Shown here piece by piece: positions 1 through 9,649 of a DNA stretch of 9,649 nucleotides. The notes under the pieces are model-generated. The model ran no database searches and had not been told where the DNA came from. It saw nothing but the letters and a program-made list of their open reading frames with translations. Positions within the stretch are counted from its first letter, which is position 1; the number at the start of each line of letters is the position of its first letter. Source of the DNA: a virus. Its lineage: Duplodnaviria; Heunggongvirae; Uroviricota; Caudoviricetes. The translations under genes and the position numbers were made by a program. The stretch covers positions 1-9,649 of the IMG/VR virus record IMGVR_UViG_3300014893_000026. One strand, written 5' to 3'.

Positions 1-178
1 CACGCTGACGCTGCTGCATGTCAGCGATGGTGGCGATCGCCTGCTTCAGCTCACTGACTTTTTTATCACGCTGTTCTTTGTAGGCGATGGCGTTATCACG
101 GTAATGATTCAGCCCCAGACTAAGCGCACCACAGGCCACCAGCAGGGCAATGATGACCACGCACAGTACGCGGTTCAT
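1..178 (-). CDS. Rz-like i-spanin, N-terminal portion (gene continues past window start)
   Basis: Reverse complement of 1-178 translates from ATG (176-178) as MNRVLCVVIIALLVACGALSLGLNHYRDNAIAYKEQRDKKVSELKQAIATIADMQQRQR: an N-terminal membrane anchor followed by the NHYRDNAI-YK-QRDK motif recalled from lambda Rz. Sits downstream of the endolysin. Absent from the ORF track because no stop codon falls inside the window. Confidence 0.8.
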   Translation of the reverse strand, partial: MNRVLCVVIIALLVACGALSLGLNHYRDNAIAYKEQRDKKVSELKQAIATIADMQQRQR

Positions 179-179
179 T

Positions 180-278
180 TCACCACCAGCGTATCTGACC
201 GATGAAATAACCGGAGGCCATAATCACAAACACCAGCCAGATAAGAATGAACTTCCAGGTGGATAATTTTTCAGCCAT
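180..278 (-). CDS. Hypothetical 32-aa single-TM peptide, stop 1 nt before the Rz ATG
   Basis: Minus-strand ATG at 276-278, translation MAEKLSTWKFILIWLVFVIMASGYFIGQIRWW, stop TGA at 180-182. GGGAG lies about 8 nt upstream of the ATG. Not in the ORF track (below length cutoff). Could also be a remnant N-terminus of an alternative spanin. Confidence 0.35.
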   Translation of the reverse strand: MAEKLSTWKFILIWLVFVIMASGYFIGQIRWW

Positions 279-353
279 CACTCGAATCTCCCGAATCAGT
301 TTGCTAAAATCAAACACACTTTCTCCTTTGACTTTTCCGGAGTCAGGAAACAC

Positions 354-388
354 AAAACCCCGCTTGGTGCCAACAAACGGGGTTTTTA
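354..388. terminator. Terminator-like GC-rich hairpin flanked by A-run and T-run (bidirectional), between endolysin and Rz
   Basis: AAAACCCCG (354-362) and CGGGGTTTT (378-386) are reverse complements around a 15-nt loop. On the minus strand the hairpin is followed by TTTTGTGTTT. Confidence 0.5.
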
Positions 389-476
389 CTTTTATTCACT
401 TACGTTTCGCCAGTTCGCAGGATTTCGTGTTATCCGCCCGCGTGGCCATACCTTATTTTTCAGCAAAATATTCTGC

Positions 477-1010
477 TTATCTGTCGATTCCCCAGCACGC
501 CAGCGCGCTCTCCTGGTCACGACGGGATACCTGACCGTAGCAGTTGTTTGAACGAATACGGCAGTCTCTGCCACCGTCCTTAATCCACCAGCGAATCGCC
601 TCACACGCTCCCCTGCGATCACCTGCATTAATTCGTTTATAAAACGTCGACGGGAAACACTTACCGGGACCAATGTTGTACGGACAGAATGACGCGATCC
701 CCGCTTTCTGGGGTTCACTCAATGGCACTCTGATGTTTTTCTCCACCCATGCCAGCGCCTCATCACGCTCAATGGCGTTAACCCGGTCGCATTTTTCCTT
801 CGACAACTTCATGCCCGGAACGACAGGTTTGCCATCCACCAGGATGGCACCGCGGCAGATGGTCCAGATACCCGCACCATCACGGTATGCCGTGGTGTGG
901 TTACCTTCCTTTTCATCCAGAAACTGGTCGAGAATGTCAGGCGCAGGCGCACCAGCGGCAATCAGCGCCAGAACGGCAGCCGACAGGCCGTATCTGATTT
1001 TTGCGTTCAT
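477..1010 (-). CDS. rrrQ: Phage lysozyme (T4-lysozyme-like / GH24 endolysin) with N-terminal SAR-like hydrophobic segment
   Basis: 177-aa ORF with ATG at 1008-1010. N-terminal YGLSAAVLALIAAGA segment, then E-x8-D-x5-T catalytic spacing (EGNHTTAYRDGAGIWT) typical of T4-type lysozymes. Position in lysis cassette after the holin. Symbol recalled from K-12 Qin RrrQ (same length); unverified. Confidence 0.88.
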   Translation of the reverse strand: MNAKIRYGLSAAVLALIAAGAPAPDILDQFLDEKEGNHTTAYRDGAGIWTICRGAILVDGKPVVPGMKLSKEKCDRVNAIERDEALAWVEKNIRVPLSEPQKAGIASFCPYNIGPGKCFPSTFYKRINAGDRRGACEAIRWWIKDGGRDCRIRSNNCYGQVSRRDQESALACWGIDR

Positions 1011-1115
1011 GGATATTTATCAGGATTTATCGGTTTCTGAGCCCTGGATATGTTTATCAGTTCCAGCCTGTTGCCTCAGGCTGCTAACAGGTCAATACAA
1101 TCATGAGGATTATTT

Positions 1116-1388
1116 ATGGACAATAACACCATTTCTCTACAGGAGTTGCTCGACAGCATTTCCAGGCTTCGGGAAGACGTGAATACCCTTACCGTCGCCT
1201 TCTCATATCTGGCATTCTCAATTCCAAGGGAACAGATGCAATCAACGCTGGCATCAATCCAGTTTGAATCATGCAATCCCAAATGGTCTCAGGAACAACA
1301 AGACTCTTTCAGGCGGCTTGCTGTATTACTGGATGAAAAATATGCTGGTAAAATTACCATTTCGGCGGACTCTTCAGAGAACCCGTAA
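1116..1388 (+). CDS. Hypothetical 90-aa protein, antisense to the lysis operon
   Basis: ATG at 1116 preceded by GAGGA with 6-nt spacing (tgaGGAttatttATG). Fills most of an otherwise empty ~340-bp gap between the DUF1327 gene and the endolysin. 3' end overlaps the DUF1327 gene 3' end by 35 bp (convergent). No family recognised. Confidence 0.4.
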   Translation: MDNNTISLQELLDSISRLREDVNTLTVAFSYLAFSIPREQMQSTLASIQFESCNPKWSQEQQDSFRRLAVLLDEKYAGKITISADSSENP

Positions 1389-1698
1389 TTATTCCCGGTA
1401 GTTTTCCTCTGTAGGTTATCAACACATCCTGCGCCTCTAAAATTACGGGGCGCTTTTCCGGCGACTGCTCATCCCCTTCACATAACCCGGCAGCAACATC
1501 CAGGAAGACCTGTCTGATGCTCCTTCTGGCTGCTGCCTCATAAAACTCCAGCGCGGCACCTTCAACACGGTCCAGCGAGATGTCCAGGTCAAAAATTTCA
1601 CCGTCAAAGCGTTTTTTGTCCCTTAATGCTACAGTTACCGCAACTTTATTCTCAAAATTGCGGATCCCTTTCACAATCAGTTCATAGTTTTGTGTCAT
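1354..1698 (-). CDS. ydfR: DUF1327-family phage protein (YdfR-like)
   Basis: ORF-track entry 1354..1719 begins at a TTG; the likely true start is ATG 1696-1698 (MTQNYELIVKGIRNFENK...), preceded by GGGGAGAG. Lies between holin and endolysin as in K-12 Qin (essQ-ydfR-rrrQ). Family and symbol are from memory. Confidence 0.75.
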   Translation of the reverse strand: MTQNYELIVKGIRNFENKVAVTVALRDKKRFDGEIFDLDISLDRVEGAALEFYEAAARRSIRQVFLDVAAGLCEGDEQSPEKRPVILEAQDVLITYRGKLPGIITGSLKSPPKW

Positions 1699-1702
1699 TG
1701 AA

Positions 1703-1918
1703 TTACTCTCCCCGTGCAACCTTACGCTTGTCTTCTTTAATCTTGAAATAAAGGTTTGTCAGGTACGTCAGCAAGCCAAATACCAGACTACCCAGCACAC
1801 CGATTGCAGCCCACTGTGACGGAGTTACTTTATCGAGTAACTGCAATGCCCAGAAACCAGCATTACCAGCCGATGTGCCATAGGCGATACCTGTTGTTAA
1901 CTTATCCATTGATTTCAT
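1703..1918 (-). CDS. essQ: Phage 21-type class II holin (pinholin)
   Basis: 71 aa, [71 protein letters not shown]: two hydrophobic segments and a basic C-terminus, the S21/EssD/EssQ pattern. ATG at 1916-1918. Confidence 0.9.
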
Positions 1919-2136
1919 ATCCTCACCCCGATGTACACAGATGGTGCAATATGTTTGAAAAGATCGGAGTCTATGGGGTAGTTTTTATAGCAAACGTTGT
2001 TCTCAACGGCGCTAAAAAACAGACACATTAAAAATGTGGGTAATTATTTTAAAAGAAAATCATATATTAAATAATAATACGAGATATGTTTTCATATTTA
2101 GTGTACTGTATACGGCCATTTATACAGGAAAAGCCT

Positions 2137-2307
2137 ATGTCAGAACGTAAAGACTCAAAATCACGCCGTAATTATCTCGTTAAATGTTCCTGCCCAAACT
2201 GCACCCAAGAGTCAGAACACAGTTTTTCAAGAATACAAAAAGGTGCCCTTTTGATCTGCCCTCATTGCAACAAAGTATTCCAGACAAATCTTAAAGCTGT
2301 AGCTTGA
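2137..2307 (+). CDS. Small zinc-ribbon protein (56 aa; two CxxC pairs)
   Basis: ORF-track entry 2086..2307; the likely start is ATG 2137 (MSERKDSKSRRNYLVKCSCPNCTQESEHSFSRIQKGALLICPHCNKVFQTNLKAVA), preceded by AGGAAA at 7-nt spacing. CPNC...CPHC suggests a Zn ribbon. Possibly the K-12 Qin small protein YnfU; that name is from uncertain memory and is not asserted. Confidence 0.65.
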   Translation: MSERKDSKSRRNYLVKCSCPNCTQESEHSFSRIQKGALLICPHCNKVFQTNLKAVA

Positions 2308-2363
2308 TTGATTTTATTCGTAACAAGTATTTTTTATATTTTAATAACATATTTAAAGCAGAT

Positions 2364-2395
2364 AATAAAAAACCCGCCTGAGCGGGTTTAATATT
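2364..2395. terminator. Bidirectional rho-independent terminator between the zinc-ribbon gene (+) and cspB (-)
   Basis: AAAAAACCCGC-ctga-GCGGGTTT (stem 2373-2377 / 2382-2386). The minus strand has the stronger U-run (GCGGGTTTTTTATTATC). Confidence 0.6.
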
Positions 2396-2670
2396 GTGGT
2401 ACTTTTTGTGGGAGTCATCCACTTACGCACTTTGTTTTGCTATGCCAGCAGTTAGCTTCTGCTGTAAAACTATTCATGCAGCAAACCTGCACTTCACCAC
2501 AATGGTTAGCATACTTTTCCTGATTAAGTTATTGCCAAATATGCTGGCCATTGTTTCATGTATTGGACCTCCTTACTATTTATTAAAGAGATCCAATATT
2601 CACCACTCTGTCTGTATCTCCACTCAGGCATCAGCCTTCTTCGTTATCGTATACAGACAAACTATGAATT

Positions 2671-2886
2671 TTAATCAGTAATTATGACATTTGCTGCTGC
2701 AGGACCTTTAGCACCACTCTCTACAGAGAAGGTAACCTTTTGACCTTCAAATAAGGTTCGATAATTATCATTCTGAATCGCAGAAAAATGCACAAACACA
2801 TCTTTACTACCATCAACAGGAGAAATAAAGCCAAAACCTTTATCAGCGTTAAACCATTTTACTAAACCAGTCATTTTATTTGACAT
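2671..2886 (-). CDS. cspB: Cold-shock protein, CspA family
   Basis: 71 aa, [71 protein letters not shown], with RNP1-like KGFGFI and RNP2-like VFVHF motifs. Near-identical to my recollection of E. coli CspB. AAGGA 7 nt upstream of the ATG. Confidence 0.93.
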
Positions 2887-2941
2887 TCTACATTCCTTAA
2901 CTTGAGCCTTTCGGCATAAATGGCTTGTATAACAGAAACGA

Positions 2942-3100
2942 CTTCGTACTTAATTGGAGAGACTCAAAGAAGGAATAAGTGAATAACACCTGAAATGAGA
3001 ACTGCTTTAGTAAACTACTTCGTACTTAATTGGAGAGACTCAAAGAAGGAATAAGTGAATAACACCTGAAATGAGAACTGCTTTAGTAAACTACTTCGTA
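2942..3100. repeat. Perfect 76-bp tandem duplication (two full copies plus 7 bp of a third) in the cspB-cspF divergent intergenic region
   Basis: 2942-3017 and 3018-3093 are identical base for base (cttcgtacttaattggagagactcaaagaaggaataagtgaataacacctgaaatgagaactgctttagtaaacta); 3094-3100 restarts the unit (cttcgta) before diverging. Confidence 0.9.
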
Positions 3101-3262
3101 TATCGTCTGTTCTTCAAACCGACGCAATCATTAACGCATAGTTGAACATATGAAGCAATGTTTATTTTAGACATCCAGCCATCTTCAACCCCATCAAAAA
3201 ACTATAGCTTTCTTCAGGAACGTGTGTATAGTGCGCCAAGTTATCAGTATTAAGGAATTTTT

Positions 3263-3475
3263 TTGTCCCGTAAAATGACAGGAATTCTCAAAACCTTTGA
3301 CGGCAAAAGCGGCAAAGGTCTTATAACCCCATCCGATGGTCGTATCGATGTCCAGCTTCATGTTTCAGCGCTCAATCTCCGCGATGCAGAAGAAATTACC
3401 ACCGGATTACGCGTGGAATTTTGCCGGATAAATGGTCTGCGTGGACCATCAGCTGCCAATGTTTACCTTTCATGA
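3263..3475 (+). CDS. cspF: Cold-shock-domain protein, CspA family (CspF-like)
   Basis: 70 aa, [70 protein letters not shown]. The conserved MS-x-KMTG N-terminus implies a TTG start at 3263 (AAGGA 6 nt upstream); ATG 3275 is the alternative. Divergent from cspB as in K-12 Qin. Confidence 0.85.
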
Positions 3476-3529
3476 GCTATATTAAAGCTTTAACTTCAAG
3501 TCCCATCGAATCAAACATGGAGAGTTTTC

Positions 3530-3619
3530 ATGAATAAACCCGTCTGTCTTGATGACTGGTTGATTGGCTTTAAAAGCTTATGCTGTACTTTGACCTTAAT
3601 AGCTCTGCTAATAATGTAA
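3530..3619 (+). CDS. Hypothetical 29-aa peptide downstream of cspF
   Basis: ATG 3530-3532 preceded by GGAGAG at 5-nt spacing; translation [29 protein letters not shown], stop TAA 3617-3619. Hydrophobic C-terminal half. Below the ORF-track cutoff. No terminator between cspF and this ORF; the first hairpin is at 3766-3791. Confidence 0.3.
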
Positions 3620-3763
3620 TAAGCAGACTCATTGTATCTATGGACATTGTACTGGAAGAAAACATTTTAAACATCAGGCAAAAAACAAAGTCACCCGATA
3701 AATAATAAGTAAACTAACATGAATCCCGTAATGAGATTCAACATCTCTATTACCCTATTTAAA

Positions 3764-3796
3764 GCACAAAAACCCGCTCATCAGCGGGTTTTCTAC
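3764..3796. terminator. tR'-like bidirectional intrinsic terminator
   Basis: AAAAACCCGCT-catc-AGCGGGTTTT (stem 3773-3778 / 3783-3788). The minus strand continues TTTTTGTGCTTT; the plus strand continues TTTTCTACTTTTT. Lies about 40-65 nt downstream of the predicted PR' start on the minus strand. Confidence 0.7.
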
Positions 3797-3837
3797 TTTT
3801 TCTTAACTTCGGGTATACAAAGCCCATCGTTGAAAAA

Positions 3838-3866
3838 ATTTTATCCATATTTTTTGAAAAATGCAA
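3838..3866 (-). promoter_or_regulatory. Late promoter PR'-like sigma70 promoter immediately downstream of Q
   Basis: On the minus strand: -35 TTGCAT (3861-3866), 17-nt spacer, -10 TAAAAT (3838-3843). Sits between the Q stop (3898) and the tR' hairpin, the standard lambdoid Q / PR' / qut / tR' layout. Confidence 0.6.
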
Positions 3867-3897
3867 GCATCACGTCGCCATCTTCGGCGAAAATCAC

Positions 3898-4650
3898 TTA
3901 TCTCGTCACCTTTCTCAATTGTGCTTCAGCGTAAGATTCCTCCTGCCAGCACTTTGTAACCAGTTTATCAATGACATTTGCATATCCTTTATACCACTGA
4001 TAATCACTCAGGTCCGGTACCAGCTTCTGGACATGATGCCGCGCCAGTGTGGTTGGTAAACGACTAAACCGTTTTCCATTGCAACGCCCACAAATCTTAT
4101 AAACAGGTGTGCCATGAAGCCGGGTCCTTTTTTCATCCAGGACAATACCTTTACCCTTACACCCTCTGCACGCTGTGCTGACTTCTCCCTTACCATGGCA
4201 ATGCTGACATAGTTCCTTCACCCACTCTTCTTTGATAACAGATTCCCCGCTTCTGGAGTGTTTCACCACTTCGCGCAATACATTATGAAATCCAGTACCA
4301 GCACAATGCTCACAACGAGCCTTACTTGCCGCAGACCTGGAATAATCAGCAAAGGCAAAATTCACAAGGTAAGGAATAATCTGTAGCCGGGTTTCTTCAC
4401 TCAATTTATTCAATGTCGGGTTATCCAGTGCCATCGCGTAATTGAGCAGACCTTCAATCGCAAACTGAGGATCCTGAACACCAACTTTTGCCAGGAATAA
4501 GGCAAACCCAAGCGGTGCTTTCGACTGCACCATCCCCTGCGCAGCCATCACATCCGTAATCGTTAAACCACCAGAGCCTGTCGCCGGTGCGTCATCACTC
4601 AATTTTGGAGATTTTGGGGAGTAATATTTTGGTAAGGCTTCAAGGTTCAT
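3898..4650 (-). CDS. quuQ: Late-gene antiterminator Q
   Basis: 250 aa with Cys/His clusters (CEHCAGTG, CQHCHGKG, CRGCKGKG, CGRCNGKR), directly upstream of PR'/tR'. Length and N-terminus (MNLEALPKYYSPKSPK...) match my recollection of K-12 QuuQ (YdfT). GGAGA 6 nt upstream of the ATG. Confidence 0.88.
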   Translation of the reverse strand: MNLEALPKYYSPKSPKLSDDAPATGSGGLTITDVMAAQGMVQSKAPLGFALFLAKVGVQDPQFAIEGLLNYAMALDNPTLNKLSEETRLQIIPYLVNFAFADYSRSAASKARCEHCAGTGFHNVLREVVKHSRSGESVIKEEWVKELCQHCHGKGEVSTACRGCKGKGIVLDEKRTRLHGTPVYKICGRCNGKRFSRLPTTLARHHVQKLVPDLSDYQWYKGYANVIDKLVTKCWQEESYAEAQLRKVTR

Positions 4651-4677
4651 GCTCGTTCTCCACTTACGCCAGTACGC

Positions 4678-5664
4678 CTATNNNNNNNNNNGCGCACGAT
4701 CGATAAAACGAAATATCAGCTCCAGCTGGGAGCCATACTTCTCTTCAAATGCCACGGTATCCGCATGCAGCTCGTCGTGATGCTTTCTGCACAAAGGCAA
4801 CACAAAAAGGTCATGCGCTTTTGTTCCCATTCCACCCTGACCGTGACCTGTCAGGTGGTGGGGATCATCTGCGGGCTTTCCACAACATGCACACTGCTGT
4901 GTCTTAACCCAGCGCGTGTACTTTTCATTAACCCAGCGGCGACGTTTTGGGCGTAACATAAAAGACTCCGGCGACTCCGGATCCACTTTCAGCGCCAGCA
5001 CCTTTTTCGCCTTATCCTGGATGATGCTGGTGGCAGGAACCGAAGGCACAAGGTCACTTTCCCGGGTGACAGACGGCACAACAGGCTTCGGTAATCTCAG
5101 TGCCTTACGGGCTGCGCTTTCCGGTAAGGCATCCGCCAGGTCATTACGAATCAGCCACCAGCACAGTTCCGGCATTGTCACAACGTGACTGTCATCAAAA
5201 CCGAGATCCCGACGCACAACAGACAACACCCAGCGGGCACAGTTATCCGTTGCCATTAATTCCAGCCGTTCCGTGAACTGATCGCGCAGCTGGTTATCAC
5301 AGTGCCAGCACAGACGGATTGCACCCGGCGCGTGTCGCATTGTGGTCATGTTCTCGCTGTGCCAGTCGGAATGAGGCCACTGGCAGCCTTTTTCACGAAG
5401 TAACCAGCTTTCAAGACATTCCACGCCACCAGCACGACGGATCACTGCCTCATTGCGGAACACGGCCCGAACGGCAGGATCATCCGCCAGCGGTTGTGAT
5501 ACCGCCGGAACGGCACCACTGGCGAAAGATGAATAACGTTCCGGCTCAGGCTCCAGCAGGACACGCCCCTGCATAAACAGGGGCATCAGTTCTGAACCTG
5601 GTCTGAACAATACGATCCCCATACGCGGGGCAATTTCAGGGGTCAGTAGTGCTCTCACGGTCAC
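4678..5664 (-). CDS. DUF968-like protein with C-terminal Cys/His-rich HNH-like motif (YdfU-like); 3' end interrupted by an assembly gap
   Basis: 328-codon ORF; C-terminal CACCGKP...HHLTGHG...CRKHHDELH resembles an HNH/zinc-binding module. Position after Q matches K-12 Qin ydfU (from memory). The last codons span the N-run 4682-4691, so the true C-terminus and stop are uncertain. Start is GTG 5662-5664 or the next GTG (5656-5658); GAGG is upstream. Confidence 0.65.
   Translation of the reverse strand: MTVRALLTPEIAPRMGIVLFRPGSELMPLFMQGRVLLEPEPERYSSFASGAVPAVSQPLADDPAVRAVFRNEAVIRRAGGVECLESWLLREKGCQWPHSDWHSENMTTMRHAPGAIRLCWHCDNQLRDQFTERLELMATDNCARWVLSVVRRDLGFDDSHVVTMPELCWWLIRNDLADALPESAARKALRLPKPVVPSVTRESDLVPSVPATSIIQDKAKKVLALKVDPESPESFMLRPKRRRWVNEKYTRWVKTQQCACCGKPADDPHHLTGHGQGGMGTKAHDLFVLPLCRKHHDELHADTVAFEEKYGSQLELIFRFIDRAXXXX
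4682..4691. other. Assembly gap (10 N)
   Basis: Run of 10 ambiguous bases between the DUF968 gene 3' end and the Q start codon. Confidence 0.99.
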
Positions 5665-5665
5665 C

Positions 5666-6481
5666 TCAATGAACGGTATCGAGCAGCTTTAACAGCTCAG
5701 GGAATCGGGATTCGAAGAAATGCGGCTGCGTCTCGCGCGGATTTGCAGGACTGGTGATGTTCTTGCCGAACATGCAGCCTTTCGCGGTCAGCGACCAGAA
5801 TTTTTTGATGTTGTTAATCGCGGTACGACTGTATCGTTCGCGTTGTTCAACGATCCCCAGCTTCGCCATCTGGTGATATGCCTGATTAGCCGTCAGGCGG
5901 ATACCATACTGCTTCAGCAGTGCACTCAGCGACAGCGTAGGGCGGCTTGAACCATCTGGCGCATCAGCAGGTGCATCAATGGCATAGATCGGCATAAGTT
6001 CAGGAAGACCAGCTACCTTTGATAATTTCTGGTATGCACCAAGTTTCGAGGAGTTTGACAGATTTAGAGTCTTTGCTGCTGATTCAAGCAGAATGACCCC
6101 GGATTTAATTTTGTCAGATGTGGTTTCTTCTGGTGATGAATTATGAAGCGCATCAAAAGTACGTATCACTTTTAAGCTGAATGCCGGGCTGATCCACATT
6201 GCATATGCATAGACCAGCTCTTTACAGACATACGTCCCACCATTGCGCCCCTGAATGGTGATGACAGGAATACTACGGGAATCTCCCGTAGTTTCTTCTT
6301 CCAATAATTCCACAAGAGCCTTCGTTTCAGGACGACGCATAAACTCGTGAACTTCCAGCGAACGGGAGGAGCGATTCTCACCAGCGGCAAGAAGAGCAGC
6401 TTTCTGAAGGTCGTTAAGACAGTAGTTAGATTCGAAGTACTGGCGCACAGAAACGCCATCAATTACAAGCAACTGATTCAT
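5666..6481 (-). CDS. KilA-N domain protein (Roi/antirepressor-like)
   Basis: ORF-track entry 5666..6493 starts at GTG; the likely start is ATG 6479-6481 (MNQLLVIDGVSVRQ...) with GGAGA 6 nt upstream. The N-terminal ~100 aa (GTYVCKELVYAYAMWISPAFSLKVIRTF) resemble the KilA-N DNA-binding domain. Stop is 1 nt from the DUF968 gene start. Confidence 0.78.
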   Translation of the reverse strand: MNQLLVIDGVSVRQYFESNYCLNDLQKAALLAAGENRSSRSLEVHEFMRRPETKALVELLEEETTGDSRSIPVITIQGRNGGTYVCKELVYAYAMWISPAFSLKVIRTFDALHNSSPEETTSDKIKSGVILLESAAKTLNLSNSSKLGAYQKLSKVAGLPELMPIYAIDAPADAPDGSSRPTLSLSALLKQYGIRLTANQAYHQMAKLGIVEQRERYSRTAINNIKKFWSLTAKGCMFGKNITSPANPRETQPHFFESRFPELLKLLDTVH

Positions 6482-6578
6482 TGGTTTCTCCACAAATTTT
6501 TATCCACGAGCGGGACTGCACTCCCTTTTCGTTGATGCAGGATGAACTTACTGCGATTTTTAATAGTTATCAAGGATA

Positions 6579-6598
6579 CACTGTTCATAAATACAGTA
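6579..6598. promoter_or_regulatory. Canonical LexA (SOS) box, CTGT-N8-ACAG
   Basis: caCTGTtcataaatACAGta: CTGT 6581-6584, 8-nt AT-rich spacer, ACAG 6593-6596. Lies in the 162-bp intergenic region between the rusA stop and the KilA-N start, about 100 bp upstream of the KilA-N ATG. Only CTGT-N8-ACAG match I found by eye in the window. Confidence 0.6.
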
Positions 6599-6643
6599 TC
6601 TTTAACGAGGTAATACCCAAATTTAGGGTGTTGCTCAATTCCG

Positions 6644-7039
6644 TTACCGAGTTGCTAATTTGCAACTCGCTTTTTCGTACTTACTGATAGTGATCTCGAC
6701 CTTCCCCTCCGGGATAACCGGTCCCCACTCCACCAGCATTCTTTTCACCTGACTGTCGTCTTCCCACACACCCGCGTGGGTCAGGGCGTCAAACAGCGCC
6801 TTGTTATAGTTGTCCAGATCGCGGATCCGGTTATCCGGAGGAAACAACACGATCTCCACTGAAGCAGGTGCCGACGTTGGTTTTGGCAGACGACGTAACT
6901 GCTCAACTATTGCTGCACACGCCGCGCTCTGGAATTTTCGCCCCGCCGCGCTTATCAGGCTCTTACCAGCAAACGCCCCTTTGTTGGGGTGTCGCCAGTA
7001 CGTGTTCACGCTGGGCGGAAAAGGCAGGATCAGCTTCAT
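6644..7039 (-). CDS. rusA: RusA-family Holliday junction resolvase
   Basis: 131 aa. LPFPPSVNTYWRH and RDLDNYNKALFDALTHAGVWEDDSQV match the recalled RusA motifs LPWPPSNNRYYRH and [26 protein letters not shown]. Start overlaps the upstream gene stop (ATGA). Confidence 0.85.
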   Translation of the reverse strand: MKLILPFPPSVNTYWRHPNKGAFAGKSLISAAGRKFQSAACAAIVEQLRRLPKPTSAPASVEIVLFPPDNRIRDLDNYNKALFDALTHAGVWEDDSQVKRMLVEWGPVIPEGKVEITISKYEKASCKLATR

Positions 7040-7362
7040 ACTTTCAGGCCCCTCTCATGTAACCAGTGGGCTGCACGCAGCCTGGCGTTTTCCTCACCGG
7101 CAAGCAGTGAGCGGATAATCCCGACCGCCTCGCTGTCGTCGTCCTTCACCACGGTATGAAGCGTGATCCCCCGGGCCACACCACGCTTTATCGTGATGAC
7201 GCCTTTTTTCTCCAGTGCGCGAAGATGCTCCACCGCTGCATTCACTGAACGGTATCCCAGCATGGTTGCCACCTCCTGATTGGTTGGCGGGAAGCCACGT
7301 TCTTTCTGATAAGAAATCAGCATATCCAGCACCTGCTGCTGGCATTGAGTTAACGTCGTCAT
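7036..7362 (-). CDS. LexA N-terminal DNA-binding-domain protein lacking the S24 peptidase domain
   Basis: Likely start ATG 7360-7362 (overlaps upstream stop, TAATG). MTTLTQCQQQVLDMLISYQKERGFPPTNQEVATMLGYRSVNAAVEHLRALEKKGVITIKRGVARGITL aligns along its length with recalled E. coli LexA residues ~1-70, including the recognition-helix region (GFRSPNAAEEHLKAL in LexA). Only ~40 further residues follow; no Ser/Lys peptidase domain. Confidence 0.75.
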   Translation of the reverse strand: MTTLTQCQQQVLDMLISYQKERGFPPTNQEVATMLGYRSVNAAVEHLRALEKKGVITIKRGVARGITLHTVVKDDDSEAVGIIRSLLAGEENARLRAAHWLHERGLKV

Positions 7363-7850
7363 TAAGCCCCCACGTAATTCCCTGACAGATACCACTCATC
7401 ACCCGATGCAGCGCGCTTGCTGCTTTTCCGTAAGCACCGCTCACGACGCGCAAGAAAATTGTTTCGCTCTTGCTGGGAGTGGCTTTCACGGAATGCCGCC
7501 ATCCACACCGTTGCAGCACGACGGTATAAGCCCCTTGACTCCAGTTCTTCAGCCTGGCGGGTCAGGCACAAAATCACCCGGGGATCGTTAGTGCCGACAT
7601 AGAAATTGCGCACAGGTCTGGTTTCACGAACTGGTTGTGGTTCCGGCTCCTGCGCTCTCTCAGTCAGGCGCGGGAAATGTCTGCGTGTATCTCCTTCACA
7701 ACGGTGAGCCACACGCCCACTCTGACGTAACTTGCTTGCTGACTGCAGAACGCGCTGCCGTGAGTAACCTGCAAAAGCATCCGCAACGTCTCCGGAAGTA
7801 CACCCCGGATGGGCTTCAATGAATTTCTGAACGTCATTTAACAGACTCAT
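7362..7850 (-). CDS. Putative regulator: N-terminal winged-helix-like region plus C-terminal PerC/Pch-like motif
   Basis: Likely start ATG 7848-7850 (MSLLNDVQKF...) with GGGGG upstream. C-terminal RGLYRRAATVWMAAF...ERNNFLARRERCL resembles the GLWRRA..RW motif recalled for PerC/Pch activators. The PerC assignment is tentative. Confidence 0.55.
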   Translation of the reverse strand: MSLLNDVQKFIEAHPGCTSGDVADAFAGYSRQRVLQSASKLRQSGRVAHRCEGDTRRHFPRLTERAQEPEPQPVRETRPVRNFYVGTNDPRVILCLTRQAEELESRGLYRRAATVWMAAFRESHSQQERNNFLARRERCLRKSSKRAASGDEWYLSGNYVGA

Positions 7851-7852
7851 GA

Positions 7853-8794
7853 TCACCCCCTGAATCCTGCCGGGATCTGGCTGTAGTCCACGTTGTCGTA
7901 ACTGGATTTGAAGTACGGGTCTTCGCGTTTTTCGGTGTACGTGCTGACGGACGGTGATAAGCGCAGGGAAAGCTCATCCCATTTTTCCCGCAACTTCGAC
8001 GGGCTGAGCACGTTACGGCACCAGAACGGATCGCGGTTGACGCGGCTGTACATCTCGCAGATTTGTTTGTGAGTACGACCATCCTGCACACACATCAGGC
8101 GAATTTCGTTTGCCCAGGCTGTCCAGTTCGGTTCTTTGGGACGAACCACCTCGCCGTCACATTCGGCGGCCTGCTCGTACAGGGCGATGATTTTTTTCCA
8201 GAGCCACTGTGCGCAGGTCAAATCATCCTGCGTTCCCCACTGGCGCTTTTTAGGGCTGAATACAACCGCATCAGGATGGCGAGTTAAAAACTCCTGTTCA
8301 GCCGTCTGCGTGTCCGGTTGCGAAGCGTCCGGACGAGAAGTATTTTTATCTGACGGATCATGTTTTGATTTTACTGACGGATCCCCGCCAGATTCTGACG
8401 GGTGAAAACCCGCTTTTTTGCCAGATTTCGACGCATCAAATTTTGACGGGTCAGATTTTGATGCGTCAGATTTTGACGGGTCAGAATCTGACAGTTGAGA
8501 AAATGCCGCTGCCTGAAGCTTCGCAACGTTAAGCTGATAAACATTCGACGCATTGCGGTTACCCTGGCGACGCGCCTTACGCGTTAACCAGCCTTCTGCT
8601 TCCAGCCGTGCGATAGCCGTTCTGACGGTACTCATCCCCGCGCCAATCTGGCGGGCAATGGTTTCAATTGATGGCCAGCACACACCTTCGTCATTACTGA
8701 AATCAGCCAGGCGGGCCATAATTGCCACGCTGGATAACTTCATGCCTGATGCAGCGCAACCATCCCATACATAGCCGGTTAATTTAGTGCTCAT
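7853..8794 (-). CDS. Phage replication initiation protein (O-like), N-terminal winged-helix domain, internal iteron-encoded linker
   Basis: 313 aa. The N-terminus (SVAIMARLADFSNDEGVCWPSIETIARQIGAGMSTVRTAIARLEAEGWL) looks like the HTH domain of phage replication initiators. The central low-complexity SDSDPSKSDASKSDPSKFDASKS region is encoded by tandem DNA repeats. AGAGG upstream of ATG 8792-8794. Confidence 0.7.
   Translation of the reverse strand: MSTKLTGYVWDGCAASGMKLSSVAIMARLADFSNDEGVCWPSIETIARQIGAGMSTVRTAIARLEAEGWLTRKARRQGNRNASNVYQLNVAKLQAAAFSQLSDSDPSKSDASKSDPSKFDASKSGKKAGFHPSESGGDPSVKSKHDPSDKNTSRPDASQPDTQTAEQEFLTRHPDAVVFSPKKRQWGTQDDLTCAQWLWKKIIALYEQAAECDGEVVRPKEPNWTAWANEIRLMCVQDGRTHKQICEMYSRVNRDPFWCRNVLSPSKLREKWDELSLRLSPSVSTYTEKREDPYFKSSYDNVDYSQIPAGFRG
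8340..8500. repeat. Iteron-like array of ~15-bp imperfect direct repeats inside the replication initiator gene (candidate origin)
   Basis: Recurring (T/C)TGACGG / TGA(C/T)GC cores at 8351, 8375, 8396, 8429, 8444, 8458, 8474 (e.g. cagattttgacgggt / cagattttgatgcgt / cagattttgacgggt), with a more AT-rich stretch at 8336-8375 on the gene-downstream side. Confidence 0.6.
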
Positions 8795-8803
8795 GACCGA
8801 CCT

Positions 8804-9142
8804 CTATTTCCCTGAATTTACGACGAAACTGTTCGAGCGGGCTGAAGCACTCATGCTCATAGCCTTCGCGGAGGTAGATAACTCGTTGTGTTTCCGGCTC
8901 CCAACGAATGACTCTGACGGGCACTCCGTAGTGATCTTTGAACCAGCGGTTAACTTGTCGCAAAGGACTGTCTCCTTCTGCCGGTTGAAATCACCCACAG
9001 CCCACTCAGCAAAGCTGTGGGTTACAATTTCCCTGTCACCTGGTACATTAACTGCATAGCAATACTCCACCTTCGCTTTTCCACCCGGTACAGGAAGCGC
9101 AATCAGTTGCGAGCGACGGTAGTGTGTTGTTAAACTGTTCAT
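8804..9142 (-). CDS. Hypothetical 112-aa protein between the CII-like gene and the replication gene
   Basis: ATG 9140-9142 overlaps the upstream gene stop (ATGA); GGAGA 9 nt upstream. Stop is 9 nt before the replication gene start. Same orientation as the operon. No family recognised; the S/A-rich C-terminus and a competing plus-strand ORF (8787..9059) reduce confidence. Confidence 0.4.
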
Positions 9143-9649
9143 GCGTTAGTTTCTCCACAGTCACGACACGCCACGGCGCCCGGAGCTGCACACTCGCGGG
9201 CGTCATTACTTTCTGAAATGCAAAAGATTTTGTAGACCAGTGCTGCATGCTCCTGCAGCTTCGAAATTGAGAGATACAGCTCGTCGTTAATTGCTGTCTT
9301 CTCATGCGGTTCCACCACACCGTCTTCGATTGCCGAACGAATCTGTCTGGAATAACTGCCAATCTGTTCAATGACTTCCAGCAGGCGCTGGTTAATATCC
9401 GCGTTGTCCACATCCTCGACGTCAGGAAGAGACACAAAGACGCCATTTGCAGACTGCGCCACAGCGTCAGCAATGAAGTGAGTTCCACCAGCACGTTGCA
9501 AAATCATTGCCCATCCCAGCGGGAAAATCTGATCGCCATCGGCACGAAGGCGGTTAAATAATGCGTTTTCTGTTACATCCAGCCAGTCAGCTGCTTCAGC
9601 GTAACCACCCGGCAACGCTGCGATAGTTTTTCTGACAGCTTTCACGTAC
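9139..9649 (-). CDS. Phage CII-like regulatory protein (CP76-type), 5' end probably beyond window
   Basis: ORF open to the window edge (the first codon in the track is a GTG, and the frame stays open upstream). [29 protein letters not shown]...VSLPDV resembles the recalled pattern of ~160-aa phage regulatory CII-family proteins. Position upstream of the replication gene fits. Assignment from memory. Confidence 0.45.

What the first reader, a model, noticed from the sequence alone, without database searches (positions are those of the whole stretch)
180..278. Small single-TM ORF placed 1 nt ahead of Rz, inside the lysis cassette
Between the endolysin stop (477) and the Rz ATG (176-178) there is a 300-bp insert-like segment rather than the usual tight R-Rz junction. 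It contains a 32-aa hydrophobic ORF (MAEKLSTWKFILIWLVFVIMASGYFIGQIRWW) whose TGA stop lies 1 nt before the Rz ATG, with a GGGAG about 8 nt upstream. It could be an unannotated small membrane protein, or the orphaned N-terminal anchor of a different spanin left by mosaic recombination.
Basis: partly seen in the sequence, partly recalled or inferred. Interest (0 to 1): 0.5.

Follow-up and report, generated by a model that had tools for sequence, protein, structure and literature searches.

The report
Antisense-guarded small membrane gene before Rz
The small ORF ahead of Rz is a real, widely conserved phage gene for a 45-residue inner-membrane protein, and it travels between phage late operons as a compact cassette with a predicted antisense RNA that covers its ribosome-binding site, much like a type I toxin-antitoxin pair.

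Summary
It has 45 codons and starts at GTG 317-315 behind an AGGAG site, not at ATG 278. Some RefSeq and phage records annotate it as a hypothetical protein (WP_000459345; phrog_6632). It is under purifying selection, keeps a fixed length across Enterobacterales, and has relatives in Pseudomonas and Azoarcus. It is not a spanin remnant.

It belongs to a roughly 215-bp mobile cassette. The parts are a bidirectional terminator hairpin, a small hairpin that covers the Shine-Dalgarno site, a GTG or TTG start (never ATG in 96 non-redundant copies), and the ORF. Synonymous sites in codons 3-18 are frozen. They encode, on the opposite strand, an extended -10 promoter (TGcTAAAAT, 96/96 copies) with a -35 element 17 nt away. 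This promoter points at the hairpin and predicts an antisense RNA of about 80 nt over the start region. No conserved sense promoter exists.

The cassette sits at the endolysin/i-spanin junction of eight different lysis cassette combinations. It also occurs at baseplate V/W and tail K/I junctions of lambdoid late operons.

Best reading: a type I toxin-antitoxin-like module, without its own toxin promoter, that is expressed only from antiterminated late transcripts. The protein function is unproven; I infer that it perturbs the membrane and assists lysis.

The parts
180..317 (-). The 45-codon gene. It starts at GTG 317-315 and stops at TGA 182-180. The product is MFDFSKLIREIRVMAEKLSTWKFILIWLVFVIMASGYFIGQIRWW: an N-terminal amphipathic helix (residues 4-17), a break, then a transmembrane helix (20-43) with a GxxxG motif (G36-G40) and an RWW end. 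Predicted topology is N-in, C-out.
   Evidence: ORF and sequence. PGAP annotation of the same ORF. phrog_6632 match, E 1e-29, full length. dN/dS 0.08-0.5. AlphaFold2 pLDDT 83 with two helices. Hydropathy and hydrophobic moment.
276..292 (-). GGGAG (292-288), 9 nt, then ATG (278-276, Met14). This is a possible secondary initiation site that would give the 32-aa form.
   Evidence: Among 18 divergent representatives, Met14 is ATG in 18/18, the R9 codon is (C/A)GG in 16/16 and the E10 codon is GAG in 18/18. Met is replaced by L, I or F in a few distant family members. There is no direct evidence of initiation.
322..350 (-). Leader stem-loop that occludes the Shine-Dalgarno site. UUUCCU (350-345) pairs with AGGAGA (327-322). 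Inner stem: GACU (344-341) with AGUC (333-330).
   Evidence: Minimum-free-energy fold. The same architecture appears in homologues with different inner stems (CCUUG/CAAGG, CCUG/CAGG, CAUG/CAUG, CGUUA/UAACG). Pair counts are 82% paired versus 72% in shuffles (0/500 as high), 16 double-change cells versus 6.9, and 43-57% in slid controls.
343..396 (.). Bidirectional intrinsic-terminator hairpin. AAAACCCCG (354-362 on the plus strand) pairs with CGGGGTTTT (378-386). T-rich tracts follow on both strands: 383-396 on the plus strand and 357-343 on the minus strand.
   Evidence: Terminator scan. Folds. A strong hairpin is present in 96/96 non-redundant cassettes. The stem covaries, for example GCTCCG/CGGAGC in Edwardsiella. 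A-rich and T-rich flanks are equally conserved.
282..310 (+). Predicted antisense promoter inside codons 3-12 of the ORF. The -35 is TCGAAT (282-287), followed by a 17-nt spacer and an extended -10, TGcTAAAAT (302-310).
   Evidence: Coordinates read. It is the top-scoring antisense site at the same position in 19 of 21 divergent homologues. TG(C/A)+TAAAAT/TAATAT/TAAGAT occurs at this position in 96/96 non-redundant cassettes. It explains the frozen synonymous sites D3 GAT, F4 TTT, S5 AGC and R12 CGA. Only 2 such motifs occur in the whole window.
316..394 (+). Predicted cis-antisense small RNA of about 76-80 nt. Its start is inferred about 7 nt downstream of the -10. It is complementary to the start codon, the Shine-Dalgarno site (anti-SD CUCC at 323-326) and the leader, and it ends at the terminator hairpin and U tract.
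   Evidence: It folds into two hairpins at -23.2 kcal/mol, z = -3.3. Both ends are inferred from the promoter and terminator positions. No transcript data are available. Rfam gives no family, only a sub-threshold rimP-leader match at 321-396 on the plus strand.
387..476 (-). R-distal spacer that is not part of the mobile cassette. It is shared with ant-type Stx phages such as BP-4795, where ant plus a different small transmembrane ORF follows it instead.
   Evidence: Partial matches covering query positions 1-99 in about 280 phage records. Alignment.
477..1010 (-). Endolysin R, a phage lysozyme with an N-terminal hydrophobic, SAR-like segment. This is the upstream neighbour.
   Evidence: ORF. 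PF00959, E 1.7e-23.
1..178 (-). The 5' part of the i-spanin gene Rz. The ATG is at 178-176, 1 nt after the small ORF's stop, and the gene runs off the window start.
   Evidence: Sequence. PGAP 'lysis protein' in homologous loci. The same TGAnATG junction occurs with Rz and with LysB-type spanins.

Best explanation
Window 180-396 is one copy of a compact mobile cassette. It resembles a type I toxin-antitoxin module that lacks its own toxin promoter.

What the sequence comparison shows:
1. A 45-residue bitopic inner-membrane protein gene is under purifying selection.
2. Its initiation signals look deliberately weak. The start is always GTG or TTG, and the Shine-Dalgarno site pairs into a conserved stem-loop.
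3. An extended -10 promoter lies on the opposite strand inside codons 3-12. It is conserved at synonymous sites and points towards a bidirectional terminator about 45 nt away.

What I infer:
1. That promoter makes an antisense RNA of about 80 nt that pairs with the start codon, Shine-Dalgarno site and leader. It blocks translation and probably creates an RNase III substrate.
2. The cassette has no sense promoter, and its own hairpin terminates incoming transcription. The protein is therefore made only when Q-antiterminated late transcripts from the lambdoid late promoter read through and outnumber the antisense RNA. That means late in lytic growth, not in the lysogen.
3. The protein inserts N-in, C-out. 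It self-associates or binds another helix through its GxxxG transmembrane helix and perturbs the membrane. This assists or times lysis, as the Hok-type toxin HokW does for the Stx2 phage Sp5.
4. In this window the 1-nt stop-start junction also couples Rz translation to it.

My probabilities: real 45-aa membrane protein gene about 0.95; antisense RNA unit real about 0.7; late-only, tightly limited expression about 0.6; lysis-assisting membrane toxin about 0.35.
For: Coding:
- dN/dS is 0.08-0.5 with no indels.
- The family spans Enterobacterales, Pseudomonas and Azoarcus. It has 73 clusters at 50% identity, all stand-alone proteins of 31-95 aa except one 723-aa protein with only a short partial match.
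- AlphaFold2 predicts two helices. Hydropathy and amphipathicity fit that model.

Throttled translation:
- Starts are GTG in 82, TTG in 14 and ATG in 0 of 96 non-redundant cassettes.
- The stem that covers the Shine-Dalgarno site shows compensatory changes.

Antisense unit:
- Synonymous divergence (pS) is 0.36 in codons 2-20 versus 0.81 in codons 22-43.
- S5 is AGC in 18/18, R12 is CGA in 18/18, D3 is GAT in 18/18 and F4 is TTT in 15/15.
- These bases spell TGcTAAAAT, with a -35 at 17 nt, on the other strand in 96/96 cassettes. This holds even in P. aeruginosa, where GAT and TTT are (from general knowledge of its GC-rich codon usage) non-preferred codons, and in Azoarcus, which has TGATAAAAT despite amino-acid changes.
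- RNAalifold finds no mRNA structure that would otherwise explain the constraint.
- The hairpin has conserved U-tract potential in both directions.
- The predicted RNA folds well.

No sense promoter:
- Searches find none that is conserved.

Late-operon residence:
- A census of 253 loci gives about 170 at endolysin/i-spanin junctions (8 endolysin x spanin combinations), 56 at baseplate V/W and 18 at tail K/L.
- The carrier phages SEN34 and YMC11/02/R656 have a lambdoid layout. SEN34 has an annotated antitermination protein; in YMC11/02/R656 a Q-like function is only guessed for the unannotated gene next to ninG.
- The window itself carries Q (PF03589) upstream.

Precedent:
- The type I system hokW-sokW on the lambdoid phage Sp5 promotes lysis and phage release (PMC8621323).
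Against: - No transcript, translation or phenotype data exist for this locus in anything I could search. The antisense RNA, its start site and its effect are predictions.
- The -35 element is weak (3 of 6 matches).
- The outer pairs of the Shine-Dalgarno stem use G-U in 7 sequences. That structure therefore serves the mRNA, not the antisense RNA.
- A canonical type I system has its own toxin promoter, and this one does not.
- Toxicity is assumed from the layers of repression and from analogy.
- The cassette also sits in baseplate and tail operons, so a lysis-specific partner is unlikely and 'lysis-assisting' is only guilt by association.
- Part of the 5' conservation (R9-E10, codons 13-20) is not explained by the core promoter. 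I can only suggest an UP element and/or an internal start.
- Antitermination in the non-E. coli carriers is inferred from genome layout, not shown.
Confidence: 0.5

Rival explanations
1. It is an ordinary late-operon accessory gene (a moron in the broad sense) for a harmless small membrane protein. The antisense 'promoter' is not used. The frozen synonymous sites reflect selection on the mRNA's own initiation region (A/U-rich and unstructured, perhaps with two starts). The hairpin is simply an internal terminator or an RNA-stabilising element of the late operon.
For: The cassette is extra DNA between genes that are adjacent in relatives. RNAalifold predicts the 5' coding region to be unstructured, which fits selection for an open initiation region. 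The -35 is poor. Other unrelated small transmembrane ORFs pile up at the same junction without any obvious antisense unit.
Against: Selection for an open, A/U-rich region would not fix AGC for Ser5 or CGA for Arg12. It would not reproduce TGnTAAAAT at a 17-nt spacing from TCGNAN in 96/96 copies, including GC-rich Pseudomonas. The A-rich tract 5' of the hairpin has no role in sense termination, yet it is as conserved as the T tract. The universal GTG/TTG start and the occluded Shine-Dalgarno site argue that expression is being suppressed, not optimised.
Confidence: 0.2
2. The main product is the small RNA. It would be a prophage-expressed regulatory RNA acting in trans on host or phage targets, or cutting the late mRNA between R and Rz through RNase III. 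The ORF would be secondary.
For: The promoter, the terminator and the sequence between them are the most conserved nucleotides of the cassette. Lambdoid prophages are known sources of regulatory RNAs, for example IsrK in Gifsy-1 (PMC4825925).
Against: The 3' two-thirds of the ORF lies outside the predicted RNA, yet it keeps frame, length and a low dN/dS with saturated synonymous sites. The protein is therefore under selection in its own right. No Rfam family matches.
Confidence: 0.12
3. It is a prophage-benefit gene, for superinfection exclusion or abortive infection. It would be made in the lysogen or triggered by an incoming phage, and it would block DNA entry or kill the cell at the inner membrane, as HK97 gp15, P22 SieA or Hok-type defence systems do.
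For: It is a small inner-membrane protein carried by temperate phages, inserted in late or tail operons like HK97 gp15 (my own knowledge of Cumby et al. 2012). It is present in about 17% of complete E. coli genomes, sometimes in several copies. An antiterminator from a superinfecting lambdoid phage could in principle switch it on.
Against: No promoter can express it in a lysogen. A terminator and a predicted antisense RNA stand in front of it. PADLOC defence models give no match. The predicted topology leaves only 3-4 periplasmic residues, so there is little surface to meet an incoming phage.
Confidence: 0.1
4. It is the orphaned N-terminal membrane anchor of another spanin, or another decaying remnant left by mosaic recombination.
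For: It lies directly in front of an i-spanin gene and has one transmembrane helix.
Against: It has no similarity to Rz, LysB-type or other i-spanins. Length is fixed and selection is purifying across genera. It has its own conserved start, Shine-Dalgarno site and leader. It also occurs at baseplate and tail junctions.
Confidence: 0.01

Closest known systems
symE/SymR of E. coli, a type I toxin-antitoxin pair with a cis-antisense RNA (from my own knowledge of Kawano, Aravind and Storz 2007; not checked here)
   Same: The antisense RNA promoter lies just inside the 5' end of the ORF. The RNA of about 77 nt covers the start codon and ribosome-binding site and ends at a terminator upstream of the gene.
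   Different: SymE is a soluble 113-aa AbrB-fold protein with its own LexA-controlled promoter. Here the protein is a 45-aa membrane peptide, and no sense promoter belongs to the unit.
hokW-sokW of the Stx2 prophage Sp5 (PMC8621323)
   Same: It is a type I system carried by a lambdoid Stx phage. The small hydrophobic toxin goes to the inner membrane after induction, and the locus advances lysis and doubles phage release.
   Different: There is no sequence relationship. hok has its own promoter, a mok leader ORF and a fold-back mRNA, and it is not embedded between lysis genes. HokW appears before the late proteins, whereas this ORF can only be transcribed with them.
Phage morons in the sense of Juhala and Hendrix, for example HK97 gp15 (from my own knowledge)
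   Same: It is extra DNA between two genes that are adjacent in related phages. It encodes a small membrane protein and moves among late operons.
   Different: Classical morons carry their own promoter and a downstream terminator and are expressed from the prophage. Here the terminator is upstream, no sense promoter exists, and the stop codon abuts the next gene.
The isrK-orf45-anrP locus of Gifsy-1 (PMC4825925)
   Same: A terminator hairpin is followed, on read-through, by a roughly 45-codon ORF. That ORF has a sequestered ribosome-binding site, two in-frame starts and a stop that touches the next gene's start, giving translational coupling. The ant genes of ant-type Stx phages such as BP-4795 occupy the same R-Rz junction (Gifsy-1's own gene order was not checked).
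   Different: The amino-acid sequence of Gifsy-1 orf45 is not conserved, so it acts only as a coupling device, and the regulator is a sense-strand RNA acting in trans. Here the protein is conserved and the predicted RNA is antisense. Rfam finds no isrK here or in BP-4795.
Lambda S dual-start motif with the sdi RNA structure, holin/antiholin (from my own knowledge)
   Same: It is a late membrane protein gene in the lysis cassette. An upstream stem-loop at the first start and a second in-frame start could set the ratio of two products.
   Different: S107 and S105 differ by two residues and are the holin itself. Here the two putative products would differ by 13 residues, a canonical S21-type holin is already present, and use of the second start is unproven.

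Membership tests
phrog_6632 / WP_000459345 small phage protein family | Full-length match to the family profile | tested here: met
   E 1.2e-29, residues 1-45 on profile positions 1-45 of 45. The Salmonella homologue matches at 3.9e-23.
phrog_6632 / WP_000459345 small phage protein family | Conserved motif xDFSK(L/I)IRE(I/L/V)RxM...L..(W)(K/R)F...W, one C-terminal transmembrane helix, about 45 aa | tested here: met
   Alignments A1 and A3. 18 divergent 45-codon representatives. AlphaFold2 model and hydropathy.
Type I toxin-antitoxin system | Small (<60 aa) hydrophobic membrane peptide as the toxin candidate | tested here: met
   45 aa. Kyte-Doolittle mean over 19 residues is 2.13. One predicted transmembrane helix.
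Type I toxin-antitoxin system | A gene for an antisense RNA that overlaps the toxin's translation initiation region | tested here: met
   This is met at the level of sequence signals only. Extended -10 TGnTAAAAT in 96/96 cassettes, a -35 at 17 nt, and a bidirectional terminator 45 nt downstream.
Type I toxin-antitoxin system | The RNA is made and represses toxin synthesis; the toxin is toxic when over-produced | not testable with these tools
   No transcriptome, ribosome-profiling or expression data for any genome carrying the cassette could be reached. The literature searches found nothing.
Type I toxin-antitoxin system | The toxin mRNA has its own promoter | tested here: not met
   No sense promoter was found between hairpin and start. 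No positionally conserved one was found within 220 nt upstream in 21 divergent homologues.
Phage moron (Juhala/Hendrix definition) | Extra DNA between genes that are adjacent in related phages | tested here: met
   R and Rz overlap in K-12 Qin and in SEN34. Alignment A4.
Phage moron (Juhala/Hendrix definition) | Own promoter upstream and own terminator downstream (autonomous expression from the prophage) | tested here: not met
   The terminator is upstream. The stop is 1 nt from the Rz ATG here, and 1 nt from the next ORF's start in 30 of 96 cassettes. No sense promoter was found.
i-spanin (Rz/LysB) or a remnant of one | Sequence similarity to an i-spanin; periplasmic coiled-coil domain | tested here: not met
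   No BLASTP alignment to Rz. hhalign probability against a LysB-type spanin is 0.5%. No PF03245 or PF10828 hit. Only 3-4 residues follow the transmembrane helix.
i-spanin (Rz/LysB) or a remnant of one | Remnant status: frame not conserved, stops and frameshifts tolerated | tested here: not met
   80/80 copies intact, with synonymous polymorphism only. dN/dS is below 0.5 and there are no indels. Frameshifted variants exist but are rare.
Holin / antiholin | Transmembrane domain(s) followed by a charged hydrophilic C-terminal tail; specific to one holin type | tested here: not met
   The C terminus is RWW and the charge is N-terminal. It is found with S21-type (PF04971), Phage_holin_8 plus holin_3_7, and other holins.
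Holin / antiholin | Dual-start motif giving two products | tested here: inconclusive
   GTG1 and ATG14 are both conserved, with an SD-like GGGAG fixed at synonymous sites. Met14 is replaced in some distant members. No initiation data exist.
Gifsy-1 isrK-orf45-anrP type locus | IsrK RNA family upstream; orf45 conserved as nucleotides but not as protein | tested here: not met
   No Rfam isrK match in the window or in BP-4795. The protein is conserved here, unlike orf45 (PMC4825925).

The most novel reading that the evidence does not exclude
This would be the founding example of an unrecognised class: type I toxin-antitoxin-like cassettes without a toxin promoter that live inside the antiterminated late operons of lambdoid phages. 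Gammaproteobacteria and at least one betaproteobacterium carry them, including about one in six complete E. coli genomes. The constitutive antisense RNA would set a threshold that late transcription must exceed. A membrane-active peptide would then appear only at the end of the latent period and act as a portable lysis timer or accelerator that does not depend on the holin type. The peptide might come in two forms, 45 aa and 32 aa, from two starts, as an effector and its modulator. The small-transmembrane-ORF arrays seen at the endolysin/spanin junction would then be a general, overlooked layer of lysis control.
Probability: 0.22. Interest if true: 0.75.

Novelty: new variant of a known kind. 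Interest (0 to 1): 0.6.

Why it matters
Lambdoid lysis cassettes are among the best-studied gene sets in biology. Even so, this gene sits between R and Rz in H-19B, in many Stx1, Stx2a and Stx2c phages, and in prophages of about 17% of complete E. coli genomes. It has no assigned function and is mostly unannotated.

If the antisense RNA is real, the cassette is a new arrangement of the type I toxin-antitoxin logic. The toxin would be transcribed only by antiterminated late polymerase and guarded by four layers of repression: a terminator, an antisense RNA, an occluded Shine-Dalgarno site and a non-ATG start.

That gives a testable handle on several questions:
- How temperate phages keep late membrane-active proteins silent in lysogens.
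- How lysis timing and Shiga-toxin or phage release might be tuned.
- How very small genes move between operons.

It is also a practical annotation point. Gene callers miss the gene, or call it from the wrong start.

Tried and rejected
- Pfam, NCBIfam, PADLOC and PDB sequence searches gave nothing for the protein.
- The scan of 1.84 billion representative proteins found only stand-alone small homologues and no informative fusion.
- AlphaFold2 gave the expected two helices. I did not run a fold search, because a 45-residue helix pair cannot give a meaningful match.
- Rfam at gathering and at permissive thresholds found no family for either strand of 150-520. The only hits were sub-threshold leader and terminator look-alikes.
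- I considered homology of the R-distal spacer or of BP-4795 to Gifsy-1 IsrK. Rfam does not support it.
- The promoter-like site reported by the scan tool on the plus strand at 195-224 (CTGACC-18-CATAAT) is not conserved in homologues, so I dropped it.
- I looked for a sense promoter in the hairpin loop or leader, or upstream of the hairpin. None is conserved.
- RNAalifold on the leader plus 84 nt of coding sequence found no conserved mRNA structure in codons 1-20.
- The spanin-remnant idea was tested directly and rejected.
- A holin-specific antiholin and a spanin-specific partner are both unlikely. The same gene is combined with several holin, endolysin and spanin families and also sits in tail operons.
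- Literature searches for the accessions, for small membrane proteins in lysis cassettes and for type I systems in lambdoid late operons found no description of this gene.
- The search for related loci refuses single proteins shorter than 48 aa, so I used subgroup alignments instead.
Full report
**What is at the coordinates.** The minus strand of the window start is a lambdoid lysis cassette.
- An S21-type holin lies at 1918-1703 (PF04971).
- A DUF1327/YdfR gene follows it.
- Endolysin R lies at 1010-477 (PF00959).
- The 5' end of Rz starts at ATG 178-176.
- Q (PF03589) lies upstream at 4650-3898.

Between R and Rz there are 298 bp, whereas K-12 Qin and phage SEN34 have R and Rz overlapping.

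**The gene is 45 codons, not 32.** The frame stays open upstream to a GTG at 317-315, which sits 5 nt after AGGAG (327-323).
- PGAP calls exactly this 138-nt ORF in some E. coli genomes as a hypothetical protein (WP_000459345 and WP_000459344).
- CP-1639, SEN34 and Rac-SA53 carry equivalent calls.
- PHROGs has a 45-position family for it, phrog_6632, of unknown function (E 1e-29).
- Pfam, NCBIfam, PADLOC and PDB have nothing.

Homologues at 60-70% protein identity occur in Salmonella phages FSL SP-016, SPN3UB and SEN34, and in Enterobacter, Citrobacter, Edwardsiella, Yersinia, Pantoea, Brenneria and Sodalis. More distant homologues at 45-50% occur in Pseudomonas and an Azoarcus MAG. Among the enterobacterial homologues, nearly all intact copies keep the same 45 codons.

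Pairwise dN/dS is 0.08-0.5 with synonymous sites near saturation. Eighty near-identical IMG/VR copies are all intact and differ only synonymously.

AlphaFold2 (pLDDT 83) gives an amphipathic helix at 4-17, a break, and a transmembrane helix at 20-43. Hydropathy, hydrophobic moment and charge distribution fit an N-in, C-out bitopic protein with a GxxxG motif and an RWW end.

A profile search of 1.84 billion representatives finds 73 clusters. All are stand-alone proteins of 31-95 aa, apart from one 723-aa protein with only a short partial match, so there is no informative fusion.

**It is not a spanin remnant.** There is no similarity to Rz or LysB-type spanins. The conservation pattern is the opposite of decay.

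**It travels as a cassette.** In every homologue the ORF is preceded by the same architecture.
- A GC-rich hairpin flanked by A and T tracts (window 354-386). It is found in 96/96 non-redundant copies, and its stem covaries.
- A U-rich stretch.
- A small stem-loop whose 3' arm and outer pairs cover the Shine-Dalgarno site.
- A GTG or TTG start. ATG never occurs in 96 non-redundant copies.

The stem over the Shine-Dalgarno site keeps its shape while the inner stem changes sequence: CCUUG/CAAGG, CCUG/CAGG, CAUG/CAUG, CGUUA/UAACG, and GACU/AGUC in the window. On a 17-sequence alignment 82% of cells pair, versus 72% in shuffles (0/500 as high) and 43-57% in slid controls. Sixteen cells show changes on both sides, versus 6.9 expected.

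A census of 253 loci gives the following contexts.

| Junction | Loci | Notes |
|---|---|---|
| Endolysin / i-spanin | about 170 | eight combinations, listed below |
| Baseplate V / W | 56 | two unrelated baseplate families |
| Tail K / L region | 18 | |

The eight endolysin x spanin combinations are:
- SAR-type lysozyme with either of two Rz types;
- M15 peptidase with Rz or with LysB/LysC;
- GH19 with a short spanin pair;
- GH108 with another spanin pair;
- a 138-aa endolysin with Rz or with LysB.

Nearly identical protein variants occur in lysis and baseplate contexts, so the unit moves on its own.

The carriers with non-lysis insertions are themselves lambdoid, with one long late operon. 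SEN34 has an annotated antitermination protein next to ninG. In Pseudomonas phage YMC11/02/R656 a Q-like role for the unannotated gene next to ninG is only my guess. About 899 of 5426 complete E. coli genomes carry at least 80% of the cassette.

**The unexpected part is a conserved antisense promoter.** Among 18 divergent 45-codon representatives, synonymous sites vary freely in codons 22-43 but are almost frozen in codons 1-20.
- pS is 0.36 in the 5' part versus 0.81 in the 3' part.
- D3 is GAT in 18/18, F4 is TTT in 15/15, S5 is AGC in 18/18, R12 is CGA in 18/18, E10 is GAG in 18/18 and L18 is TTA in 15/18.

RNAalifold finds no mRNA structure there. Read on the other strand, these bases are TCG(C/A)A(A/T), then 17 nt, then TGcTAAAAT. 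That is an extended -10 promoter.

It is the best-scoring antisense site at the same position in 19 of 21 divergent homologues. Its TG(C/A) and TA(A/T)(A/G)AT are present in 96 of 96 non-redundant cassettes. This includes P. aeruginosa prophages, where (from general knowledge of its GC-rich codon usage) GAT and TTT are non-preferred codons. It also includes Azoarcus, which has TGATAAAAT although the encoded residues differ.

In the window the -35 is at 282-287 and the extended -10 at 302-310 on the plus strand. Only one other such motif occurs in 19 kb of sequence counting both strands.

Transcription from this promoter would start at about 316-318, on the complement of the GTG. It would run through the complement of the Shine-Dalgarno site and leader, and end at the hairpin. 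The A tract on the ORF strand, equally conserved, supplies the U tract for this direction.

The predicted RNA of 76-80 nt folds into two hairpins (z = -3.3). I infer that the conserved GAA AAA TTA of codons 16-18 (TAATTTTTC on the other strand) could be an UP element.

No conserved sense promoter exists in or upstream of the cassette.

**Interpretation.** The cassette combines four elements:
- a small hydrophobic ORF;
- a cis-antisense RNA over its initiation region;
- an occluded Shine-Dalgarno site;
- a weak start codon.

This is the logic of a type I toxin-antitoxin locus. From my own knowledge, it is closest in layout to symE/SymR. It has one difference: the toxin has no promoter, and the unit's own bidirectional terminator blocks incoming transcription.

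In a lambdoid late operon, only Q-modified polymerase would read through. I therefore infer three things. Expression is restricted to lytic growth. The antisense RNA mops up leaky transcripts in the lysogen and sets a threshold during induction. The protein acts at the inner membrane late in infection.

Three observations suggest, but do not prove, a general role in membrane perturbation and lysis assistance rather than a partnership with one holin, endolysin or spanin:
- The cassette is found most often, and repeatedly by independent events, at the endolysin/spanin junction.
- Other unrelated one-helix ORFs accumulate at that junction. Phage 783R2 has four in tandem.
- The Hok-type system hokW-sokW of Sp5 advances lysis and doubles phage yield (PMC8621323).

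In this window the TGAaATG junction, also seen with LysB-type spanins, would couple Rz translation to the small ORF.

**Open points.**
The R9-E10 codons are always (C/A)GG GAG, although they lie in the promoter spacer. A second 32-aa product is therefore possible, but Met14 is replaced in some distant members.
- The Gifsy-1 isrK-orf45-anrP locus (PMC4825925) is a conceptual neighbour: terminator read-through, a sequestered ribosome-binding site, a roughly 45-codon ORF coupled to the next gene, and an ant-type (anrP) gene like the ant that fills the R-Rz junction in BP-4795-type phages. It is not homologous, its ORF is not conserved as protein, and Rfam finds no isrK here.
- No paper or database entry that I could search assigns a function to this gene or describes the antisense unit.

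**Verdict.** The spanin-remnant idea is rejected.

The feature is a real, widespread and uncharacterised gene cassette. Its regulatory anatomy, worked out here from comparative sequence alone, is a new variant of the type I toxin-antitoxin and moron themes. The antisense RNA and the protein's role remain predictions that simple experiments can test.

Noticed in passing
window 2604-3035 (-), CDS 2671-2886 (-): A full-length match to the Rfam cspA thermoregulator (142.8 bits, E 1e-37). It lies in front of and across a 71-aa cold-shock-domain gene, between Q and the holin, like cspB and cspI in K-12 Qin. It is a moron with its own RNA thermometer inside the late region.
   Followed up: partly
window 1116-1388 (+): A 90-aa ORF on the strand opposite the lysis genes. 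It overlaps the 3' end of the DUF1327/YdfR gene. PGAP annotates it as a hypothetical protein (WP_000369850) in homologous prophages. It has no Pfam hit.
   Followed up: no
window 387-476 (-); L007 2505-2600; L004 2503-2590: The 90 nt just after the endolysin stop are conserved independently of the cassette. About 280 Stx-phage records share them and then continue into ant plus a different small transmembrane ORF. The 17-codon ORF in this stretch is not conserved. In the Salmonella version a second terminator-like hairpin lies here (L004 2537-2558). The function is unknown, and Rfam finds no isrK.
   Followed up: partly
L009 1817-2380 (phage vB_EcoS-783R2); L007 3344-3490; L010 2161-2489; L120 2680-2901: The R-Rz junction, and the baseplate V/W junction in Dryocola, collects arrays of other unrelated one-helix ORFs (phrog_4906 and phrog_1115, both of unknown function). 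Phage 783R2 has four in tandem. The last one ends in ...AIRWW, then a stop, 1 nt, and the Rz ATG, just like this gene.
   Followed up: partly
L004 2386-2502 (Salmonella phage FSL SP-016; also SPN3UB): Another 38-aa hydrophobic ORF (MTMSKRDVSALCFLMAAAVAISGNDGWGWLIFAGIIIL) overlaps the endolysin stop, upstream of the cassette. It gives a weak hit to phrog_14810.
   Followed up: no
family variants (for example L118, L119, L009): Some members keep the N-terminal half (..KQLPNWKF) but carry a different transmembrane half ending in ...IPFLWVVSQLIxAIKG. Dryocola has the reverse hybrid. The ORF therefore recombines internally near the PNWKF hinge, at the 3' edge of the region that holds the antisense promoter.
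   Followed up: no
L019 1-130 and 1977-3117 (E. coli AP025754.1); L021 1260-1985: Genes for an LT-II-type enterotoxin (PF01375 A subunit plus PF06453 LT-IIB) and a pertussis-S1-like ADP-ribosyltransferase sit inside or beside a lysis cassette that also carries this small gene. The arrangement is analogous to stx upstream of the lysis genes.
   Followed up: no
window 195-224 (+): The scan tool reports a second promoter-like site on the antisense strand, inside the transmembrane-coding part (CTGACC-18-CATAAT). SEN34 has one nearby (L008 2122-2095), but the position is not conserved in other homologues. It is probably a by-product of A/T-rich hydrophobic codons.
   Followed up: yes
window 321-396 (+): A sub-threshold Rfam match to the gammaproteobacterial rimP leader (24.7 bits against a gathering score of 47) coincides with the predicted antisense RNA. 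It is driven by the terminator hairpin and the U-rich flank. I treat it as chance.
   Followed up: yes

What the first reader, a model, noticed from the sequence alone, without database searches (positions are those of the whole stretch)
1116..1388. Antisense 90-aa ORF with a strong RBS embedded in the lysis operon
The holin/DUF1327 to endolysin interval has an unusual ~340-bp gap on the operon strand. Most of it is occupied on the opposite strand by an ATG-initiated 90-aa ORF with a GAGGA Shine-Dalgarno at ideal spacing, converging on and overlapping the DUF1327 gene 3' end by 35 bp. A gene transcribed against late transcription would be a moron expressed in the lysogen; the endolysin's own RBS is weak, so antisense interplay is conceivable.
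Basis: partly seen in the sequence, partly recalled or inferred. Interest (0 to 1): 0.45.

Follow-up and report, generated by a model that had tools for sequence, protein, structure and literature searches.

The report
Opposite-strand moron gene in lysis cassette
The 90-codon backwards reading frame inside this E. coli prophage's lysis genes is a real, selected protein-coding gene already annotated as the hypothetical protein Ybl58 / phrog_2411; it is an ordinary phage add-on gene ("moron") of unknown function, sitting in a slot where related prophages carry nothing or other small backwards genes.

Summary
ORF 1116-1388(+) has an ATG start, a GAGGA Shine-Dalgarno 6 nt upstream, a 35-bp overlap with the ydfR (DUF1327) 3' end, and fills a 343-bp gap before the lysozyme gene.

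It is a real gene:
- dN/dS is 0.15-0.37 across eight lineages, and variable sites concentrate at third codon positions.
- Most homologues listed keep the 90-aa length, down to about 58% identity.
- RefSeq annotates it as a hypothetical protein, and about 21% of complete E. coli genomes carry it. UniRef names it Ybl58 and it matches phrog_2411 end to end.

It has no Pfam, NCBIfam, PADLOC or PDB relative. AlphaFold gives a soluble, acidic three-helix protein with a disordered tail, and that tail is the part overlapping ydfR.

Homologues occur without lysis genes. In Serratia and Chimaeribacter they lie between dinI and bssS. In E. coli they also lie beside iha in an IS-rich island. In Atlantibacter one lies backwards in a tail module.

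The lysozyme|ydfR slot is empty in some prophages. In others it holds at least eight unrelated small opposite-strand ORFs.

So "moron" is supported by comparative evidence. Expression in lysogens and any antisense effect on lysis are untested, and nothing found here supports the antisense idea. Function is unknown. Interest is low to moderate.

The parts
1116..1388 (+). Ybl58-family gene (phrog_2411), 90 aa. Residues 1 to about 82 are encoded by the insert. Residues 83-90 read into the antisense of backbone ydfR codons.
   Evidence: ORF. phrog_2411 1-90/90, E=1e-58. RefSeq CDS WP_000369850.1 'hypothetical protein' at the same position in NZ_CP184007. UniRef name Ybl58. dN/dS 0.15-0.37. AF2 model pLDDT 82 with helices 8-34, 38-52 and 59-76; tail 80-90 has pLDDT <50.
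1105..1109 (+). Shine-Dalgarno GAGGA, 6 nt before the ATG
   Evidence: Read directly. A purine-rich GAGGA / GAGGAG / AAGGA motif is kept at the same distance in most divergent copies, including Citrobacter and Atlantibacter.
1071..1101 (+). Candidate sigma-70 promoter A, inside the insert: TTGCCT, 19 nt, TACAAT. The expected start near 1108 would leave almost no leader.
   Evidence: My position-weight scan ranks it 8th of 95,790 sites in the window, both strands. TACAAT / GACAAT / TATAAT is kept in E. coli copies. The tool's stricter consensus scan did not list it. Inference only.
1026..1054 (+). Candidate sigma-70 promoter B, in backbone sequence: TTTATC, 17 nt, TATGTT. The expected start near 1060 would give a ~55-nt leader.
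   Evidence: Rank 63 of 95,790. T-A-T-x-x-T is invariant across seven otherwise divergent upstream regions, including copies that left the lysis cassette. It is also present at empty slots, so it is not insert-specific. Inference only.
1042..1056 (+). Conserved backbone 15-mer CCCTGGATATGTTTA marking the lysozyme-proximal edge of the variable slot
   Evidence: Invariant core in alignment A5. An exact-pattern scan found it in more than 120 IMG/VR stretches, most next to a lysozyme start. In those it is followed either by ydfR directly or by different + strand ORFs.
1064..1083 (+). Inverted repeat CAGCCTG-TTGCCT-CAGGCTG. It is either a hairpin in the putative 5' leader or an operator-like palindrome over the -35 of promoter A.
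   Evidence: Predicted 7-bp stem, but the whole-region z-score is only -0.78. A hairpin of different sequence occupies the same position in other cassettes, with one compensatory change (CAGTG/CACTG to CAGCG/CGCTG in L101). Role unknown.
1431..1459 (+). Weak terminator-like hairpin on the + strand inside ydfR: GCGCCTC-N9-GGGGCGC followed by TTTTCC
   Evidence: Fold -12.3 kcal/mol, z=-1.8. It fell below the terminator scan's T-run threshold. It is kept in the iha-linked copy L089, where ydfR coding capacity is gone, with a T:G to T:A change that strengthens a stem pair. Inference only.
1354..1698 (-). ydfR (DUF1327), a late-strand gene. Its last two codons and its stop come from the insert. The overlap with the ORF is 1354-1388.
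   Evidence: PF07041 E=1e-42. RefSeq 'YdfR family protein' in the same register. The C-terminus is ...SLKSPPKW* here and ...SLKTPPESQP* or ...SLKTPPLA* at empty slots.
477..1010 (-). Phage lysozyme (endolysin), the late-strand gene downstream of the slot
   Evidence: PF00959 E=2e-23, phrog_7 endolysin. Its upstream 45 nt are the same with and without the insert.
1703..1918 (-). P21-type class II holin, first gene of the lysis cassette
   Evidence: PF04971 E=1e-33. RefSeq essD / class II holin.

Best explanation
The ORF is a true protein-coding accessory gene (a moron) of the Ybl58 / phrog_2411 family. It lies on the anti-late strand between ydfR and the lysozyme gene of a Qin/21-like lambdoid prophage.

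Shown:
- It is under purifying selection as a protein.
- It is optional at this position.
- Its relatives exist as stand-alone genes in other genomic settings.
- The same slot carries other unrelated small opposite-strand ORFs in related prophages.

Inferred:
- It is transcribed on its own, against the late operon, from a sigma-70 promoter just upstream. The two candidates are 1026-1054 and 1071-1101.
- It is translated from the GAGGA site.
- Transcription ends at a weak hairpin inside ydfR (1431-1459).
- It would therefore be made in the lysogen, when the Q-dependent late operon is silent.

The product is a soluble, acidic (pI 4.5), 10-kDa three-helix protein with no membrane segment. It most likely acts by binding another protein, either to change host physiology or to interfere with incoming phages. 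Which partner it binds is unknown.

The 35-bp overlap with ydfR is a by-product of where the insert joined the backbone. It is not a regulatory device.
For: Coding and selection:
- dN/dS 0.15-0.37, with a third-position excess (69 vs 38/34).
- pN/pS is above 1.1 in four of the five other frames. The symmetric antisense frame gives the same ratio but carries a stop codon in the window.
- Most homologues listed are 90 aa and align without indels, down to about 58% identity.
- Full-length PHROG match.
- RefSeq CDS in every locus inspected.
- 1152 of 5426 complete E. coli genomes carry >=80% of it.
- It is carried by three deposited phages, including an Stx2k phage.

Optional and exchangeable:
- No insert in L002, and an empty slot in 20 IMG/VR loci.
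- Unrelated + strand ORFs in the same slot: phrog_2572, 21218, 18136, 1853, 10490, DUF1883/phrog_9211, a phrog_1025-like ORF and a 233-aa ORF.

Independent of lysis genes:
- Serratia and Chimaeribacter chromosomes carry a homologue in the order pyrC-dinI-X-bssS-solA, separated from dinI and bssS by intergenic spacers of about 130-230 nt. A terminator-like hairpin lies on each side in L096 and L103, read by eye.
- E. coli copies lie beside iha or an autotransporter in IS-rich islands. There no lysozyme or YdfR coding capacity is left, but the ORF is intact with dN/dS of about 0.2-0.3.
- Atlantibacter carries a copy backwards between tail genes L and M.

Protein:
- AF2 pLDDT 82, three helices, disordered tail 80-90.
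- pI 4.5, GRAVY -0.43, highest 19-residue Kyte-Doolittle hydropathy 0.75.

Overlap as junction artefact:
- Similarity to empty-slot backbones resumes at about 1364.
- Codons 80-90 show no codon-position bias (9/9/11 variable sites).
- The tail varies or is cut short in other contexts.
Against: - No transcript, transcription start or protein evidence was available.
- Both promoters are consensus-level guesses. One has a 19-nt spacer and would start inside the Shine-Dalgarno. The other has a 3/6 -35 and is also present at empty slots.
- The terminator hairpin has only four U and failed the scan threshold.
- Base composition does not mark the ORF as foreign.
- Frameshifted, truncated and IS-cut copies exist (P0061, P0029, L090), so the gene is dispensable.
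Confidence: 0.72

Rival explanations
1. The gene works together with YdfR as a convergent pair, for example by modulating YdfR. YdfR was recently reported to bind the RNase E catalytic domain and possibly RNA. On this view the gene is a lysis-cassette or late-phase accessory rather than a lysogenic-conversion gene.
For: - In E. coli the ORF always abuts and overlaps the ydfR 3' end.
- In Citrobacter, within a different lysis cassette (S-type holin, CHAP endolysin), it again converges on a 238-aa gene ending ...EKITGSLRVPMKL. By eye that resembles the YdfR C-terminus, but the protein has no DUF1327 Pfam hit.
- In the Atlantibacter tail module it converges on a 71-aa ORF ending ...GDLKKPPSY.
- YdfR-RNase E binding and co-purification of RNA are reported in PMC13232886.
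Against: - The Serratia, Chimaeribacter and Sodalis copies and the iha-linked copies have no ydfR-like neighbour.
- YdfR occurs widely without it. About 4300 genomes match the ydfR/holin region, against about 1150 with the ORF.
- Other unrelated ORFs occupy the same position next to ydfR.
- The YdfR-like tails next to displaced copies can be leftover flank carried along with the fragment.
Confidence: 0.12
2. The main function is at the RNA level. The + strand transcript acts as a cis-antisense RNA against the late mRNA (ydfR 3' end and the ydfR-lysozyme spacer) and tunes endolysin expression or lysis timing.
For: - Convergent arrangement with a 35-bp overlap.
- The lysozyme has no clear Shine-Dalgarno.
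- Every occupant of the slot examined has its first ORF on the + strand. Transcription against the late operon is therefore a shared feature of the slot.
Against: - The sequence evolves as a protein, with third-position excess and dN/dS of about 0.2.
- The gene persists where there is no late mRNA to pair with.
- The lysozyme upstream region is the same with and without the insert.
- Neither candidate start site would make RNA complementary to the lysozyme ribosome-binding region.
- No Rfam family matches here, and fold z-scores are unremarkable.
Confidence: 0.06
3. The ORF is a non-functional frame that annotation pipelines propagate. The apparent conservation reflects recent spread of one prophage segment.
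For: - 514 of the matching records are >=99% identical.
- No functional annotation exists anywhere.
- Disrupted copies exist.
Against: - Lineages 12-45% divergent at the protein level keep the frame, with dS up to or beyond 1 and dN/dS of 0.15-0.37.
- Homologues at 24-40% identity exist in Serratia, Sodalis, Chimaeribacter and Atlantibacter.
- A confident structure model was obtained from the family alignment.
Confidence: 0.03

Closest known systems
Lambdoid-phage morons: bor, lom and rexAB of lambda, iss, and the HK97/HK022 morons, as defined by Hendrix and colleagues (from my own knowledge)
   Same: - An extra gene lies between two late genes that are adjacent in related phages.
- It is oriented against late transcription, as bor/iss is just downstream of Rz. 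iss is present on the + strand next to Rz in locus L091.
- It has candidate promoter and terminator signals of its own.
- It survives in decayed prophage remnants.
   Different: - No function, signal peptide or lipobox.
- The promoter, the terminator and expression in the lysogen are not demonstrated.
- Base composition is not distinct from the surroundings.
- It sits inside the lysis cassette (ydfR|R) rather than after Rz.
Cargo hotspots of temperate phages and satellites, such as the P2/P4 anti-phage hotspots (from my own knowledge)
   Same: A fixed position bounded by conserved backbone sequence (the 15-mer at 1042-1056 and the ydfR 3' end) holds many unrelated cargo genes or is empty.
   Different: - The cargo here is single ORFs, mostly about 80-105 aa (one of 233 aa).
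- The three occupants scanned against PADLOC had no hit, and none of the nine scanned against Pfam had a domain of known function.
- No phenotype is known.
PHROG phrog_2411 / UniRef 'Ybl58' / RefSeq WP_000369850.1 (hypothetical protein)
   Same: The window protein matches phrog_2411 over its whole length and sits in a UniRef cluster named Ybl58. A CDS with that RefSeq accession is annotated at the same position in NZ_CP184007.
   Different: None of these entries records a function, a genomic role or a family description. The wider family (Serratia and others) is not in Pfam or NCBIfam.
Small stress-linked host proteins next to the Serratia homologue (DinI, BssS), and small helical 'connector' regulators of enterobacteria such as AriR/YmgB and IraP (from my own knowledge)
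   Same: - Size (80-100 aa) and predicted all-helical fold.
- Stand-alone monocistronic gene.
- Chromosomal position between dinI and bssS in Serratia and Chimaeribacter.
   Different: - No sequence relationship to any Pfam family, including those of DinI, BssS, BssR and YmgB.
- Neighbourhood is not evidence of shared function.
- A LexA-box pattern lies upstream only in Chimaeribacter, not in Serratia.
Cis-antisense RNAs of temperate phages: lambda oop and the paQ transcript, P22 sar (from my own knowledge)
   Same: Transcription opposite to a phage operon, with overlap at a gene end.
   Different: The segment evolves as a protein-coding sequence and functions in settings with no partner transcript.

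Membership tests
Ybl58 / phrog_2411 protein family | Full-length, significant match to the family profile | tested here: met
   phrog_2411, residues 1-90 on profile 1-90, E=1.1e-58. The exact sequence lies in a 183-member cluster named Ybl58 in UniRef.
Genuine protein-coding gene | Purifying selection in this frame and not in others; reading frame and length kept in divergent relatives | tested here: met
   dN/dS 0.15-0.37. Variable sites 38/34/69 by codon position. Four of the five other frames have pN/pS >1.1, and the symmetric antisense frame has a stop. Most homologues listed are 90 aa.
Phage moron | Present between two genes that are adjacent in related phages | tested here: met
   No insert in L002, and an empty slot in 20 IMG/VR loci where ydfR directly follows the lysozyme upstream region.
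Phage moron | Own promoter, independent of the surrounding operon | tested here: inconclusive
   Two consensus-level candidates. Neither passes the tool's stricter scan. There are no transcription start data.
Phage moron | Own terminator | tested here: inconclusive
   A 7-bp GC-rich hairpin followed by UUUUCC at 1431-1459, below the scan threshold. The Citrobacter copy has a clearer hairpin with a U-run, z=-3.45.
Phage moron | Expressed from the repressed prophage | not testable with these tools
   No RNA-seq, Ribo-seq or proteomic data were accessible. Six literature searches (ybl58, DUF1327, a moron/lysis-cassette query, six RefSeq protein accessions, and YdfR) found no paper on this gene.
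Phage moron | Base composition different from neighbouring genes | tested here: not met
   GC 0.451 and GC3 0.495, against holin 0.454, ydfR 0.478 and window 0.480. This feature is common in morons but not obligatory.
Cis-antisense regulatory RNA of the lysis operon | Complementarity to a regulatory part of the target (ribosome-binding region or start), and conservation independent of coding capacity | tested here: not met
   The overlap covers only the last 35 nt of ydfR. Predicted starts lie downstream of the lysozyme ribosome-binding region. Conservation follows codon structure. There is no Rfam hit.
Lysis proteins (holin, antiholin, spanin, lysis regulator) | Transmembrane segment, signal or lipobox; same strand as the late operon | tested here: not met
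   Highest 19-residue Kyte-Doolittle hydropathy 0.75, GRAVY -0.43, opposite strand. No lysis-category PHROG.
Known anti-phage defence systems (PADLOC) | Match to a defence-protein model | tested here: not met
   No PADLOC hit at E<=1 for this ORF or for two alternative slot occupants.
Cargo hotspot between conserved backbone anchors | Same flanks with several unrelated inserts and an empty state | tested here: met
   The 15-mer anchor next to the lysozyme start is followed, in different loci, by: an empty slot (20 loci); Ybl58 (about 30 loci); phrog_18136, 1853, 2572, 10490 and 21218; DUF1883; a phrog_1025-like ORF; or a 233-aa ORF. hhalign finds no clear relation between Ybl58 and four of the other occupants; the best is 25% probability with the phrog_10490-type ORF.

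The most novel reading that the evidence does not exclude
The lysozyme|ydfR junction of Qin/21-like lambdoid prophages may be a dedicated 'expression dock' on the anti-late strand. A backbone promoter (TTTATC-17-TATGTT) and a backbone hairpin inside ydfR would bracket a slot where diverse small soluble proteins are swapped by recombination. These small proteins, Ybl58 among them, would be lysogen-expressed effectors in phage-phage or phage-host conflict, for example superinfection exclusion, defence or anti-defence by binding a target. Ybl58 would have been recruited from, or donated to, a chromosomal small gene next to dinI and bssS in Serratia.
Probability: 0.25. Interest if true: 0.55.

Novelty: new member of a known kind. 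Interest (0 to 1): 0.3.

Why it matters
The gene itself is not a discovery. It is already annotated as a hypothetical protein in about a fifth of complete E. coli genomes, including BL21 and ST131 strains, and in an Stx2k phage.

What this work adds:
- Evidence that it is truly coding and under selection.
- It belongs to a Pfam-less family of small three-helix proteins spread across Enterobacterales.
- It occupies a recombination hotspot inside the lysis cassette that collects unrelated small opposite-strand genes.

Slots with variable cargo in other temperate phages and satellites have yielded exclusion, defence and host-modulating functions (from my own knowledge). This one would be a cheap place to look for new small effectors. 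BL21 carries the gene, so public strand-specific RNA-seq and Ribo-seq data could settle expression almost at once.

Tried and rejected
- **Domain and family searches.** Pfam, NCBIfam and PADLOC gave nothing for the ORF. A per-member Pfam scan of 64 family members gave only scattered sub-threshold hits. A PDB profile search had a best E of 0.57.
- **Rfam.** The scan of 1-3600 found no family at the ORF or its flanks.
- **'Portable promoter' idea.** I first thought the conserved CCCTGGATATGTT element travelled with each cassette. I rejected that when empty slots turned out to carry it too. It is backbone sequence, though it could still act as a promoter.
- **Homology among slot occupants.** BLASTP found nothing. 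hhalign gave at best 25% probability, with the phrog_10490-type ORF over the N-terminal helix only. This is not enough to claim a superfamily.
- **SOS control.** The Serratia homologue sits beside dinI, so I looked for LexA boxes. A CTGT-N8-ACAG pattern lies upstream of the homologue only in Chimaeribacter, not in Serratia. Dropped.
- **Composition and GC3.**
- **Literature.** No paper mentions ybl58 or the RefSeq accessions. One hit on a Gifsy defence protein concerned an unrelated ATPase.

Full report
**1. What is in the window.**
The window is part of a Qin/21-like lambdoid prophage of E. coli with its late genes on the - strand.
- P21-type holin, 1703-1918.
- ydfR (DUF1327), 1354-1698.
- Phage lysozyme, 477-1010.
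- An Rz-like gene starting at 178 and running off the left end.
- Further right: ynfU, cspB with its cspA-type thermoregulator leader, cspF, and a 250-aa ORF at 3898-4650(-) that I take from memory to be the Qin antiterminator Q (not scanned).

The best E. coli match is 99.2% identical over 1000-1750 and has the same gene order.

**2. The observation.**
- ATG at 1116 and a stop at 1386-1388, giving 90 codons.
- GAGGA at 1105-1109, 6 nt before the ATG.
- A 343-bp gap on the late strand between ydfR and the lysozyme.
- A 35-bp convergent overlap with ydfR.

**3. Is it a gene?**
Yes, on several lines of evidence.
- The protein matches phrog_2411 over its full length, E=1e-58.
- RefSeq annotates a CDS at this position in every locus I opened.
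- The exact sequence is in a cluster that UniRef names Ybl58 and occurs on more than 1000 contigs.
- 1152 of 5426 complete E. coli genomes carry at least 80% of the ORF. These include BL21-Gold(DE3) and ST131 isolates.
- Three deposited phages carry it, one of them an Stx2k phage.

I collected 19 distinct intact DNA versions and ran Nei-Gojobori comparisons on eight lineages, using codons 1-79 so that the overlap with ydfR is excluded.
- dN/dS is 0.15-0.37 in every pair where dS could be estimated, with dS from 0.1 to above 1.
- Variable sites fall 38/34/69 on codon positions 1/2/3.
- Four of the other five frames give pN/pS above 1.1. The fifth is the antisense frame that shares third positions; it gives the same ratio by symmetry but contains a stop in the window.

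This rules out a chance frame.

**4. The family.**
Profile searches extend the family to proteins of 81-106 aa at 24-40% identity in Serratia (many species), Chimaeribacter, Sodalis, Acerihabitans, Gibbsiella, Chania, Atlantibacter and Citrobacter.
- The conserved core is ...ELL..I..LR..VN.L.VAFSYLAFS...E......L..ES.N......Q..F..LA..L.
- L32 and E51 are invariant.
- There is no Pfam, NCBIfam, PADLOC or PDB sequence relative.

With the 64-sequence alignment AlphaFold2 gives pLDDT 82. It predicts three helices (8-34, 38-52, 59-76) and a disordered tail at 80-90. The protein is acidic (pI 4.5), hydrophilic and has no membrane segment. Fold searches return only generic helical matches, so the fold says nothing specific about function.

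**5. Genomic settings.**
- In E. coli prophages the gene always lies between the lysozyme and ydfR, on the opposite strand.
- Some related prophages lack it. L002 has ydfR ending 63 nt from the lysozyme start.
- Others carry a different small + strand ORF in the same place. L003 has an 86-aa phrog_2572 ORF followed by what looks by eye like an intrinsic terminator. L004 has a 79-aa phrog_21218 ORF.
- Copies at about 57-58% protein identity to the window (72% DNA identity) lie beside iha or an autotransporter in IS-rich islands. In L089 only the ORF, about 130 nt upstream (reaching 22 nt into the former lysozyme gene) and a short downstream hairpin still resemble the prophage. No lysozyme or YdfR coding capacity remains, yet the ORF is intact and under purifying selection.
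- In Serratia and Chimaeribacter the homologue is a stand-alone chromosomal gene in the conserved order pyrC-dinI-X-bssS-solA.
- In Atlantibacter it is a backwards gene between tail genes L and M.
- In Citrobacter it is backwards next to a different type of lysis cassette.

A gene that is optional at one site, and that survives alone when its neighbours decay, fits the definition of a moron.

**6. The slot is a hotspot.**
The 15-mer CCCTGGATATGTTWA (window 1042-1056) lies about 35 nt from the lysozyme start. An exact scan of IMG/VR returned more than 120 stretches, and I examined 80 loci.
- In 20 loci the slot is empty, and the ydfR 3' end follows within 16-36 nt.
- About 30 loci hold Ybl58.
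- About 18 hold other + strand ORFs: phrog_18136 (87-91 aa), phrog_1853 (104 aa), phrog_2572 (86-93 aa), phrog_10490 (105 aa), DUF1883/phrog_9211 (89 aa), an 81-aa ORF resembling the C-terminal part of a sigma-factor PHROG, and a 233-aa ORF.
- All are of unknown function.
- In profile comparison, four of these occupants show no clear relation to Ybl58. The best is 25% probability with the phrog_10490-type ORF.

The 15-mer is therefore backbone sequence, not part of the insert. I had first read it as a portable promoter and dropped that idea.

**7. The overlap explained.**
Compared with empty slots, similarity resumes at about window 1364.
- The insert supplies the last two codons and the stop of ydfR. 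The C-terminus is ...SLKSPPKW* here, against ...PPESQP* or ...PPLA* elsewhere.
- The last 8 or so codons of the ORF are simply the antisense of backbone ydfR codons, read until the first stop.
- These residues are disordered in the model.
- They show no codon-position bias (9/9/11 variable sites).
- They differ or are missing in other settings.

The overlap needs no regulatory explanation.

**8. Expression signals (inference only).**
My weight-matrix scan gives two candidate sigma-70 promoters on the + strand.
- TTGCCT-19-TACAAT at 1071-1101 ranks 8th of 95,790 sites. Its expected start lies inside the Shine-Dalgarno.
- TTTATC-17-TATGTT at 1026-1054 ranks 63rd. Its T-A-T-x-x-T positions are invariant in all seven divergent upstream regions aligned, including displaced copies. 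It would give a ~55-nt leader containing the hairpin at 1064-1083.

The tool's stricter scan lists neither. Downstream, GCGCCTC-N9-GGGGCGC-UUUUCC (1431-1459) is a weak terminator-like hairpin. L089 keeps it, with a stem-strengthening change, although ydfR is gone there. Transcript mapping is needed to decide among these.

**9. The antisense idea.**
The lysozyme upstream region is the same with and without the insert, so its weak ribosome-binding site is not related to the ORF. Neither candidate start would produce RNA complementary to that region. The gene is kept where there is no late transcript to pair with. I rate an RNA-level role as unlikely, though not excluded.

**10. An alternative worth keeping.**
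The ORF sits next to a possibly YdfR-like 3' end in three settings: E. coli, Citrobacter (a 238-aa gene ending ...ITGSLRVPMKL, no DUF1327 Pfam hit) and Atlantibacter (a 71-aa ORF ending ...GDLKKPPSY). YdfR was recently reported to bind the RNase E catalytic domain and to co-purify with RNA (PMC13232886). A functional pairing is possible. However, the Serratia and iha-linked copies have no such neighbour, and YdfR is far more widespread than the ORF.

**11. Verdict.**
The gene is an already-annotated hypothetical protein, so novelty is limited. The useful additions are the proof of selection, the wider family, the explanation of the overlap, and the recognition of a small-gene hotspot in the lysis cassette.

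Noticed in passing
window 180-353 (-), hairpin 355-388: There is a second insertion in the lysis cassette. In L001 the lysozyme and Rz genes overlap; here they are 300 bp apart. The gap holds a hairpin with a T-run and a small ORF whose 32-aa ATG version (MAEKLSTWKFILIWLVFVIMASGYFIGQIRWW) looks like a single membrane helix. The ORF ends 1 nt before the Rz start at 178. It matches phrog_6632 (unknown function), E=1e-29.
   Followed up: partly
window 1042-1056 and IMG/VR loci L108-L187: The lysozyme|ydfR junction is a cargo hotspot. The backbone 15-mer CCCTGGATATGTTWA is followed either by ydfR directly or by at least eight unrelated + strand ORFs: phrog_2411, 2572, 21218, 18136, 1853, 10490, DUF1883/phrog_9211, a sigma-r4/LuxR-like 81-aa ORF, and a 233-aa ORF. 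YdfR-like proteins next to them vary from 114 to 268 aa at their C-termini.
   Followed up: partly
window 1011-1024 and 1046-1060: Near-direct repeat GGATATTTATCAGG / GGATATGTTTATCAG, 35 nt apart, between the lysozyme start and the insert. Its meaning is unknown. It could be a duplicated lysozyme-upstream segment or a pair of binding sites.
   Followed up: no
L096, L097, L103 (about 4600-5750): In Serratia and Chimaeribacter the Ybl58 homologue is a conserved stand-alone gene between dinI and bssS, with rne, an ABM-domain gene and pyrC upstream and solA downstream. From memory, not checked here, E. coli K-12 has dinI and bssS adjacent with nothing between them.
   Followed up: partly
L105-L107 (4176-5321) and IMG/VR slot variants: DUF1883 lies two genes upstream of a 106-aa Ybl58 homologue in an unidentified chromosome. 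DUF1883 is also one of the alternative occupants of the E. coli lysozyme|ydfR slot. These small genes may travel in the same company.
   Followed up: no
window 1354-1698 (-): [quoted passage not shown] The same paper states that the K-12 Qin lysis cluster is cold-induced (PMC13232886).
   Followed up: partly
window 2604-3035 (-): Full-length Rfam cspA thermoregulator (RF01766, 142.8 bits, E=5e-38) covering the cspB leader and gene. Cold-shock genes (cspB, cspF) and ynfU surround the lysis cassette.
   Followed up: no
window 4682-4691: A run of 10 N (masked or unresolved bases) just upstream of the 250-aa ORF at 3898-4650(-). It falls within the 3' end of the 328-aa ORF at 4678-5664(-), whose translation ends in four X.
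   Followed up: no
L090 (2501-2626); P0061, P0029: Disrupted copies of the gene exist. One is cut after about 42 codons by an IS3-family element, and others are frameshifted (one of these is still labelled ybl58). The gene is therefore dispensable in some strains.
   Followed up: partly
L103 4912-4927: A CTGT-N8-ACAG (LexA-box-like) pattern lies about 75 nt upstream of the Chimaeribacter homologue, in addition to the expected box before dinI. It is absent from the Serratia loci, so it is probably chance.
   Followed up: partly

What the first reader, a model, noticed from the sequence alone, without database searches (positions are those of the whole stretch)
2137..2307. Small zinc-ribbon protein next to the cold-shock genes
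A 56-aa protein with CPNC and CPHC pairs and a basic N-terminus (SERKDSKSRRNY), convergent with cspB and sharing its bidirectional terminator. It may correspond to a small Qin protein described from ribosome profiling, but its function is unknown. A zinc ribbon with a basic tail suggests nucleic-acid binding.
Basis: partly seen in the sequence, partly recalled or inferred. Interest (0 to 1): 0.4.

Follow-up and report, generated by a model that had tools for sequence, protein, structure and literature searches.

The report
Known small zinc-ribbon gene ynfU
The 56-codon gene is ynfU, an already catalogued small zinc-binding protein of E. coli's Qin-type prophage whose function is still unknown; the one new point here is that it stays next to cold-shock genes across many enterobacterial genera.

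Summary
It is ynfU (K-12 b4776, "putative zinc-binding protein YnfU"; Pfam PF23499, NCBIfam NF038384). It was found by ribosome profiling with stalled initiation complexes, confirmed by epitope tagging, and detected again by PIRT-Seq. The papers I could search report no function.

The refutation test fails. Homologues exist in at least 80 enterobacterial species. C19, C22, C41 and C44 are kept in 74 of 76 intact copies, and dN/dS is about 0.13. The predicted fold is a generic four-cysteine zinc ribbon. Structural and profile matches are weak and not specific.

One point is new. A cold-shock-domain gene (cspB-like or cspF-like) lies within 1 kb of ynfU in 55 of 80 species loci and in 23 of 33 distinct flanking contexts. 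Most of those contexts lack homologues of the Qin lysis and Q genes. CSD genes are 46 times denser near ynfU than in the outer flanks.

My best guess is a zinc-ribbon binding module tied to cold-shock RNA biology. This is inferred, not shown.

The shared terminator hairpin (2370-2389) is a clear terminator only in the cspB direction.

Separately, a strongly covarying hairpin with a kink-turn-like core follows the cspB stop codon.

The parts
2137..2307 (+). ynfU coding sequence (56 aa plus stop). Proposed zinc ligands are C19, C22, C41 and C44. Residues 1-13 form a basic tail predicted to be disordered.
   Evidence: Translation. Pfam PF23499 E = 6e-31. NCBIfam NF038384. RefSeq annotation. Cysteine conservation and dN/dS 0.13. 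Predicted strands at 14-18, 25-29, 38-40 and 47-49, mean pLDDT 75.
2126..2131 (+). Shine-Dalgarno sequence AGGAAA, 7 nt before the ATG when counted from the AGGA core (2126-2129).
   Evidence: Read from the sequence. CAGGA(A/G) sits at the same distance from the ATG in 25 loci from many genera.
2081..2109 (+). Conserved promoter-like block. It holds a weak -35-like element GAGATAT (2081-2087; AAGCWAT in other genera), about 14 nt of spacer, then GTG + TACTGT (2101-2109; GTGTATGGT in other genera). It implies a 5' UTR of about 20 nt. This is inferred from conservation only; no transcription start site data were available.
   Evidence: Alignment of 160 nt upstream of ynfU from 25 loci. The in-frame upstream ATG at 2086 (the 73-aa ORF) lies inside this block, and sequence similarity ends upstream of the block in the other genera.
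2370..2389 (.). GC-rich hairpin AAACCCGC-CUGA-GCGGGUUU between the convergent ynfU and cspB genes. It is followed by U6 on the - strand (cspB direction) and by UUUAAUAUU on the + strand (ynfU direction).
   Evidence: The terminator scan calls it on the - strand only. Folding gives z = -4.0 on the - strand and -2.1 on the + strand. The same CCCGC-loop-GCGGG hairpin, with varying loops, lies 50-110 nt after ynfU in Escherichia, Citrobacter, Raoultella, Klebsiella and Superficieibacter.
2671..2886 (-). cspB, the convergent neighbour and conserved genomic partner of ynfU.
   Evidence: RefSeq annotation. The Rfam cspA thermoregulator model matches 2604-3035 on the - strand at 142.8 bits. A CSD gene lies within 1 kb of ynfU in 55 of 80 species loci.
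3263..3475 (+). cspF, the second cold-shock-domain gene of the module.
   Evidence: RefSeq annotation. The order ynfU, cspB-like (-), cspF-like (+) recurs in 22 of 80 species loci, 6 of them with Qin-type phage genes and 16 without.

Best explanation
Shown: the ORF is ynfU. It is a translated, stand-alone gene for a 56-aa protein under strong purifying selection. Its ribosome-binding site and a promoter-like block upstream are conserved.

Inferred with high confidence (about 0.85): the protein folds as a single zinc ribbon. Two CPxC knuckles (C19/C22 and C41/C44), each at a beta-hairpin, hold one Zn2+ ion. C17 is not a ligand, because it is replaced in the wider family.

Inferred with low confidence (about 0.3): YnfU is a binding module rather than an enzyme. 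Its contact surfaces would be the invariant stretch between the knuckles (S26-E-H-S-F-x-R-V/I-Q-K-G36) and, in the close clade, the basic disordered tail (R4, K5, R11, N12). Its target would be RNA or a ribonucleoprotein such as the ribosome, in the same physiology as its conserved neighbours, the CspB- and CspF-type cold-shock proteins. In Escherichia the ynfU-cspB-cspF block rides as cargo between the Q antiterminator gene and the holin gene of Qin-type lambdoid prophages. It reads against the direction of the Q and lysis genes (all on the - strand), so it would be expressed from its own promoter in the lysogen.
For: Identity:
- Family scores and RefSeq annotation agree.
- The protein was detected by SPA tagging at the highest level among the newly found small proteins, and its two CPXC zinc knuckles were noted.
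- PIRT-Seq detected the gene independently.

Zinc ribbon:
- C19, C22, C41 and C44 are kept in 74 of 76 copies.
- They are invariant in an alignment that reaches relatives of 23-40% identity, where C17 becomes I, V, S or T.
- The model shows four short strands with the knuckles at the turns; the core pLDDT is 78-87.

Selection and expression signals:
- Median dN/dS is 0.13.
- The Shine-Dalgarno sequence and the promoter-like block are conserved across genera.

Link to cold-shock genes:
- A CSD gene lies within 1 kb in 55 of 80 species loci.
- This holds in 23 of 33 distinct flanking contexts, of which only 4 have Qin lysis or Q homologues.
- CSD gene density is 46 times higher within 1 kb than in the outer flanks.
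- In Klebsiella and Enterobacter the pair sits among ordinary chromosomal genes.

RNA or ribosome target (weak evidence only):
- The protein carries a net positive charge.
- The best fold matches are archaeal ribosome-bound small zinc fingers and HVO_2753 (Foldseek E = 0.17, probability 0.9).
- The best profile matches in the PDB are ribosomal zinc ribbons, led by eL42 at E = 0.002.
Against: - No experiment or tool result here shows zinc binding, RNA binding or cold induction.
- The basic tail is missing from the more distant relatives.
- 25 of 80 species loci have no CSD gene nearby. Examples are Kosakonia, where the neighbour is an HSP20 gene, and Franconibacter. The distant relatives checked are also not next to csp genes.
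- Adjacency could reflect co-mobilisation of a block rather than shared function.
- The implied 5' UTR is short (about 20 nt), unlike the long thermosensing leaders of cold-shock mRNAs.
Confidence: 0.35

Rival explanations
1. YnfU is a protein-binding adaptor. Its zinc ribbon would dock onto a larger protein, such as a Csp protein, a chaperone, RNA polymerase or a transporter, and modulate it. This is how most characterised E. coli small proteins work.
For: Weaver et al. expect most small proteins to act by binding larger proteins. The invariant SEHSFxRVQKG surface is kept even in relatives that lack the basic tail. There is weak similarity to the Hsp70-escort DNL zinc finger Tim15 (E = 0.014-0.02). 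In Kosakonia the neighbour is an HSP20 chaperone gene.
Against: No partner has been identified. The DNL match is below the Pfam cut-off (13.5 against 27 bits), and the motif after the second knuckle is not conserved in YnfU. This reading does not explain the basic conserved tail of the close clade as well as the RNA reading does.
Confidence: 0.3
2. YnfU is a prophage moron that serves phage-host or phage-phage conflict, for example superinfection exclusion, defence or anti-defence.
For: In E. coli it lies in the cargo slot between Q and the holin of Qin-type prophages, on the opposite strand to the Q and lysis genes. It is present in sequenced temperate phages such as 2H10, Tritos and HannyBb. 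Only 30% of complete E. coli genomes carry it.
Against: Only 4 of 33 flanking contexts across genera contain Qin lysis or Q homologues. This test covers only four Qin proteins, so other phage types would be missed. In Klebsiella, Enterobacter and Franconibacter the gene sits among metabolic and regulatory chromosomal genes. There is no PADLOC match and no significant PHROG match.
Confidence: 0.1
3. YnfU acts in metal handling, as a small zinc buffer or zinc chaperone.
For: It has four conserved cysteines and relatively high abundance for a small protein. A machine-learning paper cites it as a possible metal-binding protein.
Against: One structural zinc site per 56 residues is the normal way to stabilise a mini-domain. 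By eye I saw no palindrome resembling a Zur-type operator in the conserved upstream block; this was not formally scanned. The neighbours are cold-shock genes, not zinc-uptake genes. The strongly conserved non-cysteine surface argues for a macromolecular partner.
Confidence: 0.07
4. The locus acts mainly through RNA. Convergent ynfU transcription that leaks past the weak + strand terminator would act as antisense to the cspB 3' UTR and coding region, and the peptide would be secondary.
For: The genes are convergent. The terminator has a poor U tract on the ynfU strand. The convergent arrangement recurs in 36 of 80 species loci.
Against: dN/dS of 0.13 and invariant cysteines show that selection acts on the protein. 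The protein is detected in cells. In many loci the partner is a co-oriented cspF-like gene or an upstream csp gene, where no antisense effect is possible.
Confidence: 0.05

Closest known systems
YnfU of E. coli K-12 (b4776; Pfam PF23499, NCBIfam NF038384)
   Same: Same gene. It occupies the same slot between essQ and cspB in a Qin-type prophage. It is 96% identical to the K-12 copy, has the same 56-aa length and both CPxC knuckles.
   Different: The closest named E. coli YnfU cluster, P0001 (95% identical), differs at D6N, I33V and K54N. I did not read the K-12 residues directly. The window is 100% identical to strains such as A33 and MS20659 rather than to K-12.
PhnA/YjdM N-terminal zinc ribbon (PA0128, PDB 2akl)
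   Same: It has two CxxC knuckles with similar spacing. Weaver et al. reported a moderate threading match. Pfam Zn_Ribbon_YjdM matches at E = 1.4e-4.
   Different: The score is below the Pfam cut-off (22.3 against 30.8 bits). The PDB sequence E-value is 0.11-0.59. YnfU lacks the C-terminal PhnA domain. The function of PhnA is itself unknown.
Archaeal small zinc-finger proteins bound to ribosomes (HVO_2753-like; PDB 6ydh, 9o17_AZ, 9znf_BV, 9fhl_C)
   Same: These are the best fold matches. They are small, about 50-60 aa, with 26-34% identity over 35-38 aligned columns.
DNL-type zinc finger (Tim15/Zim17/Hep1, PDB 2e2z)
   Same: The pattern C-x2-C-x3-S-x-H-x2-S-[KR]...KG-x2-LI-x-CPHC aligns over 33 residues (E = 0.014).
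   Different: Pfam zf-DNL scores 13.5 against a cut-off of 27 bits. The segment after the second knuckle is variable in YnfU, so no conserved motif follows it. From my own knowledge, DNL proteins carry their defining motif there.
B. subtilis YdjO, a cold-shock-induced small protein of unknown function
   Same: It is a functional analogy only: a small uncharacterised protein linked to cold shock and to the number of csp genes in Bacillus (PMC6449464).
   Different: No homology was found. YdjO is not among the 25 best Pfam matches shown. I did not check whether YdjO has CxxC pairs. Cold induction of YnfU has not been tested.

Membership tests
YnfU family (Pfam PF23499 / NCBIfam NF038384) | Score above the curated family cut-offs over the full length | tested here: met
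   Pfam 106.5 bits against 27, residues 1-49 of 49. NCBIfam 79.5 bits against 36.
YnfU family (Pfam PF23499 / NCBIfam NF038384) | Two CPxC knuckles about 18 residues apart, plus the SEHSF-x-R-[VI]-QKG segment between them | tested here: met
   C19, P20, C22, S26-F30, R32, Q34-G36, C41, P42 and C44 are invariant in the 13-sequence alignment A3. The four cysteines are kept in 74 of 76 species copies.
YnfU family (Pfam PF23499 / NCBIfam NF038384) | Same genomic position as K-12 ynfU (between essQ and cspB in Qin) | tested here: met
   Gene order matches between the window, strain A33 and K-12.
Zinc ribbon fold (C4) | Two zinc knuckles, each at the turn of a beta-hairpin | tested here: met
   The AlphaFold2 model has strands 14-18/25-29 and 38-40/47-49 with the knuckles at 19-22 and 41-44. 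Mean pLDDT is 75 and the core is 78-87. This is a prediction only.
Zinc ribbon fold (C4) | Stoichiometric Zn2+ bound by the four cysteines | not testable with these tools
   This needs metal analysis of purified protein. No solved structure of a family member turned up.
DNL-type zinc finger (Pfam PF05180) | Score above the gathering cut-off and a conserved motif after the second knuckle | tested here: not met
   13.5 bits against 27. The residues after C44 vary among homologues.
PhnA/YjdM zinc ribbon (Pfam PF08274) | Score above the gathering cut-off | tested here: not met
   22.3 bits against 30.8. PA0128 matches at E = 0.11-0.59.
Ribosomal or ribosome-associated zinc ribbons (eL42, HVO_2753-like) | Significant sequence or fold similarity over the whole domain | tested here: not met
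Bidirectional intrinsic terminator | GC-rich stem followed by a U run on both strands | tested here: inconclusive
   The stem is present and conserved. There is a U6 run on the cspB strand. On the ynfU strand only UUU precedes AAUAUU here, and UUUGAGAUU in K-12. No 3'-end mapping data were available.
Anti-phage defence or phage protein families (PADLOC, PHROGs) | Match to a model in the library | tested here: not met
   PADLOC gave no match up to E = 1. The best PHROG match is E = 0.0027, to a family of unknown function.

The most novel reading that the evidence does not exclude
YnfU is a dedicated partner of the CspB/CspF-type cold-shock paralogues. It would be a zinc-ribbon RNA-binding (or ribosome-binding) factor that acts on cold-shock transcripts. 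One candidate target is the conserved hairpin with a kink-turn-like core that follows the cspB stop codon, about 300 nt from ynfU. Through it YnfU would tune cspB expression or mRNA stability. This would give a function both to an orphan small protein and to an undescribed RNA element.
Probability: 0.08. Interest if true: 0.55.

Novelty: already known. Interest (0 to 1): 0.15.

Why it matters
The gene itself is catalogued, so confirming it adds nothing new. What may help a specialist is the persistent pairing of ynfU with cspB- and cspF-type genes across genera and chromosomal contexts. This is the first concrete lead on the function of an abundant orphan small protein. It points to simple experiments: a cold-shift western blot, CLIP, and double mutants. 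The covarying hairpin in the cspB 3' UTR, with its kink-turn-like core, is a separate structural element. Rfam treats its inner 33 nt as an insertion within the cspA model.

Tried and rejected
- **Longer 73-aa ORF from ATG 2086.** Rejected. That ATG lies inside the conserved promoter-like block. Sequence upstream of the annotated start is not conserved as coding in other genera, and the Shine-Dalgarno sequence fits the ATG at 2137.
- **DNL, PhnA, eL42 or HVO_2753 membership.** All are below cut-off or not significant.
- **Phage defence or phage family.** No PADLOC match and no meaningful PHROG match.
- **Known RNA families in the ynfU-cspB spacer.** Rfam in E-value mode over 1900-2720 gave only sub-threshold matches centred on the terminator hairpin.
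- **The 11-codon ORF behind a perfect TAAGGAGGT at 2524-2559 (- strand).** It is not conserved outside E. coli and is deleted in Escherichia sp. E1V33.
- **tRNA genes.** None in the window or in the phage HannyBb locus.
- **The string of tiny annotated ORFs beside ynfU in phage HannyBb.** There is no tandem repeat, and the cspA model matches where cspB should be. The cause was not established.
- **Whether the cspB 3' hairpin belongs with ynfU.** In viral contigs it follows a csp gene in 118 of 120 cases, and in a few divergent cases no ynfU is nearby. It therefore belongs to cspB.
- **Literature.** Searches for ynfU, b4776 and cspB with kink-turn found no functional study.

Full report
**1. 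Observation**

The + strand ORF at 2137-2307 translates to MSERKDSKSRRNYLVKCSCPNCTQESEHSFSRIQKGALLICPHCNKVFQTNLKAVA (56 aa). An AGGA Shine-Dalgarno sequence (2126-2129) precedes the ATG by 7 nt. The gene is convergent with cspB (2671-2886, - strand). One strong GC hairpin lies between them at 2370-2389.

**2. Identity**

- A megablast of 1900-2700 against complete E. coli genomes finds the stretch in 1653 of 5426 genomes. In the listed records it is annotated "ynfU: putative zinc-binding protein YnfU", flanked by essQ and cspB.
- The window is 100% identical to strains such as A33. The surrounding gene order is that of a Qin-type lambdoid prophage: rrrQ, ydfR, essQ, ynfU, cspB, cspF, ydfT (the Q antiterminator), then DUF968, KilA-N, RusA and others.
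- In K-12 the gene is b4776, at 1640805-1640975 inside cryptic prophage Qin.
- Pfam YnfU (PF23499) matches at 6e-31 and NCBIfam NF038384 at 9.5e-23. Both are far above their curated cut-offs.

**3. What is published**

- Weaver et al. (bioRxiv 10.1101/511675) found ynfU by ribosome profiling with stalled initiation complexes. They confirmed it by chromosomal tagging and found its level the highest among their new proteins. [quoted passage not shown]
- PIRT-Seq detected it again as a coding gene.
- Other mentions only repeat the zinc-binding idea or list the gene among those with no literature.
- One evolution study lists a low-frequency polymorphism in the ynfU/cspB spacer, with no functional test.
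- Searches for ynfU and b4776 gave no functional study.

The finding is therefore already known, and its function is open.

**4. Is the protein real and constrained?**

- A word-indexed search of 5.8 billion proteins gave 32 clusters, all named ones from Enterobacteriaceae.
They come from Escherichia, Shigella, Citrobacter, Klebsiella, Raoultella, Kosakonia, Enterobacter, Salmonella, Superficieibacter, Franconibacter, Yokenella, Leclercia, Kluyvera, Atlantibacter, Phytobacter, Scandinavium and Silvania.
- Across 76 intact copies, C19, C22, C41 and C44 are kept in 74. C17 is kept in 71. Median pairwise dN/dS is 0.13.
- A full HMM search of 1.84 billion representatives found only 48 proteins at E <= 0.001. 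The family is small.
- Its more distant members (23-40% identity, 53-58 aa) keep the four cysteines, P20, L39 and F48, and mostly P42 and the S-E-H-S...[RK]-[VI]-x-K segment. They lose C17 and the basic tail.

**5. Structure**

- AlphaFold2 with a 13-sequence alignment gives mean pLDDT 75 (78-87 in the core, about 51 at both ends). It predicts strands 14-18, 25-29, 38-40 and 47-49 and a short helix at 30-34. This is two beta-hairpins carrying the two knuckles, the zinc-ribbon layout.
- Foldseek against the PDB gives nothing significant. The best matches are archaeal ribosome-bound small zinc fingers and HVO_2753 (E = 0.17-0.7, TM about 0.47).
- The profile against PDB sequences gives eL42 at E = 0.002 over the first knuckle only, Tim15 at 0.02 and PA0128 at 0.59.
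- I read this as a generic zinc ribbon with no specific relative of known function.

**6. Expression signals**

- An alignment of 160 nt upstream of ynfU from 25 loci shows a conserved block: an A-rich stretch, AAGCWAT, about 14 nt, GTGTATGGT, about 20 nt, CAGGA, 7 nt, ATG.
- In the window this corresponds to GAGATAT (2081-2087) and GTG-TACTGT (2101-2109).
- The consensus scanner's own promoter calls at 2048-2078 do not coincide with this block.
- The block implies a short leader. It also argues against the longer 73-aa ORF that starts at 2086.
- This is inferred from conservation. I had no transcription start site data.

**7. The terminator claim**

- The hairpin AAACCCGC-CUGA-GCGGGUUU (2370-2389) is followed by U6 on the - strand, and the scanner calls it only there.
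- On the ynfU strand it is followed by UUUAAUAUU here, and by UUUGAGAUU in K-12.
- It lies 62 nt from the ynfU stop and 281 nt from the cspB stop.
- The same CCCGC/GCGGG stem, with different loops, is kept 50-110 nt after ynfU in Escherichia, Citrobacter, Raoultella, Klebsiella and Superficieibacter.
- It is therefore the likely end of both transcripts. It is a textbook terminator only for cspB.

**8. Genomic association, the new point**

- In the 80 species loci, 55 have a cold-shock-domain gene within 1 kb of ynfU.
- The commonest layouts are ynfU(+) cspB-like(-) cspF-like(+) in 22 loci, ynfU(+) cspF-like(+) in 8, and ynfU(+) cspB-like(-) in 10.
- I clustered the loci by shared flanking ORFs. 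This gave 33 distinct contexts. 23 of them keep the csp neighbour, and only 4 contain homologues of the Qin lysis or Q proteins. That test is narrow and would miss other phage types.
- CSD genes are 46 times denser within 1 kb of ynfU than in the outer flanks of the same loci: 84 in 158 kb against 7 in 610 kb.
- In Klebsiella the pair sits between amino-acid and PTS operons. In Enterobacter it sits near tus, a two-component sensor and regulator pair, and pmrD.
- There are exceptions. Kosakonia has an HSP20 gene as the convergent neighbour, and Franconibacter and the distant relatives have no stress gene nearby.
- ynfU also occurs in a few sequenced temperate phages. It matches no PADLOC model and no significant PHROG family.
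- The association is well beyond chance. It could still reflect co-mobilisation of a block rather than shared function.

**9. Mechanism**

- Shown: a translated, constrained, stand-alone small gene.
- Inferred strongly: a C4 zinc ribbon.
- Inferred weakly: a binding module whose conserved inter-knuckle surface and basic tail contact RNA or a ribonucleoprotein within cold-shock physiology.
- Rivals: a protein-binding adaptor, a prophage conflict gene, a metal-handling protein, and an antisense role for the transcript. Each is listed with its evidence in the rivals section.
- None of these can be settled with sequence tools.

**10. Side observation**

- Immediately after the cspB stop codon, on the - strand at about 2609-2658, lies a hairpin. 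Its 9-bp outer stem covaries extensively.
- Its core is almost invariant across genera: CGAYAACGAWGAMGG, a loop of 4-5 nt, then CCUGAGUAGA.
- In a 24-sequence alignment, 90% of cells pair, against 26-37% when the partner columns are slid. 11 of 14 pairs show compensatory changes, and the covariation score is 0.58 against at most 0.125 in the controls.
- The core has the layout of a kink-turn. There is a Watson-Crick stem (A-U switching to G-C in five sequences, then C-G), a 3-nt bulge (G-A-W), tandem G.A and A.G pairs, and then a GGC/GCC stem. This reading comes from inspecting the alignment and is not a tested fact.
- The window's own sequence folds with z = -4.6.
- The Rfam cspA model aligns the outer stem to the cspA terminator and treats the inner 33 nt as an insertion.
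- In E. coli genomes that carry the element it almost always occurs once, at cspB (median 1 place, highest 2).
- In viral contigs it follows a csp gene in 118 of 120 hits, and in a few cases no ynfU is nearby. It therefore belongs to cspB.
- The library held no paper containing both "cspB" and "kink-turn".

**11. Verdict**

The object is an already known gene, so the finding scores low. What remains of interest is the conserved ynfU-csp pairing and, separately, the cspB 3' hairpin.

Noticed in passing
window 2609-2658 (- strand), immediately 3' of the cspB stop codon: A conserved hairpin with a 9-bp covarying outer stem. Its core is nearly invariant (CGAYAACGAWGAMGG, 4-5 nt, CCUGAGUAGA) and is laid out like a kink-turn: a Watson-Crick stem, a 3-nt bulge, tandem G.A/A.G pairs and an apical GGC/GCC stem. 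90% of cells pair against 26-37% in slid controls, and 11 of 14 pairs show compensatory changes. Rfam's cspA model treats the inner 33 nt as an insertion. E. coli genomes that carry it nearly always have it once, at cspB. It follows a csp gene in 118 of 120 viral-contig hits. The library held no paper with both "cspB" and "kink-turn".
   Followed up: partly
window 2390-2608 (- strand), between the cspB 3' hairpin and the terminator: The 281 nt between the cspB stop and the only strong terminator contain further blocks conserved from Escherichia to Citrobacter, Superficieibacter and Kluyvera. Examples are GGYCAGCAUAUUU...AGUAUGCUGACC and GUGCAGGUUUGCUGCA...CAGAAGCUAACUGCU. A second stem shows some compensatory changes. 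This may be a long structured 3' UTR or a 3'-derived small RNA.
   Followed up: partly
window 2524-2575 (- strand): A perfect Shine-Dalgarno sequence, TAAGGAGGT, is followed 8 nt later by ATG and an 11-codon ORF (MKQWPAYLAIT) inside the cspB 3' region. It is present in E. coli, deleted in Escherichia sp. E1V33 and not conserved in Citrobacter or beyond. It is probably not a conserved gene.
   Followed up: partly
window 4682-4691: A run of 10 N lies between the start of the Q antiterminator gene (ydfT) and the end of the DUF968 gene. It shows up as X in the ORF translations.
   Followed up: no
window 1116-1388 (+ strand): A 90-aa ORF runs antisense between rrrQ and ydfR and overlaps the 3' end of ydfR. 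RefSeq annotates it as a hypothetical protein in strain A33 (WP_001315200.1), and K-12 does not annotate it.
   Followed up: no
L088 6001-6781 (Kosakonia sp. SMBL-WEM22): Here ynfU is convergent with an HSP20 small heat-shock gene instead of a csp gene. The neighbour is again a stress-protein gene.
   Followed up: no
L084-L086 5017-6180 (Enterobacter cloacae complex): An IS-type DDE transposase gene ends 15 nt before the called start of ynfU. The insertion lies right at the upstream edge of the ynfU-cspB pair.
   Followed up: no
L092 4300-7350 (Escherichia phage HannyBb, PP925841.1): About 20 annotated ORFs of 30-55 aa fill the space between ynfU and the Q gene. There are no tRNAs and no tandem repeat, and the Rfam cspA model matches where cspB should be. 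The cause of the fragmentation was not established.
   Followed up: partly

What the first reader, a model, noticed from the sequence alone, without database searches (positions are those of the whole stretch)
2942..3100. Perfect 76-bp tandem duplication in the shared cspB/cspF regulatory region
Two identical 76-bp units plus the first 7 bp of a third lie 56-214 bp upstream of the cspB start codon and 163-321 bp upstream of cspF. Perfect identity implies a recent duplication, or an assembly artefact. CspA-family genes are controlled largely through long 5' UTRs and upstream elements, so duplicating this segment could change cold induction or mRNA stability of cspB and/or cspF. Each unit carries SD-like GGAGAG and AAGGAA motifs.
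Basis: seen in the sequence. Interest (0 to 1): 0.55.

Follow-up and report, generated by a model that had tools for sequence, protein, structure and literature searches.

The report
Duplicated segment in cspB mRNA leader
A 76-base stretch is repeated head-to-tail inside the DNA for the long untranslated leader of the cold-shock gene cspB, a known RNA thermometer; it looks like an ordinary one-off replication-slippage mutation, seen in no other genome searched, with no predicted large effect on the thermometer.

Summary
The repeat is real in the sequence. It has period 76. The perfectly periodic tract is 2941-3100, that is 2 units plus 8 nt, and the only mismatch is G2940 against T3016/T3092.

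It does not lie in a shared promoter region. It lies inside the transcribed cspB 5'UTR, the Rfam RF01766 cspA-type thermoregulator, downstream of the cold box. It lengthens the leader from 161 to 237 nt.

Single-copy genomes already carry ACTTCGTA (12/13 AAAC[G/T]ACTTCGTA) exactly 76 nt apart. That is the signature of slipped-strand duplication.

The duplication junction is absent from:
- 5,426 complete E. coli genomes, of which 1,631 carry this leader allele;
- the GTDB species representatives;
- the JGI metagenomes;
- IMG/VR;
- the phage and plasmid collections.

The window also holds a 10-N scaffold gap, so it comes from a draft assembly, and 76 = k-1 for k=77. An assembly artefact therefore stays possible at about 0.2, although the microhomology argues against it.

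Folding predicts no clear change in RBS sequestration. I read it as a private, recent, probably near-neutral variant of a known element. Interest is low.

The parts
2941..3016 (-). Copy 1 of the 76-nt unit, proximal to the cspB start codon; mRNA positions about +108 to +183 of the 237-nt leader
3017..3092 (-). Copy 2 of the 76-nt unit, distal and next to the cold box; mRNA positions about +32 to +107
3093..3100 (.). ACTTCGTA, the 8-nt start of a 'third' copy. It is the microhomology already present in single-copy genomes; with AAACT (3088-3092) it forms the 13-nt short direct repeat
2936..2948 (.). Left short direct repeat AAACGACTTCGTA. It matches AAACTACTTCGTA at 3012-3024 and 3088-3100 in 12 of 13 positions. 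In single-copy genomes the two copies lie 76 nt apart
2887..3123 (-). Inferred cspB 5'UTR, 237 nt here against 161 nt in single-copy genomes. The transcription start is inferred from the first position of the Rfam model, not measured
   Evidence: UTR length of 160 nt cited in PMC6719143
3102..3123 (-). Cold-box hairpin region of the cspB leader (GUCGGUUUGAAGAACAGACGAU). It is not duplicated and now lies 76 nt further from the rest of the thermometer
   Evidence: aligned to model positions 1-22 in K-12, left unaligned in the window
2970..2975 (-). Anti-SD UUCCUU in mRNA sense, proximal copy. A second copy lies at 3046-3051
   Evidence: pairs with SD nt 150-155 in the single-copy MFE structure
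2893..2898 (-). cspB Shine-Dalgarno AAGGAA. The upstream box GCCGAAAGGCUCA lies at 2903-2915
2671..2886 (-). cspB coding sequence, 71 aa
2858..2871 (-). Segment of the cspB CDS complementary to UTR segments 3001-3014 and 3077-3090 (14 nt, 93%). This is the long-range UTR-CDS helix, and it now has two alternative partners
   Evidence: (I2, I3)
3130..3158 (-). Inferred cspB promoter: -10 GTTAAT at 3130-3135 preceded by TGc, 17-nt spacer, -35 TTGCTT at 3153-3158. It lies outside the duplication
   Evidence: sequence reading by analogy with the cspA promoter; inference. The generic scan did not call it
3263..3475 (+). cspF coding sequence, 70 aa, TTG start as annotated in RefSeq relatives

Best explanation
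This is a strain-private, very recent 76-bp tandem duplication. It most likely arose by slipped-strand mispairing, or unequal exchange, between two pre-existing short direct repeats (ACTTCGTA, 12/13 over AAAC[G/T]ACTTCGTA) that lie 76 bp apart in the normal allele.

It sits entirely within the DNA encoding the 5' untranslated leader of cspB. That leader is a cspA-type RNA thermometer carried by a Qin-like lambdoid prophage. The mutant leader is 237 nt instead of 161 nt. It carries two copies of the 5' arm of the long stem-loop that masks the ribosome-binding site at 37 C, including the UUCCUU anti-SD and the segment that pairs with the early coding region.

A tandem duplication preserves one intact copy of every original junction: cold box plus unit, and unit plus downstream leader. 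The thermometer can therefore still form with either copy, and the most likely outcome is a small or null regulatory change. cspF is not expected to be affected.

Shown: position, anatomy, microhomology, and absence from every other collection searched. Inferred: the transcription start, the biological rather than assembly origin, and the functional near-neutrality.
For: - Repeat anatomy.
- Single copy in relatives: K-12, NRZ14408 and 9 further loci have one copy, flanked by both short repeats.
- Microhomology: ACTTCGTA is the longest perfect direct repeat in the reconstructed 300-nt intergenic region. It is also the only one of 224 positions with at least 8 nt of homology at distance 76. The junction copy carries the T variant, as expected for an exchange inside ACTTCGTA.
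- Rfam RF01766 match: the window scores 142.8 bits over 3035..2604(-), with the cold-box part of the model left unaligned. Single-copy K-12 scores 158.8 bits and NRZ14408 159.6 bits, both contiguous from model position 1, which lies 161 nt upstream of the ATG.
- Literature: cspB has a ~160-nt leader with a cold box (PMC6719143). The cspB, cspG and cspI leaders form a long stem-loop that sequesters the RBS and AUG at 37 C, and a register-shifted UTR-only stem-loop at 10 C (PMC13271884).
- Folding: the SD pairs with unit nt 73-78. The cost of opening the RBS is 15.1 vs 15.4 kcal/mol at 37 C and 25.4 vs 25.3 at 10 C. The refolding barrier estimate is 22.6 vs 19.0 at 37 C and 21.5 vs 22.6 at 10 C.
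- No mosaic breakpoint at the repeat: L003 is identical to the window over 1900-4800 apart from the duplication and one SNP.
- No promoter-like site is created.
Against: - No independent sequence carries the junction. It is absent from 5,426 complete E. coli genomes, GTDB species representatives, JGI metagenomes, IMG/VR, phages and plasmids. The event therefore rests on one assembly.
- That assembly is a scaffolded draft, with 10 N at 4682-4691 standing for 5 nt.
- The period of 76 equals k-1 for the common de Bruijn k of 77.
- The claim of functional neutrality rests only on equilibrium and heuristic folding. That approach cannot model co-transcriptional folding, RNase E cleavage or Csp binding.
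Confidence: 0.7

Rival explanations
1. Assembly or scaffolding artefact. Two contigs that truly overlap by 76 nt (k-1 with k=77), or a mis-closed gap, were joined end to end without trimming the overlap. This would create a perfect direct duplication that does not exist in the cell.
For: - The window is a draft scaffold: a 10-N run at 4682-4691 replaces only 5 nt of the relatives.
- The period of 76 equals k-1 for a widely used k-mer size (own knowledge of assemblers).
- The copies are perfectly identical.
- The junction is found nowhere else.
Against: - The duplication endpoints coincide exactly with the longest pre-existing direct repeat of the region: 8 nt perfect, 12/13 extended, and 1 of 224 positions at that spacing. 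Contig ends at k=77 have no reason to fall there, so this would be roughly a 1e-4 coincidence.
- A de Bruijn assembler cannot produce junction k-mers that are absent from the reads.
- The other join in the same scaffold was marked with Ns rather than concatenated.
- There is no change in sequence affinity at the repeat.
Confidence: 0.2
2. A genuine and adaptive regulatory mutation. Doubling the 5' arm and anti-SD of the cspB thermometer, and moving the cold box 76 nt away, changes mRNA stability or cold-induced translation of CspB, and this was selected in the strain's niche.
For: - The duplicated segment is the functional core of a probed thermometer (PMC13271884).
- In the folded ensemble both copies compete for the RBS.
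- The leader is otherwise extremely conserved: at least 99% identity in 1,616 of 1,632 records.
Against: - The predicted RBS opening energies and refolding barriers are essentially unchanged.
- It is a singleton with zero divergence, so there is no sign of persistence or spread.
- Other lineages tolerate an IS5 insertion in this leader.
- The reciprocal deletion is also absent, so the site is not a recurrent switch.
Confidence: 0.08
3. One reading: the duplication of a shared upstream regulatory element alters transcription of both divergent genes, cspB and cspF.
For: The repeat lies between the two start codons.
Against: - The repeat is downstream of the inferred cspB transcription start.
- It is more than 160 nt upstream of the cspF start codon, with the cspB promoter in between.
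- No promoter-like hexamers lie in it on either strand.
Confidence: 0.03

Closest known systems
cspA-type thermoregulator (Rfam RF01766); the cspB 5'UTR of the E. coli K-12 Qin prophage
   Same: The sequence is identical to the common cspB leader allele outside the duplication. The cold box, upstream box, SD, anti-SD and UTR-CDS long-range helix are all present. The model scores far above the Rfam gathering threshold.
   Different: The leader is 76 nt longer. The 5' arm of the long stem-loop is present twice. The cold box is displaced from the rest, and the covariance-model score drops by about 16-17 bits. No such allele occurs in the 1,631 complete genomes that carry this leader.
Slipped-strand (microhomology-mediated) small tandem duplications
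   Same: The copies are head to tail with no spacer. The endpoints fall in short direct repeats that pre-exist in the ancestral allele. The copies are perfectly identical. The general mechanism is as summarised in PMC6054270, citing Levinson and Gutman 1987.
   Different: Nothing is unusual. The only particular point is that the duplication falls within an RNA thermometer.
Contig-overlap or gap-closure duplications in draft assemblies
   Same: The duplication is perfect, its length equals k-1 for k=77, and it sits in a scaffold that holds an N gap.
   Different: The endpoints sit on an 8-13-nt microhomology, which this kind of artefact does not predict.

Membership tests
Rfam RF01766 cspA thermoregulator (cspB leader) | Covariance-model score above the curated gathering threshold (78 bits) | tested here: met
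   142.8 bits, E 1.3e-37, window 3035..2604 minus strand
Rfam RF01766 cspA thermoregulator (cspB leader) | Lies directly upstream of, and runs into, a cold-shock-domain gene on the same strand | tested here: met
   cspB CDS at 2671-2886 (-). RefSeq relatives annotate CspB there, and the product hits Pfam CSD
Rfam RF01766 cspA thermoregulator (cspB leader) | Cold box at the 5' end, contiguous with the rest of the leader | tested here: inconclusive
   The cold-box sequence is present and identical to K-12 (3102-3123). It is separated from the aligned part by the extra 76 nt and is left unaligned by the model (compared)
Rfam RF01766 cspA thermoregulator (cspB leader) | Long stem-loop that masks the SD and AUG | tested here: met
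   The MFE and ensemble pair SD AAGGAA with UUCCUU of the unit. P(paired with unit) is 0.74-0.76, in both single-copy and duplicated forms. This is prediction only
Rfam RF01766 cspA thermoregulator (cspB leader) | Temperature-dependent structural switch and cold-induced translation | not testable with these tools
   Shown for the single-copy cspB leader in vitro by others (PMC13271884). Not known for the duplicated allele
Slipped-strand tandem duplication | Head-to-tail copies with no intervening sequence | tested here: met
   Start-to-start spacing of 76 for a 76-nt unit
Slipped-strand tandem duplication | Short direct repeats at both ends of the unit in the unduplicated allele | tested here: met
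   AAACGACTTCGTA and AAACTACTTCGTA lie 76 nt apart in K-12 and NRZ14408. This is the longest direct repeat of the region
Slipped-strand tandem duplication | Present in the DNA of the organism (read or PCR support) | not testable with these tools
   No reads are available, and no second assembly carries the junction
Assembly artefact (unmerged contig overlap) | Duplication length equals the assembler's overlap, in a draft or scaffolded sequence | tested here: inconclusive
   76 = 77-1 and a 10-N gap lies 1.6 kb away. The assembler and its k are unknown
Assembly artefact (unmerged contig overlap) | Endpoints unrelated to local sequence features | tested here: not met
   The endpoints fall exactly on the 8-nt (12/13-nt) microhomology

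The most novel reading that the evidence does not exclude
The duplication is real and is a natural 'arm-doubling' mutation of an RNA thermometer. It measurably retunes cold induction or mRNA decay of cspB, for example by offering a second anti-SD strand or by uncoupling the cold box from the switch. It would then be a natural example of how RNA thermometers evolve by internal tandem duplication.
Probability: 0.08. Interest if true: 0.5.

Novelty: new variant of a known kind. Interest (0 to 1): 0.2.

Why it matters
If genuine, this is a naturally occurring allele of a well-studied RNA thermometer. The RBS-masking 5' arm is present twice, and the cold box is moved 76 nt away. That makes it a ready-made test of whether the cspB/cspG-type switch depends on the spacing and stoichiometry of its arms. 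Beyond that it is an ordinary private slippage mutation in a redundant prophage-borne gene. If it is an artefact, it matters only as an assembly-quality flag.

Tried and rejected
(1) Independent occurrences of the junction. I used a 91-nt and a junction-specific 40-nt query against 5,426 complete E. coli genomes. I ran an exact-pattern scan of the GTDB representatives, JGI metagenomes and IMG/VR. I also searched the phage and plasmid collections. None carries it.

(2) The reciprocal deletion between the two short repeats, which would mark a recurrent slippage hotspot. None was found.

(3) Finding the source assembly or clonal relatives through exact proteins:
- The DUF968 look-up failed because the ORF is broken by the N-run.
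- The YdfT and lysozyme look-ups returned only single-copy loci or differently organised prophages.

(4) My own 'short-circuit' idea: a free distal arm masks the RBS even in the cold. It is not supported. RBS-opening energies and findpath barriers are nearly equal for the single and duplicated leaders.

(5) A mosaic or recombination breakpoint at the repeat. Rejected: L003 is identical across 1900-4800.

(6) A new promoter or terminator created by the junction. None was found.

(7) A coding reading of the plus-strand 'SD-like' motifs. I read only 4- to 24-codon frames by eye. No ORF of at least 40 aa lies in the repeat, and RefSeq annotates nothing under the repeat, so I rejected this reading.

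(8) The primary papers on cspB and cspA leaders (PMC94110, PMC103761, PMC5910227, and the CspI paper) could not be read, as they are not held. Statements about the cspA promoter and about assembler overlap conventions rest on my own knowledge.

Full report
**Observation.** The window contains a head-to-tail repeat of a 76-nt unit. Tandem Repeats Finder gives 2936-3100, period 76, 2.2 copies, 98% matches, score 323. The repeat finder gives copies at 2936-3011 and 3012-3087, plus a 13-nt third start at 3088-3100. Read directly, the tract 2941-3100 is perfectly periodic, so 84 nt equal 84 nt. The single difference is G2940 against T3016 and T3092, and AAAC matches again to the left of it. Chance is excluded.

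**Context.** The window is part of a Qin-like lambdoid prophage. RefSeq relatives of 97% identity annotate, in order:
- lysis protein, rrrQ lysozyme, a YdfR-family protein and the essQ holin;
- ynfU, cspB, cspF and a 29-aa YnfS-like ORF;
- the Q-type antiterminator ydfT, DUF968, KilA-N, RusA and a LexA-family regulator;
- PerC/yfdN, an HTH_36 protein, DUF4222 and ymfL.

**What the repeat sits in.** The Rfam cspA thermoregulator model (RF01766) covers the leader, coding sequence and terminator.
- In single-copy K-12 it scores 158.8 bits, and in NRZ14408 159.6 bits. Both matches are contiguous from model position 1, which lies 161 nt upstream of the cspB ATG. This agrees with the ~160-nt cspB leader and cold box described in the literature (PMC6719143).
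- In the window it scores 142.8 bits over 3035..2604 on the minus strand. It uses the copy nearest cspB and leaves the cold-box hairpin of the model unaligned. The real cold box, identical to K-12, lies 76 nt further upstream at about 3102-3123.
- The inferred transcription start is therefore about 3123. The whole duplication (2941-3100) is transcribed leader, and the leader grows from 161 to 237 nt.
- The likely cspB promoter lies outside the repeat, as does everything within 160 nt of cspF. I read the promoter as TTGCTT, 17 nt, TGcGTTAAT at 3130-3158, by analogy with cspA. This is my own inference.
- The phrase 'shared regulatory region' is therefore not accurate. The repeat is the cspB mRNA leader.

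**What is duplicated, in RNA terms.** A recent in vitro DMS-probing study (transcripts made and probed at 37 C or 10 C) reports the same behaviour for the cspB, cspG and cspI leaders. At 37 C they form one long stem-loop spanning the leader and the early coding region, which sequesters the RBS and start codon. At 10 C they form a register-shifted, shorter, UTR-only stem-loop that frees them (PMC13271884).

ViennaRNA folding of the reconstructed single-copy mRNA reproduces the long stem-loop:
- SD AAGGAA (nt 150-155) pairs with UUCCUU (nt 73-78) of the unit.
- The AUG pairs with nt 63-67.
- UTR segment UUUACUAAAGCAGU pairs with codons 5-9 of the coding sequence. The repeat finder sees this independently of any folding, as inverted repeats I2 and I3.

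The unit is therefore the 5' arm of the thermometer.

**How it arose.** In single-copy genomes the unit is already bounded by AAACGACTTCGTA on the left and AAACTACTTCGTA on the right, 76 nt apart (alignment A1).
- In the reconstructed 300-nt intergenic region, ACTTCGTA is the longest perfect direct repeat. It is also the only one of 224 positions with at least 8 nt of homology at that spacing.
- The junction copy carries the right-hand T variant, as expected if the exchange happened inside ACTTCGTA.
- This is the textbook footprint of slipped-strand mispairing between short direct repeats (mechanism as summarised in PMC6054270).
- Zero divergence between the copies means the event is very recent.

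**Is it real?** No other sequence has the junction.
- A 91-nt query found the leader allele in 1,631 of 5,426 complete E. coli genomes. It was at least 99% identical in 1,616 of 1,632 records. Every top-ranked hit was a two-piece, 76-89-nt single-copy match.
- A 40-nt query that only a true junction can match found nothing.
- Exact-pattern scans of GTDB representatives, JGI metagenomes and IMG/VR found nothing.
- Six phages and four plasmid records carry one copy.
- Of the ten loci with an identical YdfT, eight carry one copy and two lack the unit.
- The reciprocal deletion is also absent, so the site is not a recurrent switch.

The window holds a run of 10 N at 4682-4691 that stands for only 5 nt in relatives. 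It therefore comes from a scaffolded draft. The value 76 also equals k-1 for k=77. An unmerged contig overlap must be considered for these reasons.

Several points weigh against an artefact:
- Such an artefact has no reason to end on the one 8-13-nt microhomology of the region, roughly a 1e-4 coincidence.
- A de Bruijn assembler cannot create junction k-mers that are absent from the reads.
- There is no change in sequence affinity at the repeat. L003 is identical over 1900-4800 apart from the duplication and one SNP.

I put a real mutation at about 0.75-0.8 and an artefact at about 0.2.

**Consequences.** A tandem duplication keeps one intact copy of every original neighbourhood.
- In the predicted ensemble the RBS stays masked to the same degree. 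The two copies share the pairing: 0.29/0.45, 0.05/0.69 and 0.33/0.42 at 37 C, depending on how much coding sequence is included.
- The cost of forcing the RBS open is 15.1 vs 15.4 kcal/mol at 37 C and 25.4 vs 25.3 at 10 C.
- In a UTR-only fold, the cold-box region pairs with the segment just downstream of the unit and encloses one or two units.
- The heuristic barrier from that state to the masked state is 22.6 vs 19.0 kcal/mol at 37 C and 21.5 vs 22.6 at 10 C.
- My hypothesis that a spare arm would mask the RBS in the cold is therefore not supported.
- No promoter-like or terminator-like site is created.

cspB is also redundant: four csp genes must be deleted for cold sensitivity (PMC4956666). 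Six pig isolates carry an IS5 in this very leader. The best reading is a near-neutral private variant. These calculations cannot capture co-transcriptional folding, RNase cleavage or Csp binding, so a regulatory effect is not excluded.

**Comparison with known systems and verdict.** The element is the known cspB leader, which passes the Rfam membership test. Its structural hallmarks are present, although the cold box is displaced. The change is a known kind of mutation. The combination is not found in any searched collection, nor in a full-text search for cspB with 'tandem duplication', which makes it a new variant of a known kind. It is of low general interest. It could serve as a natural test allele for the thermometer model if read support confirms it.

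Noticed in passing
window 4682-4691: A run of 10 N. In close relatives only 5 nt (TGCCA) lie there. The run shifts the frame and truncates the DUF968 ORF, which is 329 aa in relatives. This shows that the window comes from a scaffolded draft assembly.
   Followed up: yes
window 8422-8485: A tandem array of a 15-nt unit, CAGATTTTGACGGGT, in 4.3 copies (also read as 30 nt x 2.1). It lies inside the 313-aa HTH_36 gene (7853-8794, minus strand) and looks like the iterons of a lambdoid replication origin embedded in the initiator gene.
   Followed up: no
L021 (NZ_CP062895.1 and five sister pig isolates), aligned to window ~2949/3025: An IS5 element is inserted in the cspB leader right at the boundary of the 76-nt unit, next to CTTAATTGG. 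The cspB leader is therefore disrupted naturally in another lineage.
   Followed up: partly
window 1-1909 versus 1900-7362: The prophage is a mosaic. The lysis cassette (1-1909) is ~96% identical to cassettes that in other genomes follow a 617-aa DUF1737/SASA esterase gene (L013-L020). Positions 1900-7362 are ~99.5% identical to Qin-like loci such as L003. Most relatives also carry a Dam methyltransferase gene between PerC and the LexA-like gene that the window lacks.
   Followed up: partly
window 3263-3475 and 3530-3619: cspF is annotated with a TTG start 6 nt after an AAGGA motif, here and in K-12. A 29-aa YnfS-family ORF follows it.
   Followed up: no
window 2996-3055 plus strand: Reading the plus strand by eye (not checked with the ORF listing or translate), the duplication changes a short frame that starts at the ATG at 2996. 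It would end after 19 codons here, against 24 codons in single-copy genomes. It is antisense to the cspB leader and not annotated in RefSeq genomes; one phage record lists a 'hypothetical protein' there.
   Followed up: no

What the first reader, a model, noticed from the sequence alone, without database searches (positions are those of the whole stretch)
3530..3619. Unannotated 29-aa ORF probably co-transcribed with cspF
ATG with GGAGAG at 5-nt spacing, 55 bp after the cspF stop, with no terminator in between. Product [29 protein letters not shown] has a hydrophobic C-terminus like small membrane peptides or type I toxin-like peptides. Late transcripts from PR' would run antisense across it.
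Basis: partly seen in the sequence, partly recalled or inferred. Interest (0 to 1): 0.4.

Follow-up and report, generated by a model that had tools for sequence, protein, structure and literature searches.

The report
Known small-protein gene ynfS after cspF
The 29-codon reading frame is real, but it is the already named and experimentally confirmed small-protein gene ynfS of Qin-type E. coli prophages, so it is a correct call and not a discovery; what the peptide does is still unknown.

Summary
ATG 3530 to stop 3619 (+) encodes [35 protein letters not shown] (3519-3524) lies 5 nt upstream, 54 nt separate it from the cspF stop, and no terminator or promoter-like site lies between.

It is not unannotated in public records. 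The same position in E. coli K-12 is ynfS (b4750, 4 aa differences), and RefSeq calls it a hypothetical protein in the closest genome. The peptide matches Pfam PF23697 'YnfS' (70 bits, cut-off 27).

Translation of K-12 YnfS was shown by a chromosomal SPA tag (VanOrsdel 2018). Weaver 2019 reports strong retapamulin and Onc112 start-codon peaks.

Here, all 205 copies recovered have exactly 29 codons, the GGAGAG site, and a cspF-like gene 54-65 nt upstream. E. coli versus Citrobacter gives dN/dS of about 0.1-0.3, although the DNA downstream and the Q gene differ.

Co-transcription with cspF is well supported but inferred. Antisense read-through from PR' is plausible: a lambda-type PR' with the identical pause element and a two-way terminator lie between ynfS and Q.

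Nothing supports a type I toxin. Membrane insertion is only borderline by hydrophobicity.

Verdict: already known, low interest, function still open.

The parts
3530..3619 (+). ynfS coding sequence (29 codons plus TAA): [29 protein letters not shown]
   Evidence: ORF list. Same position as ynfS b4750 in K-12. Pfam PF23697 YnfS, 70.1 bits against a cut-off of 27. Always 29 codons in 205 copies. dN/dS about 0.1-0.3 against Citrobacter. Variable columns by codon position 15/11/21.
3519..3524 (+). Shine-Dalgarno sequence GGAGAG, 5 nt before the ATG
   Evidence: Sequence. GGAGAG is kept in every E. coli and Citrobacter copy although the spacer upstream of it has diverged and carries indels.
3476..3518 (+). 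cspF-ynfS spacer up to the Shine-Dalgarno site (54 nt in all from the cspF stop to the ATG), with no terminator or promoter-like site
   Evidence: Scan and fold. Spacer length is 54 nt in E. coli types and 59-65 nt in Citrobacter types.
3263..3475 (+). cspF (cold-shock-domain protein, 70 aa), inferred first cistron of the operon
   Evidence: NCBIfam NF012007 CspF, 158 bits. RefSeq annotation.
3227..3232 (+). Putative -10 hexamer TATAGT of the cspF-ynfS promoter (inferred)
   Evidence: The block TGTGTATAGTGC is conserved between E. coli and a Citrobacter-type locus, about 30 nt before the cspF start. RNA polymerase holoenzyme binding in the cspB/cspF spacer is reported by genomic SELEX (PMC5493296). 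The simple promoter scan did not call it.
3769..3792 (.). Two-way intrinsic terminator hairpin (10-bp perfect stem, 4-nt loop) with T runs on both strands. It would end the cspF-ynfS transcript and serve as tR' for the late promoter.
   Evidence: I7. On the - strand, GAAAACCCGCTGATGAGCGGGTTTTTGTGCTTT.
3823..3866 (-). Lambda-type late promoter PR': -35 TTGCAT (3866-3861), 17-nt spacer, -10 TAAAAT (3843-3838), TTTTTC, then AACGATGGG (3831-3823)
   Evidence: - strand sequence. Same layout, and an identical TCAACGATGGG, as lambda downstream of Q.
3898..4650 (-). Q-type antiterminator gene (quuQ/ydfT homologue, 250 aa), convergent with cspF-ynfS
   Evidence: Pfam PF03589 Antiterm 1.5e-53. PHROG 127. 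RefSeq annotation.

Best explanation
The ORF is the ynfS gene of a Qin-type lambdoid prophage. It is the second cistron of a two-gene cspF-ynfS cassette that sits, in the opposite orientation, between the Q antiterminator and the lysis genes.

Transcription (inferred) starts at a promoter about 30 nt before cspF, crosses the 54-nt spacer and ynfS, and stops at the two-way hairpin at 3769-3792. Ribosomes start independently at the GGAGAG/ATG site; translation is shown for the K-12 orthologue.

The product is a 29-residue peptide with a conserved central motif (L7, D9-W10-L11, G13, K15-S16, C18, T20) and a short hydrophobic C-terminal tail. By analogy with other small bacterial proteins, it most likely acts as a tail-anchored or membrane-associated peptide that binds a larger protein partner. 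It does not look like a poison.

When the prophage is induced, Q-modified RNA polymerase from PR' (3866-3823, - strand) must read through the same hairpin. It then crosses ynfS and cspF antisense on its way to cspB and the lysis genes, which would be expected to damp the cassette's expression.

Shown: gene identity, family membership, conservation under purifying selection, and linkage to cspF. Shown elsewhere for K-12: translation. Inferred: operon structure, membrane association, partner binding and antisense damping.
For: Identity:
- Same locus as K-12 ynfS, with 97% DNA identity over the region and 25 of 29 residues identical.
- Pfam YnfS 70.1 bits, with nothing else at E<=1. Citrobacter homologues also pass the cut-off.
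- The exact window allele is in public databases on about 1000 contigs. The K-12 allele is UniProt YNFS_ECOLI.

Translation (literature, K-12):
- SPA-tag immunoblot, and a positive in a tetracycline ribosome-profiling screen (PMC6001520).
- Strong start peaks with retapamulin and Onc112 (bioRxiv 10.1101/511675).

Selection:
- 79 of 80 IMG/VR loci found through cspF alone carry an intact 29-codon ORF; one has a nonsense allele.
- E. coli versus Citrobacter: pN 0.24-0.31 against pS 0.57-0.97.
- No indels in the ORF, while the spacer has indels and the DNA after the stop is unrelated.
- Substitutions follow codon position 3 > 1 > 2.

Operon:
- No terminator or promoter between the genes.
- 205 of 205 copies lie 54-65 nt after a cspF-like gene, including next to a different Q type and in a non-phage context.

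Late promoter: layout and 11-nt pause block identical to lambda PR'.
Against: - No direct transcript evidence for a bicistronic mRNA was found. An internal promoter too weak for the scan cannot be excluded.
- The uninterrupted hydrophobic stretch is only 13 residues. A 19-residue window includes Lys15 and sums to about 0 kcal/mol on the Hessa scale for the E. coli forms, and to +1.5 to +3.8 for the Citrobacter forms. True membrane insertion is therefore uncertain.
- No partner, phenotype or localisation has been reported. A 2024 review still lists ynfS as uncharacterised (PMC11551758).
- Natural loss occurs: deletion in E. ruysiae-type loci, a cspF pseudogene without ynfS, and one nonsense allele. 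The gene is dispensable.
- Within E. coli, all 4 differences between alleles are non-synonymous. The number is too small to interpret.
Confidence: 0.85

Rival explanations
1. YnfS is a type I toxin-like membrane peptide. Its synthesis would be held in check by antisense RNA, either a dedicated small RNA or the PR' late transcript, and it would harm the membrane when over-made.
For: The size (29 aa) and hydrophobic C-terminus are in the range of known small toxins. The location is a prophage that also carries hokD. Antisense transcription across it is predicted after Q action.
Against: - At E<=1 it matches no Pfam family other than YnfS, so no toxin family.
- No Rfam RNA family lies in or near it, and no - strand promoter-like site lies near it.
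- It sits 54 nt behind another gene with a strong ribosome-binding site. Typical type I toxins have their own promoter and a long structured leader.
- The K-12 protein is detectably made from the chromosome in growing and stationary cells, with strong initiation peaks. That is unlike tightly repressed toxins.
- The most conserved residues are in the polar middle motif, not the hydrophobic tail.
Confidence: 0.06
2. What matters is the act of translating the ORF, not the peptide. Examples would be shielding the long 3' part of the cspF mRNA from Rho or RNases, or coupling to cspF translation through pairing of the cspF 3' end with the ynfS ribosome-binding site.
For: The cspF 3' end (CUUUC/CUCUC plus UG) can pair with the GAGAG of the ribosome-binding site in all seven sequences compared. 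The 3' UTR after ynfS is long, about 150 nt before the terminator.
Against: - The amino-acid sequence is under purifying selection, and the length is fixed at 29 codons across genera. A purely regulatory ORF would not need that.
- The pairing shows no compensatory change, and both sides are constrained for other reasons.
- The stronger E. coli hairpin (z = -2.4) is not kept in Citrobacter.
Confidence: 0.07
3. It is a chance ORF with a chance Shine-Dalgarno match and no biological role.
For: ORFs of this size with a Shine-Dalgarno core are common: 17 of 145 ATG ORFs of at least 25 codons in the window have one.
Against: Conservation of frame, length and ribosome-binding site across E. coli, Salmonella records and Citrobacter. 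Published translation evidence. A curated Pfam family.
Confidence: 0.02

Closest known systems
YnfS of E. coli K-12 (b4750, UniProt YNFS_ECOLI, Pfam PF23697)
   Same: Same position between cspF and the Q antiterminator gene. Same length (29 aa) and the same ribosome-binding site. 25 of 29 residues are identical.
   Different: Four conservative substitutions (N3K, A22T, V23L, I29M). The window's prophage is a mosaic relative of Qin, not K-12 Qin itself.
YnfR, YnfQ and YmcF: small proteins encoded next to the cold-shock genes cspI and cspG
   Same: Small proteins found by the same tagging study (YnfR, YnfQ) or annotated (YmcF), lying directly beside csp genes in or related to Qin. YnfR-SPA rises after cold shock.
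   Different: No sequence similarity was seen. ynfS follows cspF, and no cold induction has been reported for YnfS. The cspF paralogue cspH has no ynfS-like ORF after it.
Type I toxins (for example TisB, Ldr, Hok, Ibs, ShoB; from general knowledge)
   Same: A very small peptide with a hydrophobic segment, encoded in a prophage.
   Different: No family match, no dedicated antisense RNA found, second gene of an apparent operon, and freely translated in growing cells.
Small membrane-protein regulators (for example MgrB, AcrZ, MgtS; from general knowledge)
   Same: Size class, a hydrophobic segment and a conserved short motif that could contact a partner.
   Different: The hydrophobic stretch is shorter (13 uninterrupted residues) and lies at the very C-terminus. 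No partner or localisation is known.
Lambda PR'/tR' late-control region
   Same: -35, 17-nt spacer, -10, 6 nt, then an identical TCAACGATGGG just downstream of Q, followed by an intrinsic terminator.
   Different: The terminator is closer, about 40 nt from the pause block against about 190 nt in lambda. It is two-way and shared with the convergent cspF-ynfS unit. The Q protein is of the 250-aa zinc-finger type.

Membership tests
YnfS (Pfam PF23697) | Scores above the family's gathering cut-off over the full 29-position profile | tested here: met
   70.1 bits against a cut-off of 27, E 1.2e-19, residues 1-29 on profile positions 1-29.
YnfS (Pfam PF23697) | Orthologous position: directly downstream of cspF, before the Q antiterminator gene of a Qin-type prophage | tested here: met
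   Annotated regions of A33 and K-12 and the DNA alignment. 205 of 205 copies follow a cspF-like gene.
YnfS (Pfam PF23697) | The protein is actually synthesised | not testable with these tools
   Shown for the K-12 orthologue only: SPA-tag immunoblot (PMC6001520) and retapamulin/Onc112 start peaks (10.1101/511675). The ribosome-binding site and start are the same here except for one spacer base.
Type I toxin-antitoxin | Sequence membership of a known toxin family | tested here: not met
   Pfam at E<=1 returns only YnfS. NCBIfam, PHROGs and PADLOC return nothing.
Type I toxin-antitoxin | A dedicated antisense or adjacent small RNA antitoxin with its own promoter | tested here: not met
   No Rfam family at gathering score other than the cspA thermoregulator on cspB. 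No - strand promoter-like site between 3230 and 4700. A novel, uncurated RNA cannot be excluded.
Type I toxin-antitoxin | Toxic on overexpression, with translation normally repressed | not testable with these tools
   Literature on K-12 shows ready translation in growing cells, which argues against repression. No toxicity test was found.
Single-pass small membrane protein | A hydrophobic segment long enough to span the bilayer (about 19 residues) with favourable insertion energy | tested here: inconclusive
   13 uninterrupted hydrophobic residues (17-29). The 19-residue window contains Lys15. The Hessa sum is -0.3 (window), -1.0 (K-12) and +1.5 to +3.8 (Citrobacter).
Bicistronic operon with cspF | No terminator or promoter between the genes, and conserved adjacency | tested here: met
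   The transcript itself was not observed.
Lambda-type PR' late promoter | Promoter just after Q, a sigma-70-dependent pause element at the start of the transcript, and a downstream terminator | tested here: met
   Alignment with lambda gives the same spacing and an identical TCAACGATGGG. Hairpin at 3792-3769. The function of the pause element is inferred from lambda biology.

The most novel reading that the evidence does not exclude
cspF and ynfS form a mobile two-gene functional unit. The peptide would work together with the atypical cold-shock-domain protein CspF, for example by tethering or modulating it at the membrane. The unit would be switched off by convergent Q-dependent late transcription through a terminator shared with PR'. 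That would make it a lysogeny-specific module whose expression reports the prophage state.
Probability: 0.15. Interest if true: 0.45.

Novelty: already known. Interest (0 to 1): 0.1.

Why it matters
It shows that the first-stage reader can recognise a genuine small-protein gene from sequence alone. The gene itself, however, is named, has a Pfam family and has published translation evidence.

What remains open is its function. This analysis adds three things:
- The peptide is under purifying selection across genera.
- It never occurs without cspF.
- It lies convergent to a lambda-type late promoter with which it shares a terminator.

These points give a concrete starting hypothesis for anyone studying YnfS or CspF.

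Tried and rejected
Structure prediction, representative search and contig look-up need at least 30 aa, so none was run.
- NCBIfam, PHROGs and PADLOC gave no hit for the peptide.
- A long-range hairpin enclosing the ynfS start in the E. coli sequence (z = -2.4) is not conserved in Citrobacter. I dropped it as a regulatory structure.
- Pairing of the cspF 3' end with the ribosome-binding site is conserved but shows no covariation. It is kept only as a minor idea.
- I looked for a ynfS-like ORF after the paralogue cspH in K-12 and found none.
- The literature search for cspF/Qin gave no operon or function data. It yielded only RNA polymerase binding in the cspB/cspF spacer and a mild induction of cspF in mixed biofilms.
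[quoted passage not shown] That paper therefore gives no evidence on co-regulation.
- The opposite-strand ORF 3570-3674 was considered as the source of the conservation. I rejected it because the DNA after the ynfS stop is unrelated in Citrobacter.

Full report
**Observation**

- ATG at 3530 and TAA ending at 3619 give 29 codons: [29 protein letters not shown].
- GGAGAG lies at 3519-3524 with a 5-nt spacer.
- cspF occupies 3263-3475, so 54 nt separate its stop from the ATG.
- The consensus scan finds no + strand promoter-like or terminator-like site between the two genes.
- Folding 3466-3640 shows no G+C-rich hairpin with a T run.
- The first + strand terminator is the perfect 10-bp hairpin at 3769-3792.

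By itself such an ORF is not unusual. Of 145 ATG ORFs of at least 25 codons in the window, 17 have a Shine-Dalgarno core at a suitable distance.

**Identity**

The window is a Qin-type lambdoid prophage of E. coli. The 701 bases around the ORF are 100% identical to strain A33. About 1,410 of 5,426 complete E. coli genomes hold at least 80% of that stretch.
- In A33, RefSeq already annotates the ORF as hypothetical protein WP_122632654.1.
- In K-12 MG1655 the same position is ynfS, b4750, 'protein YnfS'. Its product [29 protein letters not shown] differs at four residues.
- The peptide matches Pfam PF23697 'YnfS' over its whole length (70.1 bits, cut-off 27), and nothing else at E<=1.
- The exact allele is in public protein collections on about a thousand contigs. 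The K-12 allele is UniProt YNFS_ECOLI.

So the ORF is not unannotated in public records.

**Published evidence**

- VanOrsdel et al. 2018 (PMC6001520) tagged the K-12 ORF on the chromosome with SPA and detected the protein. They list it as ynfS between cspF and ydfT, 29 aa, and note it was also a positive in a tetracycline ribosome-profiling screen.
- Weaver et al. [quoted passage not shown]
- A 2024 review still lists ynfS among uncharacterised Qin genes (PMC11551758).

The toxicity test has not been reported in what I could search.

**Conservation**

I first used cspF alone as the anchor, which is unbiased with respect to ynfS.
- The anchor returned 80 IMG/VR loci and 13 loci from a one-genome-per-species collection.
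- Of the 80 viral loci, 79 carry an intact 29-codon ORF and one has a nonsense codon at K15.
- Four Citrobacter loci carry a 29-codon homologue 48-52% identical in protein.

A degenerate pattern search then brought the total to 205 copies in 11 protein variants. All have exactly 29 codons, all have GGAGAG upstream, and all lie 54-65 nt after a cspF-like gene.

Between E. coli and Citrobacter:
- Synonymous sites are near saturation (pS 0.57-0.97) while pN is 0.24-0.31. Where dS can be computed, dN/dS is 0.12-0.32.
- Variable columns follow codon position 3 > 1 > 2 (21/15/11).
- The ORF has no indels. The spacer before it has indels, and the DNA after its stop is unrelated.
- Invariant residues are M1, L7, D9, W10, L11, G13, K15, S16, C18, T20 and L26.
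- The Citrobacter peptides also pass the Pfam cut-off.

The gene is dispensable. Some loci have lost ynfS: E. ruysiae-type loci by deletion, and an E. coli strain that has only a truncated cspF pseudogene. The paralogue cspH has no such ORF after it.

**Context and likely operation**

In two Citrobacter loci the pair sits in the same prophage slot but next to a different, roughly 150-aa Q-like gene. In C. braakii it lies in a non-phage neighbourhood near a tRNA-like sequence, seen by eye and not checked with a tRNA finder. cspF-ynfS therefore travels as a two-gene cassette.

I infer a single transcript. This rests on the missing terminator and promoter between the genes. It also rests on a conserved TATAGT block about 30 nt before cspF (3227-3232). 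The transcript would run from about 3240 to the hairpin at 3769-3792. This is inference; I found no transcript map.

On the - strand, directly after the Q gene (3898-4650), lies TTGCAT - 17 nt - TAAAAT - TTTTTC - AACGATGGG (3866-3823). Lambda has TTGACT - 17 nt - TAAATT - TGACTC - AACGATGGG at the same place after its Q gene. This is a lambda-type PR' with the same promoter-proximal pause block.

The hairpin at 3792-3769 also has a T run on the - strand, so it would be tR'. A second terminator-like hairpin follows at 3740-3720. Q-modified polymerase heading for cspB and the lysis genes must cross ynfS and cspF antisense.

**What the peptide does**

This is unknown experimentally.
- The uninterrupted hydrophobic stretch is only 13 residues (17-29).
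- A 19-residue window includes Lys15 and has a summed Hessa energy near zero for the E. coli forms and positive for the Citrobacter forms.
- The best-conserved part is the polar and aromatic middle motif rather than the tail.

My best reading is a tail-anchored or membrane-associated peptide that binds a partner, as many small bacterial proteins do. This is by analogy only.

A type I toxin is unlikely:
- no toxin family match;
- no RNA family and no antisense promoter-like site nearby;
- an operon-distal position with a strong ribosome-binding site;
- free translation in growing K-12 cells.

A purely regulatory ORF is hard to square with selection on the amino-acid sequence. The possible pairing of the cspF 3' end with the ribosome-binding site is conserved but shows no covariation.

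**Verdict**

Novelty: already known. Interest is low. The small added value is the cross-genus selection signal, the strict cspF linkage, and the convergent PR' with a shared terminator.

Noticed in passing
window 2936-3100: A 76-bp tandem duplication (2.2 copies, 98% matching) lies in the region upstream of cspB, overlapping the 5' part of the cspA-type thermoregulator match (2604-3035, - strand). It is absent from strain A33 and K-12. None of the best hits among 1,633 matching records from complete E. coli genomes has it: every best hit aligns in two pieces spanning 345 bp for the 421-bp query. It is flanked by the short repeat ACTTCGTA. It might alter cspB leader or promoter function, or be an assembly artefact.
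   Followed up: partly
window 3823-3866 (- strand) and 3769-3792: A lambda-type late promoter PR' with an 11-nt block (TCAACGATGGG) identical to lambda's promoter-proximal pause region. It is followed after about 40 nt by a two-way terminator shared with the convergent cspF-ynfS unit.
   Followed up: partly
window 3466-3474 with 3516-3524: The last codons of cspF (CUUUCAUG; CUCUCAUG in Citrobacter) can pair with the ynfS ribosome-binding site (CAUGGAGAG). The pairing is kept in all seven sequences compared but has no compensatory changes, so a role in translational coupling is unproven.
   Followed up: partly
window 4682-4691: A run of 10 N at the 3' end of the DUF968-family gene (4678-5664, - strand), just upstream of the Q gene start. 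It is masked or unresolved sequence.
   Followed up: no
window 8422-8485: Four copies of a 15-bp unit (CAGATTTTGACGGGT-like) lie inside the 313-aa ORF at 7853-8794 (- strand). I take this ORF to be a replication protein without having tested it. The repeats encode the repeated SKSDP-type peptide and look like origin iterons within an O-like gene, as in lambda.
   Followed up: no
window 2137-2307 (+): ynfU, another recently named small protein (56 aa, zinc-binding CxxC pairs), lies between the holin gene and cspB, antisense to the late transcript direction.
   Followed up: no
L012 (Citrobacter meridianamericanus) about 1400-1700, - strand: An intact 29-codon ynfS homologue with its ribosome-binding site sits behind a cspF that appears truncated at its 5' end. 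Neighbouring ORFs look by eye like an integrase fragment and phoP; they were not scanned. The peptide gene appears to have outlived its upstream partner's 5' part.
   Followed up: partly
window 467-3024 versus 3012-7362: The window is a mosaic relative to strain A33: 99.5% identical over 3012-7362 but only 94% over 467-3024. The lysis and cspB side therefore comes from a different Qin-like lineage than the cspF-to-RusA side.
   Followed up: no

What the first reader, a model, noticed from the sequence alone, without database searches (positions are those of the whole stretch)
6579..6598. Canonical SOS box upstream of a KilA-N / DUF968 / Q gene string
caCTGTtcataaatACAGta matches the LexA operator pattern (CTGT-N8-ACAG with AT-rich centre) and lies about 100 bp upstream of the KilA-N gene, in the only sizeable intergenic gap of the right-hand operon. 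KilA-N domains occur in phage antirepressors, and LexA-controlled antirepressors are an established induction route (coliphage 186 Tum, Gifsy prophages). The KilA-N, DUF968 and Q genes follow one another with 1-nt spacing (Q junction obscured by the gap), so an SOS-derepressed promoter here could also drive Q and therefore late/lysis genes, a possible repressor-independent link from DNA damage to lysis.
Basis: partly seen in the sequence, partly recalled or inferred. Interest (0 to 1): 0.7.

Follow-up and report, generated by a model that had tools for sequence, protein, structure and literature searches.

The report
LexA operator before prophage Q operon
A strong binding site for the bacterial DNA-damage repressor LexA sits next to a likely internal promoter of a lambda-like prophage, so DNA damage could switch on three phage genes, including the late-gene activator Q, independently of the phage's own repressor; this kind of wiring is known, and here it is predicted, not tested.

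Summary
Window 6579-6598 reads TACTGTATTTATGAACAGTG on the coding (minus) strand. It scores as well as the recA and sulA operators. It is the only such site in the window and in a 45-kb sister phage.

It lies in a 165-nt gap between rusA and a KilA-N gene. KilA-N, DUF968/HNH and Q follow with 1-13 nt spacings and no convincing terminator.

Nine diverged relatives share a TAnnnT -10 hexamer at a fixed distance from a conserved leader hairpin. In the window this gives TTGATA-17-TAAGTT, which puts the box at -60 to -41. LexA-like boxes recur upstream of orthologous KilA-N genes in other genera (5 of 18, against 0.5% of background windows).

Most likely this is a host-LexA-repressed internal promoter for KilA-N-DUF968-Q.

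The antirepressor reading is not supported:
- the sister phage's CI carries a self-cleaving S24 domain;
- the KilA-N protein resembles no known antirepressor;
- many relatives have the gene with no promoter gap.

Two extras were found. A phage-encoded LexA homologue with only the DNA-binding domain lies two genes upstream, which parallels phage GIL01. A covarying RNA hairpin with a UGCAG loop sits in the leader. Nothing has been tested experimentally.

The parts
6579..6598 (.). LexA (SOS) box; minus strand reads TACTGTATTTATGAACAGTG
   Evidence: Heterology index 4.4, unique in the window. Conserved in 186 E. coli genomes and in SfIV/PhiR49_1.
6568..6573 (-). Predicted -35 hexamer TTGATA of the KilA-N promoter, 5 nt downstream of the box
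   Evidence: Read from the sequence. TTGAAG, TTGAAA, TTGAAT and TTGCTA occupy the same column in Raoultella, Leclercia and Kluyvera relatives.
6545..6550 (-). Predicted -10 hexamer TAAGTT, 17-nt spacer; predicted start about 6538, which puts the box at -60 to -41
   Evidence: T, A and final T are invariant in 9 diverged leaders, always 19 nt before the hairpin's GGG. Promoter activity is inferred, not shown. The consensus scan tool did not call it, because its threshold is 4 of 6 matches in each hexamer.
6610..6638 (-). Alternative weaker promoter upstream of the box: TTGAGC (6638-6633), 17 nt, TATTAC (6615-6610). The box would then lie at about +6 to +25.
   Evidence: Read from the sequence. 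Not conserved in relatives, where this stretch is rusA coding sequence. It lacks the final T of the -10.
6506..6532 (-). Leader RNA hairpin: outer stem ACGA/TCGT, inner stem GGGA/TCCC, loop GUGCAG (6521-6516)
   Evidence: Stems covary and the UGCAG loop is invariant across genera. G-U pairs occur but not A-C, so it forms on the sense strand. No Rfam match.
5666..6481 (-). KilA-N domain protein gene (271 aa; GGAG Shine-Dalgarno at 6491-6488)
4664..5664 (-). DUF968 / HNH-type nuclease gene. A 10-N mask at 4682-4691 stands for 5 nt (TGGCA) in relatives; stop TAA at 4666-4664.
   Evidence: Pfam DUF968 5.8e-76 and HNHc_6. PHROG 96 HNH endonuclease. Junction read from relatives. Follows the KilA-N gene in 32 of the 38 full-length loci compared, L010-L047.
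3898..4650 (-). Antiterminator Q gene, 13 nt after the DUF968 stop
   Evidence: Pfam Antiterm 1.5e-53. Junction. No convincing minus-strand terminator between 6540 and 3900.
7036..7362 (-). Phage-encoded LexA homologue with only the DNA-binding domain (108 aa; no S24 cleavage domain)
   Evidence: Pfam LexA_DNA_bind 3.7e-19. Aligns residue for residue with E. coli LexA 2-69 (1LEA, E 7.5e-16). S39, N41, A42, A43 and R64 are kept; E44 is V.
6644..7039 (-). RusA Holliday-junction resolvase gene. Its last ~30 nt are the mosaic junction with the no-gap phage type.
   Evidence: Pfam RusA; alignment.
6648..6669 (.). Palindrome CGAGTTGCTAATTTGCAACTCG over the rusA stop. It is terminator-like only on the + strand.
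   Evidence: A near copy lies inside the KilA-N gene of SfII and Stx2a_1447.
3769..3792 (.). Strong bidirectional terminator about 110 nt after Q; a candidate tR' that Q would override
   Evidence: The role is inferred from the lambda layout.

Best explanation
The site is a genuine operator for the host SOS repressor LexA, placed beside an internal sigma-70 promoter in the early-right operon of an SfIV/PhiR49_1-type lambdoid prophage. The most likely geometry is: box, 5 nt, TTGATA, 17 nt, TAAGTT, start near 6538. A LexA dimer then occupies -60 to -41. From there it would block the alpha-subunit/UP-element region and crowd the -35, as described for the CTX-phi PrstA promoter. In an undamaged lysogen, pR is shut by CI and this promoter is shut by LexA. 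After DNA damage LexA is cleaved, and a CI-independent transcript starts just before a conserved 5' hairpin and runs through KilA-N, DUF968/HNH and Q. This adds an SOS-specific input to the supply of Q and of a DNA-binding/nuclease pair, on top of read-through from pR. Shown: the site's quality and uniqueness, its conservation, the recurrence of LexA-like boxes at orthologous genes, the -10 footprint and the operon packing. Inferred: LexA binding, promoter activity, the mode of repression, read-through to Q and any effect on lysis.
For: Site quality equals bona fide operators, and no random window matched it. It is the only strong box in the window and in the 45-kb sister phage PhiR49_1. It is identical or improved (final G to A, index 3.4) in 186 of 5426 complete E. 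coli genomes and in Shigella phage SfIV. Among 18 gap-type KilA-N loci from other genera, 5 have a box with index <=10 and 8 have one <=13 within 200 nt upstream. Background 200-nt windows reach those values in 0.5% and 1.6% of cases. In Erwinia the box overlaps a good promoter, TTGCCA-17-TATATT. Nine diverged leaders share TAnnnT at a fixed 19 nt from the hairpin. In 6 of the 9 (the window's E. coli type, K. georgiana, Leclercia, Kosakonia, L132, Raoultella) a LexA-like site ends exactly 28 nt before it; it is strong only in the E. coli type and index 8-14 in the others, while Kluyvera STS39 and C. farmeri have none. Genes downstream are spaced 1-13 nt apart with no convincing terminator. Box-to-ATG distances of 65-236 nt occur among validated SOS genes (PMC8072944). 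Sister prophages carry further strong boxes: the O104:H4 prophage has three in 12 kb, and SfII has one with index 1.0. Precedents: a LexA box in the nin-equivalent region of Gifsy prophages (PMC3121763), and LexA acting from upstream of -35 (Quinones et al. 2006 JBC; citation seen, content recalled from memory).
Against: No experiment bears on it. The promoter is modest (8 of 12 matches), and the consensus scanner did not call it. A box centred at -50 is unusual for E. coli SOS genes. In most relatives one half-site is imperfect ((G/T/A)TG instead of CTG) and the index is 8-14, weaker than any known site in my matrix. The TAnnnT conservation could belong to the RNA leader rather than to a -10. 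The matrix was built from sites recalled from memory. The orthologous loci are not phylogenetically independent, so the binomial P values overstate significance. LexA-independent Q expression in a lysogen would be suicidal, which argues that the promoter is weak or has a further gate.
Confidence: 0.6

Rival explanations
1. The box is used mainly, or also, by the phage's own truncated LexA homologue (7362-7039), which is made from pR two genes upstream. Once host LexA is gone, this protein either re-closes the promoter, giving a pulse, or activates it from its position next to the -35. The second option is what gp6 does at the late promoter P3 of phage GIL01.
For: The 108-aa protein aligns with LexA residues 2-69 and keeps S39, N41, A42, A43 and R64. 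All window-type leaders examined sit downstream of such a gene. Weak -35 hexamers in some relatives (ATGCTC) would suit an activator. GIL01 combines host LexA boxes with a truncated LexA homologue that activates late genes (PMC6182141).
Against: Phages with the same LexA-like gene but no gap and no box exist (SfII, mEp460, Stx2a_1447). Serratia, Rahnella, Erwinia and Rosenbergiella have boxes but no such gene within 2.5 kb. Positions 44-46 of the recognition helix vary among the phage proteins without a clear match to half-site variants. The window's box is closer to the host consensus than its relatives' boxes are. Dimerisation of the protein is unknown.
Confidence: 0.15
2. One reading: the KilA-N protein is an SOS-induced antirepressor that inactivates CI and so triggers prophage induction, as in 186 Tum, N15 AntC and Gifsy GfoA/GftA.
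For: A LexA box lies upstream, outside the immunity region, in the same relative place as the Gifsy box. Some annotated antirepressors carry KilA-N/Bro-N type N-terminal domains (general knowledge).
Against: CI of the sister phage has a Peptidase_S24 domain with an AG / GDSM / KR layout. There is no sequence or fold similarity to any known antirepressor. The gene is an ordinary promoter-less early gene in many relatives. It is paired with a DUF968/HNH gene in 32 of the 38 full-length loci compared, which points to DNA transactions.
Confidence: 0.08
3. The box is a chance or relic palindrome that arrived with a mosaic module and has no regulatory role in this prophage.
For: The core pattern alone appears in about 12% of shuffled windows. 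The module is a mosaic insert bounded at the rusA 3' end. Within E. coli the sequence is too similar for conservation to be informative. Two related leaders lack any box (Kluyvera STS39, Citrobacter farmeri).
Against: The full 20-mer score was never reached in 200 random windows. Boxes recur at orthologous loci in several genera and at a fixed offset from the -10. The one change seen in E. coli and Shigella variants improves the match.
Confidence: 0.1
4. The box controls a plus-strand (antisense) promoter. Its short RNA would end at the terminator-like hairpin at 6648-6669 and act against the rusA 3' end, in the manner of the lambda oop RNA.
For: A hairpin followed by a T-run, oriented for the plus strand, lies 50 nt from the box. 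LexA control of lambda oop is recalled from memory.
Against: No acceptable plus-strand -35/-10 pair lies near the box (and reading). The conserved elements (-10, hairpin with G-U pairs, Shine-Dalgarno) are all on the minus strand. The hairpin is not present in relatives with shorter gaps.
Confidence: 0.03

Closest known systems
LexA-controlled dinI/antirepressor locus of Salmonella Gifsy prophages (Lemire et al. 2011, PMC3121763)
   Same: A canonical LexA box with its own promoter sits in the nin-equivalent region, downstream of the replication genes and outside the immunity region of a lambdoid prophage. A palindrome precedes it.
   Different: Gifsy repressors are not cleaved, and the regulated genes are dinI plus a small antirepressor. 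Here CI is of the self-cleaving type, and the regulated genes are KilA-N, DUF968/HNH and Q. The preceding palindrome is not terminator-like on the sense strand.
CTX-phi PrstA promoter (Quinones et al. 2006, J Biol Chem 281:39407)
   Same: The LexA site lies just upstream of the -35 of a phage promoter, and repression is by excluding the RNA polymerase alpha C-terminal domain. This is the geometry predicted here (-60 to -41).
   Different: CTX-phi is a filamentous phage of Vibrio in which LexA acts together with RstR. No UP element has been shown here. Only the citation was verified; the content is recalled from memory.
GIL01 late promoter P3: host LexA boxes plus gp6, a truncated LexA homologue (Fornelos et al. 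2018, PMC6182141)
   Same: The phage carries host-type LexA boxes at a promoter governing late functions. It also encodes a LexA homologue reduced to the DNA-binding domain (window 7362-7039).
   Different: GIL01 is a tectivirus of Bacillus with no CI; LexA with gp7 is its lysogeny repressor, and gp6 binds over the -35. Here the target of the homologue is unknown, and late genes would be reached indirectly through Q.
Coliphage 186 tum and N15 antC (LexA-repressed antirepressor genes)
   Same: A prophage gene outside the immunity region stands behind a LexA box, so that SOS reaches the phage through LexA.
   Different: Those products are antirepressors of non-cleavable repressors. No evidence points to that activity here.

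Membership tests
Gammaproteobacterial LexA operator (SOS box) | Palindrome CTGT-N8-ACAG with an AT-rich centre and TA/TA-type flanks | tested here: met
   TACTGTATTTATGAACAGTG.
Gammaproteobacterial LexA operator (SOS box) | Similarity score within the range of experimentally proven operators | tested here: met
   Heterology index 4.4, against 1.0-9.8 for the 30 reference sites. 0 of 200 random windows reached it. The matrix was built from sites recalled from memory.
Gammaproteobacterial LexA operator (SOS box) | Position within or next to a promoter | tested here: inconclusive
   The box is adjacent to a comparatively supported TTGATA-17-TAAGTT promoter, but the promoter is unmapped and was not called by the scanner.
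Gammaproteobacterial LexA operator (SOS box) | LexA binding, and RecA/LexA-dependent induction of the downstream gene | not testable with these tools
   Needs EMSA or footprinting, ChIP, and reporters in lexA(Ind-) and lexA(Def) hosts.
LexA-controlled antirepressor module (186 Tum, N15 AntC, Gifsy GfoA/GftA) | The prophage repressor lacks RecA-stimulated self-cleavage | tested here: not met
   CI of PhiR49_1 (99.7% identical in this region) has Peptidase_S24, E 1.5e-26. The window itself does not include cI.
LexA-controlled antirepressor module (186 Tum, N15 AntC, Gifsy GfoA/GftA) | The regulated product is related to a known antirepressor, or is a small repressor-binding protein | tested here: not met
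LexA-controlled antirepressor module (186 Tum, N15 AntC, Gifsy GfoA/GftA) | The gene has its own LexA-controlled promoter in all members | tested here: not met
   Many relatives have the KilA-N gene 19 nt after rusA, with no gap and no box.
KilA-N domain proteins (PF04383) | Profile match above the curated cut-off, and an APSES-like fold | tested here: met
GIL01-type dual control by host LexA and a truncated phage LexA homologue | The phage encodes a LexA homologue consisting of the DNA-binding domain only | tested here: met
   108 aa with LexA_DNA_bind and no S24 domain.
GIL01-type dual control by host LexA and a truncated phage LexA homologue | The homologue binds at the LexA-controlled promoter and changes its activity | not testable with these tools
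   Co-occurrence is only partial.

The most novel reading that the evidence does not exclude
The box is shared by two LexA-family proteins. Host LexA keeps the KilA-N/DUF968/Q promoter shut in the lysogen. After damage, the phage's uncleavable DNA-binding-domain-only LexA homologue, made from pR two genes upstream, takes over the same site and perhaps host SOS boxes as well. It would then either activate the promoter or re-close it. The conserved UGCAG-loop RNA hairpin would add a post-transcriptional gate. This would be a Gram-negative, lambdoid counterpart of the GIL01 LexA/gp6 timer, and it would set when Q, and hence lysis or cargo genes downstream of Q, come on.
Probability: 0.15. Interest if true: 0.8.

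Novelty: new member of a known kind. Interest (0 to 1): 0.5.

Why it matters
If the promoter is real, this prophage family receives the SOS signal twice: through CI self-cleavage, and through LexA directly upstream of Q. LexA is cleaved faster and at lower damage than lambda-type repressors (general knowledge). A LexA-gated supply of Q could therefore shorten the delay to late-gene expression on induction. It could distinguish induction from fresh infection. In defective or CI-non-inducible prophages it could express genes downstream of Q without full induction.

The module is in 3.4% of complete E. coli genomes, including an O104:H4 prophage, and in Shigella serotype-converting phage SfIV. 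Close relatives of the gene string are in Stx2 phages, which lack the box. That gives a natural comparison for testing whether the box changes induction kinetics.

The truncated LexA homologue and the UGCAG hairpin are uncharacterised, widespread and testable with simple reporters.

Tried and rejected
- **Consensus promoter scan of 6300-6900:** found nothing. The promoter call therefore rests on comparative footprinting.
- **Single-sequence folding of the leader:** not better than shuffles, z = -0.64. The hairpin rests on covariation only.
- **Rfam at E <= 1:** gave no family in the gap.
- **Literature searches** for this box, for KilA-N with LexA, and for DUF968: found no description.
- **The O104:H4 locus:** I first suspected the Stx2a prophage. 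It is a different, stx-less lambdoid prophage.
- **A 37-codon upstream ORF** starting inside the box and ending in an ATGA overlap with KilA-N: rejected. It has no Shine-Dalgarno, and an 11-nt indel in relatives breaks the frame.
- **The hairpin as an intrinsic terminator:** rejected, because no U-run follows it in any lineage.
- **The hairpin as a sigma-54 promoter (TTGCA):** rejected. The GG-to-GC spacing is wrong and the stems covary.
- **The hairpin as a nut-like site present in both early operons:** left open. A similar hairpin lies before yfdP in PhiR49_1 and, with a different stem, in ST64B. This is only two sequences, and 5-bp stems around TGCAG are common by chance.
- **PADLOC and NCBIfam:** gave nothing decisive for KilA-N or DUF968.
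- **Covariance model of the hairpin:** not built, because a 22-nt, 5-bp model would carry too little information for a meaningful search.

Full report
**Context**

All the relevant genes are on the minus strand. Together they form the early-right arm of a lambdoid prophage:
- a CP76-type cII-like gene (9645-9142);
- a DUF4222 ORF;
- an O-like replication gene with 15-nt iterons;
- a PerC-domain gene;
- a 108-aa protein that is only a LexA DNA-binding domain (7362-7039);
- rusA (7039-6644);
- a 165-nt gap;
- a KilA-N gene (6481-5666);
- a DUF968/HNH gene;
- Q (4650-3898);
- then csp genes, a holin and a lysozyme.

The closest deposited phages are Escherichia phage PhiR49_1 (99.7% over 1.5 kb) and Shigella phage SfIV (98.9%).

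**The observation**

The 20-mer at 6579-6598 is as described. The bare CTGT-N8-ACAG pattern is only mildly unlikely: 0.12 are expected, and 23 of 200 shuffles contain one.

The whole 20-mer is a different matter. I built a heterology index from 30 E. coli LexA sites recalled from memory.
- The site scores 4.4. recA scores 4.9 and sulA 4.0.
- The runner-up in the window scores 11.2.
- The best of 200 composition-matched random windows scores 7.4.
- It is also the only strong site in the whole 45-kb PhiR49_1 genome.

**Distribution and the two architectures**

The 221-nt gap module is in 186 of 5426 complete E. coli genomes, always chromosomal. One carrier is a stx-less lambdoid prophage of O104:H4. 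Within E. coli and Shigella the box is invariant, except for a final G to A change that improves the score to 3.4.

Many close relatives have no gap at all. In SfII, mEp460 and the Stx2a/Stx2c phages the KilA-N gene starts 19 nt after rusA. Homology with the window breaks in the last ~30 nt of rusA. The box therefore travels with a mosaic module made of a regulatory gap plus a KilA-N N-terminal variant.

**Comparative test of the box**

I fetched KilA-N relatives from species-representative genomes and separated them by gap length. Eighteen loci from other genera have gaps of 100 nt or more.
- Five have a LexA-like site with index <=10 within 200 nt upstream: Edwardsiella 5.9, Raoultella 8.3, Erwinia 8.5, Rosenbergiella 9.7 and Serratia 9.8.
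- Eight have one with index <=13.
- The same thresholds are met by 0.5% and 1.6% of other 200-nt windows in the same loci.

The loci share ancestry, so the binomial P values (about 1e-8) are overstated. The leaders are otherwise highly diverged, however. Most of these sites have one perfect half-site and one with (G/T/A)TG in place of CTG. The window's version is the best in the family.

**The promoter**

The consensus scanner found no promoter in the gap. I therefore aligned nine leaders of the window's subfamily: E. coli (2), Kluyvera (2), Leclercia, Kosakonia, Raoultella, Citrobacter and a viral contig.
- They share a hexamer TAnnnT (TAAGTT, TAATGT, TAAGGT, TAATCT, TATGGT). Its T, A and final T are invariant, and it always lies 19 nt before the leader hairpin.
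- In five of the nine (the two E. coli, Leclercia, Raoultella, Kluyvera STS39) a TTGA-type hexamer lies 17 nt upstream; K. georgiana has TTGCTA there.
- One sequence with a poor -35 has a TG extended -10.
- In the window this reads TTGATA (6573-6568), 17 nt, TAAGTT (6550-6545). The start is predicted near 6538.
- The LexA-like site ends exactly 28 nt before the -10 in the window, K. georgiana, Leclercia, Kosakonia, L132 and Raoultella. That places it at -60 to -41.
- In the Erwinia, Serratia and Rahnella subfamily the box instead overlaps the -10. The clearest case is Erwinia, with TTGCCA-17-TATATT.
- A second, weaker candidate in the window (TTGAGC 6638-6633, TATTAC 6615-6610) would put the box at +6 to +25. 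It is not conserved.

Repression from just upstream of the -35 has a precedent in CTX-phi PrstA, where LexA blocks the alpha C-terminal domain. I verified that citation; the content is from memory.

**What would be transcribed**

KilA-N and DUF968 are 1-7 nt apart. The 10-N mask at 4682-4691 replaces 5 nt in relatives. The DUF968 stop (4666-4664) is 13 nt from the Q ATG. Only weak terminator-like hits inside coding sequence lie on the minus strand between 6540 and 3900. A strong bidirectional terminator follows Q at 3769-3792, where tR' would be expected. A transcript from the gap should therefore cover KilA-N, DUF968 and Q.

**What the proteins are**

A DUF968/HNH gene follows the KilA-N gene in 32 of the 38 full-length loci compared, from Escherichia to Proteus and Gilliamella. 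DUF968 proteins have been described as Orf-like DNA-binding domains fused to an HNH nuclease (PMC4118853). CI of PhiR49_1 carries a Peptidase_S24 domain.

These facts, together with the promoter-less relatives, argue against the antirepressor reading. They favour a role in DNA transactions or gene regulation during lytic growth.

**The phage LexA homologue**

The 108-aa product of 7362-7039 aligns with E. coli LexA residues 2-69 (E 7.5e-16). It keeps S39, N41, A42, A43 and R64, and lacks the cleavage and catalytic domain.

Every window-type leader examined lies downstream of such a gene. The gene also occurs in phages without the box, and several genera have boxes without the gene. Host LexA is therefore the economical binder.

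The parallel with GIL01 keeps a two-protein model alive. In GIL01, host LexA boxes and the truncated homologue gp6 jointly time late genes (PMC6182141).

**The leader hairpin**

Between the predicted start and the Shine-Dalgarno lies a two-tier hairpin (6532-6506) with loop GUGCAG.
- Across genera the loop UGCAG is invariant while the stems change: GGGA/TCCC, GGGC/GCCC, GTCGG/CCGAC, TTCAT/ATGAG, GGCGG/CCGCC, AGCGGGA/TTCCGCT and others.
- Eighteen of 22 loci have a stem of 4 bp or more around a TGCAG 30-100 nt before the ATG. Only 12.6% of 1171 background TGCAG occurrences do.
- Stems tolerate G-U but not A-C, so the structure belongs to the sense RNA.
- On 16 sequences, 93.8% of cells pair against 53.5% in shuffles. 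All five pairs show double changes, and slid registers fall to 30-51%. I chose those 16 sequences, so this overstates the case somewhat.
- The hairpin is present even in the no-gap phages, inside the last rusA codons.
- It is not a terminator and is not in Rfam.
- Its function is unknown. A 5' stabiliser, a processing site or a protein operator are the obvious candidates.

**Verdict**

The site is very probably a working LexA operator at an internal promoter for KilA-N-DUF968-Q (confidence 0.6).

This is a new member of a known kind, namely LexA-gated prophage genes. It has two uncommon features worth an experiment: Q lies in the regulated unit, and a truncated LexA homologue is encoded next door.

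Noticed in passing
window 6506-6532 (minus strand): A conserved RNA hairpin with an invariant UGCAG loop and covarying stems lies 30-50 nt before KilA-N start codons in Enterobacterales and Orbales. It is also present inside the rusA 3' end of the no-gap phages. It is not in Rfam and its function is unknown.
   Followed up: partly
window 7036-7362 (minus strand): The phage encodes a 108-aa LexA homologue that is only the DNA-binding domain. The recognition-helix residues S39, N41, A42, A43 and the wing residue R64 are conserved, while positions 44-46 vary among relatives. It is widespread in SfII, SfIV, mEp460 and Stx2 phages, and no study of it was found.
   Followed up: partly
L009 844, 6063, 10453; L185 29167: Sister prophages carry further near-perfect LexA boxes. 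One lies inside the linker-coding part of the cI-type repressor gene (SfII index 1.0; O104:H4 prophage 2.4). Another lies at the start of a DNA methyltransferase gene downstream of Q (index 3.8).
   Followed up: no
window 4682-4691: A run of 10 N stands where relatives have 5 nt (TGGCA). The listed DUF968 ORF end is therefore an artefact; the real stop is TAA at 4666-4664.
   Followed up: yes
window 6648-6690; L002/L006 about 2150-2180: The mosaic junction with the no-gap phage type falls in the last ~30 nt of rusA. The palindrome over the rusA stop (GAGTTGCAAATTAGCAACTC) has a near copy inside the KilA-N gene of SfII and Stx2a_1447. CAGTAAGT occurs both at the rusA end and at the predicted -10.
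   Followed up: no
L183 4000-4031 (minus strand); L184 331-366: The leader of yfdP in the leftward arm of PhiR49_1 contains the same 16 nt as the KilA-N ribosome-binding region (TTTGTGGAGAAACCAA). A CGACC-TTGCAG-GGTCG hairpin follows it. ST64B has the same 16 nt followed by a hairpin with a different stem and a UGGCAA loop. This may be a second copy of the motif.
   Followed up: partly
L183 4060-4110: A stretch next to the putative pL region of PhiR49_1 matches annotated tRNA genes of Klebsiella phages. It looks like a tRNA fragment.
   Followed up: no
window 2608-3100 (minus strand): There is a full-length match to the cspA thermoregulator (142.7 bits) upstream of a cold-shock gene. A 76-nt tandem duplication (2.2 copies, 98% identical) overlaps its 5' part at 2936-3100.
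   Followed up: no
window 8422-8485: About four 15-nt iterons (CAGATTTTGACGGGT) lie inside the O-like replication gene and are the likely origin of replication. They also produced a spurious microRNA hit in Rfam.
   Followed up: no
window 6272-6292 and 6648-6669 (plus strand): Terminator-like hairpins oriented against the operon. The scan found 9 terminator-like sites in 3300-6700, against 3.0 +/- 1.5 in shuffles.
   Followed up: no

What the first reader, a model, noticed from the sequence alone, without database searches (positions are those of the whole stretch)
7036..7362. Phage-encoded LexA DNA-binding domain without the autocleavage domain
The 108-aa product aligns along its length with the LexA N-terminal winged-helix domain, including the recognition-helix region (RSVNAAVEHL versus recalled LexA RSPNAAEEHL), but ends after ~40 more residues with no S24 peptidase domain. 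It therefore could bind SOS boxes yet would not be inactivated by RecA-stimulated self-cleavage. Encoded ~450 bp from a canonical SOS box (6581-6596), it may act as an uncleavable LexA mimic that holds the KilA-N/Q promoter, or host SOS genes, repressed. Alternatively it could compete with or pair with host LexA. I do not recall this being characterised in lambdoid phages.
Basis: partly seen in the sequence, partly recalled or inferred. Interest (0 to 1): 0.75.

Follow-up and report, generated by a model that had tools for sequence, protein, structure and literature searches.

The report
Truncated LexA-like regulator in lambdoid prophage
A very common E. coli prophage gene encodes the DNA-binding half of the SOS repressor LexA joined to a short helical tail instead of the self-cleaving half; it is real, under strong selection and already annotated, but nobody has tested it and its DNA target is probably not the standard SOS box.

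Summary
Window 7036-7362 (minus strand) encodes a 108-aa protein. Residues 1-69 are a full LexA winged-helix domain: Pfam PF01726 E 2.9e-19, 51% identical to E. coli LexA, rmsd 1.0 A. There is no S24 peptidase domain. Instead there is a conserved two-helix tail.

The gene overlaps the PerC-like gene upstream and rusA downstream, so it sits in the phage early-right operon. It is in 2233 of 5426 complete E. coli genomes and in phages SfV, SfII, SfIV, mEp460 and Stx2c phages. It is annotated "LexA family transcriptional regulator". I found no functional study.

- That box accompanies only about 7% of gene copies.
- The base-contact residue Glu44, present in nearly all the LexA-like sequences compared, is never Glu in this family, and Glu45 varies.

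There is still a real link to SOS. In a sister clade, 66 of 73 loci place the gene behind a LexA-box promoter, usually headed by dinI.

The closest characterised analogue is GIL01 gp6, a truncated LexA homologue that binds its own palindrome. My best reading is a RecA-insensitive dimeric regulator with its own operator. Moderately interesting.

The parts
7036..7362 (-). CDS of the 108-aa LexA-like protein (stop codon 7036-7038)
   Evidence: ORF list; PF01726 E 2.9e-19; phrog_362 E 2.4e-59; pN/pS 0.05
7156..7362 (-). Residues 1-69: LexA-type winged helix-turn-helix DNA-binding domain
   Evidence: Aligned to LexA residues 2-69; AF2 secondary structure; rmsd 1.0 A to 3jso
7207..7245 (-). Residues 40-52: recognition helix VNAAVEHLRALEK. 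Ser39, Asn41, Ala42 and Glu45 are kept; Glu44 is Val
   Evidence: Alignments; contact residues from PMC3091678
7039..7155 (-). Residues 70-108: linker plus conserved two-helix tail (helices 75-87 and 93-102), the presumed dimerisation element that replaces the S24 domain
   Evidence: AF2 model; tail conserved in relatives at 39-49% identity; pN/pS 0.18. Dimerisation is inferred, not shown
7362..7856 (-). Upstream PerC-family gene (yfdN-like). Its stop overlaps the LexA-like start as TAATG
   Evidence: PF06069; sequence read; RefSeq annotation
6644..7039 (-). Downstream rusA (Holliday-junction resolvase). Its start overlaps the LexA-like stop as ATGA. The neighbour is conserved in nearly all relatives examined
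   Evidence: PF05866; sequence; synteny
6579..6598 (.). Consensus-type SOS (LexA) box, read TACTGTATTTATGAACAGTG on the minus strand, in the rusA/KilA-N spacer. A minority feature among gene copies
   Evidence: Only perfect CTGT-N8-ACAG in the window; present at 203 of 2855 gene places
5666..6481 (-). KilA-N domain gene downstream of the SOS box; the first gene the box would control
   Evidence: PF04383; annotated as an 816-nt CDS in RefSeq
4678..5664 (-). DUF968/HNH-like gene (ydfU-like), part of the conserved LexA-like/RusA/DUF968/Q module
   Evidence: PF06147; synteny
3898..4650 (-). Q antiterminator (ydfT-like), the last gene of the conserved module
   Evidence: PF03589; synteny

Best explanation
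The gene encodes a LexA-derived DNA-binding regulator that RecA* cannot inactivate. It consists of a LexA winged-helix domain followed by a short two-helix tail, which most likely makes the protein a dimer in place of the lost S24 domain. It is translated as part of the phage early-right operon (PerC-like, LexA-like, RusA, then KilA-N, DUF968 and Q). It is therefore made after prophage induction or infection, when host LexA is low. I judge that it most likely binds its own palindromic operator. That operator would be related to the SOS box but not identical to it, on phage and/or host DNA. It would tune phage development or host genes in the way GIL01 gp6 does, rather than acting as a general LexA surrogate.

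Shown: the fold, the absence of the cleavage domain, the operon position, purifying selection, and the conserved synteny.
Inferred: dimerisation, DNA binding in vivo, the nature of the target, and the sign of regulation.
For: - Fold and domain content.
- Strong purifying selection on both the DNA-binding domain and the tail.
- The tail is conserved at 39-49% identity across Klebsiella, Enterobacter, Citrobacter, Salmonella and metagenomic prophages.
- Overlapping start and stop codons with both neighbours.
- Synteny [methylase]-LexA-like-RusA-(KilA-N/ANT)-DUF968-Q is kept across phages with different immunity, replication and Q modules.
- Glu44 is systematically replaced by a hydrophobic or small residue, and position 45 varies: E, L, T, S, I, D, G. 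Nearly all the S24-bearing LexA sequences found in the same search keep NAAE[E/D]H. That pattern fits diversified operators, not one conserved host target.
- GIL01 gp6 is 44% identical to its host's LexA domain and binds a different palindrome (PMC6182141).
- No SOS box lies within 1.5 kb upstream of the gene in 77 close loci. Genuine lexA genes fetched in the same scan carry their autoregulatory boxes about 250-350 bp upstream.
Against: - No operator was identified. Scans for palindromes and for CTGT/ACAG half-sites at other spacings gave nothing convincing.
- The window's clade keeps four of the five LexA contact residues and is 51% identical to E. coli LexA, so residual or full SOS-box binding cannot be excluded.
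- The link with dinI and LexA-box promoters in the sister clade points towards an SOS-related role.
Confidence: 0.45

Rival explanations
1. Uncleavable LexA surrogate. The protein dimerises through its tail and binds canonical CTGT-N8-ACAG boxes. Once host LexA has been cleaved, it re-silences the host SOS regulon, LexA-controlled genes of rival prophages and colicins, and the phage's own SOS-box promoters.
For: - 51% identity and rmsd 1.0 A to the LexA DNA-binding domain; Ser39, Asn41, Ala42 and Glu45 are kept.
- From my own knowledge: LexA(1-87) fused to heterologous dimerisation domains represses SOS operators (LexA-based bacterial two-hybrid systems), so this architecture is sufficient in principle.
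- An SOS box lies 440 bp away in this window.
- Sister-clade genes are co-transcribed with dinI, an SOS damper, or with a RecA_C-like ORF from LexA-box promoters in 66 of 73 loci.
- The protein is produced exactly when LexA is depleted.
Against: - Glu44 is absent from the whole family, and Glu45 is absent from many members, including those in the SOS-box operons (helices SSNAVLLH and SQNTVFIH).
- In LexA the CTG/CAG triplet is the invariant part of the operator (PMC5999292). I infer that the two glutamates read it.
- Only about 7% of E. coli copies have the nearby box.
- A different dimerisation element is unlikely to reproduce LexA's strict half-site spacing.
- The gp6 precedent has a changed specificity (PMC6182141).
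Confidence: 0.25
2. DNA-processing accessory rather than a transcription factor. The winged-helix protein works with the adjacent RusA resolvase and the DUF968/HNH nuclease in recombination, replication restart or DNA maturation.
For: The gene lies upstream of rusA, directly adjacent or separated by one small ORF, in eleven of the twelve divergent contexts examined. The exception lacks rusA and runs on to DUF968. DUF968 follows rusA wherever the contig extends far enough. DNA methylases often lie just upstream.
Against: - Gene order in phage nin-like regions often reflects inheritance of a module rather than a physical partnership.
- In L113 an opposite-strand gene separates the two genes, and in L117 rusA is absent.
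- The sequence-specific recognition helix is under very strong constraint (pN/pS 0.01), as expected for an operator-binding protein.
Confidence: 0.1
3. Protein decoy. The retained LexA linker and cleavage-region remnant (LLAGEE against LexA VAAGEP) lets the protein engage RecA*, the LexA active site or ClpXP, and so modulates LexA turnover rather than binding DNA.
For: Sequence similarity to LexA runs to about residue 91, through the Ala84-Gly85 region.
Against: - The Ala-Gly pair is not conserved: ANE in Citrobacter, VGE in a Salmonella member, and unrelated residues in distant relatives.
- The region is predicted to be helical.
- From my own knowledge: RecA* engages the LexA C-terminal domain, which is absent here.
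Confidence: 0.05
4. Non-functional remnant of a captured lexA gene.
For: It looks like a truncated lexA.
Against: pN/pS is 0.05 across 41 alleles. Length and tail are conserved at 40% identity. Translation is coupled with both neighbours.
Confidence: 0.02

Closest known systems
GIL01 gp6 (Bacillus thuringiensis tectivirus; Fornelos et al. 2018, PMC6182141)
   Same: Phage-encoded, LexA DNA-binding domain only, no S24 domain. It is made after LexA-controlled or induction-dependent early transcription. Its identity to the host LexA domain is similar (44% against 51% here).
   Different: gp6 is 66 aa with no C-terminal tail. No significant pairwise BLASTP similarity to the window protein, so the two truncations arose independently. 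It belongs to a tectivirus, not a lambdoid phage. Its function is shown (activator of late promoter P3 through GaCACA..TGTGaC); nothing is shown for the window protein.
Host LexA (E. coli; PDB 1lea, 3jso)
   Same: Same winged-helix fold. Ser39, Asn41, Ala42, Glu45, Lys53 and Arg64-Gly65 are conserved. A sequence remnant of the linker and cleavage region is present.
   Different: No S24 peptidase/dimerisation domain. Glu44 is Val, Arg28 is Asn and Arg7 is Cys. No autoregulatory SOS box lies upstream. A helical tail is present instead.
LexA-controlled dinI-antirepressor-irsA operon of Gifsy prophages (Lemire et al. 2011, PMC3121763)
   Same: The sister clade of this family sits in the same kind of unit: terminator, sigma-70 promoter with an SOS box, dinI, a small ORF, then the nin-like genes and Q.
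   Different: In Gifsy-1 and Gifsy-2 the third gene (irsA homologue) is a DUF1367 protein, not a LexA-like one. The Gifsy antirepressor GftA shows no similarity to the small ORF phrog_1813. The window's own gene is not in such an SOS-box unit.
Engineered LexA(1-87)-dimerisation-domain fusions (bacterial two-hybrid reporters; from my own knowledge)
   Same: LexA DNA-binding domain plus a foreign dimeriser, uncleavable by RecA*.
   Different: The engineered proteins keep the wild-type recognition helix. The natural family does not.

Membership tests
LexA repressor (TIGR00498 equivalog) | N-terminal LexA winged-helix DNA-binding domain | tested here: met
   PF01726 E 2.9e-19; 3jso rmsd 1.0 A
LexA repressor (TIGR00498 equivalog) | C-terminal S24 peptidase domain with the Ser119/Lys156 dyad and an Ala84-Gly85 cleavage site | tested here: not met
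   No S24 hit. TIGR00498 scores 71 bits against a cut-off of 110.95 and matches only profile positions 1-91 of 203. The protein ends at residue 108.
LexA repressor (TIGR00498 equivalog) | Recognition-helix contact residues Ser39, Asn41, Ala42, Glu44, Glu45 | tested here: not met
   Glu44 is Val. No family member has Glu at 44, whereas nearly all the S24-bearing hits do.
LexA repressor (TIGR00498 equivalog) | Autoregulatory SOS box upstream of the gene | tested here: not met
   0 of 77 close loci have a box or near-box within 1.5 kb upstream. True lexA loci from the same scan do.
Stand-alone phage LexA-DBD regulators (GIL01 gp6 type) | [quoted passage not shown] | tested here: met
   Many such viral proteins are in BFVD.
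Stand-alone phage LexA-DBD regulators (GIL01 gp6 type) | Sequence relatedness to gp6 itself | tested here: not met
   BLASTP finds no alignment. The two share only the Pfam domain and were derived independently.
Stand-alone phage LexA-DBD regulators (GIL01 gp6 type) | Binds its own palindromic operator, distinct from the host LexA box, and activates a late promoter | not testable with these tools
   No operator found by palindrome or half-site scans. This needs EMSA or ChIP.
PHROG 362 / RefSeq 'LexA family transcriptional regulator' of lambdoid prophages | Full-length match including the C-terminal tail | tested here: met
   phrog_362 E 2.4e-59, protein residues 1-108 against profile 1-106 of 106. 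95-100% nucleotide identity to RefSeq-annotated genes.
SOS-box-controlled dinI operon module (sister clade) | Consensus LexA box within about 0.4-0.7 kb upstream in the same transcription unit | tested here: not met
   Met in 66 of 73 sister-clade loci but not for the window's clade.

The most novel reading that the evidence does not exclude
The family is a phage-borne off-switch for the SOS response: an uncleavable LexA surrogate that re-occupies SOS boxes after host LexA has been destroyed. It would silence host SOS genes, the LexA-controlled antirepressors, colicins and tailocins of competing elements, and the phage's own SOS-box promoters. In the sister clade it would be co-expressed with DinI from a LexA-controlled operon as a two-pronged shut-off, with DinI acting on RecA* and the LexA-like protein acting on operators. 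Because it is present in about 40% of E. coli genomes and in Stx2c phages, it would shape SOS dynamics, competition between prophages and possibly Shiga-toxin output.
Probability: 0.2. Interest if true: 0.8.

Novelty: new member of a known kind. Interest (0 to 1): 0.45.

Why it matters
The gene is one of the commonest prophage genes in E. coli and Shigella. It is in 41% of complete E. coli genomes, in the serotype-converting phages SfII, SfIV and SfV, and in Stx2c phages. Yet its only functional label is inherited from LexA.

If it binds SOS boxes, a large share of E. coli strains carry a RecA-proof repressor. Such a repressor could blunt or reshape the SOS response, mutagenesis, cross-induction of prophages and toxin release during antibiotic stress.

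If it has its own operator, it is an unrecognised regulator of the nin-Q region of lambdoid phages, and a second, independent case of a phage turning the host LexA domain into a private transcription factor.

Either answer is within reach of simple experiments.

Tried and rejected
1. I took the LexA-like gene of the sister clade to be the 'irsA' homologue of the Gifsy dinI-antirepressor-irsA operon. Rejected: Gifsy-2 STM1020 is DUF1367, and GftA is unrelated to the small ORF phrog_1813.

2. A retained Ala-Gly cleavage site (LLAGEE) as a trans-cleavage or decoy element. Rejected as a family feature, because it is not conserved.

3. Operator hunting found only replication iterons, terminators and coding-sequence coincidences. 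I tried inverted repeats in the window, 6+6 palindromes at spacings 2-12 in four phage regions, and CTGT-Nk-ACAG at k = 0-20 across 86 close loci, 84 sister-clade loci and 6 distant loci. The only oddity is CTGTATA-N8-TATACAG at 2106-2127.

5. The PADLOC scan of the module gave nothing meaningful.

6. Looking up residue-by-residue LexA-DNA contacts from the 2010 structure paper failed because the paper is not held. I used secondary sources instead (PMC3091678, PMC5999292).

7. The promoter scan found no consensus sigma-70 promoter in 6300-8000. The promoter served by the window's SOS box is therefore assigned by position only.

Full report
**What is there**

The window is the early-right, nin-like and lysis region of an SfIV/mEp460/Qin-type lambdoid prophage of E. 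coli, read on the minus strand. The gene order is:
- a CII-like gene (9139-9645)
- a replication protein with internal iterons (7853-8794)
- a PerC-like gene (7362-7856)
- the LexA-like gene (7036-7362)
- rusA (6644-7039)
- a 150-bp spacer holding an SOS box
- a KilA-N gene (5666-6481)
- DUF968/HNH (4678-5664)
- the Q antiterminator (3898-4650)
- cspF and cspB morons, then holin and lysozyme

The same DNA, at 98-99% identity, is annotated in Shigella phage SfIV and in many E. coli chromosomes.

- The 108-aa product matches Pfam LexA_DNA_bind end to end (E 2.9e-19) and has no S24 domain.
- It aligns with E. coli LexA residues 2-69, including RSVNAAVEHL against RSPNAAEEHL.
- An AlphaFold2 model (pLDDT 81.7) gives the three helices and two-strand wing of LexA, then a low-confidence linker (residues 71-75), then two helices at 75-87 and 93-102.
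- Foldseek puts the LexA-DNA complex 3jso first, at rmsd 1.0 A and 51% identity over 67 residues.
- The NCBIfam LexA equivalog model scores 71 bits against a cut-off of 111 and matches only the first 91 of its 203 positions.
- The gene's ATG overlaps the PerC-like stop as TAATG. Its TGA overlaps the rusA ATG as ATGA. It is therefore translated as part of the early-right operon.
- Among 41 distinct E. coli alleles, pN/pS is 0.05 overall, 0.01 in the DNA-binding domain and 0.18 in the tail.

It is a working gene, not debris.

**How common and how well known**

The gene is at 2855 places in 2233 of 5426 complete E. coli genomes. It is also in phages SfV (orf42), SfII, SfIV, mEp460, cdtI, Stx2a_1447 and fifteen Stx2c phages. 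Its labels include 'LexA family transcriptional regulator', 'LexA DNA binding domain protein', 'transcriptional repressor' and, wrongly, 'SOS-response repressor and protease LexA'. It is PHROG 362.

Ten literature searches found only annotation-level mentions, for example pham 237 in a Stx-phage survey (PMC8136144). None was a functional study.

**The wider family**

An exhaustive profile search found full-length relatives at 39-49% identity. They keep the tail motif (..L.R.L.AGE..AR..A...L...G) and come from Klebsiella, Enterobacter, Cedecea, Citrobacter, Salmonella and metagenomes. The same search also found many other short LexA-domain-only proteins.

Twelve divergent contexts, including the window's own type, show a conserved order: [DNA methylase]-LexA-like-RusA-(KilA-N or Rha/ANT)-DUF968-Q. 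This order persists next to quite different immunity, replication and Q modules.

Stand-alone LexA domains are also frequent among predicted viral structures.

**The SOS-box question**

The box at 6581-6596 is the only perfect CTGT-N8-ACAG in the window, and by my count it matches the 20-bp consensus at 16 of 20 positions. But it belongs to one allele of the rusA/KilA-N junction.
- Of 82 close loci, 13 carry it. Another 68 have a different KilA-N allele starting 25 bp after rusA, with no box.
- In complete genomes the spacer is at 203 places, against 2855 for the gene.
- No box or near-box lies within 1.5 kb upstream of the gene in 77 close loci. Genuine lexA genes caught in the same scan show their autoregulatory boxes.

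**An unexpected real link to SOS**

A sister clade (118-135 aa, with an N-terminal extension) is laid out differently. The order is an intrinsic terminator, a sigma-70 promoter with a consensus LexA box, then dinI. In one case a 95-aa RecA_C-domain ORF replaces dinI, and in others nothing stands there. Next come a 75-96-aa ORF (phrog_1813), the LexA-like gene, a 67-aa ORF (phrog_1212), and then RusA, DUF968 and Q.

In 66 of 73 such loci a perfect box lies within 1.5 kb upstream. Equal-sized control windows have one in 4 of 69 and 0 of 80 loci.

This is the architecture of the LexA-controlled dinI-antirepressor operon of Gifsy prophages (PMC3121763). However, the Gifsy gene in the corresponding position (irsA homologue) is DUF1367, not LexA-like. 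The Gifsy antirepressor is also unrelated to phrog_1813.

So in that clade host LexA controls the LexA-like gene. That makes the protein appear when LexA disappears. The same happens in the window's clade by way of CI cleavage and PR.

**Does it bind SOS boxes?**

For:
- Four of the five LexA contact residues are kept in the window's clade.
- Identity to the LexA domain is high.
- LexA(1-87) plus any dimeriser is a competent SOS-operator repressor (my own knowledge, not tested here).
- The sister clade sits in dinI and SOS-promoter company.

Against:
- Position 44 is never Glu in the family (V, A, T, F, L or Y). Nearly all the S24-bearing LexA sequences in the same search read NAAE[E/D]H there.
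- Position 45 is E, L, T, S, I, D or G.
- The members inside SOS-box operons have the most divergent helices (SSNAVLLH, SQNTVFIH), yet their upstream boxes are fully canonical. Those boxes serve host LexA.
- The CTG/CAG triplet is the invariant core of the operator (PMC5999292). The two glutamates are listed among the contact residues (PMC3091678). That they read this triplet is my inference.
- A new dimerisation element would hardly reproduce LexA's strict spacing.
- The one studied precedent, GIL01 gp6, is 44% identical to its host LexA domain and binds a different palindrome, where it activates the late promoter (PMC6182141).
- gp6 has no tail and no detectable pairwise similarity to this protein, so the two are independent inventions of the same idea.

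**Verdict**

I put about 0.45 on a private-operator regulator of the gp6 type. A decoy role or a pseudogene gets little.

I could not find the operator and could not model a dimer.

The finding is a correct observation of a very common, annotated but untested family. It is moderately interesting, mainly because simple experiments would settle a question that bears on SOS dynamics in a large share of E. coli strains.

Noticed in passing
window 2106-2127: CTGTATACGGCCATTTATACAG: two perfect consensus SOS half-sites (CTGTATA and TATACAG) set 6 bp further apart than in a LexA box. It ends 10 bp upstream of the ynfU start (2137). It recurs in L001 and six other loci. It could be chance, or a site for a LexA-type domain with a different dimer geometry.
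   Followed up: partly
window 8422-8485: Four and a third copies of a 15-bp iteron (CAGATTTTGACGGGT) inside the replication-protein gene, which there encodes the repetitive PSKSDASKSD stretch. Probably the phage origin.
   Followed up: partly
window 4682-4691: A run of 10 N inside the 3' end of the DUF968 gene: an assembly gap or a masked stretch.
   Followed up: no
window 6648-6669: A 22-bp palindrome CGAGTTGCTAA/TTTGCAACTCG at the 3' end of rusA, just upstream of the SOS-box spacer. It was seen only where the window-type rusA/KilA-N junction is present (window, L001, L002). On the coding strand no T-run follows it, so it is not an obvious terminator.
   Followed up: no
window 5666-6643: The window-type KilA-N gene has its own 150-bp upstream spacer with an SOS box. 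The commoner allele is fused to the rusA operon. This looks like a LexA-controlled moron or candidate antirepressor in a phage whose CI-like repressor is already of the S24 (cleavable) type. No consensus promoter was found by the scan.
   Followed up: partly
L112 (mEp460) 7971-7990 and 17022-17041; L111 about 10741: Consensus SOS boxes inside the cI-like repressor gene and over the start of a DNA methyltransferase placed between Q and the holin. The same box-plus-methylase pair occurs in an unrelated Salmonella prophage.
   Followed up: no
L114 4975-5262: A 95-aa ORF with a RecA C-terminal domain (PF21096, E 9e-10) heads the SOS-box operon in place of dinI. Possibly another RecA-filament modulator.
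   Followed up: no
L107, L111, L114, L117, L165 (ORF just upstream of the LexA-like gene): A small conserved ORF, scored as phrog_1813 in L107, L108 and L111 (75-82 aa, or 124 aa with an upstream start in L108). ORFs of 75-96 aa stand at the same position in L114, L117 and L165. It occupies the position of the Gifsy antirepressor in phages whose repressors lack an S24 domain, so it is a candidate new antirepressor family. No similarity to GftA.
   Followed up: partly
proteins P0128, P0130, P0151, P0168, P0173: Proteins of 220-350 aa with two tandem LexA DNA-binding domains and no S24 domain; their recognition helices read SPNGVM.H.
   Followed up: no

What the first reader, a model, noticed from the sequence alone, without database searches (positions are those of the whole stretch)
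7853..8794. Iteron array inside the initiator gene, with no helicase-loader gene following
The ~15-bp repeats at 8340-8500 inside the initiator ORF, flanked by a more AT-rich stretch on the gene-downstream side, mirror ori-lambda inside gene O. In lambda-like modules the next gene is a helicase loader (P or DnaC-like), but here the next gene is the PerC-like regulator. Either the initiator C-terminal domain recruits host DnaB/DnaC directly, the module is of a different type, or the prophage replication module is incomplete.
Basis: partly seen in the sequence, partly recalled or inferred. Interest (0 to 1): 0.45.

Follow-up and report, generated by a model that had tools for sequence, protein, structure and literature searches.

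The report
Prophage replication origin inside loader-less initiator gene
This is a common E. coli/Shigella prophage replication gene with its own origin repeats inside it; it lacks a phage helicase loader, apparently because its tail copies that of the host restart protein DnaT, an ordinary module with one mechanistically interesting twist.

Summary
The 313-aa ORF (7853-8794, minus strand) is a phage replication initiator. Its inter-domain linker is encoded by eight copies of a TGAC-NN-GTCA core: five in tandem at 15-bp spacing and three dispersed. These abut the AT-richest 40 bp of the gene. Codon-level conservation across about 10 genera shows the constraint is on DNA, not on the peptide.

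The C-terminal domain is homologous to lambda O's. No P-, DnaC- or DnaB-like gene exists in the window or in the whole genome of the 98%-identical, viable phage SfIV. The next gene is PerC-like and is not a loader. The module is therefore complete, not decayed.

New here is a link between the initiator's tail and its loader. In 80 related genome loci, every initiator with a lambda-like Trp/acidic tail (42/42) is followed by a P homologue. Initiators ending in ...IPxGFRG, as this one does, never are (0/18 genome loci, 0/118 viral contigs). They are followed by a DnaC-like gene or by no loader. That tail is the conserved C-terminus of host DnaT (...SQIPPGFRG).

Best reading: an O-type initiator that recruits host DnaB-DnaC through a DnaT-like tail. 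The sequence family is known and very common. The tail-loader link is inferred, not shown.

The parts
7853..8794 (-). Replication initiator gene, 313 aa, O-like
   Evidence: ORF. phrog_391 'replication initiation O-like' at 8.5e-136. Pfam HTH_36 at aa 23-70. 98-99% identical to SfIV gp41 and SfII 'O protein family protein'.
8489..8794 (-). N-terminal winged-helix domain (aa 1-102), presumed iteron binder
   Evidence: HTH_36, GntR and DnaD_N hits. The AF2 model is folded over 1-102. Foldseek finds MarR/ArsR winged-helix regulators.
8429..8498 (.). Five tandem iteron cores at 15-bp spacing (8429, 8444, 8459, 8474, 8489). They encode the pentapeptide repeat D-P/A-S-K-S.
   Evidence: Copy number varies in steps of 5 aa among close homologues.
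8351..8405 (.). Three dispersed iteron cores (8351, 8375, 8396). The first two are GATCCGTCA on the coding strand, each with a Dam GATC site, and are nearly invariant across the family.
   Evidence: D138-P139-S140-V141 and P147 are invariant and D146 is nearly invariant (at least 90%) among 24 homologues.
8336..8375 (.). AT-richest 40 bp of the gene (72.5% AT), candidate unwinding element
8240..8488 (-). Disordered inter-domain linker (aa 103-185), encoded by the origin region
   Evidence: AF2 pLDDT below 50 over 103-166 and 173-185.
7952..8239 (-). Helical C-terminal domain (aa 186-281), homologous to the lambda O C-terminal domain
7856..7951 (-). Disordered C-terminal tail (aa 282-313) ending SQIPAGFRG (7856-7882), the DnaT-type tail
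   Evidence: DnaT ends SQIPPGFRG. BLASTP matches 8 of 9 residues. hhalign E = 5.8e-5. Disordered in AF2.
7362..7856 (-). Neighbouring PerC-family gene (YfdN-like) that overlaps the initiator stop codon; not a helicase loader
   Evidence: Pfam PerC 1.3e-9. phrog_1324 transcriptional activator. No hit to the P HMM or to DnaC/DnaB. No PDB relative. RefSeq names it yfdN.

Best explanation
The region is the replication origin and initiator gene of an e14/SfII/SfIV-type lambdoid prophage.

The initiator has four parts:
- an N-terminal winged-helix domain;
- a disordered linker;
- a helical C-terminal domain homologous to that of lambda O;
- a disordered tail ending ...SQIPAGFRG.

The DNA that encodes the linker is the origin. 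It holds eight TGAC-NN-GTCA cores, five of them at 15-bp spacing, next to a 40-bp AT-rich patch.

Inferred mechanism:
1. The winged-helix domains bind the cores and assemble an O-some-like complex that opens the AT-rich patch.
2. Lambda O hands the job to phage P. This initiator instead uses its tail, a copy of the conserved C-terminal motif of host DnaT, to feed into the host DnaC-dependent DnaB loading pathway.
3. The phage therefore needs no loader gene of its own.

Shown here: the repeats, the DNA-level constraint on them, the domain homologies, the absence of any loader gene, and the tail-loader covariation. Inferred: binding of the protein to the cores, unwinding, and the tail's partner (DnaC/DnaB, PriA or DnaT).
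For: Iterons
- The array is real and non-random.
- In 19 homologous genes from about 10 genera, the Ser codon of linker D-[PAT]-S motifs is TCA in 70 of 75 cases, against 137 of 600 for other Ser codons (Fisher 4e-34).
- The central amino acid varies (P, A or T) while the palindrome arms stay fixed. This points to a constraint on DNA.
- phiP27 L17 has a 51%-identical N-terminal domain and an unrelated C-terminus. It carries the same TGA(C/A)CC(G/T)TCA units at 15-bp spacing. SfV orf39, with a different N-terminal domain, has different repeats.
- The repeats sit in the disordered linker, as in lambda, beside the AT-richest stretch of the gene.

No loader
- An HMM built from 41 P homologues, and phmmer with DnaC and DnaB, find nothing in six frames of the window or of the whole SfIV genome.
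- SfIV is a viable temperate phage.
- The gene is present in 2724 of 5426 complete E. coli genomes.

Tail
- DnaT ends ...VSEPDSQIPPGFRG.
- In 105 DnaT orthologues the tail is as conserved as the folded three-helix bundle (0.889 against 0.887 mean column conservation), and more than residues 154-168 (0.72).
- Genome set: Trp/acidic tail, 42 of 42 followed by P. GFRG tail, 0 of 18 with P, 2 with a DnaC-like gene, 15 with none, and one with only a 22-bit P-like fragment (L119).
- Viral set: 118 contigs with an IP[PA]GFRG-stop tail on at least 6 initiator bodies. None has P, and 34 have a DnaC-like gene, in nearly all cases immediately downstream.
- P0046 is 75% identical to this protein but has a lambda-type tail, and it is followed by Phage_lambda_P.
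- vB_EcoS-673R7 'O' carries the DnaT-like tail and is followed by a DnaC-like gene. The SPN1S initiator carries a full DnaT-like C-terminal domain and has no loader.
Against: - No experiment on this family was found. The SfIV paper does not mention an origin or iterons.
- The association statistics are not corrected for phylogeny, and the viral set is redundant.
- The tail match is short (9-14 residues).
- The literature documents no DnaT-DnaC contact (PMC5778457). The 2026 preprimosome paper suggests the DnaT N-terminal domain, not the tail, as the DnaB/DnaC recruiter (PMC13377028).
- The AT-rich patch is only about 40 bp.
- No DnaA box lies in 8300-8550.
Confidence: 0.6

Rival explanations
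1. The 15-bp repeats are only a slippage-generated, low-complexity peptide linker (D-P/A-S-K-S). They have no origin function, and the real origin lies elsewhere.
For: The repeats are in frame and encode a disordered pentapeptide repeat. Copy number varies freely among close homologues. No binding data exist.
Against: Ser is TCA in 70 of 75 motif codons against 23% elsewhere in the same genes, across about 10 genera. The central residue changes while the TGAC/GTCA arms are kept. Three cores are non-tandem with irregular spacing. The same units follow the N-terminal domain into phiP27 L17, which has a different C-terminus.
Confidence: 0.12
2. The module is a decayed prophage remnant that lost its P-type loader and no longer replicates autonomously.
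For: Relatives at 46-75% identity do have P directly downstream. E. coli K-12-like genomes carry a truncated 122-aa remnant of this gene (L087 and L088). L119 retains a 22-bit P-like fragment.
Against: The gene order is identical, at 97-99% identity, in isolated phages SfIV, SfII, vB_EcoM-689R6, Kati and PhiR49_1. SfIV forms virions and lysogenises. The ORF is intact. Loss of P is always accompanied by a specific, conserved replacement tail.
Confidence: 0.05
3. A loader is present but unrecognised: the translationally coupled 164-aa PerC-like protein, or the 119-aa LexA-DNA-binding-like protein, loads DnaB.
For: The PerC-like gene overlaps the initiator stop codon exactly where P sits in relatives. 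Its N-terminal 100 aa have no assigned function beyond a weak winged-helix hit.
Against: It matches Pfam PerC. It has no similarity to P, DnaC or DnaB or to any PDB chain. It is not conserved among other P-less relatives with the same tail, where the next gene is a Dam or other DNA methylase, a ParB-like protein or a winged-helix protein.
Confidence: 0.06
4. The DnaT-like tail does not contact DnaC/DnaB. It docks on PriA or on host DnaT, so the phage borrows the whole restart primosome. Alternatively it only mediates self-oligomerisation.
For: The DnaT C-terminal domain docks on PriA through a hydrophobic, conserved interface and forms filaments (PMC13377028). No DnaT-DnaC interaction is documented (PMC5778457).
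Against: Tail-bearing initiators are often immediately followed by a phage DnaC-like gene (34 of 118) and never by P. This ties the tail to the loader type. Phage initiators do not carry the DnaT linker that binds PriB.
Confidence: 0.25

Closest known systems
Phage lambda O protein and ori-lambda (initiator plus helicase-loader module)
   Same: The origin iterons lie inside the initiator gene, in the part that encodes the inter-domain linker, with an AT-rich flank. The C-terminal domain is homologous (BLASTP 5e-25). The gene sits after cII in the early-right operon.
   Different: The N-terminal domain is HTH_36, not Phage_rep_O. The iterons are 10-bp TGAC-NN-GTCA cores at 15-bp spacing. There is no P gene. 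The Trp/acidic tail (…NTDWIYGVDL) is replaced by …SQIPAGFRG.
Shigella phages SfIV gp41 and SfII 'O protein family protein'; truncated initiator remnant with yfdN in K-12-like E. coli genomes
   Same: 97-99% identical DNA and the same gene order: YmfL/cII-like, YmfM-like, DUF4222, initiator, PerC-like, LexA-like, RusA. Two E. coli genomes hold a 122-aa C-terminal remnant of the initiator followed by a 97%-identical PerC-like gene (L087 and L088). RefSeq names the PerC-like gene yfdN. Equating that remnant with K-12 yfdO of the CPS-53 prophage rests on memory.
   Different: Essentially nothing; this is the same element. The published descriptions do not mention iterons, an origin or the missing loader.
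phiP27 L17 with DnaC-like and DnaB-like genes (initiator, loader, helicase module)
   Same: 51% identical N-terminal domain, and the same TGA(C/A)CC(G/T)TCA repeats at 15-bp spacing in the linker.
   Different: An unrelated C-terminal domain and tail. The phage brings its own DnaC-like loader and DnaB-like helicase.
E. coli DnaT (primosomal protein I), and phage initiators with a DnaT-like C-terminal domain (epsilon15, SPN1S, phiV10, TL-2011b)
   Same: The C-terminal motif IPxGFRG is the same. The SPN1S-type initiator is likewise followed by no loader.
   Different: This protein lacks the DnaT three-helix-bundle domain PF17948. Only the tail is shared.
Rac/vB_EcoS-673R7-type 'O' followed by a DnaC-like protein
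   Same: The same …IPPGFRG tail, and the same operon position after cII.
   Different: A different initiator body (BLASTP matches the tail only). It encodes its own DnaC-like loader.
Iteron plasmids (pSC101 RepA, R6K pi, RK2 TrfA); comparison from general knowledge
   Same: An iteron-binding initiator that depends on host DnaB-DnaC rather than on its own loader.
   Different: Those plasmids use DnaA boxes and DnaA to help recruit DnaB-DnaC. No DnaA box lies in 8300-8550. The protein folds are unrelated.

Membership tests
Lambda-type ori-in-O initiator plus P loader module | Iteron array inside the initiator ORF, in the inter-domain linker region | tested here: met
Lambda-type ori-in-O initiator plus P loader module | AT-rich segment next to the iterons on the 3' side of the gene | tested here: met
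   8336-8375 is 72.5% AT, the maximum for the gene. It is short and is interleaved with two cores.
Lambda-type ori-in-O initiator plus P loader module | N-terminal Phage_rep_O (PF04492) DNA-binding domain | tested here: not met
   HTH_36 (PF13730) instead. Lambda O gives PF04492 in the same kind of scan.
Lambda-type ori-in-O initiator plus P loader module | C-terminal domain homologous to that of lambda O | tested here: met
   BLASTP 5e-25, 30% identity over 216 columns. tblastn 1e-17.
Lambda-type ori-in-O initiator plus P loader module | P-type helicase loader gene immediately downstream | tested here: not met
   The P HMM finds nothing in the window or in the whole SfIV genome. The next gene is PerC-like.
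Lambda-type ori-in-O initiator plus P loader module | Trp/acidic C-terminal tail (WNxxEAWE or NTDWIxG) seen in all 42 Trp/acidic-tailed relatives, every one of which is followed by P | tested here: not met
   The tail is …DYSQIPAGFRG.
Lambda-type ori-in-O initiator plus P loader module | Initiator binds the iterons and unwinds the origin | not testable with these tools
   Needs EMSA or footprinting and an origin-function assay.
DnaT / DnaT-like C-terminal-domain proteins | DnaT three-helix-bundle ssDNA-binding domain (PF17948) | tested here: not met
DnaT / DnaT-like C-terminal-domain proteins | Conserved C-terminal IPxGFRG tail | tested here: met
   SQIPAGFRG against SQIPPGFRG. The tail is conserved in 105 DnaT orthologues.
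Loader-less ('initiator only') phage replication module that depends on the host DnaC pathway | No P, DnaC or DnaB homologue in the module or in the genome of a near-identical complete phage | tested here: met
Loader-less ('initiator only') phage replication module that depends on the host DnaC pathway | The module works in a viable phage | tested here: met
   SfIV was isolated, imaged and shown to lysogenise (PMC3851460). It is 98% identical across the module.
Loader-less ('initiator only') phage replication module that depends on the host DnaC pathway | Replication requires host DnaC and DnaB | not testable with these tools
   Needs dnaC(ts) and dnaB(ts) hosts or in-vitro reconstitution.
Helicase loader (P, DnaC/DnaI or DnaD type) for the 164-aa downstream protein | Sequence or profile similarity to a known loader family | tested here: not met
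   Only the PerC domain is found. No hit to the P HMM or to DnaC/DnaB. No PDB relative.

The most novel reading that the evidence does not exclude
The last 10-15 residues of O-type initiators are an exchangeable short motif that determines which helicase loader is used.
- A Trp/acidic tail couples to phage P.
- An IPxGFRG tail, copied from or shared with host DnaT, couples to DnaC-type loaders, whether host or phage encoded.

If so, the conserved and so far unassigned C-terminal tail of DnaT would be the element through which the restart primosome engages DnaB-DnaC. Many temperate phages would have dispensed with a loader gene by mimicking it.
Probability: 0.4. Interest if true: 0.65.

Novelty: new member of a known kind. 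Interest (0 to 1): 0.45.

Why it matters
Taken at face value the locus is ordinary. It is an O-like initiator with an internal origin, present in about half of complete E. coli genomes and already sequenced in phages SfII and SfIV.

Its value is as a natural experiment. Within one initiator lineage, the loader gene and the initiator's last 15 or so residues switch together. The loader-less state carries the tail of host DnaT.

How DnaT and the preprimosome recruit DnaB-DnaC is stated to be unknown in the 2026 structural paper (PMC13377028). The phage data point to a specific, easily tested peptide.

The result also gives annotators a simple rule. The tail motif predicts whether a lambdoid prophage should carry P, carry a DnaC-like gene, or carry no loader. 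A missing loader then need not be read as decay.

Tried and rejected
- DnaA boxes: none with 0-1 mismatch in or near 8300-8550, so a DnaA-assisted, plasmid-like route is not supported by sequence.
- PerC-like protein as a cryptic loader: rejected.
- The first viral-contig scan with the protein returned only 98-100% identical copies and was uninformative for comparison. The genome scan with an alignment solved this.
- My first ORF-based scoring missed three P genes (L142, L146, L151) and misclassified three tails. I re-scored with HMMs on stop-to-stop frames.
- Literature searches for an 'initiator-solo' module, for a DnaT-like tail in phage initiators and for the PGFRG motif found nothing relevant. 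Weigel and Seitz 2006, which I recall as classifying such modules, is not in the library and could not be checked.
- The papers available do not say what the DnaT tail (residues 154-179) contacts.
- The top 120 DnaT homologues were all Enterobacteriaceae at 71% identity or more. I therefore could not test whether the third tail class, in Providencia/Proteus phages, mimics the DnaT of those hosts.
Full report
CONTEXT

All genes of interest lie on the minus strand of a lambdoid, e14/SfII/SfIV-type prophage. Their order is given below.

| Coordinates | Gene |
|---|---|
| 9139-9645 | cII/YmfL-like |
| 8804-9142 | YmfM-like |
| 8784-8963 | DUF4222 |
| 7853-8794 | 313-aa initiator |
| 7362-7856 | PerC-like |
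| 7036-7395 | LexA-DNA-binding-like |
| 6644-7039 | RusA |
| 5666-6493 | KilA-N |
| 4678-5664 | DUF968/HNH |
| 3898-4650 | Q antiterminator |

Two csp genes and a lysis cassette follow.

- The stretch 7000-9649 is 97-99% identical to isolated phages SfIV, SfII, vB_EcoM-689R6 and Kati.
- The initiator gene occurs in 2724 of 5426 complete E. coli genomes. RefSeq calls it only 'helix-turn-helix domain-containing protein'.

1. THE OBSERVATION

The repeats are real.
- Tandem Repeats Finder reports 8422-8485 with period 15 (81% matches) and period 30 (88%).
- The repeat finder puts six copies in register between 8386 and 8501.
- Read directly, there are eight 10-bp cores of the form TGAC-NN-GTCA at 8351, 8375, 8396, 8429, 8444, 8459, 8474 and 8489. 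The last five are exactly 15 bp apart.
- TGACGGRTC with up to one mismatch occurs 9 times in the window against 3.1 expected. No shuffle out of 200 reached 9, and six of the hits cluster in 8351-8482.
- The AT-richest 40 bp of the gene (8336-8375, 72.5% AT) lies on the gene-downstream side of the tandem block.

The one caveat is that the AT-rich patch is short and holds two cores itself.

2. ARE THEY ITERONS OR JUST A REPETITIVE LINKER?

The repeats are in frame and encode D-P/A-S-K-S pentapeptides in a segment that AlphaFold2 leaves disordered (aa 103-185). A peptide-level explanation therefore had to be excluded.

I fetched 80 related loci from one genome per species and extracted 19 full-length homologues at 46-98% identity. 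They come from Escherichia, Shigella, Klebsiella, Pantoea, Erwinia, Mixta, Morganella, Edwardsiella, Providencia, Serratia and Citrobacter.

- I defined motifs at the amino-acid level, as in-frame D-[PAT]-S in the linker. Their Ser codon is TCA in 70 of 75 cases, against 137 of 600 for all other Ser codons in the same genes (Fisher 4e-34).
- The middle residue varies (CCG, GCG, GCA, ACG, ACA) while the flanking TGAC and GTCA arms are kept.
- Two cores, GATCCGTCA on the coding strand, encode D138-P139-S140 and D146-P147-S148. Residues 138-141 and P147 are invariant and D146 is nearly invariant across 24 homologues. They are also fixed at the nucleotide level in almost all 19 genes.
- Close homologues differ in length in steps of 5 aa, for example 303, 313, 318 and 323 aa. 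This is copy-number variation of the 15-bp unit.
- phiP27 L17 shares the N-terminal domain (51% identity) but has an unrelated C-terminus. It carries the same TGA(C/A)CC(G/T)TCA units at 15-bp spacing. SfV orf39, with a different N-terminal domain, has different repeats in its linker.

The repeat therefore tracks the DNA-binding domain and is constrained as DNA. This is what is expected of iterons. Binding itself is inferred, not shown.

3. THE PROTEIN

- Pfam finds only HTH_36 at aa 23-70, plus weak DnaD_N and RP-C hits.
- PHROGs places the protein in phrog_391, 'replication initiation O-like'.
- Residues 70-277 align with lambda O residues 78-270 (BLASTP 5e-25). tblastn finds O of lambda and Stx phages at 1e-17.
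- Lambda O's own N-terminal domain belongs to a different Pfam family, Phage_rep_O.
- A model of aa 166-313 alone is confident for the helical domain (pLDDT 84) and leaves the last 30 or so residues disordered.

4. NO HELICASE LOADER

- The next gene overlaps the initiator stop codon. It is a PerC-family protein that RefSeq names yfdN. It has no PDB relative.
- An HMM built from 41 lambda-P homologues found in the related loci, and phmmer with phiP27 DnaC-like and DnaB-like proteins, find nothing in six frames of the window or of the whole 39.7-kb SfIV genome. The SfIV annotation agrees.
- SfIV was isolated, imaged and shown to lysogenise (PMC3851460).

The module is therefore complete and functional without a phage loader.

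5. WHAT REPLACED P

In the 80 genome loci many initiators, including full-length relatives at 46-60% identity, are directly followed by a P homologue. Sorting the initiators by their last 30 residues gave a clean partition. Table 1 shows it re-scored with HMMs on stop-to-stop frames.

Table 1. Tail class against downstream loader, 80 genome loci.

| Tail class | Loci | Followed by P | Followed by DnaC-like | No loader found |
|---|---|---|---|---|
| Trp/acidic (HWNSPEAWENTL, or D[FY]xNTDWIxG as in lambda O) | 42 | 42 | 0 | 0 |
| ...IPxGFRG | 18 | 0 | 2 (L110, L114) | 15 |
| ...AWxxIWxQAxEQAA (Providencia, Proteus, Morganella, Edwardsiella, Sodalis) | 16 | 0 | 0 | 16 |
| Other (L090, L124, L156, L163) | 4 | 3 | 0 | 1 |

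- One GFRG-tail locus (L119) has only a 22-bit P-like fragment and is not counted in the last three columns.
- Fisher's test for the first two classes gives 1e-15. It is not corrected for phylogeny.
- A close natural swap exists. P0046 from Pantoea agglomerans is 75% identical to this protein up to ...LSP, then carries ...DFDNTDWIYG..., and is followed by Phage_lambda_P.

The GFRG tail is the C-terminus of E. coli DnaT.
- Translating dnaT from MG1655 gives ...RDVNTVSEPDSQIPPGFRG-stop. The window protein ends ...DNVDYSQIPAGFRG-stop. Some relatives end ...VNHISEPDTEIPPGFRG-stop.
- BLASTP matches 8 of 9 residues. hhalign aligns the last 33 columns at E 5.8e-5.
- In 105 DnaT orthologues the tail (residues 169-179) is as conserved as the folded three-helix bundle (0.889 against 0.887), and more than residues 154-168 (0.72). 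This marks it as a functional motif.

An independent scan of viral contigs for IP[PA]GFRG followed by a stop returned 118 contigs.
- The tail sits on at least six unrelated or distantly related initiator bodies. These are this type, the SfV orf39 type, the Rac/673R7 'O' type, a 358-aa type with a phiP27-L17-like N-terminus, the SPN1S/epsilon15 type with a full DnaT-like C-terminal domain, and an unknown 281-aa type.
- None of the 118 has a P homologue anywhere in the locus.
- 34 have a DnaC-like gene, in nearly all cases immediately downstream. The rest show no loader.
- tblastn of DnaT against phage genomes shows the same picture. The SPN1S initiator (62.8% identity to DnaT 86-179) has no loader downstream. 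vB_EcoS-673R7 'O' (DnaT-like over 93-179) is followed by a DnaC-like gene.

6. MECHANISM

Shown here:
- an origin-like iteron array under DNA-level constraint;
- a protein built as winged helix, linker, O-type C-terminal domain and DnaT-type tail;
- absence of any loader gene;
- strict covariation of tail type with loader type.

From established knowledge, recalled rather than checked here: the C-terminal part of lambda O recruits the P-DnaB complex, and DnaT is the primosome component needed before DnaB-DnaC loading.

Inferred: the initiator assembles on the cores, opens the AT-rich patch, and uses its DnaT-type tail to enter the host DnaC-dependent loading route.

The tail's direct partner is open.
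- The link with DnaC-type loaders favours DnaC or DnaB-DnaC.
- PriA and DnaT itself cannot be excluded. PriA binds the DnaT C-terminal domain through a hydrophobic, conserved surface (PMC13377028).
- The 2017 review notes that no DnaT-DnaC contact has been documented (PMC5778457).
- The 2026 paper says recruitment of DnaB/DnaC 'remains unknown' and suggests the DnaT N-terminal domain (PMC13377028).

7. COMPARISON AND NOVELTY

- The element itself is known sequence: SfIV gp41, SfII 'O protein family protein', and a truncated 122-aa remnant next to yfdN in K-12-like E. coli genomes (L087/L088).
- The kind is known: an O-like initiator with an internal origin.
- Loader-less initiators with DnaT-like C-termini are already annotated, for example as 'DnaT-like ssDNA-binding domain-containing protein' or 'primosomal protein I'.
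- I found no description of three things: the iterons of this family, the DnaT-type tail on an O-type C-terminal domain, or the rule linking tail to loader.
- I rate it a new member of a known kind, with a moderately interesting and testable mechanistic lead.

8. VERDICT

The 'incomplete module' and 'hidden loader' options are rejected.

Confidence, by part:
- about 0.75 that the array is the origin;
- about 0.7 that the module relies on the host DnaC pathway;
- about 0.4-0.5 that the tail is the direct coupling element to DnaC/DnaB.

Noticed in passing
L097, L098, L101, L102, L112, L120-L122, L125, L133, L137, L144, L145, L150, L155 (3' ends of the initiator ORFs): A third tail class occurs on O-type initiators in Providencia, Proteus, Morganella, Edwardsiella and Sodalis. 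It reads ...RIEEIAxELAGKxGxRRMxDFxGRxAWxxIWxQAxEQAA and is never followed by P or a DnaC-like gene (0 of 16). Its partner is unknown. It might mimic a different host factor.
   Followed up: partly
window 8356-8359 and 8380-8383; relatives L003, L104, L108, L287, SfII and SfV: The two most conserved iteron cores each contain a Dam site (GATC) 24 bp apart in the AT-rich patch. Many relatives carry a Dam or other DNA methylase gene directly after the initiator or the PerC-like gene. This suggests methylation control of the origin.
   Followed up: no
window 4682-4691: A run of 10 N lies inside the 3' end of the DUF968/HNH gene, so its translation ends in XXXX. It is an assembly gap or a masked stretch.
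   Followed up: no
window 2936-3100: A 76-bp tandem repeat (2.2 copies, 98% identical) lies in the intergenic region between the two divergent cold-shock-protein genes (2671-2886 minus strand, 3263-3475 plus strand).
   Followed up: no
L087 and L088 (E. coli chromosomes), 5340-5708: A 122-aa C-terminal remnant of this initiator (aa 192-313, tail included) is followed by an intact PerC-like gene. By my recollection this matches yfdO-yfdN of the K-12 CPS-53 prophage. It shows what a truly decayed copy looks like, in contrast to the window.
   Followed up: partly
L119 6636-6869: A 78-aa reading frame with weak similarity to lambda P (22 bits, E about 1e-4) lies downstream of an initiator that carries the GFRG tail. 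It may be a relic of a displaced P gene.
   Followed up: no
whole window: 9-mers within 2 mismatches of the DnaA box TTATCCACA are over-represented: 50 against 28 +/- 5 expected, and no shuffle out of 200 reached 50. None lies in the iteron region. The cause is unexplained and may be compositional.
   Followed up: no
L005 4403-4557 (SfV orf39 gene): SfV orf39 is a different HTH_36 initiator with an identical 24-aa DnaT-type tail. It has its own linker repeats: GTGAATCTCCTGCACTACC three times and TGACTGGTTCT three times. This suggests a separate iteron specificity on the same tail.
   Followed up: partly
L089, L090, L117 (downstream of P-less initiators): In Pantoea-type relatives the initiator is followed by a 440-aa or so protein with a ParB/sulfiredoxin-like motif (IIDGHHRY) instead of PerC or Dam. 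The slot after the initiator seems to be a hot spot for cargo genes.
   Followed up: no
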